Under the pieces are notes generated by a model, which searched no databases, had not been told where the DNA came from, and saw only the letters and a list, made by a program, of their open reading frames with translations. The translations under genes were made by a program, and so were the position numbers. Source: Piromyces finnis finn (Eukaryota > Fungi > Neocallimastigomycota). Taken from it: DNA of 64,000 nt. Positions 1-64,000 of this stretch are shown piece after piece. The DNA lies in the NCBI GenBank assembly GCA_002104945.1, contig MCFH01000016.1:310001-374000 (forward strand), given 5' to 3'. Positions within the stretch are counted from its first letter, which is position 1. Each line of letters opens with the position of its first letter.

Positions 1-385
1 CACATTTTTCAATTTTACTGGTAGAGATAGCCTTTTTTTGATTTAAAACTTTAACTTCAAGTTTTCCTCTTTCAATATTCTTCTTTAAAAAATATATTTC
101 ATTAAGACTTTTACATCTACGATTATATAATCCATGAAATAAGTTTGAATGAACAGTGTCATTTGTATTTTTAGTAATATCATTTTCATTTTCTTCTTTT
201 TGGGTATCTGACAAACAATTAAAACTCTTTGAGCCCATAATCCTTTTTTCACTTCTAAATAACTTGTTAAACTTTATTAATTGCCTGTCAATATCGGATA
301 AACTATTATACTTATTTTCCGATATAGTATTTTGTATACTAATTGGTTCATCAAAATTTCCTCCTATTATTACTTTTTGAACCAT
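1..385 (-). CDS. Partial hypothetical protein (5' part; runs off the window start)
   Basis: ATG at 385-383 opens a stop-free minus frame to base 1 (MVQKVIIGGNFDEPISIQNTISENKYNSLSDIDRQLIKFNKLFRSEKRIMGSKSF...KAISTSKIEKC), translated by hand. No family recognised. Confidence 0.65.
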   Translation of the reverse strand, partial: MVQKVIIGGNFDEPISIQNTISENKYNSLSDIDRQLIKFNKLFRSEKRIMGSKSFNCLSDTQKEENENDITKNTNDTVHSNLFHGLYNRRCKSLNEIYFLKKNIERGKLEVKVLNQKKAISTSKIEKC

Positions 386-460
386 TTTTTTTATTAAGTA
401 TTTTTTTTTTATTATTTAAAAAGTTTTTAAAAAACTTTTTTTTTATTAGCTAATATAATA

Positions 461-508
461 AGTAGATAAATAAGAAAATGTATTAGTAGATAAATAAGAA
501 AATGTATT
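461..508. repeat. Perfect tandem duplication of a 24-bp unit (AGTAGATAAATAAGAAAATGTATT x2)
   Basis: Read directly at 461-484 and 485-508, about 75 bp upstream of the ATG at 385. Confidence 0.85.
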
Positions 509-1617
509 AATTAAAATTGTATCTTCTTTTTAATTTTTTAATTTTAAACTACCTTTATTGAAAGCTGATTATTTTTCTTATTCTTTTGGGTATATAAGAA
601 TTTATTTATTTTAGAGTAGTTTTTTTTTTTTAAAAAATTAAGTGGAAAAGTGTTCATTATTTATATTAACAGTTTATAAAAAAAGAAAAAAAAAGAATTT
701 TACTAAAAGTAAATTAAAAAGATATATTTTTATCTCTTTAAATTTAGTTAAATATATTAATTAAATTAAATTTTACAAGTAGATTAAAATTTACTATAAA
801 TAAATATAATTGAAATAAAATAATTAATTTTTTATAATTTAAATGGAATTTATTCCTTATTTTTCTTTTTTTTGAAGTCTATCGAATGAATATCAATTTA
901 ATCTATTTAATGTTCAAATAAAAAAATGTTTAAAACAAATTACTTTGTAATTAATATATTTTTTGGTAATGTCTTTTAAACTTTTTTTTTTTTCATTAAA
1001 TGTAAAATATATATATAAAGGTATAATTAGATAAATTAATAAAATTAAATAATAATAATACAGTATAGCTTAAGTATAGTAATACATTTAAAACATTTTT
1101 CTTATTTTGTTTTTTATATTACTATAAAAAAAAAAAAAATATTCTCTTTCATTTTATTTTATTTTTTTTTTAGTCTTTTATTCATTTATTTTACTTTTTA
1201 CTTTTTAAAAATTTAATATTTTTAGTATTTCTTTAAAATTCATAAAAAAAAAAAAAAAAAAAAATATAATAAAACAAAATTAAAAAGGGTTTGTTGGATG
1301 TATAATAACTTGTTAAAAATGAATAAATATATTTGATTTTGGATAATAATGGTTATATAGCAATGAGTTAAATAAATAATAAAATGATAATTTATTATAA
1401 AATCAATATATAAAATGTATTTCAATACTTTTTTTTTTTTTTTTAATTTTTTAACCGATTTAAAAATTATAAATAAAAAAAAATTATATATAAATATGTT
1501 TTTTTTTTTTTTGTTGGCGAAAAATGATAATTAATATTTTATATAGAATTTAATATTTAATTATTAATTTTCTATATATATACATTGAAAACCGAGAAAA
1601 AAAAAATAAAGAAAAAA

Positions 1618-4600
1618 TTAATCTTTTTTTGTATGTACTGAATTGATCCAGTGATCTACTATAAATATTATTAGTACAGAAAGAATCATTGGTAGAAATT
1701 GAAGATTGATGATATATATTAAATTTAATTTTGGAAGTAACTCATTTTGATCAAACCCATATTTTGTCATATTTTGATATATATTATTATTAATAAGTTT
1801 TAACTTGTGAGAAATTGTGTGGGATACTAAATTTAATTGATTAAGGTTTTCAGAAAGGTAGTATATAATATGAAGTAAAAGAATCGGTTGAATCAATACA
1901 ACATAAATTGTATTGGACGCAGCTAATGTTAAAAGTAATCTTCGGATCTTACTCTATATATATATATATAAAAGTTTTTTGTTTAGTTCAATATTTTATA
2001 AAAATTTTATGTATTTTGGTTAGGAATTTTAAATATTTGTTATTTAAGTAAAACAAATTTATTAATATTTATAAATAATATAGTTGTAATCATTATAATT
2101 ATAAATGCTTGTTATTAGTTTTTCTTTTATTATTATTAATATATTTCAATATTGATGGAAAAAGGATAATTACCCTAATTTTCGGTTTATATTGATTATA
2201 AAGTAATGATGAATTTGAATCTACATTGGTATAAGGAGTAAAATTTTGTAGAGCAACACCAAATGTTTTATTATTCTTTTTTTGTTCCAATTTTCTAATC
2301 CAGTAACGTTTTTCGAGATATAAAATTTGTTCAAATTTAGAAAATTTCCAAATGCCTTTTAACACAATATACGCTGACCATATACTAATGCCAATTCTTC
2401 CAAGCTGAATAACAAAATCTACACTATTTTTCACTTGTAAATAGTAAAGTCGATTATAAAGGAAGAATTGAAAAGAGTCTAAACTCTTCTTTATGCTAGA
2501 ATCCATAAAAAAGTCAAGAAGAAGAAGAATAGAATGTATAATTAATAAATGAATGATATTTAAATAACATCCAATTTTAATAAGTTGGGTCAATTCTGTA
2601 TATTGTTTTTCATATATTTCCTTATTCCGTTCTAGTTGAAGTAAAGTATTATGTTTTTTTTTATCATTCGGTAGCGAATACTTATTACTAGATGACTTGT
2701 GAATAAAGTTTTTCCATGATGACTTATGTGGTGAACTTACTTGAATAGATGAAAGAATATCTTCTAATCCAGTAGATTCCTTTGTTTATAATAATAATAT
2801 CGAAAAAAAAAATTGAATATTATTATTAATTAAAAATAATAGTAAATAAAATTTATGTATTTATAATAATTTTATGATTATTTTAAACGATTGCTTTGCA
2901 TTTTTTTATATTTTTTATCCATAAAAGTTTTTTTTTTTTTTTCATTTTATTTTGAAAAAAAAAGTATTAAAACAGATTTTTTATCTACCTCAGGTAAAAA
3001 GAATTTTTGGGATTTTTGCATAATTTCAGTTAATTGATCCGAAGTATCCGTTTTTTTATTATTTAATGATTGTTTTATTAATAAATTTTCATCATCACTA
3101 TCTGAAAAATTATGATTAAATGAATTATTTGCATGATGAAGTCCATTCAGTTTATTAGAATAATTAAAGATATTTCCAACCGGTTTATTGTTATGTATAT
3201 CATTATTAAAGACATTATTATCACTATTATTGTTATTGCTTGAAATATAAGAGGTAAGTTTAGTAAGTTTTGGTACTTCTCCACCACCTAAATTTTTTTT
3301 ATTTCCAAAAAGAAAAGGGACAGGATTTGATTTCGATAAATCTTCTTTGATTAATGTGTTAGATTCATGACTTCGATAATTATTCATATTTGAAATGTCT
3401 TTAATGGGATTATTTAATTATGATATTATTTTAAATATAATATATTATTATATATTAGTTAATATTAACTATTATTGCCAAGGAATTTTTTTTATAACTT
3501 ACTTTTATCAGTATCCATAAGATCATTATTATTGTCCTTTTTAGCCCATAATCCTTCTTTTTTATTTCTGTTTGAGAAACTGGTGTTTAAAGAATTCGTA
3601 TTATATTGACTGAAAAATCCAGTTTTATTTTTAGTGCTGATGTATGTATAATTAGGTAAACTAGAGAGAGGCCTGTTTAAAAATAAGGAAGCACTTCCAT
3701 TAGTATTAGATTTCGTATTAAATAAGGAATTTGAATGTCCTTTCGTGGGTGAATCCTCAAATGATTTAATATTTTTTCCGTTTTCTTCTTTTTCTTCTTT
3801 AAATATACTGTCATCATTGATATCAAAAGAACTGTCTGGGATAGTACAATGATCACTGTCCTCATCATCATAATAATAATTCTTGTCTACTATTGAAGGT
3901 TTTATTGAAAAATGAGAATTTCTATTTGACTTTTGTTTTGATTTTTTATTATTATCTCGATATTTATTGTTATTTTTATGAGGTGTAGTGATGGAAAAGG
4001 ATCTTTTAAATTGTCTTTCTAATTGAACGGAAAATTCATCATCAATTTCATTATTAACGGAAGTGGTTTCATCTTCTTTATTTGTTAAATGCTCAGAATT
4101 TGTTTTGGAATAATCAAAATCGTTATTATATATATATTTATTATTTTTAGTTAATAGTTCATAGGTTTTTGCAACACCTGGAATGGTAGAATGTGTTCTT
4201 TTTAATTCAACTATTGGTGTCGGTTTATGAAGAGTGTTACTAATAAAAATATAGGTTTGTATGGAAAAGTCCCATATAACCTAGGTTTATTAATACAAAT
4301 AAATATTAAAAATAAGTTTCAGGGTAATAAATTTATTAAACTATCTTTTATTATTAAAAATACTAAAATATTTATTTATTTATTTATTCTTTTTTTTTTT
4401 TTTTTTTTTTTTTTTTTGGTATATTTATTTTAAAAATATATTTATAAAATAAATTCATAAATATATAATTTTTACCTTTAAAAATAAAATTAAATAAAGT
4501 AAACTTATGTACTTAAATAGGGTCACTCCGCTGGAAGATGCTTTATACCATATTAAATATAAACCATTTAATGAAATTATCAAGTATACCGGCCATAAAA

Positions 4601-6499
4601 ATTCTTTATTTGTAGTTTTTTTAAAAATAGGTTTTAGCATAATTTCATTTTTTATATATTCAATGAAGCTAAAAAATATAAATATACAAGAAAGGCATAC
4701 ACAGAGAATAAACCAATAATTCCAAAGTTGCCTTGGACATTCATTTTGGGTATGTTCATTTATTTTTAAATTTAAATATTCTTTCATTAAATCATCCTCT
4801 TCAATATTATCAAGTTTATTATCTGTATTACTCCAAAGTTTTGCACAATTCCAATCAATACTATTAATTTTACTAAATGCAAATAATATAAAATATTGAT
4901 TGAATGGTATATCATATGATAAAATATCACTTATAGTTGATTGTAATAATTCAGGTAAAGATCTCATATTATTTCTATATGCTTCAGGTTCTAGGAAACC
5001 TAATAAATATGAGAGGAAAATAAAATATATATTACAAAATTATTATTATTATTTTTTATTTTACCTAGCTATATTTTTTTTATTAATAATGTTTATCTTT
5101 TTTTTTTTTTTAATATATATTTTTACATACATTTTAATAATAAAATAGATAACCAGAATGTTCCAATGATACCTAAAATAAAACATATAGAAATTCCTAT
5201 AATCATAATACACATTTTTAACTTTTCTCTTATAGTTGAAAGAGTTTGTTTTACTGGTGATATTGTTATAAATGATTCTTCAATACTTTTATAAAAGGAT
5301 TGATTTTTTTTTCGATTTTCTAGCAATAATTTTAGATCACGATATTTATATTGATTATTTTCAAGCTCCTTTGAAACACGCTTACTACACTCAGCACAAA
5401 CAATAGGATATTTTCTTTCTAGATGAGCTTTGAATTGAGGTAAATTATCTAAATATTTTTCGTATTCTGAATCCTATATAAATTTTTTTATTTATTTAAA
5501 TAAATATTAAAATTTTATTTTTTAATAGCTCAGTAAATTTTAGGCAAATTTTAAAATATACTTATATAAGTATAGTATTATATTTTTATATTTAATAATT
5601 TTACATCTTCATCTGGTAAATAATCAGCAAGTCTTTGCCTTATATATTCTTGATGCATTTTACAGGTGTCACAAAAATAATCATTTATTGTAACATTTTC
5701 TATTTATATTAAAATGATGTATAATATTATTTAGTTGAAAAAGGTCTTTTAAATTTTTTTATAATAATTAATTTTAAATGTAAATTAACCTTTTTCACAA
5801 TATTTTATGTTTGCTTGATTTGCATTATTTTCCATAATATTTTCAAATTCTGAAATGTCCTGAATTTCACCATTCTTATATTAGAGAATATATATTTATA
5901 ATTTTATAATAATGAGTAAATATTTCAAGAAAAATATATAAATTCTGAAATATATAATATTCACCTCATTTACATAATTCCAATTATCTTTCATATATAC
6001 AACGAAATTTTTATAATTAATTAATATTTATTAAAATCCTAATTTTAATATAAAAATATTTAAATATCATACCACATCTCCTACACCACCAATATCTTGG
6101 CTTATTATTTACCCATTTTTCTTTTATTCTCTGATCTTTTGGTGGTTTGGTAAATTCTGAATCACAGTTACAGTAGAAGCAAGTAACTTTAATTGGCAAT
6201 AACTCAACAATAAAATTATATATCCTATTAATATAATAAAAAATATTAATATTACTATTTTTTTTATCTATTGAATGACTTCATTAAATTATTAATTATT
6301 CAAAGCAAAAAAAGAAAAATAATAATAACAACGATTATAAATTATAATACCTATATACAATAATAAGTGATATTATTGTAGTTATTGAAAATAAAAAGAA
6401 TGTATTATGAACTACTTCGTTTATAATATCATATAGTAATGGTGATATTTTTGTTATATATTCTTGAAATGAGTTGATTATTACGTTATCTACATTCAT
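1618..6499 (-). CDS. IMA1: Inner nuclear membrane protein Ima1/Samp1 (TMEM201 family), multi-exon
   Basis: Spliced N-terminus: TM helix, then CFYC...WWCRRCDNWNYVNENGEIQD, followed by a Cys-containing exon and DYLPDED...HLEEKYPIVCAECSKRV, the Ima1_N zinc-binding signature. Further TM exons (5123-5326, 4455-4967), an Asn/Ser-rich middle (3500-4300, 2947-3420) and C-terminal TM exons (2183-2593, 1618-1955). GT-AG junctions were checked for several exons; continuity of the C-terminal exons is inferred. Confidence 0.75.
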
Positions 6500-6929
6500 T
6501 CTATATTAATATAACTATACTTTATTAAATTTTTGAATTTTTTTTTCTCATAATTCAGACTTAAATTTTTGTAATTTACGATTAAAAATGTTTAATTTTT
6601 TTAAGAAAAGGTTTTAAATAAACTATTTTTAATTAGTCTAGATACTATATATATTATGAAATACAGATCAATTTATTGAAATTCTTTATATATGTGGAAT
6701 ATTGTGTTTTAAAGCTTTTCAATTATTAATTACTCTTTTTTAATAGATATTAAATTTTAATATTTTAATAGAAAAAAAAAAAAATTAACATTTCATTATT
6801 TAATAAACTCTTTACACACACTTTTAATTTATTAGTTTTTAAAATTTAAAAAAAGTATATTAAACTCTATACAATAAAATTAAAGATTATAATTAAATTT
6901 TAAATTTAATTGGTGGAGTTTTTTTTAAA

Positions 6930-6969
<40 letters not shown>

Positions 6970-7028
6970 ATAATAAACTTTTGTAATTATCTTTTTAAAC
7001 TATTATAAAAAATAAAAAAAAAATAAAA

Positions 7029-9416
7029 ATGGCAAAAACTGAAAAAGTTATAAAGAAAACTGAAAAAGAAGAAGAAAAGCAAGTTACTTTTGAAAGTTTG
7101 GTAAGATATTACATTTATATATAATTATATTGAAGCAAATATTACAAATAATATAATTTATGGAATTTCAAAGAATTTAATTTGAAATCAAGATTTCAAA
7201 ATTAAATAATAAAAAAAAAAAAAAAGGAAAAAAAAGAAAAGAAAAAAGGAAATTATATAATATGAATTAACATTTTAATAATAAAATTCACAATATTTAT
7301 AATAATTTTTAGGGTATAATTCCACAAATTTGTGAAGCATGTGAAAGATTAAAATTTAAAGCACCATCTGAAATTCAAGCTAAATCTATTCCAATTGCAC
7401 TCCAAGGTATATTTAATTATAATAACATATTAATATTCATTATAATAAATAATATTAATTTTTTTCATTATTTCTTGTAAACATTCAATAGGAAGAGATA
7501 TTATTGGTCTTGCTCAAACAGGTTCAGGTAAAACTGCAGCCTTTTCAATTCCAATTCTTCAAGAATTATGGAATGCTCCTCAACCATTTTTCGCATGTAT
7601 TATGTCACCAACAAGGTATATAAAATTTTAAATAAAAATAATAATTCATAAATTAATATTTATAAAATTAAAAAAAAAGTCAAAATAAAAGTAATTAAAT
7701 TTTCATGAAATATATGTGTTAAATAAAAAAGAGAATTAGCAATTCAAATTGCCGAACAAATTGAAGCTCTTGGTTCAACTATGGGTGTTCGTTGTGCAAC
7801 TATTGTTGGTGGTATGGATATGATGACCCAAGCCATTGCTTTATCAAAAAAGCCTCATGTTATTGTTTGTACACCAGGTCGTTTAGTTGATCACTTAGAA
7901 AATACTAAAGGTTTTAATCTTAAACACTTAAAATATTTGGTAAGATTGAAATTTTATTATTAAAGTATTTAAAAATAAATAATTATAATTGGAAAGCACC
8001 ATTTTGTTAAAATATAAAAAATCCTTAAATTATTAGATTCTTGATGAAGCTGATAGATTATTAGATTTAGATTTCGGTGATGAAATTGATAAAGTATTAA
8101 AAGTAATTCCACGTGATCGTCATACATATTTATTCTCAGCTACTATGACTAATAAGGTTGAAAAATTACAACGTGCTTCTCTTGTAAATCCAGTAAAAAT
8201 TGAAGTTGCTACAAAGTAAATATAAAATATAATATTTCATAAATTATAAAATTTATTAAATTACCATAATATATCTTAATGATATAATATTTATTTAAAT
8301 ATAACTTTTACTATTAATAATTATTTTTTAAAATTAAAAAGATACTCTACTGTTGATACTTTATTACAATATTATTTATTCTTCCCATTCAAAAATAAAG
8401 AATGTTATTTAGCTTATTTATTAAATGAATTAGCAGGACAAACAACAATTGTATTCACTACAACTTGTTTAGTTTCTCAAAAGTTAACTTTAATGCTTCG
8501 TAATTTAGGTTTTCAAGCTGTATGTTTACATGGTCAATTATCACAAGCAAAACGTATTGGTGCATTAAATAAATTCAAAAGTGGAAGTCGTGGTATTTTA
8601 ATTGCTACTGATGTTGCATCTCGGTATATTTCCCTTAAATTTTATTAATATTAATAATATATAACAATTAAATAAATATATTTATTATTTTTGTATGGTA
8701 TGAAAATAAGTTTTATTAATAGCTTTAATTAATTTTTATATAAAACTAATTATAATAGTGGTTTGGATATTCCATCTGTAGATGTCGTTATTAATTATGA
8801 TGTTCCACAATCATCAAAAGACTATATTCACAGAGTTGGTCGTACTGCTCGTGCTGGTCGTTCAGGAAAATCTGTAACCTTTGTTACCCAGTAAGTATAA
8901 GAAAATTAATAATCACAAAATACAATATGTGAAATAATAATATATTTTATTATTTATTTCATTTAATTAATTATTTAAATTTTGCTATTTATTTTTATTT
9001 TATATTCTTTGATTAAAAAAAAATTAGATATGATGTAGAATGGTTCCAAAGAATTGAAGCAGCAATTGAAAAGAAAATGGAAGAATTCCCATTAGGTACT
9101 GGTAAAGAAAATGTTTTATTATTCCAAGAACGTGTTAGTGAAGCTTGTAGAATTGCAAACATGGTATGATAGAACTAATTAAAAATTAGATAAAATAAAT
9201 TTTGAAATAAAATTATACTGATAATAATATATATTTTTTATAAAAACTATATAAATAAATAAATAATAACAGCAAATTAAAGAAGAACAACAAAGTAAAG
9301 GAAAAAGATCAAGAAGAATGGATGATGGTGACGATATTGAAGAATCAGGAATGATTCCAGGAAATAAAAGAAAATTTGCTTCAAAAGGAGGAAATCGCAA
9401 AAAGTCAAGAAAATAA
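7029..9416 (+). CDS. RRP3: DEAD-box ATP-dependent rRNA helicase RRP3/DDX47, 9 exons
   Basis: Motifs [44 protein letters not shown] and [10 protein letters not shown], with canonical GT-AG introns. The [26 protein letters not shown] segment is typical of Rrp3/DDX47. Confidence 0.93.
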
Positions 9417-10050
9417 ATTATTTGTTAAAGTTTTTAATATTATTTTTTTTATATTGCATATTTATTATAGATTCATAACTTATTTAATTAAATTTTAGAG
9501 TAAAAAGGTGTTAATATTTTATTTATTAATGAAGATTTCATTTATTATAAAAAAAAAAAAAGTAATAATATATATATTATTACTATAAAAATTAAAATAA
9601 AATAAATAAAATTTAGATATTAAAATACTTATTAGCTTTTTGATTCAATATTATTTTTAATGAATGGTTTTTCTAAATTTTATATATTATTTATTTTGAT
9701 ATATATTGATAATATATAATTATAAAAATTAAAATTTAAGATTTTTCCATATATCATAAACCTGAAGTATATTAAAGTATATATTATTTATTGTTTTCTA
9801 GTTTCTATAAATAATAATTATTATAAAAAATAAAAACTTTTAATTTTCCTTTACCAATAAATCGAGAATGTTTTATATTTAATAATTTGTATTATAACAT
9901 TAATGTTTTTATTTAAAAATTTTTAACCCTCCTTGTTAACTTTGAAATTTTATGCATAATATTTTATAAACTAAAAATATTACAAATTACAAATATATAA
10001 TTTAATTTTGATAATTCAATAATAAAGTAATTATTTTTTTCTTTTAATAC

Positions 10051-10137
<87 letters not shown>

Positions 10138-10138
10138 C

Positions 10139-10206
<68 letters not shown>

Positions 10207-10231
10207 CAGTATTATTATTATTATTATTATC

Positions 10232-10305
<74 letters not shown>

Positions 10306-10306
10306 C

Positions 10307-10338
<32 letters not shown>

Positions 10339-10339
10339 C

Positions 10340-10426
<87 letters not shown>
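10051..10426. repeat. Compound (ATT)n microsatellite with five ATCAGT interruptions, ending in an inverted (AAT)n block
   Basis: About 340 bp of TTA repeats interrupted near 10137, 10205, 10229, 10304 and 10337, followed by (TAA)10 from 10395. Confidence 0.95.
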
Positions 10427-10757
10427 TTTTAAATTTATAGAAAATTTAACTTTTTTCATAGCTAATTATTTTAAGTGTGACTATTTTTAATAATTTAAAA
10501 TAAAAAAAAAATAATTATTTTATTTTATTTAAATAATAGCGAAGAATTACTTGTTAGTAAAAAACTTTATTAATATAAAAAGAATAAAAGAAAAAAGAAA
10601 AAAAAGAATTTAATCAAATCAAATCAAATTAAATTAAATCAAATTGTCAACTACATATTTAAGAGTATATATATATATATATTTTTTGTTATTGTAATTC
10701 TTATTGTTCTTTTTTTACTCGGATTTAATACCTCAATAATTTATTATATTATTTAAA

Positions 10758-12163
10758 ATGCCATCAATTAAAAAGTTGTCATTATTAACTATTTTACCAT
10801 GGTTAGGTATATATAAAATGATTTATATAATATTTATTTTTAAAAGAATTAAAAAATAAATTATAATGATAACCCTTTTTTTTTTTATTTTTTGCAAAAA
10901 CAGTTGCAACTGAAAAAATATATTCATGTCAAAAAAACAATACAATTGCTTTAACAGTAATAGTTTATTTTAATTATATATATTTAATTTTTAATAAAAT
11001 TTATATCTACTTAAAATTATTTGAATCATTAATTTATTTGAAATAAAATTTAATTAGTTTGATGATGGACCATATAAATATACAAGTGAACTGATTGATT
11101 TATTAAATACTAAAAATATTAAAGCAACCTTTTTTATTAATGTTGGTAAGTAGTAAGTTATTTTTTTATCTCATTAAAATTATTATTATTAATGTATATA
11201 AATATTATCACAATAGAAAATTATTGGATTGACTTACCATATAATACAGAAAAACAAGCAGTTATAAAAAAAGCCTATGAAAGCGGACATCAAATTGCAT
11301 CACATACATGGGCTCATAGTATTCCAAGTGATGTTAATCAATTCGATGAAATGATGAAAAAAACTGATAATTGGATAAAAAGTGTAATTGGTCATAAACC
11401 ATCTTATTTCAGAGCTCCAAGAGGAGAATGCAATAGTGACTGTATTAATTATTTACAAGAAAAAGATTATAAACTCATTCAATGGGATGTAGATACAAAT
11501 GATGTAAGTAAATAATTTATAATTTAAGATAAATTATTACTCTTTTCAAAAAATTAAATTATATATTAATATAAATGAAAGTGGGATACATCTAACGGTG
11601 TGGATTATAGAGTTGGAAAAGCTAAAGAATTTTTATCTGAAAATTTTAATTATAAAAGAAGCAATTACTTAATATTAATGCATGATGTTTATAAACATAC
11701 CTTAGAAAAAATTGTTACTTGGATTGCTGATAATAAACCACTTGGTTATGAATTTGTTACTGTTGCCGAATGTTTAGGAGATAAATCATCGATGTATCGC
11801 TCAATTCAAGAAAATACAATTGATAAAACAAGTACAACAACTACTACTATTAATACAACATCTACTACTAAAACAACTACTTCAGTAGCTGAACCAACTA
11901 CGACATCTATTATTAATAATACTATCCCCGAAAATTCCACTTATAATAATAATAATGAAATTACAAATGACAATAATAATGTTAATAGTAATGAGTTAAC
12001 CAATAATAATAATTTAGACAGTTTTTATAATAATACTATAATGAATGATGAGAACTATGGAAATCTTAACTATGAAAGTTCATCAACATCGATAAACAGA
12101 CATTATAGCCTCTTATTATTGTTTTCATTAATTGCTATTCTTTTAAAATTATTTTATTTATAA
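10758..12163 (+). CDS. Polysaccharide/chitin deacetylase (CE4, NodB homology) with Thr/Asn-rich stalk and probable GPI signal
   Basis: Signal peptide MPSIKKLSLLTILPWL, spliced LTFDDGP (motif 1), KATFF, HTWAH (metal-binding His pair), FRAPRGE, WDVDTNDW and LMHD. A TTST-rich region and a hydrophobic C-terminal tail follow. Confidence 0.88.
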
Positions 12164-12721
12164 AATGCCATTTAATTTAAAATATTATGGAAACTTATAT
12201 GTAAAATTTTGAGTATCAATTATAATATATATTTTTTTTTTTTTTGATTTTAAATAACGTTACTTGTATATAGAAAGTATAAATACTACTACGTTTTCTA
12301 ATAGTTCTTAACGATTAATTAGTAGTTCATATATTTTTTTAACATAAATACTAATCAGCTTATTAAATTATCATTATTTATATATTTATAAATCTTTTAG
12401 CATTTCTTTTTATCATTTATATCATATTTAATATTTTGATTATATTGATTATAAAAAATTTATAATTAGGTTTTGCTACATTATCAAAAAAAAAAAATTA
12501 TAATTATTAAGATAAATTAAATTTTTTTTTTTTTAAAATGAAATTACCAAAAATAAAACATAATATTAGTATATTTAGTTTAATATAATTAAAATATTTC
12601 TTCTTAGCATTTTAATGTAAATAAATATAATAAATAAAATTGTATTAATGATAAATATTTTTAATATAATAATTACTTTCACATAATAATATAATATATT
12701 CAACAATTCAATGCTTCCATT

Positions 12722-14895
12722 ATGCAAAATTTGAAAAGAGTAAATTATTTGAAAGTCTAATTAACACAAGAAAGAAAGGTATAATTTTTATTTATAGAAT
12801 AGTATTTATGTAAAGAATAATTAACGAATATTAATTAATGTTTTAAAAAAAATAATATATAGATATTGAAAAATATAACAATTTTAATTTAAAGGATGTA
12901 TTTGACGAATCATTTCCTCATGACATTCATTTCTTAATTAAAACAGTTCATAAATATAAGGGCTTAATAAAGGCAATAAAAAATAAAAAGGAAAAAAAAG
13001 GTTTAACATTAAGTAGGGAAGATAGTTCAAAATATTTATATAAAGTTCTAATTGTTTATTTACCTGTAATCAAAGAAAGATTAGTTAAAAATTATTTTAT
13101 TGAAAAAGAAAAAGTAAGAAAAATTCAAAAAAAAGTTAAGAGAGAAAAGGAAAAGAAATTGGCTAATTTCTTTGGTGAAAATCCAAGTGTTGATCCAATT
13201 AAAAAGCAAATATTTTCAATTACTATGAATTTAAATATTAAGGATTCAGCATTAAGTAATTCCAAATTATTAATTGATGAATCATTAATTTATAATGATG
13301 ATGATGCGGAATCTTCTAATGAAAGATTAAAAAGTACAAGTCAAATTATCTATGACGATTCTAGTTCTGAATATGAAAGCTCCCAATACCTTTCTTCCGA
13401 AGACTTTTTAACATTCAAAAAATATGTAAATTCTGAATTGAAGGATGAAGAAAATGATGTTGTTGATAGTCAAGAAATAAGAAATAGTAACTTTTTCACA
13501 ATGAAAAAGAAAGCTGATAAACTTCAACATTTCTTTGGTGACAAAATACAAATCAGTCAATTAAATGAGCAACAGGCACTTCAGAATGAAATTGGTGAAA
13601 ATACTTTAAATGCAATGAAATTCCATCAAACAAGCGGTTCAGTTGATTATCTTTCTAATATTAATAATTTATTTAATAATAAAGGAACTGTGAAATTTGG
13701 AAGAAGATCACAATCAATTGATAATTTACCGAAAACCGAAAATTTAATGGATAATTCTCAAAGAAAAATGATGGCAAAAAGAACAAATAAAATTAATTCA
13801 ATATTAGGAACTGTAATCAACGAAAAACTGACGGGAAGTGTAATAGAATCTGCTAATACATCAAATTCAAGAAAAGACCCAAACGAAGGAAGTTGTATTT
13901 TAAATAAATCAGTGTCATTTGTTGAAAATGCCTCAAATGATAGTAAAAGTCTAGATACTGATACTGAAGAAATGAGTTCTGAAAATGATTCAGATATAAA
14001 TTCAAGTAAAGGTAATATGATACAAATAAGAAGAATGAAGAAGCTGCATCAATTATTTGGAGAAAGAATAAATATGGAAACATTAATTAAACTTCAAATT
14101 AAAAAAAATGAAATCGAAAAGAAAAATAAAATTGAAAAGGGAATATTTACTGAATATGAAAGAAAAGATATTAGAAATAGATGTAAAAAATTGGAAGATA
14201 TATTTGGTACCGTTCCACCAACATTACTAGTTAATATAAATGCAAAGAATGCCGATTGTAATGCTTTTGTTAAACATAGAAATTCTATTATATCTTTATC
14301 AATGATGTTTACATATGATAAAGAAGTAGCTGATGTTATGGATATTATCTCAATAGATGGTGTAGATGGTGATGAGGGAAGTTTGACATCACAAATAAAT
14401 GAAGATAATTTAAATTCTAAGGAAGTGAACAAAACAAAATTAAAAAAATTAAGAAAATTCTTTGGAGATGATGCAGATCCTGCAAGCATCATTAATTCAA
14501 TAATTATATCTGACATAAGAAAATCGATAGATACAGATATCACCGATAAAGAACAGAAGAAACAACTAAATAAGGAATTAAATATTATTTGGGAAGATAT
14601 TCAAGAAAAGAGTAAACATTTTATGGAAACTATAACAGAAGATGATACAATTAAAATAAGTGATAATAATAATGAAAAATCAGACAACTTTTTAAAATCT
14701 ACTACTCAATCATTGAAAAAGTACACATCATTTGATTTAGGAAAATCAAAGAAGAAATCTAATATAAGTTCATATCAAATTAAAAACCTTTGTAATGAAG
14801 ATTTATATTCAGATAGCGAGGGTGAAAGTGATCAATATGATTCTAAATGGAGAGATTATGTTGTTGAATGGTTAAAAACTAATCATAAAATATAA
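12722..14895 (+). CDS. Hypothetical protein with six KLxx(F/L)FG-like motifs
   Basis: Stop-free frame from about 12895 (acceptor AG|GAT GTA) to TAA at 14895, covering the 578-aa ORF. The start at 12722 (MQNLKR|GTAAAT) is tentative. Confidence 0.75.
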
Positions 14896-15448
14896 AAATA
14901 TGTTGTTAAAATTTTATACATTAAAGTTTTAACTACTCATAATTTTAAATATTAAATAAAAAAAGTATAATTATTATACTCTTTATTATTTTATCATTTA
15001 TACATTTATATATAATATATATATTTTGAATAAAAAATATTATAATAAAAATTTTCTTTTTTTATTACATATATAATAAAAAATTTAAGTTTTTCACTTT
15101 TTATTTATTAATTTATTTTTTTATATTCTAAAGTATTTTATGTAAGTATATACATTATTGAATAAAAAACATATCAAAATATATAATTTTTTATATAATA
15201 CATTATATGAATTATTTAAATAATTCTAAAATATGATAATTTTTAAATAAAATTAAAGAAGAAAATATAATATAAAATCATATATACATATATATTTATA
15301 TATTATTTTACTTTAAAAAAAAACTACAAAAATATACTTATTTGATTAGAAATATAAAAATAAAATCAAGATAATAACATTTAAATTTGTATTTATATAA
15401 ATTATAATATATTTAAATTAATATATTACATTTACTGTAATCAATTAT

Positions 15449-17752
15449 TTACTGTATTATATTATTATGTGAATTAACAATTTCAATTACAGTATAAGGA
15501 TAGTTATTTATCATGTATGAATTATTGTTGTTGTTATTAATATTAATATTATTATTATTTATATTAGTATTATTATTAGTATTATTATTACTACTATTAC
15601 TATTATTGTTTATATTAGTATTATTACTATCATTATTATCGTTGTTGTTATTATTATTATTAATATTATTATTATTATTATTATTGTTGTTGTTGTTGTT
15701 ATTATTATTATTATAGTCATTATTATTAATATTATTGTTACTATTTATATTATTATTATTATCATTATTATTATTATTTATATTTATATTTGCATTATTA
15801 TTATTATTACTATTATTATTATTTATTCTTTGATTCTCTATTGCTAAATTTAAGTTTCCTGAATTAACAATTCTATTTGAGTTATTAAAATTATTTATAT
15901 TATTTAATGATTCTATTTGATGATAAGATAATGAATAATTATTTGGAATTATTCGTTGATTAGAATAAGATTTTATATCTTCTGAGTTTTGATTTAAAAC
16001 CCTGAATTGTGAATAATAGGCAGGTGATGGAAAATATTTTTGGGGCATTCCATTATTTGTTCTATCATTACTATACCATTGATATTGAATATCATTTGAT
16101 GAAAAATATGATGATGTTGTCTGAGCAGCTGAATAATTCGAATAATGTCCTTCATATTGCGAGCTTTGTGATATATTATGTGAATAATAGTTATTTTGAT
16201 TATAATTATTGAAATTAATAAAATTATTTATTTGTTGTCCATAATTTGGATTCATATTATTGAATTGATCAGTATTAATATTAAAGTATGTTTCTGGATT
16301 TGTTTGTGTAACATCATTTGAATTTGAATATTGATATGTTTGATAATATTGATTTGTAGTGGCAGTCGTAGATGTCATTATTTGAGTTGATGTATTCGGC
16401 AATCTTCTTTGATAATTTTGTGTTAATCTTGATGATGTAACTAATGATGAAGCAGGATAATTAGAATTAGAATAATTATTAGGTGTTGTTATGTAGTTTT
16501 GTTGATTGGGCATTGAATAACCTATACTATTTATTGAGGAATTGGAATTTATAACATTTGAACCAACATAATTTTCAGATAAGAGGCTATTATTACTAAT
16601 GGTATGAATACTTGTCATTGAAGAAGAATTAATATTTACATTTGATGAAGATGCATTATTCGATGTATGAGAAATACTTATAGTATTAGAAGTTGGGGTT
16701 GCAACCAATGTTGAGTTTGATTGTAAAGAAGAAGAAAAATTACAAAAATTCTGATTTTTATTTTTATCTAATGGACTTTGGGTTTGTGATGTAACAGAAT
16801 AATTTTGATTATTACAGTTTGTTATAGTATATATTGATGCACCAGTATCATCAATTTGCAATCCGGCAATATCGGAAAGAGTATTATTATTACTACTATC
16901 TATTAATGTTGCTGTACTGCTATATGATGGAATATATTTTTGGTTTATATTTGATAACTCACTAATATTAGATGAAGAACCAGAATTGGGTATTATTAAT
17001 TTAGATACATTATTAACATTTTGAATTTGTTTCCCTGAACTATTTCCATCTTGTTTTTGTATAATCTTCGAGTCTTTTTTATTTTTATTATTTCTATCAC
17101 CATTATTATTTGATTTAATGCTTGATATTTTCGAAGGATCGACAAGTTTTTTTTCAATCATTTCATCCCAAGTATTTTGAATGATAGTACTTGTAATTAA
17201 AGAAGGATCTTCACCATATTTATTTAATACTGTACTCCATAATAATCTAATTGTTTGTAAATCTTTGGTACATCTTCTAAGTGTTCTACATTGTCTTTCA
17301 CCAAAAGGAAGTATATGAAAACCTTCTAATTGCTAATAATAATGAATTTAAAACAAAATATTTTTGCTTTTTATTAATATCATTTTATTAATAATAAATA
17401 AAATATTAAAATATTGCTAATTATTACATTTAAAACTCGAGATGCATCGACAAATCGATAAACAGAGGCTCTTGAAAGCTTAAAAACTTCTTTAAAATAT
17501 TGTTCCATTGTAGAATGCTTGGCTTTATATAATTTCTTTGAAATAATTTCTTGCATAGCCATAGCTGTTTTTCTAAATCTTTCTTGCTTTTCTTCCCTTT
17601 TAATATTTAAAATTTTCAAAATTAATTTATATTACTGCTACATATATATTATAATATTAATAATATTCTTACCCTCCATGACCTTCTCCTGATCTTATTA
17701 TACTTCTATCAATAACTTGTTCAGCTGAGAATAATGCATTGTTGACGTTCAT
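15449..17752 (-). CDS. Putative DNA-binding protein: prokaryote-like HTH domain plus a long N/S/Q/Y-rich low-complexity tail, about 710 aa, 3 exons
   Basis: Exons 17752-17673, 17596-17428 and 17332-15449 join in frame at GT-AG junctions. N-terminus: ...SIIRSGEGHGGEEKQERFRKTAMAMQEIISKKLYKAKHSTMEQYFKEVFKLSRASVYRFVDASRVLNQLEGFHILPFGERQCRTL...LWSTVL...ITSTIIQNTW. Confidence 0.75.
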
Positions 17753-18649
17753 ATTATATTAATATATTAATATATAACTTATGGATTTATTGATTTATTA
17801 TTTAAATTATTATATATTTATATAAATTAATTTTTCCTAAAATTCTCTATATACAGTTTAACTTAGTAATTATATTCTTTCAATTTATAAATTTTTTAGG
17901 AATCAAAAACTAAAAAAATAAAACCTAGTAATATTTGATTAATATTACACTTTGTTTTAATTTTTATATTATAGAATTAATATCTTATTAAGTTGTTATT
18001 GGTATCTTTCAATTTTATTAGTATAGTTTTAAAAATAATAATAATAATAATAATAATTATTATTCGTTATATCAAAAAATTACAATTTTAAAAGTAATAT
18101 ATATTCTTTTCCATTATTTTTTTATCTATGAAATAAAAATATCAATAAATTAAATGACATACATATATGTCAATATTATACAAATAATAAAGATAGTTTT
18201 TTGTTATATTACAAAATTTTAAATAAAAAATAAATTATAGTAGAAAAAAAAAAGTTATTTGATCATGAATATTAAAAGTTTTACAAATCGAAAATATATT
18301 ATTTATATTTAAAAATAAAAATATTAAATATATATTTAAATTAAAGTGGTATTCATAGTTATAAAATAGATTTCATAAATAAAAAATAGTAAAAATAATA
18401 TAAAATCAGAAACTAAAATATTATTTTTATTCATTTGGTATTTTTAAATTTAAAAATTTTAGATTTTTTTAATTTAGAATGTGCTAATGTTAATTATATT
18501 AAAAGAATTACAATTTATAAAAATAAATATATATTTAATATTACTTTTTATTTCTTTTAGTTATTTTTAAATTTATTTTTCTATTTTTTTTTAATTTTCT
18601 TTTAATATGTATATTAATATATTTCATAACTTGCAAATTATTTGAACTC

Positions 18650-18710
<61 letters not shown>

Positions 18711-19123
18711 GATTTATCTTTACATCATTTAAGTTTCAGATTTAAAAATTAATATCTTTCAATTTCTGTCAATATTAATATAATTAATATAATATTTGGA
18801 AATATTAATTATTATAGTTAATTCTAATAATTTTTTAATAAGGTAATACAATGTATATTTAAATAAGCAAATATAAAATATTTTATAATTAGAAATAATA
18901 TTAATATTAATTACTATAAAAAAAATTGTGAACAAATCTTATTTAAAAAAGGAATTGTTTAAAAACTTTATTAATTTTAATTGAATTTATCTTTCTATAG
19001 TTTTTGGTAATAATAAATTTTATTATTATTTTTTTATTATTTACATGTTAATCATTATTAATTCATTTTAAATATACTTTAAATTGACATTTTTCTATTA
19101 ACACAATTATTTTATTATATTTA

Positions 19124-21452
19124 TTATTCATTCATATTAAGCTTAATAGATAATGTTATTTTTTTTGTCAAATCAAAGTTTTCTTTATCCTCAATATATT
19201 TAGAATCTTTATCAGTCATATTCTTTTTCTTGTCTTTTCCTTTATTTTCTGATTCTTTATTCTTATTTTTATTATTTTTTGGACTAGTATTTTTACCTCT
19301 TTTTTTATCATTAATTTGGTAATTATCAGATCTTTTTAATAGATTTTCATCTACAAGCGGATTTAATATATATTCATTATCTATTATTTTCTAATAATAA
19401 TGAATACCATAGTATATATAATATTAATAAAATTTATAATTAATAAATATAATAATTAATTTTTATCATATTCATACTTCTCCATGAAGAAAGGAATTTA
19501 AAGGAACCTTAATATCATATATTTCTATAGTTTCCATTAATGTTTTTGTGTACATATTTTTTATTTCTATATAAAAGATATATTTTTCATATTAAAAAAT
19601 TTAGTTTTATATTGCATAATATTATATTATTCTAACCATCAATTTCTGCTGATGTTAATTTGCTCGATTTTTTTTTCTTCTGTTTTGAACCGCTTTTTTT
19701 ACTTTCAGTATTGTCATTATTTCCGTCTTCAAAATTCTTTTCATTTTTTATATATGAGTATTTTTTTCTGTTTAATATAAATCTAGCACCAGCTTTATAA
19801 TAAATATGAAATATTAACATATAATTATATTATATCTTGATATATATAATAAATCTTACAATAAAACGAATTTCTTGCTTTAATATCAGCCTTGTGAATA
19901 ATATTAGTATTATAATTGAAATTTACAGATCTATTATCTTCATTCCAAATTTCTTCATTTGTTTCGACATATTCAAAATCATTCAAAATTATTTTTACAC
20001 TAAATACATATCTTTTGTAAAAATAAATAAATATTTTTTCAATATGTAAAATATAGTTAATAAAATTTTTAATTATTATAACTATACTCTGTTGGTCCTT
20101 GACCAGGTTCGAGAATTTCATCATAACAAATTGGAGGTCCATCAATATTAATTACAGATTTTATTGAAATATTTAAACACAAATCTTTATTTGTAAATAA
20201 ATTATTATTTATTATTTATTTTAATAATAATTTAAATTAATATATGTATCTACCTGTTTCATTTTGATATATATTATAAAAATTATTATATTCCTCTTTT
20301 TCTGAAATACTTATTTTTTTTTCATCTAATACAGTTATTGTATCAAATTTTGAAATAATTATTTGTTTATAATGAGGAAGTAAAAAAACGGGATTTCCCT
20401 AATATTTATGATAATAATAATATTAATAATAATAATATAATTATATTTTTTTAATTGTATAATATTTACATACAATAAATGATAATATTTTCAAATTATT
20501 TATTTGGGATAAAACATTTATAATCATAACAATATTTTCAAAATTATTATAGCTTAAGTCTAAAGAAATAATTGTATTAGGAATTATATCATTCATATTT
20601 TTTAATAATGGAGAATAAAATGATGAAATCTTGTTATAGCTTAATCCAATATGAATCAATTTATTAAATCCACTAAAATTTGGCCATTCGGAAATCCTTT
20701 ATATTTATAATTATATTTTGTATATATATAATTTATTTATTTTGAAAATATTAAATTATTAAATAAAGAACAGAATATAAATATATTATTACAAATTTGC
20801 ATTTAGATGTAGCTTTTCAATATTTGTTGGTAGATTTTCAATATTTTTAATATAATTTCCAGTTAAAGATAAATATTTTAGAGATTCAAATTGCTTAAAA
20901 TTTTTATCAATATAAGTTATATTTTTATTGATCAATATTAATGACTTGAAATACTGATAGATTGATAATTTATTTTCAATAGATATATCCACAATACCAA
21001 GATCTAGTATTTTTTGATAGTATTTATATAATATTTTATATTCTTCAATTTCATTACTAAAATCCGGTTTTTCTTCAAAATTTAATAAATATTAATTAGA
21101 ATATACAAATTACTATCAATAATCTATATAAAACTAACAATTCTTATTACTAACGATTTCCATAAAAATCTACAACAGGATCATTAGTTTCTAGTTTTTT
21201 AAGTATATTATCCGAATTACTAACAATAAAATTATTATATATTCGAGGAAATTTTACTTCACTATCACTATTAATATTTTTGCTATCTTTTAATTCTTTT
21301 AGTAATTGCTTTTGTTTTAATGAGGTATTTTTATATGTTCTATTAAATATTTTATTAATCCCAATACTATATAATTGATCCAAAAATGCATTTGAAACTG
21401 ATGTTTTCCGATTATTATATTTTTTTTCAACTAAATCTAAAGAGAAAGCCAT
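19124..21452 (-). CDS. Leucine-rich repeat protein, LRRC43-like (probably flagellar), multi-exon
   Basis: SDS22-type LRRs (LKYLSLTGNYIKNIENLPTNIEKLHLNAN; IHIGLSYNKI; ISLDLSYNNF) and an LRR cap GNPVFLLPHYKQIIISKFDTITVLDEKKIS, resembling the recalled LRRC43 cap [30 protein letters not shown]. Lys-rich C-terminal exons. Confidence 0.65.
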
Positions 21453-21706
21453 GTTATATATAAAATAACATTAAAATGTTTTTTAATATAAATTTTTGTA
21501 TTCATGATTTTATATGGAAAATAAAGATAATTGAATAAAAAAATTAGGTTTATAAAGTTAATTATTAAACAAATTAAAATTTCTAATAATTGAAAATTCT
21601 ATTTTGCAAAGTATTAAAATTTATTTTTAACCAAAAGAATATAAAAACCATAAGAAAAAAACAATTAACAAATATTATCTGAACGTTTGAAGTTAACAGA
21701 GTAATA

Positions 21707-24700
21707 ATGGAAAAAAGGAAAATAAAGTCAAAAACATTAATAGATTTTACAAATAAAAATATATCTCTCCTTGATATTACACAGAAATTAAAAGAAATTA
21801 GTAATGATATTAAAGAAACATCTGTTGAAGTAGAAGTATAATAAATTAGAAATAGCTACATGAACCCTAATATAAATATACAATAATATTAATAATAATA
21901 ATTTATTTTAATATTTTTATCAATATTAAGTCGTATGAAAAACTTTTTAAAAAAAATACAAGATATAGCTATAACACACAAGTTGAAACTAAGTCAGAAT
22001 ATTTAAATGATATTTTTATTCAAATTTCAGGAGCAAATTCTGACGATATATTAAAAATAGCTAAATATGAATTGAGTAAAATTAAGGCAAATCAAAGAAA
22101 AGAACAAGAAATAAGGGTATGTATATTAAAAACTATAACTATTAATTATTTTTATAAATAATAATTATTTATGTTTTCTAGGATGAAAAAAAAGAAAAAT
22201 TTAATAAAGAACTAAGAACAAAAATAAATCAGTGTAAAGAAAAATATGAAATTAAAATGCAAACCAATAGAGGTATAAAAAATATAATTATTAGTTTTAT
22301 ATAATGATAAATTAATATCATCATGATTAATAATAAATAAATTGAAAATAAAAAAAGCTGGACCATCATTTGAAAATTTTCTACATACTACTAATGGAGA
22401 AATTATTTATGTTGATATTATAACTGAATATTTATATTTAATAATTACTTTTCAAGGTATCATAGGTAAATATTATATTAAATAATAATATTCATTAAAA
22501 TATAATTTATATATTATAATTAATATAATAAATTATTATAATAACAGAAATATGGGAAATAGATAAAAAAGAAAACAAAATAACTTCAACATTAAAATAT
22601 ATAGAAAGCATTGATTGTAATGGAATAACAAATGCATGTAAATTAACAGATACAGATATGACAGATTATAAAAGCGTAAACGATGACTTTAAAATTGCTA
22701 ATAAAACTACAAATGGAAAAAATTTCAAGACTAATTACATTAATCAACTTAATGCCCAAAATATTGAAAATGAAACCACTAAAATTTCAAGCATTATTTC
22801 ATATAAAAATAGTATTATATATAATTTAGTATCACTAGCAAGAAATAATGAGACAAATAATAGAAGTAAATATAATAGAACAGGTTTAAAGGTTATAAGT
22901 GAAATCTATATGCTACTAGCACAATATAAATATTATTTTGATTTACAAGAAGAAAAAAAGAAAAAAAATAATTTGAAACTTGTTGATGCATATAAATTAA
23001 ATGCAAGTGAGAATACAATAAATAAATATGATTCCTCTTATTCCGTAAACTATTCAGAACTTATTAATAATGGTTTATCAAGAATTAATAAAAAAGAGTC
23101 AATGTTAGCACTAAATTCAAATGAAACCAAAAATAAAACCTGTATTGAAGATGAAACAGAATTTATATTAAATAAAGTAATAATAAAATTGAAATCTTCC
23201 TTCTTTTTAGGAAATATTAATGGTATTGGTGTAATTTTAAATATAATAATATCAGAAAATATCATTACAGGTGATTATGTTATTAATCACTATATAGGTC
23301 ATCAATATCAATTATCAGTTTTACCGATTCTTTTGTCAGAATATAACTCGAAAGATAATTTATTATCAGTACCTATATATAATGAATTAAAAGAACCTTA
23401 TTTAATGACATGGTCAATGCCAAATTTTAACATAGAATGGATATGCAAACTTTCAACATTATCAGATATTGAGTATAAAATAACAATAACTAATGTAGCA
23501 TCGGACGAGATGATATTTGAAGATAAATTAAAACAATATGTTAAAGTAAAAAATCCATCTCAAAATTTAGGTAACTCTTTTTATTATTTACAAATTATTT
23601 ATTAATTTAATTTATTAATTGAAATATAATTAAGATTATCAAGATATCACAGCAATATCTTTTGATAGGGATAATCTTTCATATGTACTTGCAATGAAAA
23701 AGGGATTGGTTATTGAATTAAAATGGAATGTTAATAATGGAGCAACAACACCAACAAATTCATTAAATGAAGAAAACAATAATTCTGAAACATCAAATTC
23801 ACAAGTAAATGAAAATGAAAATAATGTTGTATTAAATGTAATAGATGAAAACAATAAAAACAGTATAAATATTGAAAATAACAATGATATGGATAACTTA
23901 ACAAAAAAAATATTAACTGCAAAATTATTAATAAAAGTACCAATTTTTAATCTTATATAATAATAAATTATTGAAATTATAAAATATTTAAAGAACAAAA
24001 AATTTTATGATAATTTTTATAGATTGATCCATGTATATCAGATATATTAATTGACAAAACAGAAGAATGTAATTTTTAAAAATTAAAAATAAGAAACTAT
24101 ATTGAAATATATAATAATTAATTATTTTATATATATTTAATAGTTATTAATGGTGATGATATAAATAATGAGAAGTATATAAAAAAACAATCTGATATTG
24201 AAAAATTACAAATTATTGTAAGTACTCAAGGAATATATTTTGAAATTGTAAAGGATTTAAAATTTTTAATTAGATATTATTTTATAGCCTATAAGTATGA
24301 AAATAAATAGATCAAGATTTTCTGAGCCTAAAAAAATTACAGTAGGTTGCTCGGACGGATCATTAAGAATATATAATTATTCCAATGTTATAAATAAATA
24401 TATAGAAGTTTTTCATTATGAAGTTGGTCAAGAAAATATTGAAAATAATAAAACATCTAGTTATGATAAGAATTCTGTTATAAAATTTAAGGACAAAGAA
24501 GAAAAAACTAGAATGTTAAAATGGAAATCAATTAAAAATATTTATAGAAGTAATATTATGGGACTTACTATATCTATTGATAATTTTATTCTTACAATTG
24601 GATATACAAATAATGGTATTTCTATAAAAAAATAAAATATTAAAATATTTTATATAATAATTTAAAAATTGATTATATAAATATTAATTAAATAAATATA

Positions 24701-25070
24701 TATATAAATATTTGTTATCACTTACTTTTTCTTAAAAAAAGATAAAATATATTTTTTTAATTCAAATGATGTAGTTCCTTTTAGATCTTTTAATATCTTA
24801 ATAAATAGAAATGCTTCCAAAGAAATAACAGAATATATTAAAAATTTACCTCAATATTCAGAACTATATAAAAAAAATAAGTTAAATACAAAAACATTTT
24901 CTTTAATTAATACCAAATGTAATATTAGTGAATATTTGCAACGTCATGTTTATTATTTAAATAATTTATCAAAATTTGTAATAAGTAATGGAAATGAATG
25001 GTGTATATTAAATTGTAATGATCTAATTAAAAAATATAAAAATGTAACAAATTATATTAATAAAATATAA
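21707..25070 (+). CDS. Hypothetical multi-exon protein with divergent WD40-like blades
   Basis: In-frame GT-AG joins traced from the ATG at 21707 through 22658-23570, 23636-23950, 24297-24615 and 24742-25070. Blade-like segments are DITAISFDRDNLSYVLAMKKGLVIELKW and ITVGCSDGSLRIYNY. Confidence 0.6.
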
Positions 25071-25486
25071 CATATAAATATAAAAAGGATATTTCAATAA
25101 AAAATAGATGATAAAAAAATATATTACATATAATATTGGAATACTATTTAAATTATTATTGTCACTTTTTTTTTTATTAAATAAATATTATAAAAAACAT
25201 TTATATATCATCATATAAAATATAAATTTTTGTATAAATAAATAAATAAATTTTTTATATATAATCTTTTTTTAATTAGTTTCTTTTATTTTTTAAATAT
25301 ATTATTAAATACTTTTTAAAAATTACTGTATTATTTTAATTAATATTAACAATCTATTAATTTAAATATTTTTTAACATAATTAATAATTAGATACTATA
25401 TTAAAAAATGAATATTGATATATTATTTTTAATGAAAAATATTATTGCCAATAACAAATAATTATATTAATCTGATTTTCATTTTC

Positions 25487-27427
25487 TTAAATATTTTGCT
25501 TTAATTGTTGAATATTTTCACTCTTGTAATGGAATAATGATTCTGATCTTAAAACACCTTCTAAGAATATATGTGATGAACGGTTTTTAGGCATATTATA
25601 ACCTTCAATAGAATATTGGAGTAATGATATCCAATCATCAAATGGTTCAATTGGTTGTTTAGATTTTGATTTTTTTGTTTTTGGTTTTGGTTTTGGGAGT
25701 ATTGGCAAAAACATTACAAAATTATTTAAGGAAGGTAATCTTCTAACTAAACCTCTTATATCATCTGATGTAATATTTTTGTCAACAAAACAATTAATAG
25801 AAAATAAATTCTGTGGAAGAACTTTTAACGAGTTCTTTCCTAATGACCAAAAGCAATATTCAATATCAAGAACGCATAAGTTTGGACATGATTTTATTAT
25901 TTCTGACATTTCATTATCATTTATTGGATTATAGCATAACTTTAAAACCTTTAATTTTGGTAATTTTTTAAAGCATTCTGCTAAATCATTTGAATTATAA
26001 TCATATGTTGTTTTATTTTCCATATATAAGAAATTTTTACGTTTATTATCAAATGAAAATTTTAAAAGGTTTTCACAATAGTCGGCAATATTTTGGAAAG
26101 TTTTTCTTGTTATTCCATCTTCATGTAATTCTATTATTTCTTCAGTATTTTCATTAATAGCTGTTTTTGGTTGATTTGTTGTTGTTGGACTTGAACATGT
26201 TAAACTTAATTTTTTCTCAAATGCATCTGTTGCATTTATATCTCTACAATCTATAATTTCTAAAGTTTTTAATTTTTTATTATTATTTCTTAAAAACATT
26301 TCCATAATTTCATCATTATTATTTAAACATCCAAGGGTTAATTCTTCTAATTTATTACAAACCTTTGCAAATTGCATTAATGATTCAGCAGATATTTCAT
26401 GACCAGAAAAAATAGTTAAAACGACTAAATGGTTCATATAACTTGATATTTGATTAGTAATATCGATAGGGTATTGTCTTGCTAATACACTAGGACGACG
26501 ATCAACGGCTTCAACTAAATCAGGATTTGGTTTTGCTCCAGTTTCAGGATTTATACTATTTGAACATAAAAATCTAGCACCACGTATGTTGGTTTCAATT
26601 AAATCGATATTTAATCCAAACTTTAAACTTAAAAGTTTTTCGGATTTCATTTGTTTTAATGCATCTAAAATAGATTTTCCGGTTTTACATGATGTATTTA
26701 CAAGATTTAAAGAATTAATTTGTGAACAACTATTCAAAAAGGTATCAAGAATTAATTTTCCTAGATCTCTTGTTCCTTGGAAATTAATATCCGTTATATT
26801 GGGACAACATAAAGCTATAGTTTTCGCAAATAATGCCGTATTATAAAATCTCACATTTAATAATAAAACTTTCTCAGCGTTGGCACCACATCTTTCTAAA
26901 ACCTTCATTGTTGTATCATCCCATATATCCATGTTTTCACCATTTAAAATTTTAACATATGTGTGATATTCAAACATTGGTGGGTATTTATTATTTTCTG
27001 TATCAAAAACAAGTTCTGGTAGTTTATCTGGTAGTGCTTGATCAGGTGAAGTTGGTGATTCACTTTTTTCCTCCTCTGCAGCCTCTTCTGCTCCACCTTT
27101 TCTAACCCTCTTTTTTTTCTTTTTTTTTGTCTCTTTAATATTATCACCTGTATGTAATGGTCCTTCTGTAACTTTTATTTGCAATATTTTTGCTATTTCT
27201 AATGATTTTTTTTTTAATGGAATCATTTCCCATAAAAAGGGAACAACCGCTGCAGCAAATGCTTTATTCATATATAAACATATCATTTGTTCTCTTCTAG
27301 ACATATAACTAACTAAGCATGTTAATATTTTTGAATCTTGTGGTATTGATTTTCTATTTGGGTCTTTAACATATTTTTGTGGTATAACTTCAACATCTGT
27401 TTTCTGTTTTCTCCCCATTCTGATCAT
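25487..27427 (-). CDS. F-box-like/RNI-type leucine-rich repeat protein (FBXL-like), intronless
   Basis: 646-aa ORF. N-terminal F-box-like segment (IPQDSKILTCLVSYMSRREQMICLYMNKAFAAAVVPFLW) and cysteine-containing LRRs (CPNITDINF, CNKLEELTL, LPKLKVLKLCYN, CPNLCVLDIEYC). Confidence 0.75.
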   Translation of the reverse strand: MIRMGRKQKTDVEVIPQKYVKDPNRKSIPQDSKILTCLVSYMSRREQMICLYMNKAFAAAVVPFLWEMIPLKKKSLEIAKILQIKVTEGPLHTGDNIKETKKKKKKRVRKGGAEEAAEEEKSESPTSPDQALPDKLPELVFDTENNKYPPMFEYHTYVKILNGENMDIWDDTTMKVLERCGANAEKVLLLNVRFYNTALFAKTIALCCPNITDINFQGTRDLGKLILDTFLNSCSQINSLNLVNTSCKTGKSILDALKQMKSEKLLSLKFGLNIDLIETNIRGARFLCSNSINPETGAKPNPDLVEAVDRRPSVLARQYPIDITNQISSYMNHLVVLTIFSGHEISAESLMQFAKVCNKLEELTLGCLNNNDEIMEMFLRNNNKKLKTLEIIDCRDINATDAFEKKLSLTCSSPTTTNQPKTAINENTEEIIELHEDGITRKTFQNIADYCENLLKFSFDNKRKNFLYMENKTTYDYNSNDLAECFKKLPKLKVLKLCYNPINDNEMSEIIKSCPNLCVLDIEYCFWSLGKNSLKVLPQNLFSINCFVDKNITSDDIRGLVRRLPSLNNFVMFLPILPKPKPKTKKSKSKQPIEPFDDWISLLQYSIEGYNMPKNRSSHIFLEGVLRSESLFHYKSENIQQLKQNI

Positions 27428-28321
27428 TTTTATTATTTATATTTTATGATAAAAATTAATGTATATTGCAAAGATTTTTATTATTATCTTCTTATCCAAA
27501 AATCTTTAATTTTTTTTTCAACAATTTAAAATTTACATCAAGAGCAATATATATAAAAAAAATAAAATATATATATATATGTATAAATAATTTTTGTCTT
27601 TAGAATATTGTATTCTTTTAAATATAATAAATATAATATATAGAAAACACAATTACTTTTAATTTTTATTATTTTATTATATAAAAAGGGAACCTGAAAA
27701 ATCCTTTCTATTATAATTTTAAATACAAAATAAAATAAATAAAAATAAAATAAAAAGAATAAAAAAAATAAAATTACTAAAAAAGATTAACAAGAAAAAG
27801 CATTATTTTTAGGATAAAAATGAATTAGATATAATTATGAATAATTAAAGTAACATTTAAATAAATTGGATTATACTAAAGTTAATTACTATCGAAATTA
27901 ATGAAATTATAATAATTATTTTTTATAAATTACTAAAAATATAACTTTTAAAATAAAAAAAAAACTTAATACTTATTATTTTTACATATATAAATTCAAT
28001 TAATCTAAAAATAATTTATAAATTAAAATTAAGTATCATTCTAATCCAATATTAATTTTAAGTAAAAATTATTTTTAAAAACTTAAATTTTACATATAAA
28101 AAATTGCTTGTATTTTAATATTTATAATATAGACTTTATAATAAAAACTTAAGAATTATTTATATGTTAATTCTTTTTTTTTTATGAATATTATAATAAT
28201 ATATACTAGTTTAATGATTAAATAAGAATTTTATATTTCATATAACATTAAATAGTTTCAAAATAATAAGAATTTTAAAAGTTTATTATAATTAAATAAT
28301 TTGATGCTAGTATCATTACAA

Positions 28322-28420
28322 TTATTATTATTTATTAATATTATTGTTATTATTTATTATTATTATTATTATTGTTGTTGTTGTTGTTGTTATTTATTAT
28401 TATTATTATTATTATTATAA
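28322..28420. repeat. Imperfect (ATT)n/(GTT)n microsatellite
   Basis: Directly visible triplet repeats in the intergenic region. Confidence 0.8.
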
Positions 28421-28801
28421 TTAAAAGTAACTATCATCATTATCTTTATTTTATTTTTTATTATTAATGTTATTAAACTTTTTCATTTTTACTCTTTATT
28501 TTAAATGATTATTTATTAAAAATTATAATATATAAAATTTTAATTTATTTATAAAAAAAACTATTGGATAAAATAGTTAATATAATTATGGATATTCGTA
28601 TTGAATTGTATTTAATATTTACACTTATTCTTTTAATTAATATTTGTTATATGAAAGGATAATTGTATATTATAAAAAATATTTAACAATTATATATAAA
28701 AAAAAAAGAAATATTAGAAAGTTACTCTTTTTTTTTTTTTATTTAATTAGTCATTTATTTATATTAAGTAATAATAAATTTTTATCTACTCATATTTTCT
28801 T

Positions 28802-31672
<2,871 letters not shown>

Positions 31673-32132
31673 AAATAATAATTAAATATTAAATATTTTT
31701 ATAATAAATTATTATAGCAAATTATTTTAGATAAATATTTATTATCATTAAATGTACCATATTTATAACATATAATTAAATAAAATAAATGAAATTTTAA
31801 ATAATAAGATAATTTTATATTATTAGATTTCGAAAAAAAAAAAGTTTATATATTTTAATTCATAAAAATTTTACCAACCATCCAAATATATAAAGTTTTT
31901 AAAATTTTATATATTATTATTATTACTATTCTTAAAATATGAATATTATTAAAATGATACAAAATGAAAAAAATAATTTATATTCCATATAATATTTATT
32001 CATATATAAAATAAAGTATTAAGAGAATAAAATATATAACTAAAATCTTAAATTTTTCATTAATTTAAAAAATAAAAAAAAGAAATTTAAAAAAAGATTT
32101 ACTATATAATTACAATAAACTATATTGAAGTG

Positions 32133-33332
32133 ATGAATAACCAAAAAATACTAAATGGTGAAAACAAAATTTCACCATTAGTGAATAAAATATCTACTCA
32201 GCAAAGTCCAATTTCTCCTTTTAAAATAATTAATAATAATGAGCAATCCCCATTTACAGTTGAGCAAACTGCTAATTGTAGATTAACAGAACCGCAATCT
32301 CCTTTTAAGATAGAAACTAATAATAATAAGTTCATTAAAAGGCAAGATACAAAAGGTACCAATTTGAAAATTACAACCTTTAACCAAAAATCACCGATAA
32401 ATGATCATATTGTACCTATTTCACCATTTAATATAGGTAGTCCTAATAAAAATTTTCCATGTCCAAAGACTTCACAACCATTAACCTCTAAAGGAAATCA
32501 AATTTTTTCGGCACAAGTAGTAGATATGCCAATTATTCCGCAAGCAGATACTTATAATCAATCAAATAGAACGAGTTGGGTTACAACAACCTCCACAATT
32601 AATAGTGCTTCACCGGCATTTTATGATGTAAAAAGAGAATTAAATATGTCTAATATTAATTCTATGGTATCTAATGTTAGAAAAGGACAAGAATCTAATA
32701 TTATTGATAAAATATTATTTGATACCCAATACAGTGGGATGGTAGATCAGAAATATGAAAAAGAATTAGTAAGACATAATTGCAAAAACGATACATTATA
32801 TAAATGTTTTTCAAGGTCATCCAGTGGTATATTTTCTTTCAAATCACCAGACACTTATCCAAATACAAATTCATTTTATTATATTGATGTAGGAAATGAA
32901 ATTGGTACTTCAATTCTTCGTATGAACAAAGATAAAGATAGCTATATAAAAACACAAGAAAATATGTATCAAAATAAAAGCCCTAATTCAAATAATTCAC
33001 CTATGAATGATAAAGAAAGTACATTTAATGTAATGAAAGGTTCAAACACTATAAATCCACCAGTAAATTATTCAAGTAAATCTTATTCTTCAAGCCAAGC
33101 CAATCAAAATAATAATTCAAAGATAACTTCAACTTTTTCTTATGATGCTGAATATTTATTATGGAGAGAAACTGTTATAGATATTTTAAAAAGTAATATT
33201 ACAGAATCAGAAAATTATGGAAATAATAGAGTAGATTTGTATTATAAAAATATTAATAACGAAAACCAAGTTGATTATACATTAAAAATGCCAATTGAAT
33301 TATTAACTCTTTTAAATACAAAGATAAAATAA
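32133..33332 (+). CDS. Intronless low-complexity hypothetical protein with clustered Ser-Pro motifs
   Basis: 400-codon ORF in DNA where random frames close within tens of codons. Repeated SPF(K/T/N) motifs at the N-terminus. Confidence 0.75.
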   Translation: MNNQKILNGENKISPLVNKISTQQSPISPFKIINNNEQSPFTVEQTANCRLTEPQSPFKIETNNNKFIKRQDTKGTNLKITTFNQKSPINDHIVPISPFNIGSPNKNFPCPKTSQPLTSKGNQIFSAQVVDMPIIPQADTYNQSNRTSWVTTTSTINSASPAFYDVKRELNMSNINSMVSNVRKGQESNIIDKILFDTQYSGMVDQKYEKELVRHNCKNDTLYKCFSRSSSGIFSFKSPDTYPNTNSFYYIDVGNEIGTSILRMNKDKDSYIKTQENMYQNKSPNSNNSPMNDKESTFNVMKGSNTINPPVNYSSKSYSSSQANQNNNSKITSTFSYDAEYLLWRETVIDILKSNITESENYGNNRVDLYYKNINNENQVDYTLKMPIELLTLLNTKIK

Positions 33333-33808
33333 AATTAATAATGTACATTTGTTTATATTAATATTTATTACATCAAAATAAATAATAAAAATTTATAAAA
33401 ATAAAATTATGATAAACAATAAATGAATTATATATATAAATATTTACTCTTTTATATGTTTAATACTGTAATTTCATTAATATTTTTTTTAAAAAATGAA
33501 AGTTTAATATTATTATCATTGGAATGGAATTTCATTTTGAAAAAATAATATCGAAATGTATTTTCTATTTATTTTATTAAATTAATACTAGTATTTATTT
33601 TTTATTTTTTATTTTTCTTTTTTTCTTTTTCTTTCTTTCTTTTTTTTTTTTTTTTTTCTATCATTAAATTGTATTATTATATATAATAATAAATAATATT
33701 ATTAAAAAATTAATAAATAAATATATTTATAAATCGTAATTTTATATTTTACAATATTTATATTTATTTATTTATTTCTTGTAAGAAATTATATTATTGA
33801 TTATGAAT

Positions 33809-34755
33809 TTATTTGTATTTAACATTTTCTCTTCTAGCTTGCTTTTTTTGTTGTGTTTTAGATAAAACTTGTTCTGGAGATGGGTTTTGAGAAGTTGAAG
33901 CCCTTAAAATTGGTAAAATTACGCTGGCAATGACTATAAAATAAAAGAAATGAAAATAACAATAATAATAATTTTTAATTAAAAATAAAATTAAGAATTT
34001 ATAATCTTTAAAATATATTATACTTTTATAAACAGCATATAATGGAATAACAATTAAGAACCACCAATAGAAATCACTGAAAGCTGTTGTGAAAGTTACG
34101 AAACGGAAGATGAAAACAATATCAAATAAATAGCTAAATTATTCAATCAAAAATTAATATAATTTAATAATAACAATAAATAAATAAAATATCATTAATA
34201 TATAACTAATAACTTAAAATTAATTATTTACCTTACAACGTTACCATTATCATTGAAATTAACACCTAAAAAAATAATTCAATCAATATTTCCCCTTTAT
34301 TTCAATATAAATATAACATTAAAAATACTAATAAAATATTTACCGGCATATTGAACAGATGGATTAGCTCCTTTAACAAATGCCATTTTCTTCATTAATA
34401 AAATCAATATAACAGTAGTAACTTGCATTGCAATAAAACCATAAATAAATTTTGCTTTAATTGTATCACGTCTAAAAGTTAACCTTATAAGAAGGTAAAA
34501 TACAGCAACAACAATTGTAAGCATCCATTGCTTCTTTAATACTTCTTTGTTATATGCTGAAATTCTCTTATCAGATTGATTAGCCTTTTTATAATAAATT
34601 ATTAATAATTCAAAAATTATTATATTAAATAAGATTAACATTCATTTTATTGTTTTAATATTATGTAATAAAAAAAAAGGTAAATGGATATAATAATACA
34701 AATTCATTATTATTTTTTATTTTATTTATTTATTTATTTAAAAATATTATACCAT
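33809..34755 (-). CDS. SND2: SRP-independent targeting protein SND2/TMEM208 (DUF788), multi-exon
   Basis: MANQSDKRISAYNKEVLK..., two TM helices, then AG.DLNDNG...YLFDIVFI, SDFYWWFLIVIPLYAVYK and a basic tail SKTQQKKQARR. These match the recalled DUF788 pattern. Confidence 0.82.
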
Positions 34756-35143
34756 TTTAATTCTACTGAATTTTTTTCTTTTCTTTTTTCTTTTCTTTTT
34801 TTTTTTTTATTTTTATTATTATTATTTGTTTTGTTTTGTTTTGTTTTATAACACTATCTATATTTTTAATTTAATTATTTTATTATTTTTGTTTATCCAA
34901 AATAAATATACTATGATCTTTAATACTATTGGCTAAAAAAAATAATTATTAAAAATGATTATATTTTAACTAAATTATTATATTGCTATTTATATGCTTA
35001 TAAAAATGCACATTTTATTTAAATTTTATTTATTTTTTTATTTTATTTAAAAAATGATAATTATTAACATTTGTTCTTATTATTTTTATTCATTCTTTTT
35101 TTTTCTTATTATTATTAGTAGATTAATTTAGAAAAGAAATTTT

Positions 35144-38100
35144 TTATTCAGCTTCTTGGTAAGTAGCTCTACGCATTTCTGCTAATCTTTGACGAGCAGT
35201 ATTCAAATCTCTTTCTAATTCTAAAATTAATACTTGTTGTTCCATCTCCTTAACCTTCAATTCATGATAAGCCATATTTCTAATGTCAGCAAAGTTATCT
35301 TCTTCTGATTTCTTAGAAGCTTCTTTAGCAGCTTTAACCAAGGCTTGAGTTGCTTTACGAACAGCAACACTAGCCATTTCCAATTTATCTTGAGTTTTAC
35401 TGAAGGAAACTGCTTTAACACGACTTGCAGCTACTAATTGTGTGGTGGCAGCTGATACCTCAGTAGCGGCAACGACTAATTGTTCAATTTTATGTGTTCC
35501 ACTGATAACACCATCTGCAGCTTCTACTAAATAGTTTGTTGCAATAGCAACAGATTTTGCAGCAGAAATTAAACCTTCAGTCCATCTATTATTCTTTTTA
35601 TAGAAAGCACTATTGGTAGCTGTTCCACGACCTTCAGCAACAATTTCTTTTTGAGCAGCTGTTGCACATTTAATGAGATTTGCAATTGCATTTGTAATAG
35701 CCATAACGGATTCAAGAATAACATCGTGAACTTGAGTTTGAGCTAAATTCAATGATGGTTCCTTTGGCTTTTTCATTAATTCATTCAAACGAGAAACAGC
35801 ATCCTCAATAACACGAGCTGCATTCATCATTTCTCTTTCAACAACATCACCAATATCATCTTCATTAGCTGTATTAGAAATTGATGAAATATCCTTAGGA
35901 ACTAACTTTTCAACTAATTGGTTTAATTCAGCAAGATTATCTTGAATTTGACGAGTTGATCCTATAATTAAATCGGATTTTTGAGTTGGTTGTAATTGAT
36001 TTAAAGAGGTTGATTTAATTTTTTCAAAGAATTCTTGTGAATTCTTTGCAATTTTTCTTACTGTATCTAAAATACGTTCTGAACTAGTATCATCTGCTGA
36101 CAAACGAACAACACCCTTACAATTATTCATTAAATCAATTAAAGAATGAGAATAATTATTACTAGTATTAATTGGTTCAGTTTGATCACCACCCTAATAA
36201 AAATTATACATATAAAAATATTATTGTTAAAATTGAATTTAAATATAGGACCATTATTTAAATTAGTATTTAAATTTTAACTTACTTGAAGATATCTTAT
36301 GAAGCTTTGACCAAATTCAGAAAGTGATGATTGAACTTTTTCATTGACACTTAAAACATATTCGGCGGTAACACTTTGATTTCCAAGAAGATTTGGTGAG
36401 TCAAATTCGAATAATCCGTCTGATATTCTGATTTTACAAGAATTTAAAATACTATCTGTAAATATAAATAATAAATTTTTATCAATATATTGATCATTTT
36501 TGAATAAAATGTTTTTTGTGTCAATTATATAATTTATTATAAAAAATATAATATATTATTTATATTATAATATTTATAATTATTGTATATCTATATATAA
36601 ATACCCATAATTTTTTGAAGAGTTAAAATATGATTTTCTTTTAAATCTTGAATTTCCTTTGCTAAACCACCTTCTGATTCTTGTGAAGTCTATTAAAAAA
36701 AAAAAAATTTTTTTTAATAATATTCAAACATTATATTATTAATAATCAATATACTCCTTACCTTTTGCATTTGAGCTAAAGCTAATAAAGTTTGGTCCAT
36801 ACCACTTTTTAAAACCAAAATTTCTTCATCCTTAGCCTTAATTAATTATGAATTATATCATATATATTAATAAATAATAATAAATAAATAAACAATAATT
36901 AATATGTAAAAAAATATTACATTTTGAGAACGTTCAGCTTCAGCAATGTAAGTATTCATCTTATTTCTATAATCTTCAAGTTCAACTTGCTTTATCTTAT
37001 ACACATTAAATATATTATTATATTATAGATTAATCACAATTATTTATAGCATAAATAAATTTATTAAAATGTCTATATATTTTTACTCTTAAGTTTCTTT
37101 CAAGTTCTTCTTTTTCTCTAGTAAAGTTTGCAAGCATGGTTTCAAACTCTGCACCTTTGGTCTATATATTTTATTTAAATAATTAATGTTTTATTAAAAA
37201 GGTTATATTTTTATTTGTAATTTACCTTTCCAAGTTCCAATAATTGATTCTTTGAATCAGCAACTTCTCTTCTTAATTGATTCATTTCTTCATATTGTTG
37301 CTATTTTATTAAAGTATAATTAGTATTAAGCATCTTTTATTTATTATATTATAATAATAATAATAACCTTTTTAATCTTATTAATTTCTTCTTGTAAGTT
37401 TTCTTTTTCTCTTGTAACTTCAGCAACAGCAAATTCCTTAGCCTTTTAAATATCAATTATATATATTAATAAATAATATTTTTATACAAAAAATTATTTA
37501 TTTTAATAATTTATTTAATTTTAATATTACTCTTGCTTCAGCCTTAGCTGCTTCGACTTCAAGTAAATACTTTTGCTTTAATGTATTTTCTGATTGTTGT
37601 AAAGTTTTTAATTTTCCTAATAAATCAAGATGTTCTTTTCTTAATTGAGCATATTGCTTAGCTAAAACTTCATATCTTTGTTTCAATTGATTTAATTGTT
37701 GTTCAAGAGTTTGAATATAAGTATCTTTAGCACTATCTTGTTGTCTTGCAAGAGATAATTGTTGCATTTGTTGTTCCATAAATTGTATTCTCTTTATTAA
37801 ATATATGTTATTTTATTGTTTAATGTAATATTATAAAATAAATGAAATAAATTATATTAAAAGCAACATTAACACGTACCTTTTCAGCTTGGTCAATAGT
37901 AATTTTATCCCTTTCAGCTAAGTGTTTAAATTGAACAAGTTGACTTTCTAATTCAGCAACACGACCTTGTTGCTGCATTTGAATTTGCTGTTGAAGAAAC
38001 TGTCTTTCTTGTTCCTAATTTATAATATATTAATATATAAACCTTAAAAAATATATAAATATAATAGATTTTATATATATTAATTACTTGTTGAATTTGT

Positions 38101-39742
38101 CTTATTCTTTCTTGTTCTTGTTGTTGCTGTTGTAACATTAATAAACGCTCTTGTTCTTGTTGACGTATAATTAATTCTTGCTGTTCTCTTTGCTTTTGTT
38201 GAAGTAAGTAACGTTGTTGTTGTTCAATTAATTGTTGGTTTTGAATTTCGATTGATGTTGATTTTGTCATGGTCCAAATATCCTGTTATAATTTATTTAA
38301 AATAATATAAATATAATATTATATTGTTAAAAGACAGAAACTATAAAAGAATTATTTTTAATATTTATTACTTGATTTTGTGGGATAACTTCAGCTGGTT
38401 TTGGAGTAACTGGAGATATTGCTTTAACTTGTTCTTCCACAAATTGTGGTGGATCTAATTGTAATTGTGGAACATCAACTAAACTTACTAAATATGGAAT
38501 AGATCTGGCATTATCATAGAACTTTAATAATTTGTAATGTAACTCCTTAAATTTATCTCTCAATGGTTTTAAAACATCTGTTGATCCAATTTCTATTTAA
38601 TTTTAAAATATTTTAAAGTACAAATTTAATCATTATTTTATTAATAAGATTACTAATGAATTAAATCAATAATTTTATTTAAAATACTTTTATGCATAGC
38701 CATTAACATTGATTGTAAAAATTTGTAAATATTATAACTTTCTTCAATTAATGGAACTAAAGCTGAAATACGACATTCGTTATTGGCAGCTGGACTAAGA
38801 TGTGATAAAATATTCTTTTGAAGATTATCAATTTTATCTAATAAAATCAATAAATCAAAAATTGATTCATATCTAATTTTATAACGAACATTGGAATTTA
38901 AATATTTATAATAACTTAATAAATAAATTTTTAAAAAATTATTAAAATGCTTTTAATTTTGCTAACCCTTCATTAGGATCTGTTACACCCTTCAAACTAA
39001 TATATTCCTCATAATCAAAATTAGCTTTAAAATCTTCATGGGTTCGATGGAAATTTAATTTTGCTGATAAAAATGTAATATAAGCTTGAATAAGTGGACT
39101 ATAACCACCTTGATAATATATATTATTATAAATTAAAAAGTTAGTATAATATACTATTTTATTATTAATTTTAAAATTTCTTTTACCTATCATTCCAGAA
39201 TTGCTGGAAGGACTGCGTGCAATACTTTCAATCCATTGGAGTTCCCTAATACCATCTTTTAAAACCTCATTAATTATATCAACAAAAAGGAAAAAAAATA
39301 AAAAATAAAAATAAAATAAAAATAAAAAATTTTAATATATTAACATTAATTATACATTATATTAAATAAAAAAAAAATAAATTTTGTGTTTGTAATAGCG
39401 GTTATAGTGAATATTATTGTTATTGTTGTTTTTAGCAATGTTAATTTATATTTTAAGATATAAGTTTTTAAAAATACTTACTGATGGATGACCATCTTTA
39501 ATAACTTTATGAATTGTAATGAGTGCTTTGAATGTTTGAACTTCATTACCATATATTGGTTGTAATTTAATACCTGTCCAAAAAGAATTAGCTGATTTAT
39601 AATCCCATGTATATACAATACATGCACGAACATGTTTTTGTTTTGGTGCAGTTTCTTCTGGACTAAGAGCTTTTTTGATATTTACAGTTAAATTATGCTC
39701 ACTTGTGTCTCTATTAGTAGTCCTAAGTGAATTTGAGTACAT
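35144..39742 (-). CDS. SLA2: Endocytic adaptor Sla2/End4 (HIP1R family): ANTH, coiled coil and I/LWEQ domains
   Basis: ANTH domain (IKKALSPEETAPKQKHVRACIVYTWDYKS; FKALITIHKV), Gln/Glu coiled coil, and talin-like I/LWEQ domain (FYKKNNRWTEGLISAAKSVA...ATTQLVAASRVKA...EQQVLILELERDLNTARQRLAEMRR). Confidence 0.95.
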
Positions 39743-40799
39743 TCTATCATTATTTAATAAAGTTAAATATTGTTATATATTGATGCATAAGAAAATATAT
39801 ATATATATAATAAATATCAATTACAATTAATAAAATTATCATTATCATATAAAGATAAAAATTTAAAAAATGAATATATATAATAATAATAAAATAAAAT
39901 ATAACATAATTCAATAAAAACATATAATTTTAAAAAATATATATTTAAATCTAATTTGACATAATTAATTATAGTTATTTATTTGGTTTTACGATATTTA
40001 AAAATATTTTAAATATTTATAATATTCATTAATAATTAAAAGAATACTTAGAAGTTCTTACTTTTTTTTATTTACTATTGCTTTTTCTTTTTTTTTTTTT
40101 TTAATTTATTAATTTTATTTATATTATTTTAATAATGTTTAATATAATAATATATAAATGTATTGTTGTATTGTTATTATATTATTATTATTAGTGCTAC
40201 TATTATTGTTTTTGTTTTAGATACTTTATTTTATTTATTATTACGAACAACAAAATCAAAATAATACTTTTCTAAGTACTATTAGGAAAATAAAATAAAA
40301 TAATGAAATTTTTAATATAAAAAATCTCAATAATTTATATTTATTAAAATTATATTAAATTAAAGATCATTTAACATTTTACCAAAAAAAATAAAAAATA
40401 AAAAAAGGTTAATCAATAAATAATAAAATAAATATATATAAAGAATTTACTTTTATTAAATTTTTGGAATGTTATTATTTCATTATTTCATATTTTATAA
40501 TATTAATTATTTAGAGTTAATATTATTATTATAATATACAATTCTTTTTAAAATATATAACATTTAAAGTACAATCTCAACAACACTAGTTTAATTTAAT
40601 AAATATACAATTTTTATTAAAAATATTTAAATAAAAAAACTTAATTATTATTTAAGGTGAAAGATTATTTAAATGAATGATAGTATTTTCTTTTATTCTT
40701 TATAATTGTAATCAACATAAATATTTGAACTACGAAGTTTCATCTATATATATATGTAATTATTTAGTATACAATATTTTTAATTTTATTTCGACTTTT

Positions 40800-41880
40800 T
40801 TAATAGTTTGCATTACCAGTTTCAATTCCTAATTCTTCCATTAATTCTTTTGGTTTTTTTGGCATATTTTCTGTAATTATATCCCAAGCATTATTAAACA
40901 TTCTTTTTCTTTTTTTCCACTCGAGTTTATTATATGCTAATGCTTTATCTATTTCATTCTGTTCTTCTTTACTTATAAGTTTGACACCAGTTGTTAGTGT
41001 GTTTAATCTCTCTTCTAAATTTTGATTCTGGTTAAAAATAAAAAATATTTATTTAATAGATAATTAAATTATTAAAATGTTATATTCTTTTATTACTTCT
41101 TCATGAATTGAATTTAATTTTTCAACAATTTCTTCATCTGTCATTGAATTATTTAGATTATTTAATTCTAATTATACAATTTAAATTTAGATATATTAAA
41201 TAAAATTAATATCCACAAAAAAAAAAAAAAAAAAAAAAAAATCATTTTTATAAATATTTTGTACATACTGCTTTTTAAAGAATTTGTTTTCGTTTTTTCT
41301 TCCTTTAATTCTTTTTGAAGTTCTTCTATTGTTTTATCTAAATTTAATAAATCTTCTGGTGAAAAATCTTCATCATCCTATATTTTTGAATAGATATTTT
41401 TGTAATTACAATTAAATATAATTTTTATAATAATAATCTTTTCGCTTATTAAATTGTTTAAAACATTACTTGAATTGCTACATAAACTTTTTGTTTTCCA
41501 TATATTTTTTCTTTAATTTTGTTTTCTTCTGAAGATTTTTGTAATATTTTTTGTACAAGTGTTTTTCCAACAACTCCATGAAGATTATTATATACATCAG
41601 CTATGTGATATAATTAGATTTTAAATAAATTAAATAATATGATAATTTGAAATAAACATATATATCATATCATATTTACCAGCTGAATATGGTCTATTTT
41701 GTTTTTTTAAGTAATTTAAAATATACTCAATAGCTTTTAAAAAAATAATTTATAATAAATTATTAAAAAGAATAAATTATTTTATATAATTTTCTTTTTT
41801 TTTTTTTTTTTTTTTCTCTTTTTTGATTATGAATTTTTTATACCTTCTGAATCTTTCAAAGTTTTTTGTGGTTTCGCCAT
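40800..41880 (-). CDS. HOP2: Meiotic recombination factor Hop2 (TBPIP/PSMC3IP), multi-exon
   Basis: Spliced product MAKPQKTLKDSEAIEYILNYLKKQNRPYSAADVYNNLHGVVGKTLVQKIL...KIYGKQKVYVAIQ, a coiled coil, then EWKKRKRMFNNAWDIITENMP...EELGIE. This carries the Hop2 winged-helix and C-terminal signatures. Confidence 0.9.
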
Positions 41881-42332
41881 ATTAAAATAATTGAGCAAGA
41901 ATTATATAATTTTCTTTTTTCAATTAAGAGTACTTTACTACAAAAAAAAATAATTTTTTTAAAATTCGAATTTTATATAAATTTTCTTATAATTTTATTC
42001 TATAATTTTTTCTTATAATAAATATTAGTATTAATTAAATCAATAATAATTAAAAATTTATTTAATATATGGAATAAAAAATTATATAATAATTTTAACT
42101 ATTGAATATATTATTAATAATTCATCCTCTTCATTTTTGAAATCCTATACTTTCATTTCTTTTTTAAAATTTCAAAAAAAAAAAAAAAAAAAAAAAAGCA
42201 TCAATAGAAAAACACGAATAAAATTATTTATATAAGGATATAAATTTTTATAACTTTATTTATTTATATAATAAATCTAAAATATTTATAAACAGAATTT
42301 TATATTTATAAATTAATGATTTAAATAATAGA

Positions 42333-43425
42333 TTATTCAATTTGGAAACTAGGATCAATTTTTTTCTTCCATTCAAGTAATCCACCAATAATATCTTTAC
42401 TAGCAATTTCTATTTGATGCAAATAATTGTTTTCAATAATAAAAAGATTGTATTAGATTAAATTAAATGTTATTACTATTAATTACTACAAGAAACTTTA
42501 AAATTACCTTGTTCTTTTAATATTGGGATTGAATTTAAAGAAGTAGCGCTGGAGCGACATATAAGATATACTATAAAATAACAATAATTATACATAGGAT
42601 TTAATAATCCTTTTTCATTTTATTCATATATATACATATATAATCCACTTACAAGGAACTTCTGATACATTAGCTTCTTCAGCCTTCTTCTTTAAAAGAT
42701 CTTTAATTTTCTGAGCATTATTAGATAATTCGAGTTTTGGAATATCTTTATATAATTCGCATTAGTTTCTTTTAATATAAAATATTTTATAATATTAAAA
42801 AAATAAAAATAATGATACATACTAATAGCATTTGGTAAGTTGCTTAATTGGAAAGCTTCCTTTGGTCTCACATCTATAAGAACATGTGGTTTATTAACTT
42901 TAAGAATTTCATTATATTCCTAAATAAATTTTTATCAATATAAACTTAATTTTTATTCCAAAGATATTATTGTTATTATATTAAAAAATAGAAGATATTA
43001 TAAAAATAATATTACTTCAACGGTAATTCTATCTTTACTCATGTTTGGATTAGTACACTAAAATAAATTTTGAAAAAAATATTAAATAAAAACAAAATAA
43101 AGGGTTATTAAATTTTTATTTTTTTATTTATTTATTTATTTATTTATTTATTTTTTTATTTATTTATTTATTTATTTATTTATTATTAGTTTTATATATG
43201 ATTATTTTTATTATTTCTATAATAGGAAATTAAAATTCATTATTCAAAATTTTTACCTTTTTCATATTACAAAAGTCTTCATAATCAATCAAAGATGTTA
43301 TTGATGGGTTTTTGCCACATATACTGCAGTTTTCTTGCTTTGGTCTAGTTTTAACAACTCTTACTTTTCCAAGCTCAGCATCATAAATTAAAAGTTTCTG
43401 ACTGTAATTTGCTAATATTTATTAA

Positions 43426-43459
<34 letters not shown>

Positions 43460-44851
43460 CATAATAATAGCACTTAATGTTTTATTTCAATAGTTTTAAA
43501 TATAAATATTTTTTAATTTACCTCCTAATCCTGCAGCTATTTTTATAGCTTCTACAGCTTGAAAACATCCCATTATACCAGGAACTATAGTAATTTAAAA
43601 TATTACTTTTATTAATAAATAAAATATATAATTCCTCTTAAATATAAAAATATAGAAGAATTTACCAACACCAAGGACTCCACTAACATTACATTTTGTT
43701 ACTGTTCCTGCTGGTGGTGGAATTGGATTAAGACATCTGTAACATGGTCCATTATTATAATTAAATACAGATAACTATTATTATAAAATTATTATTAGTA
43801 TTAGTATTAGTAAAGTACTATTATTTAATTTTAATTTTACATACTTGTCCTTCCATTCTCAAAGCACTTGCTTGTATCAAAATCTTGTTCGTTAATATGC
43901 AAGCATCGTTTATTAAATATGTAGCACATACATTATCAGTTGCATCAATTACAATATCATAACTTTAAAAACTTTTGGTAAGTATAAGATAATAAAATAA
44001 TTATTTTGTAATTTTTTAATATGAAATAATTACGGCTTTATTACTGAAAGAGCATTTTCAGAAGTTAATAAAAGTTTGTAGACATAGCATTCACATTTTG
44101 AATTTAATCTTTATATAATATAATTAATTAAATATTTTTTATATTTAATAAAGTATTTATCTATATAAATTTAAAATTTACTTTTTGATAGTTTGTTGTG
44201 CTGAAACTGCCTTAGATAAACCTATTTTAGTTTCATCATGAATGACTTGACGATGAAGATTAGTTTCTTCCACTACATCATTATCAACAATGCCAATTCT
44301 TCCTAATTAATTGAATATTTTTGTTGTTATTAATCATTGACATATTACATATTCTTTTTACATATTTTTAGAGTGGAATTAAAAAATATACATATATATT
44401 CTATTATTATATACCAAAACCAGCAGAACCAAGATATAATATTGCTGTAGACCCTAAACCACCAGCACCAATAATTAAGACTGAAGTGTTTAATAATTTT
44501 AATTGAGCTAAAATTATAATATTTATATATATATGTATTTTTATTATTATTAATTTCACTAATTTCATGATTTATAATCATAAATTTTTCAATTTTCTAT
44601 ATATTGTTGTTTTTAAATTTATTACAATCTTTATTAAAATTGTTCATTAAAATTTGTCTACTATATCTGTCTAAATCTTCCTTTGACATTTCATTTTTCT
44701 TAATTAATGGTGGAATTTCAACATTAGCATCAGTAATAATATTTTTCTCGGATTGTATTTTTTGCTTTTTAATTTTTAATTGCTTCTCTAAGTCACTTAT
44801 TTTACGTTTTAATAATTGGTTTTCTTTAATTAATTCAGATTCATTAGCCAT
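42333..44851 (-). CDS. UBA4: Adenylyltransferase/sulfurtransferase Uba4/MOCS3 (ThiF/MoeB plus rhodanese), multi-exon
   Basis: [67 protein letters not shown]...CNVSGVLGV, a CSICG zinc site, and a rhodanese tail ending [17 protein letters not shown]. Confidence 0.92.
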
Positions 44852-45530
44852 TTTTAAAATTTAATAAATATATTTTTTTTTAACAATATGAATTAAAATA
44901 TACTTTTATTACTACTTCATAATAAGTTAACCTTAAATTTTTACTGGTTAATCGAATCACCAAATAATTGTTTATTTTTTTTTTTTAATAAACTATAATG
45001 ATTTTATTTCCATAATATTATATAGGTAAAATATTAACAAATATAAACATTTAATATTTTAATTTAGCATAAATTAAAAAATAAAAATATACAGAATGCA
45101 AAATTAACCAATTCTTTAATTGTTTAATGAAATAAAAATAGGCAATAGTGTAATATACACTTTATAGCATTACAATGCTTAAAAATAGATTAATATAATT
45201 TCATATAGTATTTATATAATATTTTATTTTATTTTATTTTAAAAGTTTAGATTTTATTTTATTTATAGATAATGATTAGGAAATTAATAAGTTTAAATAA
45301 TATTAATAAAACTCTATTATTAAAAGTATTAATATATATATTGATATATATTCTTTTTTGCTTATATATTTATAAATTTATAAATGTTTTTTTTTTTTTT
45401 TTTTTTTTTTTTAATTAAAGATAAAATCGATTGTATATGCAAATTAATTAGATAAAATAAATCTATATAATAATGGTATTAATTATTTTTCTAGTTTAAT
45501 AAATTCTTATAATTTATAATATATATTAAA

Positions 45531-48500
45531 TTATATATAATCATTATTTATTCCAAGCTCTTCGACTATTTTATTTACCTTATTGAAATTTACCATTTTA
45601 TTTGATATATTATCATCATATTGTGCTATTTTTTGTAATAGAACAGCTTTAATATAAATAGCTGTTGTATTCTTTTCCATTTCTGCAACTCCTTCTTTCC
45701 ATTTTTTAACAGCTGCTTTTTTAGATTTAAATATTAATAATTCTGTTCCTAACATTACATATGATATGACTTTCACAATGTATATCATCTTCATTTTCTT
45801 TATTAAAAATTTAAATCTTTTAAATATTTTCTTACAATAATATTTTTCTTCTCTGTCAAACGCATTTTCTTTAAAATAGGCTTCTACAATAAAATTCGAG
45901 AAATTTAGCATTGATAACGCAATAGGCCAGGTATAAATGCTTACATCGTTTAATAATTTGTTTATATCTATTAATATTTTTAATATATCATATTCCATAC
46001 CTATACGATATTTTGAAAAACTATCTAATATATAACTATTTAAAGCAAAAGTACATGGGTTTATACTAATTAATGTATTATCTTTTAATTTAATATCTTT
46101 CTTTTCTTTTATATTCTCCAATAGTATAATCCAATGACGAATATGATCTTCAGTTGCATTTTGTGCTAAATTATTTTGTAGGATTAAGAATGAACCAAGA
46201 ACAGAGCATTTCCATGAAGAAGTTTTTGTTCCATACTCATAAAGAGAATGGAATATTTTTTCACAACTTTGCCTTTTTTCGGAGAAATAATATATTATAC
46301 ATTTCATAATATAGCTTTCTTCAAAGCATAATGAATCTACGTATGTATTAGATAGATCTAAAATTGAATTATATTTCTCAATAGCATCATCCCACATTCC
46401 AATAGTAAAAAGTACTTGTCCATTTGATAATATTAATTGTTTAGAATATTCACAATCAAATTTCTTTGATAATAAATCCCTATCTTCTCTGATATATTCT
46501 ACAATTTCATTGACACTTTTATTGTACATTATAGAAGCTTGACCTGCATATGTTTTAAATTTTAGATAGTATTCATCTTTTGAAAATAATTCGGATATAT
46601 TTTGTCCGAGTGTTACATAATATCTACATTTATTATATTCACATTTTGATATATATAATTTGATTAATGGAATTAATGTTAATCTTACACATTGTAGTAT
46701 TTTTGCTCTATTTTTGTCTTTAGCATTTTTTTCATCTTTTGTTTCAGAATTTATATTATTATCATTGTTATTATTATTATTATCTTTATTGATATTTAAA
46801 CTTCCACTCTTACTTATGTAATTTATTTTTGAGTCATTATTTTTTATATCTCCATCAATTGAATCAAAATTATCCTCTTGAAATACCGGAATAGATGATG
46901 ATCTATTAGATGTTACTGCTCCCTTTTGAGTAAGTGATATATTGTTTGGTACTCCAAGTTTATTAAAGGAGCTATCACTGTCTTTTTTATTCTTTAATTG
47001 CCTACCATTATTGTTAGATGAATCATAGTTTGACATTTGATCTCGTGAAACATTTATATCAGGTATACTACTCAACGTTTCGTGTATGGAGTAGTCATTT
47101 ATATCCATGTTAGATAATTCATCATCATTGAAATAATTTATTCTTGGTGTTTCTTTTATTGACATATTTTGTGATTTTACAATTGAATCTTCAGAATCAG
47201 ATGGACAATCATATATAGTTTTTGATTTCGACTTTGTAAAATTATGTAATTTTTTATTTTTATACATCTCATATTTGGTGGCAAAGAACAATGTTATACC
47301 TTTACTTGGGTATGATTGTCCTAAGATTTTTAATGATTCTAAAAGGTGTTTTTCTGCTTTGTCATATATTGAATTTTCTAAATAAGCTTCACCTAATTCT
47401 CTTTGCCATCTTGATAATTTTAATGGATTTTTTTGTTTTGATTCTTCTAATAACTTTTCATAACTTTGAATTGCTTCTGTCATAAAATGTTTTTCAAAAT
47501 AAAAATGACATACCATTTCTAAAAATTCAAGTCTTTTAGTATCATCTGCACAACCTGCATCAGTATAATGTTGATATGTCGAAATTACCAAACGACGATG
47601 ATTCATAATATTTTTCTTCAATAGGTTTTCATAATAATCAGCAATCTTAGCATGTAATGATTTTTTAATATCTGGAGGCGTCATGTTATATATACATTTT
47701 TGAACAATACTATTTTTAAATTGGAAATAAATTTCATCATCTTCCATATCTATCCTTGATAAATATCCATATTTATCCATTTGATTAATAAATTTTATTA
47801 TATCTTCATGATATTGCATGTCATTATCTGGCAATAGAAATAGAACGTCATCTAAAAGAAAAACTTGACCTAATACAGAAGCCATTTTTAAGAATACTTG
47901 GAAATTTCTTGGAAGATGATCAAATTCAGAAGTAATAATTGTTTGAATATCATGATCAGGTATTATAGTATCAAAATCATAATTTGGATCATTGATTTCT
48001 AAACATTTATTATAACTTACTTTGAATTTCACAGAGTTTGCTTTGTCTTTATCTGTTTTAACATCGTTATTTTTTGAACTTTTGTCTTTATCTTTTTCTT
48101 TGTCTTTTTGTTGTTGAATTTGTAGTGCTTGTTCATGGTTTAATTTCATCATATCTCGAATTGCTCGAATTAGTGCTTTAGCATATAATGGATTACCATT
48201 TGTTCTATGATACACATTATTTATAATATTTTCTGATACGCTTGAAATTTCGGGTATAATATTTTCATTATCTTTACTTTGATTCCAATATTGAACGAAA
48301 AAGCTTTCAATTTCGTTTTTATTTAAACCTTCAACTCTTGTTACAACAGCTTGACCCATTACTTTAATATTTTTAAATACGCTTAATTCATTTTCTTGAT
48401 AAGCATTTTCACAACGAGAATAAATTATAAACATTAGATTTGGACAATTATTAATTAACTAATTTTAAAATATTATACAAATTAATTTTGTATCAAAATA

Positions 48501-51500
48501 TATTACATAATAAAAAATATTAGCATTTATATAAAATTATATATGATAATAAAGAAAATATTAACGAAATGGTGTAATTATATATAGAGTAATAATGTAA
48601 ATTTTATTAAATAATAATTAAATTATTCTTATAGGATATTTCATCTTACCTTATTTGTTAATTGCCATGACGAATAATCCATAAATTGTGTTTCTTGAAT
48701 TAGAAATATTAGTGGGTATTTACTTGATACATTAAGAATTATTCTTTTTAACATTTCAAAGAACTCTTTTTGTCTGTTTTGACCTCGTATATGCACAGTA
48801 AGTTCATTATCCAGGAAATTATGTGGATAAATAACATTAAACACGGGATACATTAAAGGATTTTCATTAAATTTTTCCAAACACACCTTTAATCTATTCT
48901 CTAATTCAAATATACGATTTACTTTATAATCAATGTCATGACTTCCTTCATAAATATTATTAAAACTTTTGTCACCGCCAGATGTATTATCTATATTTGA
49001 TGTATTGGATGAAGGCTTTAAATCCTCAGATGTTCTTATATTAAACGGTTTTTTAACTTGAGTTCTTGAATCTCTTAAATTAAATGAATTATCTTTTGAA
49101 TTTACAGTTGATTTGCCTAATGAATCCACTGATTTTCCTTTACTTCCAGATTCAAATATATCCTGGCTAAAATCAGGTGAATCTTTTATATATAATTCAC
49201 CTTCCCCATTTATATATGAATTATTAATATTATTGTTATTACTCTTTTTAGCTTTTATTGTACTACTACTTCTTCGAATTATTTTTGATACTCTATTTTC
49301 TGCTGGTATGACATATTTCGAATCTTTCTCAACTTTTGCTTCTTCTAGTATCATAAATAAATCTGATAATATCGATCTATATACATAATATGGCGTTGTA
49401 CTCTCCATTTCCACTGATACACCAGAACTATTAACAAGAATATATAAATATTTTAATATTAAAATAATTGTTTAATATATTTATTTTATTTATTATATAT
49501 AAAATATTAAAAATATCTCCAATATCTACCATATCATACAATTCATTTGAACTGCTTTATTTTTGGTATATTTAACTAATGTAGATAAACCTTGTCCACC
49601 TTCACCCTCAAAAATCATAATTTTTGTTTGTTTAACTAAATGAGCTTCAATTAATCCATCGATAATCTTTTTTTCTTTTACTCTTCCTATTATTTTTCCT
49701 TCATTATCCAACTCAATTTTCTTTTCTTGAATTGTTAATGCTTTATATACAGGAATTGAATGGTCTTTACCTTTTACTTTTATTTCACCTAATGGCTGGA
49801 ATGTACAATCTACACTACTTAGATTGAAAGTTTTTTCATCACAAAATACATTACCATCTGGTTTGATAGTTTTATTATTTTTATCAATACACATAAGACG
49901 AGCAGCCATATTAATTGAATCACCCATCTATTCATAAATTGATAATTTAATATTTTGATTAATATTAATTAAAATTAATATTATTAAATAAAATTTATAG
50001 ATAGGATAAATTTAATTGTATTTTTTTTTTATAATTACCATTGCGTATTCTGTACGAATAGATTTACCAACACCTCCAATAGCAATAACACCTGTTGTTA
50101 CACCAAATGTATAATTTTTCTCTGGAAAAAGATCAGCTAATTCATTTGAGATAGATAATGCTGCCTTCACTCCACGAATAGCATCATCTGTATGACCAAA
50201 TGGAGGTAATCCGAAAAAAACTAAAAGTAAGGCACCCTTATCATCACAATGGAATTGTCGAATACAACCTTCATATTTTCTAACATGATTTTGAACAATT
50301 ACCATTGTTTCTTGAGCAACACCTAAAGACTCTATTGATTTAAATTTAAGTGTCGAAACTCTAATGAAAACAGTTGTAACTTGTCGTGTATCATATATGG
50401 ACATAAGGTGTTCTAAATCATCTCGTATTCCGAATGCAGGACAATTTTGGATATCGTCTTTTAATTTATATAGAGCATATGGATTAATAAATGGTTTATA
50501 TAGTTCTATATTTAAATTATTTGGAACTGAATCAAAAATATCAAATGCAGCTTCCTCATCTAATGATAATGGTGGAACTTTTCGTGTACAATTCTCTAAT
50601 CCTTTTACTATAACACAACGTTTATCATATCCACCAATAGTAATAGAAGCAACATCTACTACATTACCAAAATGTCTAAATGCTTGATGTGATAAAGCAA
50701 GTTCACCTATTATTATTTTTATTTATTATTTGCAATGAATATAATATATATTGTTATTTTTTGTAATAATATAATTTAAGATTTAATTATATTAAAATAT
50801 ATCAATTTAAATATATTTCTTTTTGATAATTTTTATTACCTGCTTCAGCTAAATCAAGTACAGTTGAAATTTGATCCATTGCATCACCACCAATAAAATG
50901 TTCCCATCTATCTTTTCCTCCTACATGAATATCATAAATTTTTCCTGCCCCAATACCTAAGTGTATTTTTAATTCAGTTATTTCACAATCTTGTATATTA
51001 ATAGGAAATCTTCCCAATTGATTTAAAAGTTTAATGCAACAATCACATGCCATTAATACTAATTCACCTCGAGTAGGATCTTCACTTATATCATCTAAAT
51101 TATCATCATTTATTTTCCAATAAAAAATTACAGCATCACCCACAAATTTTACAATATCACCTTGACAGGTTAAAATAATATGAATGATCTATAAATTTTA
51201 ATTATATAAAAAGAAAAATTAATATTTTATGGTAATTATATCTTACCAGACTGTATTTAATATATATTTTATATTTCTATTTTATTTTACCTGATCAAAA
51301 TAATTTTTCATAACATTTAATAACATTCGTGCACCGATATCACCTCTTTCTGCAAGCTTCGCTGTAAGTTTACTATAACCACTAACTACATATTTATATA
51401 TTTTATTAAATATTGAATAATAATTATTATTATTATTTTTATTTAAATAAAATTTTATATATCAAAGAATTTTAAATTTTATTGTATTTAGAACAGATGA

Positions 51501-51994
51501 TTGAAATATAAATGATATATATATGAAAATACATAAATGGTAATATTTAAAATAAATTAAAAATTCCATATATGGAAAATTAAATTTATACAAGAATTAT
51601 TAAATAAATAGAGCAACACAAGTTAAAAAAAAATGGAAATATGAACAAAATAAATAATATAGTTTTTTAAAGAAAAAATATCGACAAAATAATAATTATG
51701 ATAATATAAATTATTATTAAATTAATGAAATTATGAAACTTTTATTAATAATAATTATATAAAAAATGATTTTTGAGAAATGATATTTATTCATAATAAA
51801 TATATATTTTTATTTTTATTACCATCAGCCATAACTACTACACCAAAGCATTCTGTACAAAATGGTTCCATAGTTAGTTCTGTTACATTATCTCCATTTT
51901 TTTCTGAATATTGTTCTAATAATTTTTGAATATGCCGACATACAAAATTTGGAACATATTGTTCAAATGTTTTTTGAACTCTCTCATTATCCAT
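45531..51994 (-). CDS. Soluble adenylyl cyclase type 10-like: tandem class III cyclase domains, P-loop (STAND-like) domain and helical/TPR-like C-terminus
   Basis: C1 motifs VMADVSGYSKLT and VKFVGDAV. C2 motifs RQVTTVF, CDDKG...FGLPP, GVTTG, EYAMMGDSINMAARLM and KGK. Then IIGRVKEK, a P-loop-like EGEGGQGLST, RTNGNPLY, LKMASVLGQVF and FQFKN. This is the ADCY10 architecture. Confidence 0.88.
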
Positions 51995-54282
51995 TTTTAT
52001 ATATTAATTTAAAGTTCTATTATAATGTTGTTAATATAAATAAAAAATGCTTCTCTAATTATTTTTTATAGTTGTATACTACATATATAACAGTTTTTCA
52101 TCAAGTATATTAAAATAAAATTAATTATAATTGAATATTTTTTAACTATTTTTATTCTAAATTTACTGTTATGTCTATATTAATATAATAGTTATACAAT
52201 ATTTTATTAAAAATATTTGTTTATATAAATAAAATCAACTTTGGTATTGTTACTGATATATATATAATTAAATAAATAAGTGAAAATTAATAATTAATGC
52301 TTATTAATCGAAGTTTTATGAATAGGAATATTAGTTGCTTGTGAATAGGAATATGTTAATGATTAATATTTTATTTAAATAAAATATTTTTAATTTGATA
52401 AAATTTGAAAATTTGTAATCTTTTTTTATCAATATTAAATATTTTATTTATATTTTTATAATAATAAAAATATTTTTTTCTTCTAAAAAATAATAATATT
52501 ATTACATATTTAAATATATTTTTGTATTATTTATTTGTCAATATTATAATTGCTATATATCCAAAATGTTATATACATGTTTTTTAGTATTGATTTTTTT
52601 TTTTTTATTTATTTATTTCCTCAATGAAAATAATGTGATATATGAATAAGATAACTCCAAATTTTATGCTTATATCAACAAATACATATTTAAATATATC
52701 TTATTAACATAAATCAGATATCTTCAAATGCTATAATATCTTCAAATTATTATATTCTAATATTCTTCGAATATCTATACTTTTTTGTTTTTTATTATTA
52801 TTTGTTTTAAAAAATAAATTTTAATATTTAGATTTTAAGTTTGAAATATTTTCTCAATAAATTATTAAATAAAACATAATTAAATATAACTTTTTGATTT
52901 AATAATTATAAAAATAAAAATATTATTTATTATTTCTGATAATTATAAAAATAATAATAATTAAAATTTTATAAATTATGTAAATAATTTTATAAAAAAA
53001 AATATTATTTTAAAGAAGGCAATAATATATCATGTATAAAAATAATTATTATATAAATAACTATAAAATAATTAATATCTTATATAAATATAATTATTAA
53101 TAAAATAAAAAAGTAATTTATAAATAAATATGAATTTGTTTTACTTTTTATTTGACCATATAAATTTTAAATGTTAAATATATGTTTATTCTTATGAAAA
53201 AGATACACTTTAAAATTGAATATATAGATATATATTAATTTATTAATAATTATAATTTTATTTGTTTTATTTTTGATAAATTATGGATTAAATATAATTA
53301 AATATAATAAAGTCATTTTATAATAAATGTACCATTTTAGTATAATCTTATATATTTAATATTTAATAAATAATAAAATAAAAAATATTTACAATAAGAA
53401 TTTAAATAATTATAGATAAAAAAGATATTTCATATATAATATTTTTAATATTTATAAACTTTGTTAATATGATTTGAAAAAAGAGAAGAAAAATAAGTAA
53501 ATTTTTGTAAATAAAATTTTTTTAAAGAATAAAAGTATTTTAATATTTCATAAGTAAGTTTCATATTATTATTAATTTTTTTTTTTTTTTTTTACATTTT
53601 AATATTTTAATAATTATAAATTTACGATAATATTTAAAAACTTTAATAATCTTAAATTTGTAATAATTATAAACTCGGTTTTAAAAAAAAAACTATGTAA
53701 TTAACTTTTTTTTTTCTAAAATATTTCTCACATAATAATTTGTTAGTAAAAAAATATAGATATAGATAAATTTATAATAAATAATATTATAATTTATATT
53801 TCAATATTTGTTAATATTGATTATTGATATTAAAATTAAATCATTAGTTTTTACAGTTCAAGTTTTTTTTTTTTTTTTTTACTAATAAACTTATTAATCG
53901 CATATATTTTGCTGCTAAAGTACTTTATATATTTATTATGATGTATATTTATAAATGAATATTTAATATAATCCGGAATAATAATAAATGCAAAAAAATA
54001 TATATATATATATACATATATATTTTAAATTTTTATTCTTTATTATTTATATTTACATATAGAGTTTAATAATAATTGAATATTTTAATATATAAATTGT
54101 TTTTTAAAGTATAAAGTGATAACCTTTTATTATTAATACTTATTAATATTCTATTTTTTGCTTTCATTTTTTTTTGCTTTTTCTCTTTGCATATCAATTA
54201 TCAACTATAATATATAAAAAATAATGTTAGTTTTTAAAATTTATTATAATAAATCCTAATATAAAAATTTCTTTTGTTATAT

Positions 54283-54531
54283 TTAAATTACATTTTTCTT
54301 TTCTTCATATTTAATAGCATAACATGCCAAACTATTAATTAGATAAGCTTGTGGAGTAATAATTGTTAAATGATGATCTTTACCAGTTCTTACTGAATTA
54401 TAATCAAAAACTATAGTGTCTGATGTCCATTGCCATTTCATTCTTTCATATGTTTGTGAAAAAAGAATTTTCTAAAAAATTAATTAATATTTTAATATTG
54501 TTAATAATCATATTTTTCTATATTATCTTAC

Positions 54532-54627
<96 letters not shown>

Positions 54628-55966
54628 ATTGTTGTTGTTTTTTGTTGTTAATTTTCTTACTGGATTTTTTAAATCAACTATATGCATTCCAGTATCATTG
54701 ACACCGATAACCCAGTTTTCAGTTCTTTTTTGGAAAAGACCTTGAGGTGGTGCACTTTTACAAGCTGGGAAAAATGATGATCCATAAAATGCCCATTGAC
54801 GAGTATATTGGAGATAACTAATGTTATATATTTCAAAATTAAGTTAAAAATATTACTATTTTTTTATTTCTATTTCCTCTTAACTATATTATTTTAATTA
54901 ACTAATAATTACAGCATTCTTGCCATATAAACTGATTTTCCTGAGTATGTTTGATATTTATCTAAAATTAATCTTTCCCATTCCTCTGGGGATTTTGATC
55001 CATAATGATAAGATGGAATAAATTCTGTTAAACTATCTGAATCACTATTATATTAAATAAAGAACAAATAAATATATTATTTCTTCTATTACTTTTTTTT
55101 AAAAAAAAATATATATATATATAATGTTTTAATAATATTTATTATTAATACCTTAAAAAACCAATAACATGTTTACCTTCATCGTAATCACCATACATAG
55201 TTTGCATTTGTAAAGCTGCCAACGTTATAACATCATCTTCAGTACATGGGTATCTTCCAGTTAAAACATTTTGTCTTGCCTTTTATTATATACATTTACA
55301 ATTTAGTATTTTTGTTGAAAATATTATATTATTATTTTTGTTTTTCAAATAAATGAATAAATCTTTAAAAATATTGTAAAACTATTCATAAATATCCAAA
55401 ATAAATTTATTATTAACCTCTCCATAAAATAATCTAATTGAAGCTTCGTCAGAACACTTTCTTTCAACATTTCTTGAGATTATTGCTTCTCTTTTATATA
55501 TATATATAAAATTATTATATTCACTATTTGGATTGTCAATAGCTTCTATACTATGCGTGTATTTTTCTAAATATTTTGGCCATTTTTTTGCTAATGTAAA
55601 TAAATCAAGCTCTGACCTTACTTGTAATTCTTAATTTTTTTTTTCAAAATTTTGAAATTAATATTATAATTATTTATAAAATAATTTTTTTTTTTTTTCT
55701 TTCTTTTTTTTTCATTTAATTAATATAGTTTATTTACCAAGTTCATTATGAACCATCCATAAAGAACATAACTGCTTTCCTTGAGGACTTTGCCCTTCTC
55801 TTTCTGCCATTCCATCGACTACTGTTTTAGCTAGTAATTGCTGTTGATATGGAAATTTTAAACGTTGGTCACTAATCGCATCACCAGCATATGTTCTTAT
55901 TTTAACAAATATAAAATCAGGTTGTCCATTTTTATCATAATGAATTGTAATTGGTATATTTGACAT
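54283..55966 (-). CDS. FERM-domain protein, FRMD8 (iTAP)/KRIT1-like, multi-exon
   Basis: Spliced CSLWMVHNELELQV...KKWPKYLEKYT and RREAIISRNVERKCSDEASIRLFYGEAKQNVLTGRYPCTEDDVITLAALQMQTMYGDY, resembling recalled FRMD8 FALWLVSPLLEVQL...QWPELL and RLLYEEAKGNVLAARYPC. Confidence 0.75.
54532..54626. repeat. Perfect (TAT)n microsatellite inside an intron of the FERM gene
   Basis: About 31 uninterrupted triplets; explains the poly-Leu ORF 54423-54701. Confidence 0.92.
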
Positions 55967-56429
55967 GTTATTGTTATTATTATTAATTATTGATTAATTG
56001 TTAAAATAAAAACTTGTTTTTTTTTTATGAATAATTTAATCTGTATTTTATAAAATCTGTAATTTATTTTATCTCTTCTTTATTATATATATTTATAAAT
56101 ACTAATTAATTATCTCTTGGTGATATATTTAAATATTATAATAAATAATGTTAATCCTAATATAATTTATAAATTATATAGTAATTATTTTTCTACTTTT
56201 TTAAAAGAAATAATTATAATCTAATTTAAAATATATGTATAATTTAATTAAATGTATTTTTTCATAATAAATTTATTTATATTTAGAAATATTTATATAT
56301 TTTTTATCTTTCTTCATTTAATGTTATTTTTCTTTTCCTTCTTTCCTTTTATTTTATTTCGTTTTAAGTTTTAATTTTATAAATATATATTATTGTTACT
56401 GTTATTCTGTTATTTTAAATGTTATTATT

Positions 56430-56460
<31 letters not shown>

Positions 56461-56879
56461 TTTATTTATTTATTTGTTAATTAAAATAAATAATTATTAA
56501 AATAATTCCTTAAACAATATATTAATTAAATATTAATAAATTGTTTTTTAATGAAAATTTTATAAATTTAATTATTAAAGTTTACTATCTAATTTATGTG
56601 CAATTTTTTTAATAATAAAATTTAATTATATAATAATTCTTTATTGAATAATAATCGAATTACTTAATAACGTTATTAATCGTTGTTGTTGTTGTTGTTT
56701 TAATAATATAATAAAAATAGTATATATTATATTACTTTTTATTGTTGATTTATATTTTAAATATCAATTACTTCTTTTTAAAAAGAAAATATTTTTACTA
56801 TAATAAACTGTTTTAAATAGAAGCATATATATAAAAGTGGTTTCTGGATTTTTTAACCAATAAAATTTAAGTATTATTT

Positions 56880-57110
56880 TCATTGTCACGCTGTGGACTA
56901 GGTGATAAAAATACTATAGTACTATGAAGCAGGATACATCTATTAATAAAGAATCAACCTTTAGCAAAATTAGTCATTAATCTTAAATTTTACCAAGGCT
57001 ATTAAGGAACTTAAATTTTTCCAAATATGTTTAATGAATTTCCTTTATTTATTGAATATAAGGTTAGTGAAGTTGATTTCATGAAATATTATTTTGCTCC
57101 GAAAACTGGT
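56880..57110 (+). pseudogene. Decayed fragment of the PCNA (POL30) C-terminal region
   Basis: Three collinear blocks in shifting frames: MKQDTSINKE..TFS (from 56924), LILNFTKA (about 56976-57000) and MFNEFPLFIEYKVSEVDFMKYYFAPKTG (57027-57110). The recalled fungal PCNA order is LKQNTSVDKE, LTFSLKYLxNFTKA, MSxEVPLLVEYKxxDxGYIRYYLAPKIG. In-frame stops and frameshifts are present. Confidence 0.65.
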
Positions 57111-57697
57111 ATGAATATTTCATTTTATTTATTATTATTATCCCTATTATTTTATTCATTTAATATATATTAGCATATTAGCCATATATTTTTTTTATTT
57201 ATTTATTTATTCATTTATTTATTTGTTACATATATCATTTATTAAAGTGGAAGAGTAAATAAAAAAACATTATAGCAAAAAAAACTATAAAAAAAAAAAA
57301 CTTTAATATTATTTAAAATTTATAAAATAATAAAACTATTCTATTATTTGATAGAATATATAACAATTAAAAAATAATAAAAACGCCTAAAAGAATTCAT
57401 ATAAAATATGTTTTTTTTAATTTGAATTTGAATTTGAATTTGCTGTATTTTATTTTCTTTTTCTCTTTTTTAATTTCATTTATTATGTATATTACTTAAT
57501 TGCTTTTTAATAGATATAAATTTAATACTTTACTTCTTTCTCTATGAATTATGAATTATTAACTAATACTTTTTTATGTTTTCGCTTTCATTTTCTTTTT
57601 TTAAATTATATTTGCTTTCTTTTTGTTGATAAAAATTGTAATATTAATAATTTTTAATAAATTTGTATATATACATTAATATTTAGAGTTAATAAAA

Positions 57698-59706
57698 TCA
57701 TTTTCTAAGTGTTTTTCCCAAATAACTTAAATCCATTCCAGTTGGTGCATAAATATTTTGTAACTGTGGTAAAATTTCAATACGAATTGGTTCATAAGGA
57801 ATAATTTCACCATCTAAATCTAATATTCCGTGATTTAAATCTTTTTTACCATTAGAATATGTTAAACCAACACCAAATTCACCACCTTCACCTGTTTTTG
57901 TATTATCTGGAATAAGAATAAATGCTTTTGTACGCTTTACATGGAAATCATCCTTTCTTTTACCTTTATAGTATGTACCATGAGCATCATCTAACATAAT
58001 GCTATAAACTCTTAAAGTATCAGTATAAATAAGATCAATCATGCCATCTTGTGGATTAGCCTCTGGACCAAATAATGTATCAAAGGAAAGGAATGGGAAG
58101 TTAACAGCAGAAAGTGAAGTGAAATCCATATCTACATGAACCCAATCCTTTTTTAACTTCTTTTCAGTTATTTGATTATCATTAGTATATCTTGCCTTTG
58201 GACCTAATCCGATATGATTTTTATTGTATTTTGATTTTTTTTCAGAATTATTAGTTGATTTCTCATTTTTACTTTCATTCAAATTAATATCTTTATCTAA
58301 TCTTTTTAATATTTTATTTTCTCTTTCAATTTTATTAGCTTCAAAATCACTAACAATTTCATAGCTTGGTTTAACATTTGAATCTTCCGGTAAATAATAA
58401 AGTTGACCATGATATTTATTTACAAATAAAATTCTAATAGCACCAGCTAAATAATATTTATATTTCCCAATAAATCTGAATCTATCTGATTGAATATCAA
58501 CATCAGCCATAATACCCCAAGATAATGAAAGGTGACCAAAGAATACTTTATCACCTTGAGAAGCTCTAATAATATCAAATGGGATGACGTTTCCTTTAAT
58601 AATATTTAATATGGAATGACGGCTAGTTGTGATATCAAAATTTATATTTAAAGCATTTGAAGTACCTTTTTATTATCAATATTTATCATAAATATATATT
58701 TATTGTATTAATTTTAATAAGAAATGCTTCAATATATTTATAAAATTAAATTACCTGAACTAATCATTCCAATTGGCATATATCTAGCTTTTTCCCAATC
58801 ATCTCTTGATAAAATACCATTAAGAAGTTCATGGAAAAGACCATCCCCACTAACAGAAACAATACCATCATAATCATCTAAATTAAGATTATATGCTATT
58901 TCTTCACAATGACATTGATATTGTGTTTCTTTTTTTTAATATATATATATATAATTGTTAAAATCTATTATTGATATAAAGTTTTTTCTAAAAACTGTAT
59001 TTTTTAAATATAAACAAAAATTTATTTATATACCTTCTAATACAGGGGTGATATTTGCTATCTTAAACATTGGAACTACTAATTTATTATACACTTGAAG
59101 TGATTTTTTTCTTCCACTCATAGGATTTAATATACATAATATACGTCTATTTTCCTTTACTGTTATTATATTTTTTTAATATAATATAAATAATATTTAT
59201 AATATAATTAATAATGTTTTCTATTATAACTATAATTTCTGGTTTAAAATAAATATACGAATATTAACATATATAAATATAAAATTTAAATTACTGTTTA
59301 TTTTTTCCTTTAAGGCTTTATAAAAATCAAAAGTTTGTTTAGCATCTTCAAAACTAATTGTATATTCTACATATTTATTAGAAGATTTAATACGATCGCG
59401 CTCTGGAATATCTAAAGTATGAAGGGTTAATGTTGTATACTTTAAATAATCTTCACTTTTGGAATTATTAATTTCATTTACTGTTGGGGTGTCTATTAAG
59501 TATGGAATGTATTCACCAACACTTTTTAATGTATCTTGGCTTCTTAATTCATCTTTAGAATAAGTTAAACCAAAACAGTTATCGTATAAAATATCTATTT
59601 GAAATTGATTCGGAGTTTTGGAATTGATTGTAAGTTGTTTTTGATTTAAATCAATAATAATTGAATTACTTTTTGATGATCTATAATATTGAGCATTATA
59701 CATCAT
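57698..59706 (-). CDS. Sphingoid long-chain base kinase (sphingosine kinase, LCB4/LCB5/SPHK family), multi-exon
   Basis: DAGK catalytic motifs ILNPMSGRKK, SVSGDGLFHELLNG, MISSGTSNAL, SLSWGIMADVDIQSDRFRFIG and LDLDGE. Confidence 0.9.
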
Positions 59707-60808
59707 TCTTTTTCTTTCTTAATTTAATAGTTAATTCTGTTTTAAAAAATATATTTACTCTTAATATCGATAATACTTTCCTTATTACTAAGTACAATGA
59801 TATAAACAAAACGTTTAAAAATTACAAAATATTTTAATAAACTTTTTTATAAATTTCGCATTTTAAATTGTAATACTGTTTTATATACTATGTTATATAT
59901 AAAAAGTTAATTATATCCATATATTAGTAAGTATTTTTATTAAAAATTTTTTCAATATATAATATATATAATATAGATATATAATATAGATAATATTGAT
60001 TTTTATAATTAATATAAATTTTTAAAATGAAATTCTTTTTCTTCCCTAACCTATATTATTTTTTAATAATAAATATTATTGGTTTCCAGTTATTTTAATA
60101 ATCTTAAAATTATTACTGTTTTATTTATTAAAATATTTTGTGGCTTGTAGCTTTAGTTATAGAAATTATAAAAACTTTCAAAAAAATTAATAATTTTGTG
60201 GCTTATTGTATTTTTTGTAAATAAATTATTAATATCATTATCACAATAAAAATTATTAGTGATTAAAGTTTACTTTATAGTTTTATGAAATTATTATAGT
60301 TGTATAAACTCAAATTTAAAATTTATATATATATCTCTTTCTCTTTTTTTTTTTTTTATTATATAACATATATCTATTTATTATATATATTTTTTCAAAA
60401 GTGACTATTTATATTTATAATTTATATAAAAAAATATTATAAACTATTTAAATATTGATATTTAATGAAATATATTTTTTTTTTAATTTAAACAAATAAT
60501 TAACTTTTTTTTTGTGCTAAAAGAAAAATATTAAAAATATGAATAATAATTAATTTTCATAGCCAAAATATTATATTTTCATCATTATATTATAAATACT
60601 ATTAATATTAATAGTATCAAATTACAACAATAACACTCTAGACAAAAATAGAATATTTATCAATAAAATGTAATGTTATTAGTTTTTTTTTTTTTTACAG
60701 CCTTTATATATTATTTTTTAATTTCTTTTAAAATAATAATGAACTAATATATATATTTAATTATATATTGTATTATTCAAATTTTGTAAAGAAGAAAACT
60801 ATGCAAAT

Positions 60809-63800
60809 ATGTTTCTCGATTGGATAAATGAAATAAATTTGCTTCAACATAATCCTGGTATATAATAATCATTTATTTGGTATATAATTTAATATTTATA
60901 TATTAATAGTTATTTTTAATATTTTATCTTTTCATGTTTAAATAAAAAAAAAATAAAAAAAAAAAAAAGAAACCAATATTTTATGTAAATTTCCATACAC
61001 TACAAAGAGAATTCTTATCAATGAAATAACAAATTGTTTTCTCCAGCAAAATCACAAAACAATCAATAATACCCTTAATTCATATATAAATAATGAAACA
61101 GATATTCCAAGTGTTATTTCATCAAATAATCAAAGTTATTTAGCACAACCAAACACATTAACAACAAAAAAATCAAATACAAATTTAAATGTATCTGCAG
61201 CAACATCCCCGATTGTTGAATCAATATCATCATCGTTAGGGAATTCATTAAATAATATTGAATCAAGTGGTGGTAATACTGATAGCAATTCATTTGAACA
61301 TGCTCGTAGTTTAGATAATATTTCATATAATCATAAAACAGATAACCAAGAATATAACAATTCTCTCAATGGAAATATTAATAAACAAGATGGATATTTG
61401 AGTACTGAAAACTATACCGCTAATAATATATTTATTCAATATTCAAATTCAGGAAGAATGTGTGAATCACCATGTACAGAATCATTTATTTCATATCCTA
61501 TTATTGATTTAAATATACCATGGACTTGGCTAACATCTGTACAACATGTTTATTGGGTCATGGAAATTATTGGGCAAGGTTTTTCATTACCACCAACAGA
61601 AGATAATGTAAAAATAATACAAAATGCATGTGCTATCTATACACAATGGTTACTTGATTCAAATGCACGACCATATATTATACAAGTCAAAGAAGGAAAA
61701 TCAATTGAACAAATATTTTGGCAGGTAAATTTTATATAAACTGCAGTTATTTATTATTATGATTTATCCTTTTATTATTTTAGTAATTTTAATATTATCT
61801 CGGTTTATTGTTATTATTATTAATTTTTTATATATTAAAATGTTAAATAACTATAAAAATATATATATTTATTTATATAAATTTAAAGAAAATATTTCAT
61901 CATTTTTCTTTAATATTTCATATTAATGAAAAAACAACTATATATCATCAAGAATTATGTAAGCAAGTCTTATCCGTGATATCTATGGCAGAAAGAACTT
62001 TAAGTAATAAATTTTCAGAAGAAACATGGATTATTCTTTTAAAAGTTTTATTAGGTATATCAGATTATTTATTAAGAGAACCTCTTGGAAAACAAAACTC
62101 TGATATTATTAATAATTCGGTTATGGCTGATAAATTATGTGAAAATGTGATTAGAGTATGTACTAAGGAAATATAATACTTGTTTAAATTTTTAAATTTA
62201 TTTTATTTTTAATTGTATAAAAACAAAAATAATACATTATATAAAGGTATTAATAGAATCATGGTTAAGATCACAAACAAAAAGAACTGACATGTGGGAG
62301 TCATTAAAAGTACATCTTATATAGGATTTGAATTGCTTTTAATTTTTTTAGAATAAACCCAATTTTAATATTTTAATTAATGGTTTATATATTAAATTTA
62401 CACAAAAATATAATTATATATAGAAATATTTTAAAAACTGGACTCACAGAATTGGTGTCATAGAACAATGGAATGCAACTATTTTTGGATTAACACAAAA
62501 AGTAATCAATATTTTATATGGTCCAAAATACGGGAAAAATAATGTTAATATTGTTATGTACGTAAATTAAAGTTAATTTACATATATTTATTTATGGTTA
62601 ATCTGATGTTTAAAAATTAATATATTTTGTATTATTTGTAATGAACTCATAACATATAGAAATGGCAGTATAATTTCACTTGATTTATCATCAGATTTTG
62701 TTATTTATTCATGGGCTCAAATGCTTTGTATATAATATATATTAATTATTAAATAATCAAGGAGATTTTAATAACAAATTATTATCTAATTATTATAGAT
62801 ATTGTTGGTGATGTTACAAGTTTAAGTCCAAATAATTTCAATAGTTTTTTAACTGTAGGATAGATATAACTTTTAAATAAAATATAATAATATATTAATT
62901 TATTATTTTGTTTTAATTAACTTAGGGAATATCTAACATCGTTGATTTATTCCATACAATTGATAACATATGCGAAGATGAAGAAGTAGAGAACTTAATA
63001 AATAATATAATTATATTAATATATTAAAGGTTTAAAACAGTAATACATTTTGTTAACTATATTTTTCTTTATTAAATAAATAAAAAATTAAAGATGAATA
63101 GTAGTTCACCAGATGGAAATACTTTACTTAATTTATTTAGTAATTATCTATTTAATGCAATATCAATACAAAAAGAAAATAAAGAGTATGTATAATAAGA
63201 TATTATTAAATATTTAAAAACATATTACCCTTACTACATATAAATATTTAATCTTAACCATATTAAAATAAAAAAAAGGTATAATAAGGGAATGTCAATA
63301 GCTTACAGTATACTCTGTAAAATTATTTTTAAACCACAAAAAAGACTTCCAATTAATCAAATATATTTAGATAGAAGTTATACACTTATTTCACAGGTAT
63401 TCATTTATTATATATTTATTACATTTATTTTTTTATTAATATTTAAAAATATTGTTTGAATTCCTTTTAAAAAAGGGGTTGAATTCGGATTTTTTATCAG
63501 TAACATCAATAATAAAGAATAGTAGAACATTATTCCAACAAGATCTAAAAGGAAGTAGATTATTATTCCCTGATTATATTCATTCATTATTTAAACTATT
63601 GCCAAAAATATTTGCGAATAATTTGGTAAATAATACGAAAAGTCTATATATTTTAGTTTTTTAACATACTTGAAATAAATCATTTATTAATTTAAAATTA
63701 TCATAATAAAGATAAAGAATGAAATAAAAAACGTAGATGAAGATTTTGATTATTTAAGATTATCATGCTATGTTATACTATCAAATATATATTCATATCC

Positions 63801-64000
63801 AAATCACTTCTTCGAAATTCCTATTAGAAATGAATTACAAAATAATGATATATTGAATGGAAAACAAATTTTTATGTTAGAAAAAACTCATAATGAGGTA
63901 ACATTTATCTATTCTATTCAATATATTTAAAAAGTTACTTCTTATTATTATATATACTCACACAAAAAATATTACATATAAAAAGTGTTTTAAATTGTAT
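60809..64000 (+). CDS. RALGAPB: Ral GTPase-activating protein subunit beta-like, partial (runs off the window end)
   Basis: MFLDW..., LCKFPYTTKRIL, TSVQHVYWVMEIIGQGFSLP...ACAIYTQWLL and FSEETWIILLKVLLGISDYLL resemble the recalled RALGAPB N-terminus (MYSEW, KEVKWTMEVICYGLTLP...VDVYTDW, ETWEVLLLFLLQINDILL). Many GT-AG introns. Confidence 0.75.

Follow-up and report, generated by a model that had tools for sequence, protein, structure and literature searches.

Our analysis identified the Piromyces finnis gene BCR36DRAFT_411593 as a member of an old, undescribed family of zoosporic fungi, which among the best 150 of 905 relatives has so far been seen only in flagellated fungi. As judged from sequence comparison, the N-terminal domain of its product shares ancestry with a domain that is widespread in bacteria, archaea and phages. 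The domain was captured before at least four zoosporic phyla diverged, and the capture is not specific to P. finnis. We infer a role in DNA binding and transcription, and consider the protein to be probably a sequence-specific nuclear regulator.

The gene lies on the minus strand (17752-15449) of the window, the stretch of 64,000 nucleotides of contig MCFH01000016.1 that was analysed, and comprises three exons encoding 710 amino acids. Joining 17752-17673, 17596-17428 and 17332-15449 (stop included) yields an open frame of 710 codons, and the three in-frame exons with the peptide quoted in the earlier note were reproduced letter for letter. RNA data bear out both its transcription and the reconstructed splicing: spliced contigs from four public RNA runs, belonging to three studies, confirmed the predicted junctions 17673/17596 (three runs) and 17428/17332 (four runs), and splicing leaves the frame intact. 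A single RNA contig is unbroken across 15833-17332. The contigs break at 15517-15832, i.e., around a poly-Asn tract, and for the C-terminal motif run X1 shows contig depth at 15387-15476. The N-terminus, MNVNNALFSAEQ, is common to orthologues from three other genera or strains. The parts of the gene are the following:

17753..17891, minus strand: 5' UTR, minimum extent (at least 139 nt), as a spliced 1925-nt contig from run X1 reaches 17891
17673..17752, minus strand: exon 1, start codon at 17752-17750, residues 1-26 and two bases of codon 27, covered by spliced contigs
17597..17672, minus strand: intron 1, 76 nt, GT..AG, phase 2, at the N-terminal domain edge, spliced out in the contigs from X1, X2 and X4
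17428..17596, minus strand: exon 2, residues 27 (last base) to 83, first domain half including the helix-turn-helix (HTH)
17428..17508, minus strand: HTH proper, with a first helix at 57-65, the turn KLS and the recognition helix at 69-84, whose residue 84 is encoded by exon 3
17333..17427, minus strand: intron 2, 95 nt, GT..AG, phase 0, after residue 83 where the recognition helix ends, skipped in contigs of all four runs
17132..17332, minus strand: second domain half, residues 84-150, containing LP..ER..R.L and LW, aligned to the bacterial profile by hhalign
15836..17131, minus strand: charge-poor tail rich in Asn, Ser, Gln and Tyr, residues 151-582, with many invariant islands
15521..15835, minus strand: poly-Asn tract, residues 583-687, 74% Asn, P. 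finnis only
15449..15520, minus strand: conserved C-terminal motif NNYPYTVI.IVNS.NNIIQ, residues 688-710, and stop, nearly invariant in six orthologues

The earlier note had placed two introns inside the domain. This is true of intron 2, but intron 1 lies outside: it interrupts codon 27, and the bacterial similarity starts two residues further downstream.

Residues 28-150 form a compact domain of ∼123 residues. Scans of the fungal domain against Pfam, NCBIfam and PHROGs models or PDB sequences gave nothing significant, and the exons scanned one by one against Pfam produced only noise. None of 54 full-length fungal family members has a Pfam hit, to a DNA-binding domain or any other, and a literature search for six family locus tags found no paper mentioning them. 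Membership of a described fungal transcription factor family was thus not found, and the expectation that Pfam-based transcription factor lists miss the family was borne out, as it has no Pfam model. An exhaustive HMMER search with a Neocallimastigomycota-only profile against a library of 1.84 billion proteins returned 905 relatives at E ≤ 1e-3, including 134 at E ≤ 1e-10. Within the best 150 of these 905, from which the taxonomy was read, all named eukaryotic matches are zoosporic fungi, while the other recognisable matches are bacterial, archaeal or from phages. The family occurs in Chytridiomycota, Monoblepharidomycota, Neocallimastigomycota, Blastocladiomycota and Aphelida, with Batrachochytrium, Spizellomyces, Allomyces and Catenaria among the genera. 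The apparent lack of members in Mucoromycota, Zoopagomycota, Dikarya and non-fungal eukaryotes refers to the named matches among these best 150 of 905. Gut fungi carry several family paralogues per genome, and P. finnis also encodes a short paralogue.

The similarity to prokaryotic proteins described in the earlier note was recovered at profile level. Alignment of the fungal with the bacterial profile by hhalign gave a probability of 99.6% (E 1.9e-24, 114 columns, 31% identity), and the Neocallimastigomycota-only profile reached the bacterial-type P0137, P0145, P0146 and P0153 with E ∼1e-10 to 1e-11. In bacterial and archaeal GTDB genomes the fungal profile matched 81 of 82 domain-bearing ORFs in 80 genomes (best E 6.7e-22), and the domain-bearing genomes span at least 16 phyla. 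The bacterial consensus given there agrees with the computed one. The motifs LY(R/K), TFE.Y, SR..AYR, LP.NE.QAR.L and W follow in this order in the consensus of the fungal family profile (A2), the broad bacterial alignment (A3), the combined fungal and bacterial alignment (A4) and the narrower alignment (A5) with which the bacterial and archaeal genome loci were gathered. Conservation reaches 90% or more over fungi and prokaryotes at eight positions (F34, Y50, Y60, P92, E95, R99, L101 and W115). The family had also been described as abundant in cyanobacteria; these contribute only 6 of the 73 genome loci with a near-full-length domain, whereas Verrucomicrobiota (19) and Actinomycetota (13) lead. 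P0137 alone as query retrieved no related genome loci. The bacterial domain matches six PHROG families, and although tblastn with this domain found no matches in the INPHARED phage collection, PHROGs and BFVD do hold relatives.

In prokaryotes the domain is usually joined to the N-terminus of an N6-adenine DNA methyltransferase or located beside one. Many relatives carry it at the N-terminus of an MT-A70 or Dam (PF05869) enzyme; it also occurs as small stand-alone proteins, one of which adjoins an N6_N4 methyltransferase in an island of methylase and restriction genes. A ParB_N-domain-MT-A70 architecture was discarded, as an HMM check showed that P0269, P0273, P0277 and P0280 do not contain the domain and had been matched through MT-A70 only. 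Iyer, Zhang and Aravind described a 'ParB-type HTH' fused to methylases of the Dam type, with examples from chlorophytes, chytrids and the ParB-Tls loci of phages (Iyer et al. 2016, PMC4738411), and the unnamed prokaryotic methyltransferase-linked HTH domain is probably this 'ParB-type HTH'. It shows the same motif order as the fungal domain, KLY(K/R), (T/S).E.Y, SRxxxYR, LP..ER..R.L and W, and the same predicted fold (BFVD TM up to 0.74). The fungal proteins differ from these relatives in having no methyltransferase, in their spliceosomal introns and long disordered-type tails, and in forming a separate group in the tree.

Due to the association with three different adenine methyltransferase families, fused or adjacent, the fungal domain could have kept a link to adenine methylation and serve 6mA as a subunit for DNA targeting, reading or adaptation, instead of being an ordinary transcription factor for specific genes. 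The high 6mA content of zoosporic fungi (PMC12019607, PMC12695648) and the chytrid fusion of a ParB-type HTH to a Dam-type methylase (Iyer et al. 2016) are in agreement with this. However, none of the fungal hits has an MT-A70-like region and all 54 full-length members are devoid of a methyltransferase domain. Moreover, the distribution of the family does not follow 6mA: it is present in the Blastocladiomycota Allomyces and Catenaria, a phylum reported to lack Mta1/Mta9 and with reduced 6mA in Catenaria (PMC12019607), and no member from the 6mA-rich Mucoromycota is found among the best 150 of 905 relatives. P1 and P2 (AMTP1/2), the known DNA-binding partners in the 6mA methyltransferase complex MTA1c, are Myb/homeobox proteins, which PMC12019607 delimits by Pfam domains of the Myb-like or homeobox type, and not members of the present family. 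We therefore regard the methylation link as unlikely, even if it is the best of the alternatives. P1 and P2, which are functionally linked to MT-A70 enzymes, resemble the fungal family as helical proteins of a DNA-binding type, putative in the case of the family, from 6mA-rich early-diverging fungi. An identity of the family with P1 or P2 was rejected, since its members contain no Myb or homeobox domain and occur in Mta1/Mta9-less Blastocladiomycota.

An HTH in the domain, with SRxxxYR starting the recognition helix, had been suggested from sequence and is now present in the predicted fold. The AlphaFold model is all-helical with an HTH (pLDDT 95.7), and the top Foldseek match is Noc (probability 0.93, TM 0.51). 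According to these comparisons the fold is nearest to phage proteins (TM up to 0.74 with E 2.6e-4 for BFVD phage models, up to 0.83 for ESM Atlas phage clusters) and moderately near to the DNA-binding domains of KorB, ParB and Noc. The 123-residue domain is soluble-looking and confidently modelled, and has a net charge of +6. At sequence level, the Pfam model HTH_ParB (PF17762) for the ParB/Spo0J/Noc/KorB/SopB group gave no match to the fungal domain and weak, sub-threshold matches to 6 of the 55 bacterial members (E 7e-4 at best), and the fungal proteins lack both the N-terminal CTPase domain and the C-terminal dimerisation domain of ParB proteins. The search of PDB sequences with profiles A2 and A4 returned no ParB, Noc or KorB chain; with the bacterial profile, ERHARAL of Noc aligned with the E..AR.L motif of the family at E 0.29. 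DUF3102 (PF11300) and Plasmid_parti_N (PF01672) likewise gave weak Pfam matches, below curated thresholds, in 6 of 55 bacterial members, and neighbours of the domain by ESM Atlas features or by BFVD structure bear the same labels.

Slightly less likely again than the methylation link is that the helical domain is a protein-protein scaffold which no longer binds DNA, the protein taking part in a condensate or some other assembly unrelated to transcription. Against this, the N-terminal half of the model superposes on bona fide HTH DNA-binding domains with an rmsd of 1.8 Å, the basic E..R.L helix, which lines up with the motif of Noc and ParB, is among the positions of highest conservation between the kingdoms, and the prokaryotic relatives are joined to DNA-modifying enzymes.

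The tail of ∼560 residues was described before as rich in Asn, Ser, Gln and Tyr, and the computed composition (N 30%, S 15.5%, Q 6%, Y 6%) agrees. Residues 151-582 contain 19.9% N, 53% N+Q+S+Y and 9.7% K+R+D+E; for comparison with the 19.9% N of the tail before the poly-Asn tract, the 14 window ORFs that reach 200 aa have a median of 9.5%. With its long N/Q/S/Y bias and few charged residues, the tail has a prion-like (Q/N-rich) composition. The protein does not end in poly-Asn, as had been stated, but in a C-terminal motif of 23 residues, conserved across genera, which comes after the 105-residue Asn tract. The tract, absent in 5 of 5 aligned orthologues, is the sole species-specific part of the tail. 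Residues 151-710 are 63-76% identical to the orthologues of Piromyces sp. E2, Anaeromyces and Neocallimastix, which is above expectation for a purely compositional domain, and by this comparison the tail keeps its sequence rather than drifting freely as low complexity.

The position and phase of intron 2 are the same in the short P. finnis paralogue and in Spizellomyces, Batrachochytrium, Gonapodya, Allomyces and Paraphysoderma. Since this position is common to four fungal phyla, the capture is ancient and not recent. The fungal copies form a single group in the tree (SH-aLRT 99 and 97; tree unrooted). It is the breadth of distribution alone, the tree being unrooted, that suggests a transfer from prokaryote to fungus. 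The domestication of a prokaryotic module proposed in the earlier note is supported, and none of the four refuting conditions named there held, but the event was neither recent nor restricted to P. finnis. Codon comparisons among the anaerobic gut fungi show extreme purifying selection on the domain: 39 synonymous and no non-synonymous differences separate Piromyces from Anaeromyces, and 33 synonymous and 2 non-synonymous differences separate it from Neocallimastix. The exon 2 protein is 100% identical in Anaeromyces and Neocallimastix despite 17-19 synonymous codon differences. Synteny is conserved in three genera, in which the gene lies beside the same convergent, RGS-annotated neighbour.

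These data also bear on the origin of the gene. It is improbable that the gene is part of a fungal mobile element or virus, or a recent domesticate of one, and serves that element, for instance in its partition or packaging, instead of regulating the host. Prokaryotic relatives typical of phages and mobile islands and the several paralogues per genome would fit such an origin, but the conserved synteny in three genera, the ancient intron position, a dN/dS near zero and the lack of any transposase, integrase or repeat evidence speak against it. Despite the resemblance to bacterial and phage proteins, bacterial contamination, recent horizontal transfer or a mis-assembled pseudogene is rejected with near certainty because of the spliceosomal introns removed in RNA, the synteny and the synonymous divergence, in a fungal window of 19.6% GC with orthologues in four gut-fungal assemblies that differ synonymously only and relatives in five zoosporic lineages.

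We propose that an ancestor of the fungi took over a DNA-binding module of bacterial or phage origin but not the methyltransferase attached to it. Specific DNA would be bound by the domain through two helices, the recognition helix RASVYRFVDASRVLNQ and a basic one, ERQCRTLRR, in a manner similar to KorB, ParB and Noc. Short interaction motifs in the long, charge-poor and conserved Asn/Ser/Tyr-rich tail may recruit the transcription or chromatin machinery, and the protein would be one of several paralogous regulators per genome. The fungal APSES domain, which derives from KilA-N, is an example of a eukaryotic transcription factor domain that originated from a DNA-binding module of phages or mobile elements. 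The family described here follows the same pattern of a captured module, paralogue expansion and low-complexity effector regions, but differs from APSES in fold and family and in being seen in flagellated fungi only.

The catalogues of transcription factors in early-diverging fungi rest on Pfam domain lists, and the family is absent from them because it has no Pfam model. A domain that stays 100% identical as protein across genera while ∼30% of its codons change synonymously must have an essential role. The common intron position dates the eukaryotic capture of a phage or bacterial DNA-binding module, and the case bears on the route by which eukaryotes acquired the machinery of adenine methylation and the parts that target it to DNA. 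If the absence from non-flagellated fungi holds, the family would be a lineage marker whose loss coincides with that of the zoospore. A bolder scenario, to which we assign a low likelihood, is a DNA-binding family specific to flagellated fungi, with the present protein as its founding member, that arose from a targeting module of phage or bacterial adenine methyltransferases, was captured before the phyla split and was lost once with the flagellum; its paralogues may then be master regulators of the zoospore life cycle or readers or targeters of 6mA.

The gene lies on the minus strand of the window, whose GC content is 19.6%, and its spliced frame stays open for 710 codons.

Features of the gene and of its convergent neighbour
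17752, minus strand: start codon ATG, opening the three-exon gene
17752-17673, minus strand: exon 1 (sequence, spliced contigs)
17672-17597, minus strand: intron 1 (76 nt, GT..AG, phase 2)
17596-17428, minus strand: exon 2 (sequence, spliced contigs)
17427-17333, minus strand: intron 2 (95 nt, GT..AG, phase 0)
17332-15449, minus strand: exon 3, with the stop codon inside
15521-15835: poly-Asn tract (105 codons, 74% Asn), a P. finnis-specific insertion
12856-14892, plus strand: convergent neighbour, KLxxFFG-motif ORF (with the loci L090, L091 and L002)

Expression is documented by contigs of the locus in four public runs from three studies. Positions 17333-17427 are absent from the contigs in all four runs and 17597-17672 in three (X1, X2 and X4), both with plus-strand ends CT..AC, i.e., GT..AG on the gene strand, and since the genome retains both introns, these contigs are RNA-derived. 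The junctions 17673/17596 and 17428/17332, read from the sequence alone in the earlier note, are thereby confirmed to the nucleotide, and the spliced translation returns the peptide given there letter for letter. A contig of 1925 nt extends into the 5' UTR up to 17891. When the beginning of exon 3 was used as a word-index query, it retrieved P. finnis BCR36DRAFT_411593, identical to the window product over its first 503 residues. Orthologues were retrieved from Piromyces sp. E2, Anaeromyces robustus and Neocallimastix lanati, and those genera also have a shorter paralogue of ∼355 aa. In the deposited P. finnis model, of 510 aa, a splice site placed after residue 503 (QYQWY, window 16073) leads to a different short C-terminus, which is contradicted by the 1925-nt contig, unbroken from 17332 to 15833. 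In three runs, RNA contigs pass position 16073 without a break, and the longer reading (window 15449-16073) is the one kept in the orthologues. The 3' end of the deposited model looks wrong, the true product having ∼710 aa. RNA contig assembly is interrupted at the repeat 15517-15832; the poly-Asn tract is likely kept in the mRNA, since it stays in frame and a conserved C-terminal motif follows downstream.

Residues 151-582 contain 19.9% N (median across the window's 14 long ORFs: 9.5%), 53% N+Q+S+Y and 9.7% charged residues. The designation of this tail as prion-like therefore holds for its composition, biased to N/Q/S/Y and poor in charges; its sequence is nonetheless conserved, with 63-76% identity between genera, numerous invariant islands and a C-terminal motif that hardly varies. 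Because of this conservation, the tail would carry specific motifs. In all five aligned orthologues, including that of Piromyces sp. E2, NQR(M/L) is directly joined to NNNN(S/T)Y without the poly-Asn tract.

Residues 1-160 of the long and the short paralogue gave only sub-threshold noise against Pfam, NCBIfam, PHROGs and PDB sequences, and no Pfam domain was detected in 8 long fungal relatives or in another 54 of full length. As the claim depends on remote relatives, an exhaustive HMMER search was chosen, with a profile (A1) of seven Neocallimastigomycota sequences only. It matched 905 proteins with E≤1e-3, 134 with E≤1e-10 and 19 with E≤1e-30. The taxonomic reading rests on the named proteins among the best 150 of the 905 matches, in which all named eukaryotes are zoosporic fungi.

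Named fungal members among the best 150 of 905 matches
Chytridiomycota, many orders: Spizellomyces, Powellomyces, Geranomyces, Rhizophlyctis, Borealophlyctis, Polychytrium, Cladochytrium, Nowakowskiella, Chytriomyces, Rhizoclosmatium, Obelidium, Batrachochytrium, Boothiomyces, Blyttiomyces, Quaeritorhiza, Phlyctochytrium, others
Monoblepharidomycota: Gonapodya
Neocallimastigomycota: members present
Blastocladiomycota: Allomyces, Catenaria, Blastocladiella, Paraphysoderma, Sorochytrium
Aphelida: Amoeboaphelidium
Dikarya, Mucoromycota, Zoopagomycota: none (provisional)

At least four distinct members (266351, 326817, 272567, 296148) occur in Anaeromyces robustus alone, and an expanded AT-rich, Asn-rich metagenomic subgroup clusters beside the Neocallimastigomycota sequences. 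The relative P0014 from Phlyctochytrium arcticum (218 aa) carries tandem copies of the domain, one partial (1-74) and one full (81-197).

Four of these best 150 matches clearly look like prokaryotic proteins (P0137, P0145, P0146 and P0153; E ∼1e-10 to 1e-11). In P0145 the domain is followed by an MT-A70 methyltransferase, and most of the 2903 relatives found by word-index search with P0145 share this architecture. P0146 is a stand-alone domain on a 31-kb bacterial contig (L001). Over the 16.6 kb examined, it adjoins a gene for an N6_N4 methyltransferase, and its surroundings include a cytosine-5 methylase, all parts of a type I restriction-modification system and numerous small genes lacking annotation; such gene content would make this stretch a typical mobile or defence island. 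Profile-profile comparison of 67 fungal sequences (A2, mean column identity 39%) with 55 bacterial ones (A3) gave a probability of 99.6% and an E value of 1.9e-24 over 114 columns with 31% identity. The similarity to a prokaryotic family proposed in the earlier note is thus borne out, and the consensus given there is essentially the bacterial consensus derived here. A GTDB scan with one genome per species yielded 145 loci, of which 80 were kept and 73 carry a near-full-length domain; the latter span at least 16 phyla, two of them archaeal, with Verrucomicrobiota (19 loci), Actinomycetota (13), Chloroflexota and Cyanobacteriota (6 each), Bacteroidota and Thermodesulfobacteriota (5 each). The fungal profile alone recognised 81 of 82 domain-bearing ORFs of the GTDB loci (best E 6.7e-22), and of ten ORFs scanned, two end in a Dam (PF05869) methyltransferase, whereas the C-termini of the others could not be assigned to any family. 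A candidate architecture of ParB_N, the domain and MT-A70 was rejected; the ParB_N proteins lack the domain. Phage relatives occur in six PHROG families, among BFVD models (best TM 0.74, E 2.6e-4; DUF3102-labelled proteins included) and in ESM Atlas phage clusters (TM 0.83). One ESM Atlas phage cluster, of DUF5131 (PF07505) proteins of ∼442 aa, contains a very similar structural module (TM 0.83 by query), by its predicted structure another phage architecture for the domain.

Structure prediction from a shallow alignment reached a middling pLDDT of 81, that from 122 fungal and bacterial sequences (A4) a pLDDT of 95.7 and a pTM of 0.87, with all five models at 94.9 or more. The model is all-helical (helices 27-46, 49-52, 57-65, 69-84, 95-104, 108-122, 131-143 and 149-154, protein numbering), and from this layout the predicted HTH consists of helix 57-65, the turn KLS and helix 69-84. 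An HTH fold had been anticipated, and the SRxxxYR segment, previously taken for the recognition helix, forms the start of helix 69-84, the predicted recognition helix. Whole-domain structural matches (96-109 residues) comprise the Raf1 alpha domain (7.7, 6.7), KorB (7.0, 6.1), ParB (6.1), SopB (6.1), Spo0J (5.8) and P1 ParB (5.3), and Foldseek ranked Noc first (probability 0.93, TM 0.51, E 0.36). The most recurrent Pfam families in the bacterial members were HTH_ParB (6/55, best E 7e-4) and DUF3102 (6/55, best E 3.8e-3), and the E..AR.L helix of the bacterial profile aligned with the ERHARAL helix of Noc (E 0.29). This sequence support is weak but points in the same direction as the structure; on balance we lean towards a ParB/KorB-type HTH.

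In domain trees one branch separates all 67 fungal rows from the prokaryotic ones (55 rows with SH-aLRT 99, then 82 rows with SH-aLRT 97), which is consistent with the fungal family having arisen once. The trees are unrooted, and we infer a transfer from prokaryotes to fungi from breadth, the prokaryotic side comprising many phyla, phages and several architectures and the eukaryotic side a single lineage. With proteins mapped onto their loci, a phase-0 intron just after the recognition helix (...VL[K/N/T] | [Q/D/E]L...) proved to be widely shared: besides this gene and its short P. finnis paralogue, members from Spizellomyces, Batrachochytrium, Gonapodya, Allomyces and Paraphysoderma have it. 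A spliced eukaryotic gene therefore existed before Chytridiomycota, Monoblepharidomycota, Neocallimastigomycota and Blastocladiomycota split. The aphelid locus L006 (Amoeboaphelidium protococcarum) lacks this intron and has one of 65 nt a few codons upstream, inside SRAQ|VYRF. Residues 28-150 are identical between Piromyces and Anaeromyces (100%; 39 synonymous and 0 non-synonymous codon differences) and 98.4% identical to Neocallimastix (33 and 2). Differences that are nearly all synonymous point to extreme purifying selection on the domain within gut fungi, and contamination or recent exchange is ruled out by this almost purely synonymous divergence.

The same convergent neighbour is retained in three genera, the KLxxFFG-motif ORF being orthologous to the neighbours of the Anaeromyces and Neocallimastix orthologues. 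That of Anaeromyces is annotated with an RGS domain, which was not detected in the three window ORFs scanned. A weakly similar neighbour with an RGS domain also lies at the locus of the short P. finnis paralogue, so gene and neighbour may have been duplicated together in a segmental duplication. Further along, the plus-strand ORF 11192-11512 clearly matches polysaccharide deacetylase (PF01522, E 9.4e-14) and probably represents a single exon of a gene for a chitin or xylan deacetylase.

The main rival reading of function, a role tied to adenine methylation, would agree with the prokaryotic domain-methyltransferase fusions and with the ParB-type HTH-Dam fusion reported in chytrids (Iyer et al. 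2016, PMC4738411), but the family occurs in Blastocladiomycota, in which Mta1/Mta9 are missing, and among the best 150 of 905 matches is not seen in Mucoromycota, which possess them. P1 and P2, the partners already known, are of the Myb/homeobox type (PMC12019607; PMC12695648). The superfamily (HTH, probably ParB-type) is already known, as is the pattern by which a phage or bacterial DNA-binding module becomes a lineage-specific eukaryotic regulator. The nearest prior description concerns those fusions with Dam-type methylases (Iyer et al. 2016). The stand-alone fungal family is absent from Pfam and was not found in the literature searched. Sequence-specific DNA binding and a regulatory role are both probable, given the predicted HTH geometry, a basic helix that is conserved, the domain's net positive charge (+6), the DNA-enzyme context of the prokaryotic relatives and the typical transcription-factor layout of a DNA-binding domain with a disordered effector region.
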